Below are positions 1-64,000 of a DNA stretch of 64,000 nucleotides, piece after piece. The stretch is from positions 133,308-197,307 of the forward strand of contig NZ_CAKZMJ010000068.1 in NCBI RefSeq assembly GCF_937128415.1, written 5' to 3'. Each line of letters starts with the position of its first letter. Position 1 is the first letter of the stretch. A model generated the notes under the pieces. It ran no database searches. It was not told where the DNA came from and worked only from the letters and a program-made list of their open reading frames with translations. This DNA is from an uncultured Caldilinea sp. (GTDB lineage Bacteria > Chloroflexota > Anaerolineae > Caldilineales > Caldilineaceae). The position numbers and the translations under genes are program-made.

Positions 1-374
1 AGGAGCACGCCGGCATGGCGACAGGCAAAGTCGGCCACCACCGCCGGCATCAGATAGGCGTTGACCGTCTGCACAACGCCCAAAGAGAGCGCCCCCCGAC
101 GCAAGCCGCTCAATTCCTGCAGCTCCGTCTCCATCTGCTCCAACTGCGCAAAGATTCTCTGCGCAGCGCGGACGACAATCTCGCCCTCCGCCGTGAGGCG
201 CACCGATCTACCCTGTCGGTCAAGCAACGTCACGCCGAGCAGCTCTTCGAGCTGTTGAATCTGTTGGGAGAGCGCAGGCTGCGACACAAACAGCTTTTCA
301 GCCGCTCGCGTGAAATTTCCCGCCTCCGCCACGGCGAGAAGATAGCGGAGTTGCCGCAGTTCTGGATGATTCAT
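1..374 (-). CDS. LysR-family transcriptional regulator, N-terminal part only (3' end lies outside the window)
   Basis: The reverse complement of 1-374 reads MNHPELRQLRYLLAVAEAGNFTRAAEKLFVSQPALSQQIQQLEELLGVTLLDRQGRSVRLTAEGE..., a typical LysR HTH N-terminus. ATG on minus strand at 374. The listed + strand ORF 15..395 is its antisense shadow. Confidence 0.8.
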   Translation of the reverse strand, partial: MNHPELRQLRYLLAVAEAGNFTRAAEKLFVSQPALSQQIQQLEELLGVTLLDRQGRSVRLTAEGEIVVRAAQRIFAQLEQMETELQELSGLRRGALSLGVVQTVNAYLMPAVVADFACRHAGVL

Positions 375-513
375 AAGAAAATCTTATCGATATAAGAAAA
401 AACGAATATTTCACTTATCAATTTACCTGAAGTATTGTGAAGACGTCAAATGCGTGCGAGCGCGCAAACAGCCGAGACGAATAGCAGAATTTCGTTCGGA
501 AAGGAGAAATCCC

Positions 514-1113
<600 letters not shown>

Positions 1114-1129
1114 GGAGCGCGCCGGCGCG

Positions 1130-3588
<2,459 letters not shown>

Positions 3589-3618
3589 GTGGACGGATGA
3601 AACGGATGATCCTTCATT

Positions 3619-5085
3619 TCAATCGCTCTCGCCCCGGCAGGCCGGATCGTCCGCCGGCGGTTCGCACAGTCCGGTGCTCTTACACCAGAGCTGTTGCGCC
3701 CGCAACAGGCCGCAGGCGGCGCTGTCCACGGCGCCGGAGATGGCTGCACCGGTCGAGGCTCCGACGTCGACCGTCGGCGGAGAAGGCGTCGCCGCACCAG
3801 CCGACCGCAACGTTGCATCTACGGCGCTCTGCACTGCATCGACGCTCACCTGCGTTCCTTCGGCGACGGCGATGGCTGCACTGCTGGCGGCGTCGCCGAT
3901 CCAGGCGGTCGCCGTGTTCCACCAGGGGAGCTGCGCATCGGCCAGGGTTTCGGGGGAGAGCGTTGCGTCTTCGGGCGCCTGTAAGACCAGCTCGTTCTCC
4001 GTGGCGACGCCCAGGATCGGCGCAGCGAGATTGCCGCCCAGGCGCACGTAGGCGTCGCGCAGGCGCTGGAAGGGGACAAAGAACTCCACCATGCCGCCCG
4101 TTTCGAGCAGGGTTTTGGGCGCCACGCGCGCGTCGACGAGGCCCTGAACCAACAGCCCGCGGCGGTCGATGCGCACGGTGCTGTCGAGTGCAAGCGGCGC
4201 CTCTTGCAGGCGCAGCAGCTCGGCCAGCGGGCCGCCCTCGATGCTGAGGTCGGTGTTCAACTGCACGAAGTTGCGCTCCGGATCATGCGAAAACAGCGCG
4301 GCCACGCCGACCGTCGAACGCAGGGGCAAGGCCACGCCGGTGAGCATCGGCAACTGGCCGGCGTCGATGCCGAGCGTCGTAGCCACCAGCGCCAGCCGCA
4401 CCGCCTGTGCGACATTGAACCGGCCGTCGAGATAGAGCAACTGGTTTTCCGGATCGACGATGATGGTGGTCGATTCGCCTTCGGGTAGGCCCAGCGTGAT
4501 CGGCGTCGCAGCGCCGCTTTCATCGAGCAGCGTTGCGTCGAGCGTCAACCCTTCGCCGAGGCGCATGTAGAAGTAGCGGTCTTCTGCGTTCAACAATCTC
4601 CCCGCCGCATCTAGCTCGGCGCCGTAGTCATAGCCGAACTCCGCCGCAAACGCGCCGCCGATGCGCAGGTTGTTGGGCAGCGTCAGGGAGGGCAGCACGG
4701 TCTCCGCCTTTCCGCGCAAGCGCTGGACTTTTCCCGTTGCATCGACGCCGATCAAAAAGTCGCCGTTGCGCATCTGGAGCACGCCGACCGGCAGGCTGAG
4801 CGTGAGCTGATCGGAGATTTCCACGCGGGCGCCGGAAAGTCCTCCCAGTGCGCTGACCGGCAGATCAAAACGCAGCGGATTGGCGGCGGGCACAGCCACT
4901 TCCGCCTGCAGCCCAGAAGCGTTGACGGTCAGAAAGCACTGGCTGTCTTTGCAGCGCACGCCATACACAGAAAGCTCTGCACGGCCAGTGGAGGAAGCAA
5001 CATCCTGGGCAAACGCTGCGACCGGGAAAAGGTTCCCGATGAGGCTGACCAGGAGGCCCAGGATGAGAATGCAGCGAATTTTCAT
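3619..5085 (-). CDS. Secreted protein of unknown function (N-terminal signal peptide); first gene of the ABC-2 operon
   Basis: MKIRCILILGLLVSLIGNLFPVAAFAQD is a signal peptide, with GGAG 9 nt upstream of this ATG. The track ORF extends to 5193. Cys-rich C-terminus. No recognisable catalytic motif. Confidence 0.6.
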   Translation of the reverse strand: MKIRCILILGLLVSLIGNLFPVAAFAQDVASSTGRAELSVYGVRCKDSQCFLTVNASGLQAEVAVPAANPLRFDLPVSALGGLSGARVEISDQLTLSLPVGVLQMRNGDFLIGVDATGKVQRLRGKAETVLPSLTLPNNLRIGGAFAAEFGYDYGAELDAAGRLLNAEDRYFYMRLGEGLTLDATLLDESGAATPITLGLPEGESTTIIVDPENQLLYLDGRFNVAQAVRLALVATTLGIDAGQLPMLTGVALPLRSTVGVAALFSHDPERNFVQLNTDLSIEGGPLAELLRLQEAPLALDSTVRIDRRGLLVQGLVDARVAPKTLLETGGMVEFFVPFQRLRDAYVRLGGNLAAPILGVATENELVLQAPEDATLSPETLADAQLPWWNTATAWIGDAASSAAIAVAEGTQVSVDAVQSAVDATLRSAGAATPSPPTVDVGASTGAAISGAVDSAACGLLRAQQLWCKSTGLCEPPADDPACRGESD

Positions 5086-5267
5086 GGCGTCGCTCCGCTT
5101 CATGAAAGTGAGAAAACGAATCCGTCCATCGCAGTATACTGCATGCCACAGAGATTCCAAACCGGAAGCGCCGCCGCCCTGCGAGCGCTCCAATCAGACA
5201 TATCCCTGTGTGAGGAAGGGTTTGCTCCTGCTTGGAAGAGCGGCTGCGTTGTGGCACAATAAAAAAT

Positions 5268-5370
5268 ATAAAGTGTTGCGTGTTGGGTGTTACGTCTTGG
5301 GTGTTGGGTGTTGCGTGATGCGTGACCGGGATTCGTGAAACACGCAACACGCAGCACGCAACATCGATCC
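5268..5370. repeat. Degenerate GT-rich direct repeats (GTGTTGSGTG units) followed by their inverted complement (CACGCAACACG...)
   Basis: gtgttgcgtg ttgggtgttacgtcttgggtgttgggtgttgcgtgatgcgtg ... cacgcaacacgcagcacgcaacat. Lies in the divergent intergenic region between the secreted-protein gene and the S8 protease. Confidence 0.5.
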
Positions 5371-5418
5371 ACTTGCCGGAAAACGCTCGCCGCAGAGACG
5401 CCGAGAACACCGAGCTTC

Positions 5419-6695
<1,277 letters not shown>

Positions 6696-6699
<4 letters not shown>

Positions 6700-7028
6700 C
6701 GCAGAAATTTGTGCAAAATTCCGCCTCTGCCAAGAACGCAACGCCCGCCTTCGTCAACGTCTTACTCCAGGTCGAACGACCTGCCCCGGAAGAGCTTGCG
6801 CACTACTCGCGGGGGGAGCGCTATCGACTGTTGCGCGCCAATGTCGAGGCGCAGCGCAAGCAACTGCAACAATGGATCGCCATGCACAACCTCAGCGACG
6901 AGGTGCGCTCCGTCAGCCCGGCGACCGGGTTCAACATGCTCTTCGTCGAGTGCACCCCGCACGCGGCGCAGGAGCTGCTCCATGCGCCCGGCGTCATTGA
7001 CATTACGCCTGTTGATCAAGCAGATTGA
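6696..7028 (+). CDS. Small protein resembling a subtilase propeptide / I9-type inhibitor, encoded separately downstream of the S8 peptidase
   Basis: 110 aa. The C-terminal segment SPATGFNMLFVECTPHAAQELLHAPGVIDITPVDQ follows the F-hyd-hyd-Thr-Leu...PxVxYVExD pattern of subtilisin propeptides. ATGA overlap with the protease stop codon. Composition is protein-like, not the Arg/Ala-rich pattern of spurious GC-rich ORFs. It occupies the non-coding 5' extension of the moeA ORF in another frame. Confidence 0.5.
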
Positions 7029-7041
7029 GTTGAAGACCCTT

Positions 7042-8310
<1,269 letters not shown>

Positions 8311-8360
8311 AACTACGGCGTCGAACCTACGTCGAACCCTCTGCGTCTGGCAATTGTCGA

Positions 8361-8389
8361 TTGAACGGCCCTTCCTGTTCTGGTATGCT
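8361..8389 (+). promoter_or_regulatory. Sigma70-like promoter candidate (TTGAAC-N17-TATGCT) with a ~190-nt leader upstream of the large secreted protein gene
   Basis: ttgaacggcccttcctgttctggtatgct. Confidence 0.35.
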
Positions 8390-8576
8390 CTGCTGCGGGA
8401 AGGTTCGAGGCTTGCTCGAATTCCCCAAGACCTTACGATTCATCGAAATGTACGGCTGAGCGCCGCACCGACCATCACCGCTGTCTATTGCTCAAGTCGT
8501 TCTATCGATTGCCAGATTCAACTGCGCAACCTTTATTCTGATGCGCACAGCAAAGGATGAAAAGAGGAGAAGGCCG

Positions 8577-12371
<3,795 letters not shown>

Positions 12372-12481
12372 CATGGGGCAGGAGAAAATCTTGCGGATAG
12401 AGCGGAGGTGACGCTGCTTCCGTGTTTGCAACGCGTCTTCGCGCTTGCAGGCAAAGGCTTGCAGGTAAAGTGAAAAAGCGA

Positions 12482-12514
12482 AAGGAGGAGCGCCTCTGTC
12501 GCTCCTCCTTTTTG
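12482..12514. terminator. Bidirectional rho-independent terminator between two convergent genes
   Basis: aaggaggagcg-cctctgt-cgctcctcctt: an 11-bp perfect stem flanked by A-run / T-run (gaaaaagcg ... ttttgcg). Confidence 0.6.
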
Positions 12515-12535
12515 CGTCGCCGCTGCGGCTGTCGT

Positions 12536-15451
12536 CTACGGTTGCTTAAAAATCACGGGGAGATGATTGGCCGCTCCCACGTTCACCGACACTGCGTTCG
12601 ACGTTACAGGCGTGGCCGGATGCGTTGCCGAGTGGACCGTGGCAGTGTTCGTTAGCGTCAGACCGACCGTGATCGCAGCGCTTGCCTCGATCATGATAGC
12701 CGGCGCCGGGCCGAGAGCGAGCGAAGGTGCAGAGCAAATTACGCTCGGTGCACTAAAACCGCAACTCCAGCCAGCCCCCGAGGCGCCGATGAAATTCATG
12801 CCGGTTGGCAGAACGTCGGTCACCACGACGCTGGCCGCAGGGCTCGGGCCTGTATTGGTCACCAGGAGCGTATAGGAGATAGTCGCGCCCGACGCCACCG
12901 TGTTGGTCAAGATGGCATTGTAGCTCTGCATCTTGCCGATCTGCAGGTTGGCCACAGGGGTGACCGGTGTATTCACGACGGAAACGTTATTAACCAAACC
13001 AGGGTCAGGGTTGCCCGAAGCGACCGTGGCCGTGTTGACGACGGAGCCGGCGAGGGTCGGCGCCGTCGCCGTAAAGACAAGCGTGGTTCCTGCGCCGGCT
13101 GCAAGCGTCGGCAGCGTAAAGATTGCCTGGCCGCTGCTGCTGCTCTGCAAAGTAAATCCGCCTCCGTTTACGACGCCGCCGAAGCTTGCACCGCCTGTGA
13201 GCGTGTCGGTTAAGACAATGTTCAAGGCGGAGCCAAAGCTGCTCAGGTTCACGACCAACACGGTGTAGGTGATGGTTTCTCCGCTCATCACAGAGGCAGG
13301 GAAGACCGTCTTGTTAACAGAGAGGTCTGCTTCCTCCAACTCAAAGGCGCCGATGTCGCAAGCTGCGCCCTGTGGCCGCGCCAGGCCGCGCTGATCGCTT
13401 ATGACGCCATAACCGTTGCAGGCCCCGGCCTGATCGATCGCGGGGCTTCCTGCTCCGAGCGCGTGATTGGGTGTTGCGCCGCCGTTCAAAGCCAGCGGCT
13501 GCAACAGCGGATTGACATTGGTGAATGCAAAGCCGGTGCAGGAAGCATCGTCCGACAACGACGCGCCATTGTGAGTCACCGCAGCGCCGGTGCAATTCCC
13601 CCCTGCGTTGTTCGCCAACAAGGTCGCCAATACTTCAACAGGGGCGCCAGGCTCGACATGGAGGCCGCCTCCGGTCGAGTTTGCAATCGTCGTGTGCGTC
13701 AGGTAGCTCGTGGTGTTGAAAGAGTTGAAATTATATAGTCCGCCGCCGCTCGCAGCGCTGTTGCCACTCAACGTAGCATTGATGCTATGGAACAGATACG
13801 AGTTCAAGACGCCGCCGCCTCGCTGCCCCCCGACGTTGCCGACGATGCTAGAGTTGAGCACCGTCATTTCGCCGTTGGAGTGGATGCCGCCGCCCCATAA
13901 CAGAGCGCCGCTGCCGGAGACCGTGTTGCTCTGAATGAGGCTGCTATCCACGATCACGGTGTCCACCAAGGTCACAATGTTGATGCCGCCGCCGCTAACC
14001 AATCCACCGCCTGTGCCACTCGCCGAATTGTTCGCAACGGTGACGCTGTTCAGGAAAAGCTGGCCTCCCGGAGGCGTAATCTGAGCATAGCTCGCAATGC
14101 CGCCTCCGCTTGCATTTGTAGCCTCGATGCGGTTATGAGAGATGGTCCCCCTGACGATAGACATTTTCTGTTGTTGGTTGAGAACACCCCCACCGTAAAC
14201 GTCCGCACTGACTAACGGCGATGCCGTGTCGACAACGTTGAATTCGATGCGGACGGCGTTCAACGATGCAGCCGAACCGGCGTTTAAGACGCCGCCTCCG
14301 CCGACCGCCGAGCCATTCAAAATCGCTCGGACGTGGTTGTATGAAATCTGCCCGCCTGCAATAGTCAGCGGACCGGTTGCACCGGTCGCTTGATGAATTC
14401 CCCCTCCTCCTGCAACCCACAACGAAGGCGTCGAGGGATCATAAAAAACAACATTGCTCATCACGTCAGTGTTGTTCAGATTCAAGCCGGAGACGCTCCA
14501 GATCCCGCCGCCGCCCAGGCCTGTGCCGACCTGAAGATAGCCGGCGACATTGCTGAGCACCCGACTGTCGTCGATCTGTAATCCACGAGTCGTCAGATTG
14601 GCGACGCCGCCGCCTTCCACCTCCGAGCGGTTATAGGCGACGGTGCTGGTGAGGATCGTCCTGGGAAAAGGACCGCCGCCTAACCATAGTCCGCCTCCTT
14701 GGCCGCCGCTGAGGGGGGATGCATCGGCTGTGTTGCTGAGCACCTCACTTGTTTCAAGCACAAAATTGCCGTTGAACTTTTCACACGCGCCGCCACCGTT
14801 GCCGCCCACCACCTCGTTGTCCTGCAGCCTCACATTTCGCAGCGTGAGCGAACGATTCGAGCCAATCGCCCGTACGCCTCCGCCGCTAAAGCTGCACACC
14901 ATTCCCGTCTCGGGAGTCGCCGTAAAATCGACCGCCCCCCCTCGAATCACGAGATTTTCGAGCAAAATATCTCCTTGCGGCGAGCTGCCGCTTGGGATGT
15001 CAAAGATGCGATCCGTCCAGGCGGCGACGGTTTCCACCGTCACTTTGCCGGGCGGCCCTGAAATTGTCAGACTGTTGGGAAAGGAAGGATCGTTAATATC
15101 CAGATCGAGGAATGAATTGTCGTCATTGTTGACGCCAGAGGACAACGACAACTGCACCACGGAGATGCCCGGCCCGAAACGAATTGTATCGTTTCCATAA
15201 GCTCCAACGGCGACGCAACCGCCGAAATCACTGTCTTGGTTAGCGGATTGAATCGCCTCGCGTAAAGAGCAGGTTGCGTTTGGCGCTACATCGTATTCAT
15301 CGTTAGGCGTATTCACCGTGAGGTCCGCGGCATTCACAACACTGCTGAAGGCAATGACAGCCATCAGCGCCGCCGTGATGCTGAGACAGCCTCTAAGAAA
15401 CTTAAGCAGAAGTTTCGGTGGGCGCGACCCTTTTGCCTTTTCGTCCTCCAT
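12536..15451 (-). CDS. Secreted right-handed parallel beta-helix repeat protein with C-terminal DUF11-type repeats (cell-surface protein)
   Basis: Signal peptide ([29 protein letters not shown]) is followed by [13 protein letters not shown]...GGC, the conserved N-terminal motif of beta-helix surface proteins. Many GG..N.G repeats. C-terminal LSVNKTV...[10 protein letters not shown] and NLQIGK...[11 protein letters not shown] are DUF11-like. Start at 15451 (MEDEK, with GGGGGAG RBS). Confidence 0.8.
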
Positions 15452-15669
15452 AGACTCCCCCTTGCGATATCCTGAAAATGACGAAACCACATCTGTAAAC
15501 ATTGATGGCGCGCCATTGTCGATCATCGTAGACAGCAGGCGACAAAACGCTGTGACTTGCGACACAAGCGTCATGTGTTGTCCGCTCTTGACAGATCACC
15601 GGCTTAGGGGGGCCGAACGGGGAGATTCAAAAATTTCTCTGGAGCGCAAAAGGACGATCTCCACCGGAC

Positions 15670-15703
15670 AATAAAAAGTAGGAGCGGCATCCACCGCTCC
15701 TAC
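15670..15703 (-). terminator. Rho-independent terminator downstream of qor (minus strand)
   Basis: gtaggagcgg-catcca-ccgctcctac hairpin. On the minus strand it is followed by TTTTTAT. Confidence 0.55.
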
Positions 15704-15753
15704 ATCTCCATGCGTCATTCTAGCATAGGCGGCGCTTTGCGACGCCAAAAACG

Positions 15754-16734
<981 letters not shown>

Positions 16735-16740
16735 GGCGTC

Positions 16741-16800
16741 CTCCTGTGTGATGCGTGTTTCGTGTTGCGTGGCGCGTGTTTCGTTACGGAATGCGCACCA
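16741..16800. repeat. Second copy of the GTGTTGCGTG / GATGCGTG GT-rich repeat motif (tandem gcgtgtttcgt units)
   Basis: gtgtgatgcgtgtttcgtgttgcgtggcgcgtgtttcgttacgg sits immediately upstream of the qor RBS. Read on the minus strand it gives cacgcaacacgaaacacgcatcacac, which matches cacgcaacacgcagcacgcaacatcg at 5341-5366 (~20/24). Confidence 0.45.
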
Positions 16801-16810
16801 TGCAGCAATC

Positions 16811-19026
<2,216 letters not shown>

Positions 19027-19309
19027 AAACGCCAGCCGCCTTTCCTGTGTGGATGGATGAATGCTTTTTAATCCGACGGAGCTTTATACAAACAATATCG
19101 TATCACAAAGCATGTTCAGCTTCGTCAGTTAGCGACGAATTATATTTAACAAACAAATTATGCAGCAGAATCTGGCAATCGATAGAGCATATTGAGAAAC
19201 TAGTCGGCGATGATGGTGGGTGCAGCTCCCAGCCGCACGTTCTCGGTGAACCGCACGGTCTTGAGGAATGTAAGGAAGCACAGAAAGGGGAAAAGCGAGG
19301 TGGCCTGGC

Positions 19310-20362
19310 TCACGGCGACGCCGGCTGCGACTGCAGAGTGCTCTCGCGCACGATCAGCTCCGGCTGCAACAAGTGCATGGCAGGCGGCTCAGGCTCGGCG
19401 TCCTGAAGACGCAGTTCAATCCGGCGATGCAGCTCCTCGACGGCCACCCGCCCTAAATCGAGAAGATGTTGACGGATGGTCGTCAGCGCGGGCCAGAAAA
19501 AGGCCGACTCCGGAATGTTGTCGAAGCCCACGACCGACACCTCTTCCGGCACGCGGCGGCCGGTGGCGTGACAATAGCGCAGCGCGCCGAGCGCCATTTG
19601 GTCGTTGCAGGCGAACACGGCGTCGAGGTCCGGCCGGCGATGCAACAGGGCTTCCAGCGCAGCTTCTCCGGAGGCCGCCGACCAACTTCCTTCGTAGATC
19701 AGCGCATCATCGCCTTCCAGGCCGGCCTCGTCGAGCGCGCGGCGCCATCCTTCCAATCGCTGCCGGGCCTCCCACCACGTCAACGGCCCCGTGATGACAC
19801 CGATCGTGCGCCGACCTGTAGCGATCAGGTGACGGGTCGCCAGCTGGGCGCCAACGCAGTTATCGGTGGAGACGATCGAGGCCCCCGGCCGCGGCGCCAT
19901 CGTCAGAAAAATGATCGGCGGCAGCGTGCGCAGCCGCTCCTCATCGATCCACGCCCGATTGTCGCCCACCTCGTGCACCGCCCAGATGATGCCGTCCACG
20001 CGTCGCGCCGTCAGCTCATCGAGCACGGCGTCGACGTCGGCGACGTCTGGCTCATGCAGCAGGTCAAGCAACAGCGAGTATCCCAGTTCCGCCGCCGCCC
20101 GCTCGATGCCCACCAGAGTGCGCGAGGGGCCGTAAAACTCCAATCCATACGTCACCACGCCCAACGTGTCGCTGCTGCGGTTCACCAGGCTGCGCGCCAG
20201 GAGATTCGGCTGATACCCCAGCTCCTCCACGGCGCGCAGGACGCGCTCGCGCGTCGCTTCCGCCACCGGACGTTTGCCGGTCAAGACGTTGGAGACCGTG
20301 CCCGCCGAGACGCCTGCATGGGCGGCGACGTCCACAATGGTCACAGGATGTTTGCGCTCCAT
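19310..20362 (-). CDS. LacI-family transcriptional regulator
   Basis: N-terminal [24 protein letters not shown] plus a periplasmic-binding-protein-like effector domain. Divergent from the sugar ABC operon. Confidence 0.9.
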
Positions 20363-20450
20363 TCAAAAATCCTTGTCCGATGTTCAGGTTGATCGAACGC
20401 TCAAGTCGACCCGCACCTTCGAGCAATGAAGGGAGATGAAAAACAAGCAA

Positions 20451-20480
20451 TTGACAAGCGGAATCGACCTGTGTTACAAT
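20451..20480 (+). promoter_or_regulatory. Sigma70-like promoter (TTGACA-N18-TACAAT) for the sugar ABC operon
   Basis: ttgacaagcggaatcgacctgtgttacaat. Confidence 0.5.
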
Positions 20481-20488
20481 CAATGTCG

Positions 20489-20502
20489 TTAAAACGTTTT
20501 AA
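20489..20502. promoter_or_regulatory. Perfect 14-bp palindrome TTAAAACGTTTTAA, candidate LacI-family operator
   Basis: Central CG with AA-N-CG-N-TT symmetry, as is typical of LacI/CcpA-type operators. Lies just downstream of the -10 element. Confidence 0.45.
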
Positions 20503-20575
20503 GAATATTGTACGACGCATCCCTGGGCTTGTCAACGCCCGCTTTTAATAAGACCTTTGGCCCATCGAGCAATTT

Positions 20576-23150
<2,575 letters not shown>

Positions 23151-23287
23151 AAAAGGGTGCACAGTCTGAGAGCGACTTAGATCGCCCCTGTTGCGTGCAA
23201 TCGGTCGCCCTTCCAACCTTGACGCAGAGAGGAGATTCCCTCTGTCTATACCGTTCATTTTGATTCAAACAACGCAAGGAGCGGACT

Positions 23288-24418
<1,131 letters not shown>

Positions 24419-24440
24419 TCTCTAGCGGTTCACCTGTACA

Positions 24441-24494
<54 letters not shown>

Positions 24495-24765
24495 CAACGA
24501 CGAGTTCAAATTTCAAACCCCAAGCTCCTGGAAGGAATTCCCCGCGCAATATCCTGAGAAACCCCTGTTGCACAGTCCGGCGACTCGGTCGGCGTCAGCG
24601 CCGGCGAATTCCTCATCTCCTCTCCCCGACCGCCGAAGGCGCTGCGAGCGTCTGGGCGAAGCGATCAACCACAAAGGAGCGAAGACACAAGGAGGCTCAA
24701 AAGAATCGTGCGTTAGAAATTGTCGGGGATGAAATTTGACAATCGAATTTAGATAGAACAAAATA

Positions 24766-24785
24766 TTTTTAGCCATAACTAAAAA
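24766..24785. promoter_or_regulatory. Candidate DtxR/MntR-family operator (inverted repeat TTTTTAG-N6-CTAAAAA)
   Basis: tttttagccataactaaaaa lies ~30 nt upstream of the regulator start. It resembles TTAGG...CCTAA-type metalloregulator boxes only loosely. Confidence 0.3.
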
Positions 24786-24815
24786 TACGTGTATAACAAA
24801 CACAACACAAAAACC

Positions 24816-25505
24816 ATGAAGAAATCCGGCGCCACCCAGTCCGTTCAGGACTATCTGAAACACATTTATGAACTGACCGAAGATGGCTCTTCCGCCAGCA
24901 CCGGCGCGCTGGCGCAGCGCCTGAAGGTGAAGCCCGCCTCGGTCACGGGGATGCTCCGGAAGCTGGCTGCGGAAGATCCGCCGCTGGTGGAATACCGGAA
25001 GCACCAAGGGGTGGTGCTCACCGCCGCCGGTCGCCGGGCGGCGCTGGAGGTCATCCGCCACCATCGCCTGATTGAGGCCTGGTTGGTGCAATCGCTGGGG
25101 TATTCCTGGGACGAAGTGCACGAAGAGGCGGAGCGGCTGGAGCACGTCATCTCAGAGGAATTCGAGCGCCGCATCGACGCTGCGCTCGGCTACCCGACGC
25201 GCGACCCCCACGGCGAGCTGATCCCCGGCGCCGACCTGAGCATGCCCGAGGATGAGTCGCTGCCGCTTTCGGCGCTGCGCCCAGGCCGGGGCGCCGTTAT
25301 TCTGCGCGTGCTGGCGCGCGACCTGAATCTGCTGCGTCATCTCGAGGCGCTGGGGCTGACGCCAGGTGCGCAGATCGATGTGATCGATTATTCGCCCTTT
25401 GACAACAACTTGACGATTCGAGCCGGGGAACAGACGCACGTGTTGGGGCTGAATATTACGGCAAAGATATTTGTTCGATTTGAGGAACAAGACAACGATT
25501 CTTGA
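24816..25505 (+). CDS. DtxR/MntR-family metal-dependent transcriptional regulator (with C-terminal FeoA/SH3-like domain)
   Basis: The stretch DYLKHIYELTEDG...HHRLIEAWL...DEVHEEAERLEHV is colinear with DtxR/IdeR. Confidence 0.85.
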   Translation: MKKSGATQSVQDYLKHIYELTEDGSSASTGALAQRLKVKPASVTGMLRKLAAEDPPLVEYRKHQGVVLTAAGRRAALEVIRHHRLIEAWLVQSLGYSWDEVHEEAERLEHVISEEFERRIDAALGYPTRDPHGELIPGADLSMPEDESLPLSALRPGRGAVILRVLARDLNLLRHLEALGLTPGAQIDVIDYSPFDNNLTIRAGEQTHVLGLNITAKIFVRFEEQDNDS

Positions 25506-25617
25506 GACAAGCAACGATTGTGAATGAACCGAAAGAGCACAGCTGCGAGCAGCGCCTGCAAAATGATCCGATTGATGATTCGATAGCGAAACAACTACAG
25601 GAAGGGAAGAGGCGAAC

Positions 25618-28214
<2,597 letters not shown>

Positions 28215-28320
28215 ACATGGATTCAACGCAAGGGCGCAAAAAAGGAAGAGAGTGGTCGTCTGGCTGCGCCGCGCCTCGCCAGGCTTGCCAGGCGACAAGG
28301 AAGAGGCAAAGGAGCAGCGT

Positions 28321-29193
<873 letters not shown>

Positions 29194-29195
29194 GG

Positions 29196-29215
29196 TTATG
29201 GAGACTTTAATGTAG
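29196..29215. repeat. Left copy of an ~18-bp direct repeat TTAYGGAGACTTTAAYGT
   Basis: ttatggagactttaatgtag here versus ttacggagactttaacgtg at 31488-31506 (16/18 identical, 11-mer exact). This copy also forms an inverted repeat gagacttt...aaagtctc with downstream sequence. Confidence 0.4.
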
Positions 29216-29238
29216 CTGTCGTCTGCAAAGTCTCTGGC

Positions 29239-30126
29239 CTATCCCATTTTCCGATAATTCCCCTTGCCTGGAATGACATGACGCACGCCGCCAGTTGGGT
29301 CCTCTGCATCGCCGGAGTAGCGCGGTATGAGGTGGATATGCACATGTGGCACTGTCTGTCCGGCAGTTGCGCCGACATTGATCCCCACATTGAAGCCATC
29401 AGGATGAAAACGTTCGATGAGTAACTGCTGCACTCTATCCGCCATGAGCCAACAGGCAGTTTTGACATGTGTCGAGAGGTCAAAGTAATTCGCGATGTGC
29501 TTCTTGGGTATGATCAGGGCGTGACCAGGTGACACAGGATACTTGTCGAAAATAGCAAAAGTGGTGGCTGACTCAGTTATCAGTTCTCTTTCTGCTTCGG
29601 GTGCGCAAAAGGGACAGGTCGCAGCGTCGGGATGTGGCATCCGGTTATAAGGGCGGTATTCATAGATTTCGCAGTGCTCGGTGCGCAGGATGCTCAAGTA
29701 AGGGAGTTTGACATTGCACTGATAGACGCTTACGCCATGCTTCACATGCGTACGGAAGCCGTCACGCTGAATGTCACGTCGCACGGCAAAATAAGCACGT
29801 CCTGTGGGGGCCAACAGTTCAGAAACAGCCATCAGGACATGGGCTTGTTCCTCTGGAAGTAGAACATTCAGGACATAGAGGCACAGAATGGTGTCGAATC
29901 GACCCTGTGGCAAGTCAGGAGCATAATGAGGGTCGTAGCCACTGACATCGACCCCTTTTTGGCGCAAGAAGGCCACATCTTGGCCCAATCCACTGCCGAA
30001 ATCAAGCACACGTCCACGAATCAGACCTGATCGCCACAAATACCGAACAGGGAAAGAGGCTTCCGAGCGTTCCTTGACCGTAAGATGGCTGTTCGGGTTT
30101 TGAGGCGAACGAAACACCAGGTTCAT
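29239..30126 (-). CDS. Fusion protein: class I SAM-dependent methyltransferase domain plus C-terminal HIT-family (histidine triad) domain
   Basis: Motif I VLDFGSGLGQD and acidic loop VSGYD (Rossmann MTase, no DPPY/NPPY). C-terminal HVHIHLIPR is the H-x-H-x-H-xx histidine triad. Start at 30126 chosen because it gives an ATGA overlap with the upstream HNH gene. The track ORF extends to 30141. Confidence 0.7.
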   Translation of the reverse strand: MNLVFRSPQNPNSHLTVKERSEASFPVRYLWRSGLIRGRVLDFGSGLGQDVAFLRQKGVDVSGYDPHYAPDLPQGRFDTILCLYVLNVLLPEEQAHVLMAVSELLAPTGRAYFAVRRDIQRDGFRTHVKHGVSVYQCNVKLPYLSILRTEHCEIYEYRPYNRMPHPDAATCPFCAPEAERELITESATTFAIFDKYPVSPGHALIIPKKHIANYFDLSTHVKTACWLMADRVQQLLIERFHPDGFNVGINVGATAGQTVPHVHIHLIPRYSGDAEDPTGGVRHVIPGKGNYRKMG

Positions 30127-31244
30127 GAGGCATATCTCCAACCGGTCGCAAAGCCCATGTTGGCGGCAATCTGGATTTGAGGGGCGATCGACTGATAAAG
30201 GATATTGCGGAAGGTGGAAAACGCCATCGTTTGAAGGTCGGCGATAGCGCTAACTTTGAATAACAAAACGTAATCTTCAAGCAGTCTAGTCGCTTGCGGC
30301 GTACGGACGACTACCCGAACAGCTTGATATTGCAATTCGGCAAATGGATCGAAATATAATCCGGCATCAGGCAAGTTGTCACTTTTGGATGAATTGACCG
30401 TCTTAGACGTGGGCAGAAGATTCCAGAGCAAATCATGCGCCACAAAACGCCAGGGCAAGAAGTGGTCGAGTGAGAAATCGCCCTTCTGCAAAGGCTGACC
30501 GGAGTAGATGCAGGTCACATGCGCCACTTGGTCCAGAACGATGTTCCAAAATGTGCGGGCCCGTCGCAAATCGCGTTCTTGTGGCTCAAACAATTTCCCG
30601 GCAATGTTGGGGACGTTGGGATTATTTTTCTGCAGATAGTTGACCAAATGCCACAGGCAGAAGCCTGCTAAAATCGTCAGGTGTTGTTGAAGATATGAAA
30701 ACCAATCTGGGTGAATCTCGATGCCTGGTTGGGGGAGGTTCACGAAACGGTACAGGCAGGGGGTTTGTGAATCGTGGAAGGCGTTCTCAGCCAGCGTTTT
30801 GATGCGACGATTGACTTCCCAATCTCTTGCGCCCCGGAGAGTTGAGGCAAAAAAAGGACGCAGAAAACGATAGGGGACGAAATTCGCCAAAGAAAGGATC
30901 TCCCGTCCGACATCATCCAATTGCGATAGATGCGCCAGCGCAGTTGTGATGACACGATTGCGAGGGATGTCCATCGGCAAGCCAGCCTGCTCCCCCAACC
31001 GTGCCGCTATACTCCCCAGACGATCCTGCTTGCCGAACGACAGGCGAAAGTAGTTGGTAGGGTGCCAGACGCTGGCAACCATCCGTGCCAGCAGTATATC
31101 GAGAGGGATGATACGCGTCTGCGTCTCACGCACCTGCTCTAGTATCGCCAGGAACCAGTAGAACTTATAGGAGTTAGTGACTTCATCGAAACTGGCTGCC
31201 AGCGCAGAGACGGGTAAGACGGATGACGAAGGCAGCGGAATCAT
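30123..31244 (-). CDS. HNH / His-Me finger nuclease-motif protein with an uncharacterised N-terminal domain
   Basis: C-terminal region CIYSGQPL...DHFLPWRF...WNLLPTSKTVNSSKSDN matches the HNH pattern C-x-Y-x-G...DH-x-x-P...N-L...N-S-x-K (compare McrA or the DUF1524 nucleases of GmrSD/SspE). The N-terminal ~250 aa (SYKFYWFLAILE...) have no motif I can name. Confidence 0.7.
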   Translation of the reverse strand: MIPLPSSSVLPVSALAASFDEVTNSYKFYWFLAILEQVRETQTRIIPLDILLARMVASVWHPTNYFRLSFGKQDRLGSIAARLGEQAGLPMDIPRNRVITTALAHLSQLDDVGREILSLANFVPYRFLRPFFASTLRGARDWEVNRRIKTLAENAFHDSQTPCLYRFVNLPQPGIEIHPDWFSYLQQHLTILAGFCLWHLVNYLQKNNPNVPNIAGKLFEPQERDLRRARTFWNIVLDQVAHVTCIYSGQPLQKGDFSLDHFLPWRFVAHDLLWNLLPTSKTVNSSKSDNLPDAGLYFDPFAELQYQAVRVVVRTPQATRLLEDYVLLFKVSAIADLQTMAFSTFRNILYQSIAPQIQIAANMGFATGWRYAS

Positions 31245-31487
31245 GGCACGTCACCCCCAAAACACCGGATCGTCACGCAATTCCGGCATATTCTCCCGCA
31301 CCCATTGTAGACAGCGCAGATCGCTCACCAATCGACCGATATCGTCGTGAAACTGACCGGACACATTTAGACGGCTTCAATGTTTTCGCAGCGATTTAGT
31401 GGCGAGCATTGTACCCAGATAACAAAAAACACAAAAGTCAGCCGAGGGTGTATGGTCAGCCAGCAGCGGACCTGCGAGGGTTTGACG

Positions 31488-31506
31488 TTACGGAGACTTT
31501 AACGTG
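31488..31506. repeat. Right copy of the ~18-bp direct repeat (overlaps the last codons and stop of the SPFH gene)
   Basis: ttacggagactttaacgtg. On the minus strand it encodes ...TLKSP*. Confidence 0.4.
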
Positions 31507-32513
31507 CGCATCACTTCTTCCGTCAACGGCAGATCGTGCATTGCGCTCAGGTCGAGCGGAGACGGAGTCGATTTCGGTTGACCGGTCTCATCCGATGACA
31601 TTTTATGCGTCTTGTCGGGCTCTCTTTGCGTTGGGGCGTCGGGAACTCGCTGGCGAACGCCAGGCTTTCCATCTTGGATATGCATTTCGGGCTGTACGAA
31701 GCCGCTGGCAAAGATCGCGCGCAGATCTGCTGACGGGTTCTGAATCACGTTGAGCAGTTGAACGAGACCCGCCTCGGACATATTGGTGGCGTTGCGCACC
31801 CTTGCGATGAAGTCCGACATGGCGGTGCTGTTGAAGTCGCTGGCGATCAAGTCCATGTAGGCTTCGACGATCACATCGGGCAGTTGCAGTCCGTAAATCA
31901 CAAAGGGCGCGTTCGTCGCAAGCATGACGCCATGCTCCGCCAACATCGTACGCGCCCTTTCCTCAACACGCCGTTTCAGTTCGATTCCCTGTCGACCGAC
32001 GAAGGGGCTGAACAACCCTGCAACGTCTACACGGCTCGGCGTAGTTCCCTTGTCGGCGCCTCCACCCCCTTGTGGATTCTGCGGCGCAGATTTTTGCGCC
32101 GATTGCTCCGCCGAAGGGGCGAGCTCTGCAATGACCTCTTGAAAAATTTGTTTAAAAATATTGACCTGTTGTTCTCGGCGTTCATCCTCAAGGTAGTACA
32201 GCTCATCGCGGTGCATTCGCCTCGGATCGAGCCGGTAAGTGTACCGCAAATTGACGACGACCGGCAGCCCGCCGTGGGTGAACACGTTGGGCACGGCAAG
32301 CTTTCCTTCACTCTGCCGCACTTTGATCTGCGCCTTTTCCTCCTCAAATGGCATCAACAGATGAGGCCCCGGTTCGAGGATGCGTGCATAACGGTCCATC
32401 CAGTTTGTGATTGCGACATAGCCTTCGGGCACGGTTTTAAAGCTTTTCATCAACCAGACGACGACAAGCAGCACGATTATGAGCAACAGGATCAGGGTGA
32501 TAATTTCCGTCAT
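31488..32513 (-). CDS. SPFH / Band-7 (stomatin-prohibitin-flotillin-HflK/C) domain membrane protein
   Basis: N-terminal TM helix IITLILLLIIVLLVVVWL, then KTVPEGYVAITNWMDRYARILEPGPHLLMPFEE (canonical start of an SPFH domain), then a coiled-coil / low-complexity tail. Start at 32513 with AGAGGAGAT RBS. The track ORF extends to 32576. Confidence 0.75.
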   Translation of the reverse strand: MTEIITLILLLIIVLLVVVWLMKSFKTVPEGYVAITNWMDRYARILEPGPHLLMPFEEEKAQIKVRQSEGKLAVPNVFTHGGLPVVVNLRYTYRLDPRRMHRDELYYLEDERREQQVNIFKQIFQEVIAELAPSAEQSAQKSAPQNPQGGGGADKGTTPSRVDVAGLFSPFVGRQGIELKRRVEERARTMLAEHGVMLATNAPFVIYGLQLPDVIVEAYMDLIASDFNSTAMSDFIARVRNATNMSEAGLVQLLNVIQNPSADLRAIFASGFVQPEMHIQDGKPGVRQRVPDAPTQREPDKTHKMSSDETGQPKSTPSPLDLSAMHDLPLTEEVMRTLKSP

Positions 32514-32550
32514 GATTATCTCCTCTTTTGCAAATAAAGGCTGCACGCCT

Positions 32551-33555
32551 CTACCCCATCTCGATCCCCTTGACAAACTCCTGAAACACCTCGGAGAAAA
32601 GTTCTCCCCCTGAGCCGGGTCGCACCAATCCCCTTCTTTGCAGAAATTCCACCATGCTCAGGTCGAGCGAGGCGCCTCGCACCAGGCGAGACAATGCGAA
32701 CTGTTCCTCGGTGTGCAGATGCTCCCAGATATGTTTGCACGCCGCTGCAACCTCAGGATCGGTTTCGGCGAGCCTGAGGATCTTGAGAACTGAAACGTTG
32801 CTGAAGTGCGGATGCATCGCCATGAACATGGATTTGAGAAGGCCGCTATGCCCTCCGCTGAGTTTGTACAGCCGATCTTTTTCAAGGTCCGAAAGCGTCA
32901 CACGCCTCTTTGTGCATAGGGCATCGATCATGGCGTATGCATCTTCTTTCGTGTAAGGCCCAAGCGCATAGATGTCGTTGCGCACGATTTCAAACAGGCG
33001 GCTTTTGGCGAAAGGCTGTCGCCCCACGATCACCTGCGGCATGCGATGCATGACCAGCACATAGGCCAGATTGCCGGTGGTGCGATGGTCATCGCGCAGG
33101 ACGCGCAGTGCCTCGAAAAGCGTGGGCGGCTGCGCTCGGATCAGCTGCTCAAATTCGTCGAGGATGAAGACGATGCGTTGATTCCGGCGTTTACAGTGCA
33201 GATCGAGTGTATTGCGCAGCGCATCGAACTCAACGCCGCCTCGGCTGTCGAGATGGGGAAGGTCCAGGCTGCGCGCAAGTGCAGATAATAAGGAGCGATA
33301 GACGCTCTCCGGAGAATCTGTATCTTTTTCACACGGAACGCGAACGATGTGTGTCCTTTTGTCGATGAATTCGGAATAGAGAACCTGAACCTCTGGATGC
33401 TCCAGAAAAGTGAGCAGGTTGGACTTGCCCACGCCGGCAAGCCCCACCAGGCACATCGAGCGGCCTTCCTGGGTCACCCGAAACACCTGCTGCACAATTT
33501 CTTGCCGATAGGTGGGCGGATAACGCTCATGAATTAGAGTCATAGCTCTCTTCAT
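32551..33555 (-). CDS. Small P-loop NTPase (AAA / ORC-Cdc6-like ATPase domain)
   Basis: Walker A GLAGVGKSNL, Walker B IVFILDEFEQL, 334 aa. An alternative start at 33543 (MTLIHERY) has a better RBS (GAAGAGAG). Confidence 0.7.
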   Translation of the reverse strand: MKRAMTLIHERYPPTYRQEIVQQVFRVTQEGRSMCLVGLAGVGKSNLLTFLEHPEVQVLYSEFIDKRTHIVRVPCEKDTDSPESVYRSLLSALARSLDLPHLDSRGGVEFDALRNTLDLHCKRRNQRIVFILDEFEQLIRAQPPTLFEALRVLRDDHRTTGNLAYVLVMHRMPQVIVGRQPFAKSRLFEIVRNDIYALGPYTKEDAYAMIDALCTKRRVTLSDLEKDRLYKLSGGHSGLLKSMFMAMHPHFSNVSVLKILRLAETDPEVAAACKHIWEHLHTEEQFALSRLVRGASLDLSMVEFLQRRGLVRPGSGGELFSEVFQEFVKGIEMG

Positions 33556-33561
33556 CCATTT

Positions 33562-35172
33562 TCAGCGTCGTCCGGCTGGCTGGACGGCGTCGATCTGCGC
33601 CGAGAGCGCCGATGCATACAGCCATGCGCGCTCGCGTTGGATCATCTGCTCCTGCAAACCGCGCGCACGCGGTCGCATCCCGGCGACGAACAGGGCGTCA
33701 CAGAGCAATCCCCACAGATAATCGGGCAGTTGGTTCTGACGATTCGTTGTTTCAAAGGCCAGTTTGCGCAGTGCGCGCACGAACTTTAGCGCTTTATCCG
33801 CTTCCCAGCTCAACCCCGGCGGCTCATCGGCGGCGTCGAAATCTATCAGGGATTGCGTCAGCGTCAAAAAATCTTGAGAGGAAACGGTGGATGGCAGCAG
33901 CCGCGTCACCACATCGATCTCCAGCTCGCAAAAGTCAGCATATGCGGGGCCCGGGCCGGTGCGCTCAAAATCAATGAGCCAGAGATGATCGCCGTCCGTA
34001 AACAGATTGTCGGCGTGAAAATCGCCATGAACAATCCACCGCGCTCCCCTCCAGTTGGACAATTCATTCATCCTGTCATGGATTCTTTGCAAAAGCTGGG
34101 GTGGCTCAGCCGACAAGCCCACCGGATGCTCGCGTAGCCTGGCAAGCTGCTTGTTTAGCCCGAGAAGTTTGTCATACGCTTCAAAAATCGTGCAAGTGGT
34201 CGTTGTAAATCTTGGAAAAGCCTGTCTCCACAGGTCTCGCCAAAAACGAATCGGCTTCAGCAGGCGATCGATGTCTTGCTCGGCGGCGTAAAAGCTCCGA
34301 AATGCCTGCAGATGTTTCACATCGCCTTCGCCAAGAAAACTGTAGACGGAAGCACCCGCATCCCAAAAGAAGGCGGTCGTCTCAAGCCGAGTATGGAACT
34401 GCCCTAGCGCACGAGAGGCGATGTATTTCTTGTAATTCTTTGATTCATGCGCAACGCGATGGGCTTTGGCAATTTTCACCACTTTCTGGGCTTTTCCCTG
34501 ATGAATGCGTGCTCGCAGCACCAGAGAACGCCCTCGCGACGCCGGCATGGCCGATGAAGTCAGCTTCCCTTCGATCGGGTACACCCACACGCGACGCCTG
34601 TCTTCAAAAAGCTGTGCGATCAGATCATCGAGCAAGGAAGTCGGCGCCCATCGCCGGAAAAGTCGGCGCACTGTCCGCTCCCGGCTCCATAGCTTGGGCT
34701 GCCAAAACACCTGGAGACGTCTTCTTGCCGCGCAGGACTGGGTCGCTAACTTTTCCACTTCGTTTCTAAGCACATCCGGCGAGTCATCTTTATTCACCCA
34801 CCTGGCGCCGCACTCAGCGATAGCGCGATCTACAGTCGGATTGAGGTAGCCGGAATAAACGATCAGTCCGACGTTTTTCCCCAGGCTGCGCAGCCGACGC
34901 AGCAGCTCCAGCCCTGAAATATCGCTCGTGTCATGGTCGTCGTCGAGGCGCAGATCGACGATGATGACGTGCGGCCGCGTCTTTTGGGCAAGGCGCAGCG
35001 CGTCTTTGCGCAATGCATCGCCGGCGCCCTCGGCGACGACCACGCTATATCCTTCAGCCTCGAAAGCGCGGAGCAAATCGCGACGCGTCTGCCCTCGATT
35101 GTCTACAATTAAAAGGCGCGCCTGTGAGAAAGAGGTTTCGAGGGTTTTTCCATGGCTTGCAACTTCAGGCAT
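33562..35172 (-). CDS. Response-regulator receiver (REC) domain fused to a protein-kinase-like / aminoglycoside-phosphotransferase-like (APH/ChoK fold) domain
   Basis: N-terminal LLIVDN...VIIVDLRLDDD...GLEL...VGLIVYSG follows the REC pattern, including the phospho-acceptor Asp. The C-terminal half has HGDFHADNLF and LIDFER, the Brenner motif and DFG-equivalent of APH/CotS/choline-kinase-type kinases. Start at 35172 with strong AAGGAGGAT RBS. The track ORF starts at a TTG at 35208. Confidence 0.7.
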   Translation of the reverse strand: MPEVASHGKTLETSFSQARLLIVDNRGQTRRDLLRAFEAEGYSVVVAEGAGDALRKDALRLAQKTRPHVIIVDLRLDDDHDTSDISGLELLRRLRSLGKNVGLIVYSGYLNPTVDRAIAECGARWVNKDDSPDVLRNEVEKLATQSCAARRRLQVFWQPKLWSRERTVRRLFRRWAPTSLLDDLIAQLFEDRRRVWVYPIEGKLTSSAMPASRGRSLVLRARIHQGKAQKVVKIAKAHRVAHESKNYKKYIASRALGQFHTRLETTAFFWDAGASVYSFLGEGDVKHLQAFRSFYAAEQDIDRLLKPIRFWRDLWRQAFPRFTTTTCTIFEAYDKLLGLNKQLARLREHPVGLSAEPPQLLQRIHDRMNELSNWRGARWIVHGDFHADNLFTDGDHLWLIDFERTGPGPAYADFCELEIDVVTRLLPSTVSSQDFLTLTQSLIDFDAADEPPGLSWEADKALKFVRALRKLAFETTNRQNQLPDYLWGLLCDALFVAGMRPRARGLQEQMIQRERAWLYASALSAQIDAVQPAGRR

Positions 35173-35229
35173 TGGATCCTCCTTCTCAGACAGCGACCAG
35201 GGGTTCAATTCAACGCTCTTTCCAGGCGG

Positions 35230-38604
<3,375 letters not shown>

Positions 38605-38608
38605 CAAC

Positions 38609-39049
38609 TCACCCTCGCGTGAGCGCGCAGACCTTCTCGATCACCTCTTCGATATCAAAAGGTTTCTCAAAAACCGCCTGGGCCTCATAGTGCTCGTCAG
38701 GATCGGCGGTTGCGGAAAGCATCACCACTGGCGCCGTGCGCGGTGTGCCCGAACCGTTGACGCCTTCATATTCGCCGCGGCGCAGCTTGATCAAAAATTC
38801 CTTGCCGGTCTCCTGCCAGTTGACGCCGGAATAGTGCACGTTGCGCACGACGCTTCTATCATCCACCCCTGGACTCTGAGGATGGATCATTATGTCCACA
38901 ATCAACAGGTCGAAGCGCTCCTGGCCCAGCCGTCTGGGGATCTCCTGCGCAGCGGAGAGCACCACCTCATATCCCTGCTCCTCCAGCGCCTCCGCCAGCG
39001 GCTTCATGCTTTCGTAGTCGTCGTCGAACAGTAAAATTCGCTTCTGCAT
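38609..39049 (-). CDS. Stand-alone response-regulator receiver (CheY-like)
   Basis: ILLFDDD...DLLIVDIM...VVMLSA. Start at internal ATG (MQKRILLF). The track ORF starts at a GTG at 39088. My hand count of this region disagreed by 1 nt, so coordinates are uncertain by about 1. Confidence 0.75.
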   Translation of the reverse strand: MQKRILLFDDDYESMKPLAEALEEQGYEVVLSAAQEIPRRLGQERFDLLIVDIMIHPQSPGVDDRSVVRNVHYSGVNWQETGKEFLIKLRRGEYEGVNGSGTPRTAPVVMLSATADPDEHYEAQAVFEKPFDIEEVIEKVCALTRG

Positions 39050-39084
39050 CGCCTTCCTCGCAGCAAACGCCTCTCCCCTCGCTT

Positions 39085-40998
<1,914 letters not shown>

Positions 40999-41220
40999 GC
41001 ATGCTCCTCACCCGATTCCACGGGCAACCGCTTCAGGCGCGTCGGGTGTACGCCATCCACATTCGATCAGAAAGGGCAGTTTTTTGTAGTGTAAAACGAA
41101 ATGTCCGGCAAGTCAATCACTTTTTATGTAAGCTTATTGCAAGGTTCGCCGAGGAATCGGGCGATGCACGTCCTCCGCTCCCTCTGAATCCGTTTCCGAA
41201 TCCGTCGCCGCCTCCTTGGA

Positions 41221-41249
41221 TTGACGCCGATCCGGCCCTGCTCTATACT
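41221..41249 (+). promoter_or_regulatory. Sigma70-like promoter (TTGACG-N17-TATACT)
   Basis: ttgacgccgatccggccctgctctatact lies upstream of ATG 41284. It supports the internal start rather than the TTG at 41221. Confidence 0.45.
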
Positions 41250-41283
41250 ATCTGCACAAACTTTCAGAACAGCGAGAACAGGC

Positions 41284-41874
<591 letters not shown>

Positions 41875-41885
41875 CCGAGAAGCCT

Positions 41886-42419
41886 ATGACGCCGACATCA
41901 GAACTCGCCACCTACCGCCGCATGTTTGACGCGATGGTGAATGACATCGAGCTGCTGCTCGAGGACTTGCCGGCCGAGGCGCTGCTCTGGAAGCCTTTCG
42001 AGCATAGCCCCTGGCGCGGCCCTGCAGGCAGCCTGGGCTGGCTGATCGCTCACGCCATCTCCTCAACCTACTACCTGCTGCGCCGCGCCGAGTGGATGAT
42101 GGGACGCCTGGACTGGAGCGCCGTGGACGGCGACGAAGGCGGCGAGGAGTTCGGCCCGGCGAACCATGACCCCGCCTATTTGCTTGCCCGCGCCCGACGC
42201 ATGCAGCTCTATGTTCATCAATTTCTCGACGGTCTCTCTCCGCAAGACCTGGAGGCGAGCCGCCCCCACCCGCTCGAGCCGGGACGCGTTCTGACCGCCC
42301 GTTACGACATCCAGCACGCCTTCGAGCACATGAGCAGGCATATCGGCCACGCCGAGCTGACGAGGCAGCTGTGGGCGCTGAAGGCGGCGCCTCCCGAAAA
42401 CGATTCCTCTCTACAATAA
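41886..42419 (+). CDS. DinB/YfiT-like (DinB_2 superfamily) four-helix-bundle protein
   Basis: Size (177 aa) and a conserved His pattern (H..EH...H.GH). A tentative call from memory. Confidence 0.5.
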   Translation: MTPTSELATYRRMFDAMVNDIELLLEDLPAEALLWKPFEHSPWRGPAGSLGWLIAHAISSTYYLLRRAEWMMGRLDWSAVDGDEGGEEFGPANHDPAYLLARARRMQLYVHQFLDGLSPQDLEASRPHPLEPGRVLTARYDIQHAFEHMSRHIGHAELTRQLWALKAAPPENDSSLQ

Positions 42420-42671
42420 TGGCCCATTTTGCGCTGCAACACCTTCAGTGCTATAGTTATTGGCTCAACGCGGTGAATGTTCTGTTCAACATGTTCCGCA
42501 CTCTATCCTTCAAAGCAGAAGGTTTCTCGTCGCCGACGACAGATTTTGGGACAGGACGCCCACTCCTGAACCAGAAATTGCGTCAAGAGGCGCCATCGAT
42601 GCATGAGCGCCGATGCACACGAAACAATTAGCAAGAACGCAAGCGAATTGTCGACGATGAGAGGAACGACT

Positions 42672-47327
<4,656 letters not shown>

Positions 47328-47469
47328 AGGCGACCGAGTTCAAGATGACGAGACCAGACGTAAAGAAGAAGCATTCTTGCAGGTTGGATGGACGAAACGC
47401 CGACATAGCATTCGGTTCACAACGATGCTGTTGAACGATGCTGTTGAAAGAGAAAAATAAGGAGGCTCT

Positions 47470-47742
47470 ATGGATCTGCAGAGTCTGATCGCTGACATAC
47501 ATGCACTGGAACAACAACTGCTAGAATTCGAGAGAAAATACGGCGTGCGTTCAGAAACCATGTACGCAGCCTACGTGGCTGGCGAAGAGCCAGAGGATGA
47601 TGCCTGGGTGTTAGACTTTGGTGAATGGGCCAGCGTGTATAAGCTCTGGCTACGTCGCCAAGCCGAGTACCGAAATGAGATCCAACGAAAGCAACAGTCG
47701 CACAATAGTTTGCATGGACTTATACACGTAGCCCCCGCATGA
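47470..47742 (+). CDS. Small protein, first gene of a two-gene AT-rich module (putative antitoxin-like partner)
   Basis: AAGGAGG RBS. 90 aa, acidic, helical. ATGA overlap with the downstream gene. Local GC is much lower than the flanking gltB and leuC genes. Confidence 0.5.
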   Translation: MDLQSLIADIHALEQQLLEFERKYGVRSETMYAAYVAGEEPEDDAWVLDFGEWASVYKLWLRRQAEYRNEIQRKQQSHNSLHGLIHVAPA

Positions 47743-48194
47743 TAGACAATCCGCTGCGCTCCGATGCTGACTATGAATTTTTCATTTACTCGATTGCCGA
47801 GTCTTTCCAGTCTATCGCGCGATCTACACTTACCTTTGTTCGACAAGGCGCCACTTTAGCGCGAGTTGCAGGCGAGTTACATTTTGCGGATGGGTACCGG
47901 ATTGTAGTGCGCGAGCGAATCGTTTATGACAGATTGCCAGCTCAGATCGACTGGTATGGATATGAAGTGTGGCGTCATGGCGAAAAACTTTTTTGGTATG
48001 ACTCACAACCTCATCCACACGAACCGACATTGCAAAGCACGCATCCTCATCATAAACATGTGCCGCCGGATATAAAACACAATCGAATTCCAGCGCCAGA
48101 AATGAGCTTTGTAAGACCCAATCTACCTGTGGTCATTAAAGAAGTTGAAGCATTGATTCGATTTCAGGATAATAAGAGTAACTTAGAAATCTGA
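47739..48194 (+). CDS. DUF6516/TumE-like protein (toxin-antitoxin system toxin-like family)
   Basis: YGYEVWRHGEKLFWYDSQPHPHEPTLQSTHPHHKHVPPDIKHNRIP...PNLPVVIKEVEALI matches my recollection of the TumE-family pattern (...YSYH.Q....FRYDN.PHHP...TFPHHKH......LeEvL.EI). Identified from memory only. Confidence 0.5.
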   Translation: MIDNPLRSDADYEFFIYSIAESFQSIARSTLTFVRQGATLARVAGELHFADGYRIVVRERIVYDRLPAQIDWYGYEVWRHGEKLFWYDSQPHPHEPTLQSTHPHHKHVPPDIKHNRIPAPEMSFVRPNLPVVIKEVEALIRFQDNKSNLEI

Positions 48195-48212
48195 AGGCAG
48201 TGGAGAAGCCGA

Positions 48213-49616
<1,404 letters not shown>

Positions 49617-49632
49617 TTGAGGAATTCATCAT

Positions 49633-50226
49633 ATGCAACCCTTTACGACCTTGACATCGACGGCTGCGCCGCTGCGCATGGAAAATGTGGACACCGACCA
49701 GATCATCCCGGCCCAATACCTGACCGCGGTCACCAAGGAGGGGATGGGCAAGGGGCTGTTCTCCTGGATTCGATACAATCCCGACGGCACGCCGAAGCCG
49801 GACTTCGTCCTCAACAAGCCCGAGTATCAGGGCGCGCAGATTCTGATCGCCGGACGCAACTTCGGCAGCGGGTCGAGCCGCGAGCACGCCGTCTGGGCGC
49901 TCACGGACTACGGCTTCCGCTGCGTCATCTCGCCGGGCTTCGCCGACATCTTCTACAACAACAGCCTGAAGAACGGGCTGCTGCCGATCGTGCTGCCCGA
50001 AGAGGTGGTCAACCTGCTCTGGGACCTGGTGGAGGAAGAGCCGGAGACGCTGCTCCACATCGACCTGCGCAGCCAGACGGTCACATTGCCCGACGGCCAA
50101 CAGCACAGCTTCGCCATCGATCCGTTCCGCAAGCTCTGCCTGCTCGAGGGCGTCGACGATCTGGGCTATCTGCTCTCCAAGGAAGAAGCCATCGCCGCCT
50201 ACGAAGCGCGGCCCCGCTGGACGTAA
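49633..50226 (+). CDS. leuD: 3-isopropylmalate dehydratase small subunit
   Basis: Aconitase swivel domain (...NVDTDQIIP...GRNFGSGSSREHA...). Confidence 0.9.
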   Translation: MQPFTTLTSTAAPLRMENVDTDQIIPAQYLTAVTKEGMGKGLFSWIRYNPDGTPKPDFVLNKPEYQGAQILIAGRNFGSGSSREHAVWALTDYGFRCVISPGFADIFYNNSLKNGLLPIVLPEEVVNLLWDLVEEEPETLLHIDLRSQTVTLPDGQQHSFAIDPFRKLCLLEGVDDLGYLLSKEEAIAAYEARPRWT

Positions 50227-50240
50227 CCGAGCAACTCCTC

Positions 50241-50279
50241 GCTGCGAGCCTGCACCCTCTTGTCAGGCTCGCAGCTTTC
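50241..50279 (+). terminator. Stem-loop terminator candidate after leuD
   Basis: gctgcgagcctg-caccctcttgt-caggctcgcagc then tttca. Confidence 0.45.
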
Positions 50280-50442
50280 AGAGCGAATTCATTTCCTTCA
50301 AATTCTCTTTCCTTTTAATTTGTAAGATTACGACCCTCTTCAGCTATAATTTTCTTTCAGCGCCTGCGGTTTAGACGCGCTCCCTGTTTATCGTCGATTT
50401 CGGACTGCGTGTGTTGACGTTTCCACCCTGAAAGGACGAAGC

Positions 50443-51627
<1,185 letters not shown>

Positions 51628-51661
51628 ATTGCATCTCTCCACAGCCAGCTGAGTTTCCACC

Positions 51662-54613
<2,952 letters not shown>

Positions 54614-54681
54614 ACGTGGGATGAGCCGCGGCAAGCGCCCCACTGCGCTTCGTCCGACGTCGGCTGAAGAAGGGAGACATC

Positions 54682-55683
<1,002 letters not shown>

Positions 55684-55690
55684 TGCAGAA

Positions 55691-56416
<726 letters not shown>

Positions 56417-56549
56417 GGGCGCTCCCCTGCTGATGAATGACCCTCGCTGCGCAATTGGCGCAGCTCGATTTCACAACTCACCTATTGTGCAACCTGATTT
56501 CACAAGCTCTTCCGAACGAAATCCTCATCCAAACCAGAAAATTCCAGGT

Positions 56550-56578
56550 TGACACCTGCAAAAAAGTATGCTACACTG
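56550..56578 (+). promoter_or_regulatory. Sigma70 consensus-like promoter (TTGACA-N17-TACACT)
   Basis: ttgacacctgcaaaaaagtatgctacact. Preceded by the AATTCCAGGTT motif, which is also found at 57762. Confidence 0.5.
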
Positions 56579-56585
56579 TTGGCCA

Positions 56586-56613
56586 TGAAAGAGCTTTCAT
56601 GAAAGCTCTTTCA
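56586..56613. promoter_or_regulatory. 28-bp perfect palindrome made of two abutting 14-mers, TGAAAGAGCTTTCA|TGAAAGCTCTTTCA (candidate tandem LacI-family operators)
   Basis: Each 14-mer fits the LacI/CcpA-type consensus TGNAAN-NN-NTTNCA. Immediately downstream of the -10 element and followed by a second hairpin (gtattcatg-N7-catgaatac). Confidence 0.5.
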
Positions 56614-56689
56614 GTATTCATGTTGATTGCATGAATACATACGCCCCAGAAAATCCAGGCATACGATTTTATCAGAAACGTTTTGTTGA

Positions 56690-57688
<999 letters not shown>

Positions 57689-57826
57689 GGGTCGTCTATT
57701 CAAACGCCGCCGCCGTTCTGCAGCGGATTGGAAAGGCGTCGCTCTCCTTATCGGTTAACCTCTGGAAATTTCCAGGTTAGCAATATAGGTTTTTCGCTCA
57801 ACTAGCATCAAAAGGAGAATGTCACT

Positions 57827-59227
<1,401 letters not shown>

Positions 59228-59266
59228 GAGATTCGTTTCGAGTTCACCGATCCTGACGAAAGTTCC

Positions 59267-59304
59267 GTTCTCGACGCCTTTCCTCGCCGGAAGGCGTCGA
59301 GAAC
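59267..59304 (+). other. Intercistronic stem-loop between the SBP and permease genes
   Basis: gttctcgacgcctt-N10-aaggcgtcgagaac is a perfect 14-bp stem. There is no T-run, so it is likely an mRNA-stabilising or attenuating hairpin rather than a full terminator. Confidence 0.35.
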
Positions 59305-59464
59305 CCTCCCTCACCGCCAAGCATGTCGAGTCGATCTGTGCGTAAGAGCCTTTAGGCAAACGACGCCCTCTTCGACATCGGACTGACGCCAAGGGCGCGC
59401 GTGAGGGATCGACATCCATGCAATTGTCGCCAGCTTCAGAGTCTAGTGAGAAGGAGCATCGACT

Positions 59465-61394
<1,930 letters not shown>

Positions 61395-61414
61395 GGCTCT
61401 TCTCCCTGGTTCTC

Positions 61415-63033
61415 TCACTCGATTTGATAGACTCTGGCCTCGTAGGGCCGGAGTCTATCCTTGTGCGTCTCCTCTGGATAGTTTCCGATCAGCGCTGCGC
61501 CCGCCGAGGCATGGCGCACCGTGCGCTCACTCAGGTTCAGCGCGACTTCGTACGTTCGCCCCCCAAGGCTGCGCCGATAGACGAACAGCTCCTCCGGCGC
61601 TTCGACGGGAAGAAACTCACCGTAGATCAGAGCGGGCGTCGCCTTGCGCAGCGCAATCATACGGCGATAGTAGTGAAAGACAGAGTTCGGATCGGCGAGA
61701 CTGGCCGCCAGGTTGATCTCTACATAGTTCGGATTGACGCCGATCCACGGTCGCCCGCGCGTGAAACCGGCGTTTGCCTCTGCGCTCCACTGATAGGGAG
61801 AGCGGCCGCGATCGCGAGATTTCGCCCGCACCTCTCGAAAGGCCGCCTGCGGATCGACGCCCGCCGCCACCTTTTCTCGATAAAGGTTGACCGTTCCAAC
61901 GTCGTTGTACGCTTCGATCGCATCGTAGTAGGCGTTGGTCATCCCGATCTCTTCGCCCTGGTAGATGAAAGGCGTGCCTTCAAGCGTCAAAAGCAGGGTG
62001 GCGAAGAGCTTGGCCGACTCCTCGCGATAGCGCGTCTCGTCGCCGAAGCAGGAGACAATGCGCGGCTGATCGTGGTTGCTGAAAGCGAGGCCCACCCAGC
62101 CGCGGCCATGCAAGCCGAGCTGCCAGCGCGTCAGGATCTCCTTCAGTTTCTGCTCGTCCCGACCCACCGTGTTGTAATAGTCGGTGTGCTCGAAAAGAAA
62201 GGCCATGTTGAGCTCGCCGCGCGCCGGCGCCGAGACGGCGATGGCGTCCTCGATCGTCAAGGCGGCGCATTCCCCCACCGTCATGATGTCGTAGTGCGCA
62301 AACACGGCGCGATTCAGCTCCTGCATGTACTCGTGAAAACGCGGCCCATTGCAGAAGTGTTGCAAGGAAAAGACATAGCGCCCCTCCCCTGGATTGTCAG
62401 GCAGGCCGGGGGCTTTTGAGATCAGATTGATGGCGTCCAGCCGAAAGCCGTCGATCCCTTTTTCCAACCACCAGCGCACGATCTGCTGCACTTCGCTGCG
62501 CACGGCAGGGTTTTCCCAGTTGAGGTCGGGCTGCTGAGGCGAAAAGATATGCAGATAATACTGTCCGGTCGTTGCATCGAACGTCCAGGCGGACTGGCTG
62601 AAATGGCCCGCCCAGTTGTTCGGCTCGCGTCCATCTCGGCCATCGCGCCAGATGTAATAGTCTCGATAGGGATTTGTGCGGGCGCGACGGCTTTCGACAA
62701 ACCACCGATGTTGGTCGGAGGTGTGGTTGACGACCAGGTCCATGATCACCCGCATCCCGCGGCGATGACACTCCGCCAGGAGACGCTCCAGGTCGTCCAT
62801 CGTTCCAAATTTAGGGTTCAGGGCGAAATAGTCGCTGATGTCGTAGCCGTTGTCCACCTCCGGCGAGGCGTAGATCGGGTTCAGCCAGAGCACATCGACG
62901 CCCAAATGGTGCAAAACATCGAGTTTTTCGATGACGCCGGGCAGATCGCCGACGCCGTCGTCGTTGCTGTCATAAAAGCTTTTGGGGTAAATCTGGTAGA
63001 CGACTGCTTCCTTCCACCAGCGCCGAAATTCGC

Positions 63034-63037
<4 letters not shown>
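61415..63037 (-). CDS. GH13 alpha-glucosidase (oligo-1,6-glucosidase / trehalose-6-phosphate hydrolase-like)
   Basis: [55 protein letters not shown] (nucleophile Asp), GECAALT (acid/base Glu), FSNHDQPR. Start at internal ATG 63037. The track ORF extends to 63466 across an Arg/Ala-rich, non-protein-like stretch. Confidence 0.9.
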
Positions 63038-63825
<788 letters not shown>

Positions 63826-63840
63826 CTCTCAGCGGGTGGG

Positions 63841-64000
63841 CTTATTTTGGACGCCGTCCCTCTTCAGCGGCTTCCAACAGAACGGCCAGCGTCTCGCGGG
63901 CGGCCTTCTCCCAGGAGAAGCGTTTCACATTGGCGTAGCCCGCCTCGATCAAGCGTTGACGCAGCGCCTCATCCTGGCTCAGGCGCAGCATCGCGTCGGC
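63841..64000 (-). CDS. C-terminal fragment of a glycosyltransferase (GT4-like); 5' end outside the window
   Basis: Reverse-complement translation ...ADAMLRLSQDEALRQRLIEAGYANVKRFSWEKAARETLAVLLEAAEEGRRPK* resembles GT4 C-termini. Confidence 0.5.

What the first reader, a model, noticed from the sequence alone, without database searches (positions are those of the whole stretch)
29196..35208. Low-GC island encoding an undescribed five-gene module (REC-APH-like kinase / P-loop NTPase / SPFH membrane protein / HNH nuclease / SAM-MTase-HIT fusion)
Between the Tro-like metal ABC operon (GC ~68%) and the histidine kinase cluster, GC drops to roughly 50-58%. Five consecutive minus-strand genes fill this region, and the combination is one I do not recognise as any named system. 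Several ingredients recur in anti-phage defence or stress-response modules: a membrane SPFH scaffold, a small Walker A/B NTPase, a kinase-fold effector, and a His-Me/HNH nuclease paired with a methyltransferase domain. The compositional shift suggests horizontal acquisition. The gene order and the tight spacing (6-nt gap, RBS-coupled starts, one ATGA overlap) indicate two co-transcribed units, REC-kinase/NTPase/SPFH and HNH/MTase-HIT. The MTase domain lacks DNA-MTase motifs (no DPPY/NPPY), so this is not a classical restriction-modification pair. The fusion to a HIT nucleotide-hydrolase/transferase domain is unusual.
Basis: partly seen in the sequence, partly recalled or inferred. Interest (0 to 1): 0.8.

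Follow-up and report, generated by a model that had tools for sequence, protein, structure and literature searches.

The report
Two unrelated defence-like gene units
The "five-gene island" is two separate things in a Caldilinea genome, the tail of a six-gene sensor-kinase operon whose relatives elsewhere carry classic immune "killer" domains, and next to it a 2.3-kb inserted nuclease/methyltransferase-HIT gene pair that came from a DNA-phosphorothioation defence island; I found neither described as a system.

Summary
The five minus-strand genes, their domains, their tight spacing and the GC dip are real. They are not one module.

**Unit A (G1-G3, 31488-35172).** This is the 3' half of a six-gene operon reaching 40998: PocR-histidine kinase, lone receiver, multi-GAF histidine kinase, receiver-TCAD9 (APH-like) kinase, AAA_22 NTPase, membrane SPFH protein.
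- The order is syntenic in Caldilinea relatives that lack the other two genes.
- The core histidine kinase, receiver-TCAD9 kinase, NTPase order recurs in dozens of metagenomic loci. The family has at least 703 clusters.
- Relatives fuse TIR, SIR2, caspase/CHAT, trypsin or EAD domains to the kinase.
- This points to a two-component-gated conflict system. Its architecture resembles Detocs.

**Unit B (G4-G5).** This is a 2,292-bp insertion.
- It is flanked by a 23-bp direct repeat that duplicates the stop codon and last five codons of the SPFH gene.
- It carries a relic of sspC.
- In other genomes the pair sits inside SspABC(D)/PglZ/BrxL (BREX type 4-like) phosphorothioation islands.
- None of 66 HNH loci holds G1-G3 homologues. 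None of 89 receiver-TCAD9 loci holds G4 or G5.

All functions are inferred, not shown.

The parts
39085..40998 (-). PocR-domain histidine kinase (637 aa), first gene of the Unit A operon
   Evidence: ORF. Orthologues carry PocR + HATPase_c and hold the same position in L001, L003 and L159-L162. 86% identity to L003.
38609..39088 (-). Stand-alone receiver protein (public gene aa; longest ORF 159 aa), with a 4-nt overlap with the upstream kinase gene. Positional analogue of the Detocs buffer protein DtcB.
   Evidence: ORF. Orthologues are called Response_reg (faint). A family of about 150 aa (F6) recurs in 8 loci.
35230..38607 (-). Multi-GAF histidine kinase (1125 aa), directly upstream of G1
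   Evidence: Translation. Orthologues carry GAF x3 + HATPase_c. A kinase ends within 700 nt upstream of the REC-TCAD9 gene in 40 of 55 loci. Fused GAF-kinase + REC-TCAD9 proteins exist: P0346, P0355, P0392.
33562..35172 (-). G1: receiver + TCAD9 (APH-like) kinase, 536 aa from M13
   Evidence: Pfam TCAD9 8e-25 (88 bits, cut-off 40), APH 2e-9, Response_reg 5e-9. Conserved in the family (548-aa ORF numbering): invariant D85, K140, K245, E255, H394-G-D396, N401, D413; nearly invariant D36.
32551..33555 (-). G2: P-loop NTPase (AAA_22; STAND-like), 334 aa (public aa)
   Evidence: Pfam AAA_22 5.5e-13. nSTAND1 and nSTAND6 fall below their cut-offs. Walker A is G38-x4-G43-K44-S45 and Walker B is IVFILD133-E134, read. 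A homologue lies directly downstream of REC-TCAD9 in 43 of 58 loci. P0273 is a fused REC-TCAD9 + AAA_22 protein.
31488..32513 (-). G3: N-terminal transmembrane helix + SPFH/Band 7 protein, 341 aa
   Evidence: Pfam Band_7 3e-9 (37.5 bits, cut-off 23.6). Hydrophobic N-terminus. Homologous to the third gene (F4) of L003-L006, L077, L090, L097 and L099: hhalign probability 97.8%, E 1e-12.
31483..31505 (.). Direct-repeat copy 2 (TGACGTTACGGAGACTTTAACGT). On the minus strand it holds the last five codons and stop codon of G3 (TLKSP*).
   Evidence: 20 of 23 matches to copy 1; 0 matches expected in 100 shuffles.
31263..31331 (-). Relic of an sspC (BrxC-like ATPase) gene inside the 243-nt spacer upstream of G4
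   Evidence: blastx gives LVSDLRCLQWVRENMPELRDDPV against L034 SspC residues 612-634, 16 of 23 identical, E 3e-9 against ten SspC sequences. SspC relics of other extents precede the HNH gene in L010, L023, L033, L036, L063, L070 and L071.
30123..31244 (-). G4: winged-helix (sulfur-binding-domain-like) N-terminal region + HNH nuclease, 373 aa
29239..30126 (-). G5: class I SAM-methyltransferase + HIT fusion, 295 aa from M6. Its ATG overlaps the G4 stop codon (ATGA).
   Evidence: Pfam HIT 3e-24, Methyltransf_23 2e-9. NCBIfam TIGR04096 (phosphorothioation-associated methyltransferase) matches the N-terminal part at 1e-12, below cut-off. Motif I DFGxGxG is invariant; in the histidine triad H266 and H268 are invariant and H270 nearly so.
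29191..29213 (.). Direct-repeat copy 1 (TGAGGTTATGGAGACTTTAATGT). It holds the ABC-3 gene's stop codon TGA plus a second, orphan copy of TLKSP*. With copy 2 it delimits a 2,292-bp insertion.

Best explanation
The stretch holds two independent units.

**Unit A (31488-40998, minus strand)**

This is a six-gene operon: PocR-histidine kinase, lone receiver, multi-GAF histidine kinase, receiver-TCAD9 kinase (G1), AAA_22/STAND-like NTPase (G2), and transmembrane SPFH protein (G3).

Proposed mechanism (inferred):
1. A cytoplasmic cue is read by the GAF and PocR sensor kinases.
2. Phosphotransfer to D85 of the G1 receiver releases the APH-like kinase. The lone receiver may act as a phosphate sink, as proposed for DtcB in Detocs.
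3. The kinase phosphorylates the NTPase or a small molecule or nucleotide.
4. The NTPase switches or oligomerises and engages the membrane SPFH protein as the output.

In relatives the output is a TIR, SIR2, caspase/CHAT or trypsin domain fused to the kinase. This marks the family as a conflict or abortive-infection type system.

**Unit B (29214-31505)**

This is a 2.29-kb fragment of an Ssp / BREX type 4-like phosphorothioation island, inserted at the junction of the convergent SPFH and ABC-3 genes. It keeps only a winged-helix + HNH nuclease and its translationally coupled SAM-methyltransferase-HIT partner.

The most likely role (inferred) is a self-sufficient, restriction-like nuclease/nucleotide-enzyme pair. 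It would originally have served as an effector partner of phosphorothioate modification.
For: **Anatomy (shown)**
- The ORFs and domains are confirmed.
- The same six-gene order occurs in L001, L003 and L077, in partial form in L002, L004-L006 and L076, and in L159-L162.
- In L003-L006 the SPFH-type gene abuts the ABC-3 operon with no HNH or MTase-HIT gene.
- A 23-bp direct repeat brackets G4/G5 and duplicates TLKSP*.
- An sspC relic lies upstream of G4.
- G4/G5 have the most deviant GC3.

**Unit A family**
- 43 of 58 loci have a G2 homologue directly downstream. 40 of 55 have a histidine kinase directly upstream.
- 703 clusters match at E<=1e-30.
- Of 54 long members: TIR_2 10, TIR 2, CHAT 8, caspase 6, EAD7 4, EAD1 2, EAD8 1, Trypsin_2 3, SIR2_2 1, PNP_UDP_1 1.
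- Fusion proteins link the components: GAF-kinase + REC-TCAD9, and REC-TCAD9 + AAA_22/nSTAND.
- The receiver and kinase catalytic residues are conserved.
- The SPFH third gene recurs in 10 fetched loci besides this one, including L099, where G1 is only 29% identical.
- The NTPase and SPFH genes show allelic replacement. They are 31% and 22% identical to L003 but 58% and 50% to L001. The kinases are 76-86% identical to L003.
- Detocs is an experimental precedent for a defensive two-component system with a lone receiver (bioRxiv 10.1101/2023.01.24.525353).

**Unit B**
- About 38 of 66 HNH loci have the MTase-HIT gene immediately downstream.
- 21 of 65 have SspB/C/D, SspF/G, PglZ or BrxL next to it.
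- The closest G5 relative (89% identity) lies in an island reading SspB-SspC-HNH-MTaseHIT-...-PglZ-BrxL-SspA.
- Plasmid examples exist in Hymenobacter (SspABCD + HNH) and in Synechocystis pSYSM.
Against: - No function was tested.
- G1, G2 and G3 have no significant PADLOC hits.
- The window's flanks are housekeeping genes. The operon is syntenic and apparently vertically inherited in Caldilinea. This also fits ordinary signalling.
- This particular locus has no canonical killer domain. Treating SPFH as an effector is conjecture.
- The kinase substrate is unknown.
- For Unit B, no Ssp, Dnd or BREX gene lies in the 64-kb window.
- The high sequence conservation of G4/G5 (57-89% identity across Chloroflexota) is more typical of enzymes than of fast-evolving restriction sensors.
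- In several Chloroflexota islands no PAPS-reductase (SspD) was found. The pair could therefore belong to the modification side rather than the restriction side.
Confidence: 0.6

Rival explanations
1. All five genes form one horizontally acquired defence module, in which the kinase/NTPase/SPFH part senses and the HNH/MTase-HIT part executes.
For: The genes are adjacent, on the same strand and in a low-GC stretch. The arrangement is fixed in this species: the identical G4 protein occurs on 16 contigs, and all four places shown have the same arrangement.
Against: - None of 66 HNH loci has G1-G3 homologues.
- None of 89 REC-TCAD9 loci has G4 or G5.
- Syntenic relatives lack G4/G5.
- A 23-bp target duplication and an sspC relic mark G4/G5 as a separate insertion.
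- A 243-nt spacer separates the two units.
Confidence: 0.03
2. Unit A is an ordinary signal-transduction operon, not an immune or conflict system. A two-component pathway with an enzymatic (kinase) output and an NTPase regulator would control membrane organisation or stress physiology through an SPFH scaffold.
For: - The operon is syntenic with housekeeping neighbours across Caldilinea relatives.
- There are no PADLOC hits.
- Some G2 homologues carry an OmpR-type DNA-binding domain, Trans_reg_C, which suggests transcriptional output.
- SPFH proteins are usually scaffolds.
- PocR and GAF are common metabolic sensor domains.
Against: - The kinase family repeatedly fuses to TIR, SIR2, CHAT/caspase, trypsin, PNP and EAD domains. 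This repertoire is characteristic of conflict systems.
- TCAD9 itself was defined from conflict systems (Pfam name; PMC7159879).
- The NTPase/SPFH pair shows cassette-like replacement between otherwise close loci.
Confidence: 0.3
3. Unit B is not a restriction-like effector. Either it is part of a variant DNA-backbone modification pathway, with HIT nucleotidyl transfer plus methylation substituting for the PAPS-reductase SspD. In that case it is an inactive leftover here. Or it is a purely selfish, R-M-like addiction or homing cassette.
For: - Islands reading SspB-SspC-HNH-MTaseHIT-PglZ-BrxL-SspA show no detectable PAPS-reductase.
- Both proteins show enzyme-like conservation.
- The pair survives intact while the neighbouring sspC decays in many lineages.
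- The distribution is patchy across phyla and includes plasmids.
Against: - Bacteroidota loci and the Hymenobacter plasmid have SspD together with the HNH gene.
- An orphan piece of a modification pathway would be expected to decay. Yet it is intact and identical across many samples of this species.
- No recombinase or transposase lies in the cassette, and there are no hits in viral contigs.
Confidence: 0.25

Closest known systems
Detocs (defensive two-component system DtcA/DtcB/DtcC; Rousset et al., bioRxiv 10.1101/2023.01.24.525353)
   Same: An operon of sensor histidine kinase, stand-alone receiver, and response regulator whose output is an enzyme rather than a DNA-binding domain. The effector on the response regulator is modular. 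One REC-TCAD9 relative even carries a PNP_UDP_1 domain.
   Different: - The response-regulator output here is an APH-like (TCAD9) kinase, not the PNP ATP nucleosidase.
- There are two kinases, with GAF and PocR sensors.
- There is an obligatory extra AAA_22/STAND-like NTPase and, in this clade, a membrane SPFH protein.
- G1 gave no Detocs hit in PADLOC. Homology of the kinases to DtcA was not tested.
vWA-MoxR ternary conflict systems with receiver and small-molecule-kinase (TCAD9) effector domains (Kaur et al. 2020 PMC7159879; 2021 PMC8195603)
   Same: Same kinase family (Pfam TCAD9) and the same companion repertoire (EAD1/7/8, TIR, caspase, trypsin). Enrichment in filamentous phyla such as Chloroflexota is reported in those papers.
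   Different: - No vWA, MoxR, VMAP or iSTAND genes occur in the loci whose precomputed gene annotations were listed (L001-L009, L159-L162) or among the recurrent neighbour families scanned.
- Those papers describe the receivers as acting independently of histidine kinases.
- Here the receiver-kinase usually follows a histidine kinase (40 of 55 loci) or is fused to one.
SspABCD-SspE / SspFGH and BREX type 4 phosphorothioation defence islands (PMC12839542, PMC12914056)
   Same: G4/G5 homologues sit between or beside SspB (DUF4007), SspC/BrxC, SspD, SspA, PglZ, BrxL and SspF/G in 21 of 65 loci. The window keeps an sspC relic.
   Different: - The window has none of the defining modification genes.
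- G4 is not SspE (no DUF262/DUF1524, no PADLOC SspE hit).
- The HNH + MTase-HIT pair is not mentioned in the papers read.
ScoMcrA/SprMcrA-type phosphorothioate-dependent Type IV HNH endonucleases (PMC6224610)
   Different: - No SRA domain.
- No detectable sequence similarity to the sulfur-binding domain.
- The sulfur-pocket residues were not verified.
- The HNH is of the Cas9-like HNH_4 type, without the Cys4 zinc finger described for ScoMcrA.
TIGR04096 'DNA phosphorothioation-associated putative methyltransferase'
   Same: The N-terminal ~80 residues of G5, up to and including its SAM-binding motif I (residues 19-94 of the 300-aa ORF), match the N-terminus of this family at 1e-12. A member lies in the Synechocystis pSYSM locus that also holds a G4-like HNH.
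   Different: The score is 47.5 bits against a cut-off of 150, and only profile positions 5-82 of 478 match. G5 instead carries a C-terminal HIT domain.

Membership tests
Detocs | Operon with a sensor histidine kinase, a stand-alone receiver, and a receiver-effector protein | tested here: met
   The window and its orthologous loci read PocR-kinase, REC (146-159 aa), GAF-kinase, REC-TCAD9.
Detocs | Sequence homology to the DtcA/DtcB/DtcC profiles | tested here: inconclusive
   G1 gave no Dtc hit in PADLOC v2.0.0. I did not confirm that this release holds Detocs models.
Detocs | Phospho-accepting aspartate required and conserved in the effector's receiver | tested here: met
   D85 and K140 are invariant and D36 nearly invariant in 17 family members. 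The requirement itself was not tested.
vWA-MoxR ternary conflict systems | Adjacent MoxR AAA+ ATPase and vWA genes plus VMAP/iSTAND | tested here: not met
   No such Pfam families appear among the precomputed gene annotations of L001-L009 and L159-L162, or among the recurrent neighbour families scanned. The neighbours of L076-L155 were not individually annotated.
vWA-MoxR ternary conflict systems | TCAD9 kinase-like domain | tested here: met
   PF19974 scores 88.3 bits against a cut-off of 40.
STAND NTPases (nSTAND1/nSTAND6) | Pfam score above the gathering threshold | tested here: inconclusive
   nSTAND1 scores 22.4 against 27.1 and nSTAND6 scores 16.8 against 27.7. AAA_22 passes at 49.8 against 27. 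Walker A and B motifs are present.
SPFH / Band 7 | SPFH domain with an N-terminal membrane anchor | tested here: met
   Band_7 scores 37.5 bits against 23.6. The N-terminal 19-residue windows have hydropathy up to 3.1.
Ssp (SspABCD-SspE) / BREX type 4 | SspB, SspC, SspD (or BrxP), PglZ and BrxL genes in the locus | tested here: not met
   tblastn of these proteins against the 64-kb window finds nothing at 1e-6. Only a 23-residue sspC relic remains.
Ssp (SspABCD-SspE) / BREX type 4 | Homologues embedded in such islands elsewhere | tested here: met
   21 of 65 HNH loci, L156-L158, and plasmids.
SBD-HNH Type IV phosphorothioate-dependent endonucleases (ScoMcrA) | Catalytically competent HNH motif | tested here: met
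   D260-H261, N275 and N284 are invariant. From my own knowledge, the spacing matches Cas9 H840/N854/N863.
SBD-HNH Type IV phosphorothioate-dependent endonucleases (ScoMcrA) | Sulfur-binding domain with the H116/R117 and Y164/P165 pocket | tested here: inconclusive
SBD-HNH Type IV phosphorothioate-dependent endonucleases (ScoMcrA) | SRA domain between the sulfur-binding domain and the HNH | tested here: not met
   No SRA Pfam hit.
Classical restriction-modification pair | DNA methyltransferase family or motifs (N6/N4 DPPY, C5 PCQ) | tested here: not met
   Only small-molecule-type class I families match: Methyltransf_23, _12, _25 and _11. Foldseek neighbours are DhpI, Trm9 and cg3271-type methyltransferases.
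HIT superfamily | Histidine triad HxHxHxx | tested here: met
   PF01230 at 3e-24. In HVHIHLIPR, H266 and H268 are invariant and H270 nearly so. The closest solved relatives are Fhit and Ap4A phosphorylase.
TIGR04096 (dnd_rel_methyl) | Full-length match above the NCBIfam cut-off | tested here: not met
   47.5 bits against 150, and only profile positions 5-82 of 478 match.

The most novel reading that the evidence does not exclude
The histidine kinase, receiver-TCAD9 kinase and AAA_22 NTPase cassette may define a widespread immune signalling system that I did not find described as such. It has at least 703 protein clusters.

In this reading:
- A two-component phosphorelay licenses a small-molecule or protein kinase.
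- The kinase, through a dedicated NTPase, triggers interchangeable effectors: TIR, SIR2, caspase/CHAT, trypsin or, as here, a membrane SPFH protein.
- This would be a kinase-relay layer not known in Detocs or in STAND/Avs systems.

A second, less likely novelty concerns the neighbouring HNH + methyltransferase-HIT pair. It may carry out an unknown DNA-end or backbone chemistry in phosphorothioation/BREX type 4-like islands that lack a PAPS-reductase.
Probability: 0.4. Interest if true: 0.8.

Novelty: new variant of a known kind. Interest (0 to 1): 0.62.

Why it matters
**Unit A.** If it is defensive, it extends the one validated two-component immune system (Detocs) to a much more elaborate design: two sensors, a buffer receiver, a kinase relay, an NTPase switch and swappable effectors. 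It would give the first functional context for the TCAD9 kinase family. It would also suggest an SPFH membrane protein as an immune output.

**Unit B.** It points to an abundant gene pair that the phosphorothioation and BREX papers I read do not mention. G4 has 1,523 homologues and G5 has 2,860. The pair rides with Ssp / BREX type 4 islands and outlives them. It could be a new phosphorothioate-linked restriction partner or a new nucleic-acid chemistry.

**For genome scanning.** Adjacency plus a shared GC dip produced a false "module". Synteny and co-occurrence resolved it.

Tried and rejected
- **Literature on TCAD9.** The term appears only in figure legends or method lists. One search was wasted on a bad term. 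The supplement of PMC7159879 has no "TCAD".
- **Exact look-up of G2.** Not on record, because public gene calls use a later start.
- **PADLOC and PHROGs on the five proteins.** Only weak or generic hits.
- **Viral contigs for G4.** No relatives.
- **Plasmids for G1.** No match.
- **PDB sequence search with the G4 profile.** Only HNH and Cas9 hits, nothing for the N-terminal region.
- **Promoter and terminator scan.** Counts were near the shuffle expectation and uninformative for a Chloroflexota genome.
- **hhalign of the recurrent upstream families F3, F15 and F16 against G3.** No relationship. Only F4 is homologous.
- **A mobile element with its own recombinase for Unit B.** Rejected. The 2.29 kb holds only the two genes and the sspC relic.
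- **G1-G3 as a recent island.** Rejected because of synteny in relatives. The NTPase/SPFH pair does, however, look swapped between lineages.
- **tRNA and Rfam searches.** Not run. Nothing suggested an RNA element.

Full report
**1. Observation**

The five minus-strand ORFs exist as described.

| Gene | Pfam result |
|---|---|
| G1 | Response_reg + TCAD9 (PF19974, 88 bits against a cut-off of 40) + APH |
| G2 | AAA_22 (nSTAND1 and nSTAND6 below their cut-offs) |
| G3 | Band_7/SPFH |
| G4 | HNH_4 at residues 245-292, with about 240 unassigned N-terminal residues |
| G5 | Methyltransf_23 + HIT |

GC drops from about 0.63-0.64 to 0.49-0.58 across most of the region, touching 0.60 near 34.5-35.0 kb. 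The flank is 0.61-0.65, not 0.68.

The dip has two tiers:
- G5 and G4 have GC3 of 0.55 and 0.59, against 0.77-0.83 in the ABC operon.
- G1-G3 have GC3 of 0.63-0.65, against 0.73-0.76 in the upstream kinase genes.

Alignments and public gene calls place the real starts at G1 M13 (35172), G3 MTEII (32513) and G5 M6 (30126). The last gives an ATGA overlap with the G4 stop codon.

The source is a Caldilinea species (Chloroflexota). P0001 is 99% identical to G1 and P0020 is 100% identical to G4, and both are named Caldilinea sp..

**2. The five genes are two units**

Neighbourhoods of G1 homologues at 55-63% identity show one conserved order: PocR-histidine kinase, lone receiver, multi-GAF histidine kinase, REC-TCAD9, NTPase, SPFH-type protein.

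In L003-L006 the last gene runs straight into the same convergent ABC-3/ZnuA/Fe-repressor operon as in the window. There is no HNH or MTase-HIT gene. The window itself has the three upstream genes at 35230-40998.

Co-occurrence is absent in both directions:
- A species-level genome scan with a G4 alignment gave 66 loci. About 38 have a G5-like gene immediately downstream of the HNH gene, and none has a G1, G2 or G3 homologue.
- None of 89 REC-TCAD9 loci has G4 or G5.

The five-gene arrangement is seen only in this species. The identical G4 protein occurs on 16 contigs, and all four places shown have the same arrangement.

**3. The insertion**

A 23-nt direct repeat (20 of 23 identical) lies at 29191-29213 and 31483-31505. 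There are no other copies in the window, and none are expected by chance.

Read on the minus strand, both copies encode T-L-K-S-P-stop, which is the end of the SPFH gene. Read on the plus strand, both begin with TGA, and in copy 1 that TGA is the stop codon of the ABC-3 gene.

The pre-insertion state was therefore two convergent genes whose stop codons lay 2 nt apart. A 2,292-bp segment was inserted there, with duplication of that junction. Two of the three mismatches between the copies fall at synonymous third-codon positions and the third lies in the 2-nt spacer between the stop codons.

Inside the insert, the 243-nt spacer upstream of G4 encodes LVSDLRCLQWVRENMPELRDDPV (31263-31331). This matches SspC residues 612-634 of L034, 16 of 23 identical, blastx E 3e-9 against ten SspC sequences.

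SspC remnants of different extents precede the HNH gene in L010, L023, L033, L036, L063, L070 and L071. L034 has a full-length SspC there. The ancestral context of the pair is therefore directly downstream of sspC, and sspC has decayed independently many times while the pair stayed intact.

**4. What Unit B is**

G4 has 1,523 homologues and G5 has 2,860. The 120 best-listed relatives of each, largely from Chloroflexota, are 57-89% identical to the query over essentially full length. Many members of the two families share contigs.

The HNH family is also found in Bacteroidota, Deltaproteobacteria, spirochaetes, Calditrichota, Heliorestis and cyanobacterial plasmids.

Clustering the neighbours gave recurrent families. 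PADLOC identifies them as follows:

| Neighbour | PADLOC E-value |
|---|---|
| SspB/DUF4007 | 3e-86 |
| SspC/BrxC | 2e-215 |
| SspD | 1e-84 |
| SspF, SspG | 4e-94, 1e-46 |
| PglZ | 3e-93 |
| BrxL | 2e-214 |

21 of 65 loci have at least one of these beside the HNH gene.

Three informative examples:
- The closest G5 relative (89% identity, on a 2.46-Mb contig) lies in an island reading SspB, SspC, HNH, MTase-HIT, SspB-like, IS element, 572-aa protein, PglZ (split by an IS element), BrxL, SspA/DndA.
- A Hymenobacter plasmid has HNH next to SspA, DUF4007, a 1158-aa SspC-like protein and a PAPS-reductase.
- Synechocystis PCC 6803 pSYSM has DUF4007, an SspC fragment, an HNH protein, a cysteine desulfurase, and a gene annotated [quoted passage not shown]. 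That is the same NCBIfam family (TIGR04096) that matches the N-terminal part of G5 at 1e-12.

G4 structure and motifs:
- The AF2 model has pLDDT 87.9.
- PMC10853773 notes that the sulfur-binding domain is itself a winged HTH. This is therefore a lead, not proof.
- The HNH residues D260-H261, N275 and N284 are invariant.

G5 structure and motifs:
- Motif I and the histidine triad are conserved: DFGxGxG, H266 and H268 are invariant and H270 nearly so.
- Its HIT domain resembles Fhit and Ap4A phosphorylase.
- Its methyltransferase resembles small-molecule and tRNA class I enzymes, not DNA methyltransferases.

The phosphorothioation and BREX papers I read do not mention an HNH + MTase-HIT pair.

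The window has no Ssp or BREX gene. Here the pair is an orphan remnant that is nevertheless intact.

**5. What Unit A is**

A metagenome scan with a G1 alignment returned 80 further loci at 25-59% identity. Adjacency counts come:
- A full-length G2 homologue (22-30% identity) lies directly downstream in 43 of 58 loci that have enough sequence.
- A histidine kinase ends within 700 nt upstream in 40 of 55.

The third gene varies:
- A transmembrane SPFH protein in 10 fetched loci besides the window (L001-L006, L077, L090, L097, L099). G3-type and F4 are homologous, with hhalign probability 97.8%.
- An inositol-monophosphatase-family protein in 6 loci.
- A NUDIX protein in 3 loci.
- Some NTPases carry a C-terminal Trans_reg_C domain.

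The profile finds 703 representative clusters at E<=1e-30.

Among 54 longer members the extra domains are as follows:

| Extra domain | Members |
|---|---|
| TIR_2 | 10 |
| TIR | 2 |
| CHAT | 8 |
| Peptidase_C14 | 6 |
| EAD7 | 4 |
| EAD1 | 2 |
| EAD8 | 1 |
| Trypsin_2 | 3 |
| SIR2_2 | 1 |
| PNP_UDP_1 | 1 |
| Metallophos | 1 |
| Guanylate_cyc | 1 |

Fusion proteins tie the components together. GAF-kinase + REC-TCAD9 occurs in P0346, P0355 and P0392. REC-TCAD9 + AAA_22/nSTAND occurs in P0273.

The G1 receiver residues D85 and K140 and the kinase residues K245, E255, H394-G-D396, N401 and D413 are invariant, and D36 is nearly invariant. G2 has Walker A and B motifs.

Identity to two relatives is incongruent along the operon:

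| Gene | Identity to L003 | Identity to L001 |
|---|---|---|
| PocR-kinase | 86% | 68% |
| Lone receiver | 70% | 58% |
| GAF-kinase | 76% | 63% |
| G1 | 60% | 54% |
| G2 | 31% | 58% |
| G3 | 22% | 50% |

The NTPase/SPFH pair has therefore been exchanged between lineages, or exists as deeply divergent alleles. This, together with their lower GC, explains the milder part of the GC dip.

**6. Mechanism: shown and inferred**

Shown:
- Composition and gene order.
- Conservation of catalytic residues.
- Fusion proteins linking the components.
- The effector repertoire in relatives.

Inferred:
- A GAF or PocR kinase phosphorylates D85 of G1.
- The freed APH-like kinase phosphorylates G2 or a small molecule or nucleotide. 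The NUDIX and IMPase partners in relatives would fit a nucleotide.
- G2 switches and acts on the membrane SPFH protein.
- The lone receiver buffers leaky signalling, as proposed for DtcB.

For Unit B I favour a restriction-like pair: a winged-helix-guided HNH nuclease with a coupled nucleotide enzyme. It would have originated as an effector partner of phosphorothioate modification. A role in modification chemistry, or pure selfishness, remains open.

**7. Comparison with the known**

Unit A works like Detocs in architecture. It shares its kinase domain and effector vocabulary with the vWA-MoxR ternary systems of Kaur et al. It has no vWA or MoxR genes. Unlike the receivers discussed there, it is wired to histidine kinases.

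Unit B is associated with Ssp / BREX type 4 islands. It is not SspE, and it is not a proven member of the sulfur-binding-domain family.

I found neither unit described as a system. Both are variants of known kinds.

**8. Verdict**

The flanks are housekeeping genes, so this is not a defence island. The anatomy is secure. The functions are inferred.

Noticed in passing
window 31488-33555 compared with L001 and L003: The NTPase and SPFH genes are phylogenetically incongruent with the rest of the operon. They are 31% and 22% identical to L003, whose kinases are 76-86% identical. They are 58% and 50% identical to L001. This suggests cassette exchange or deeply divergent alleles at one locus.
   Followed up: partly
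L163 (Synechocystis PCC 6803 plasmid pSYSM, 17880-30168): A model-organism plasmid carries DUF4007, an SspC-like fragment interrupted by a LAGLIDADG endonuclease gene, a G4-like HNH protein, an MNT/HEPN pair, RelE/HigA, a cysteine desulfurase, and a TIGR04096 methyltransferase. This is a tractable place to test the HNH family.
   Followed up: no
L156-L158 (12209-13105, 16606-17634): Two IS (DDE transposase) insertions lie in the Ssp/BREX type 4-like island that holds the closest G5 relative. One splits PglZ into 597-aa and 126-aa pieces. In L157 and L158 SspC is also split. No PAPS-reductase was detected in the island.
   Followed up: partly
L009, L079, L082, L088, L092, L110; L007, L101, L131: In distant REC-TCAD9 loci the NTPase carries an OmpR-type Trans_reg_C domain. 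It is followed by an inositol-monophosphatase-family gene (6 loci) or accompanied by a NUDIX gene (3 loci). This hints at a phosphorylated small-molecule or nucleotide signal.
   Followed up: partly
L094, L107, L112, L116, L119, L122, L123, L125, L128, L130, L133: A conserved ~359-aa protein with no Pfam match (F3) lies upstream of a ~730-aa and a 534-1,281-aa histidine kinase in 11 REC-TCAD9 loci. In three of them (L112, L116, L122) a weak Band_7-like protein (F16) precedes it. F3 is unrelated to G3 by hhalign.
   Followed up: partly
window 12536-15574 (-): A 1012-aa protein with DUF11 repeats lies in a second lower-GC patch (0.576 over 14-16 kb).
   Followed up: no
window 35152-36792 (+), 42510-45779 (-), 31758-32537 (+): Long ORFs run antisense to real genes (the GAF kinase, glutamate synthase, G3). 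The one scanned (42510-45779) has no Pfam match and the other two were not scanned. These are the usual spurious ORFs of GC-rich DNA.
   Followed up: partly
L026, L027 (9148-9537 in L026): Where the MTase-HIT gene is missing, some HNH genes are followed by a conserved 129-aa protein (F12) and preceded by a NERD-domain protein. These may be alternative partners of the HNH.
   Followed up: no
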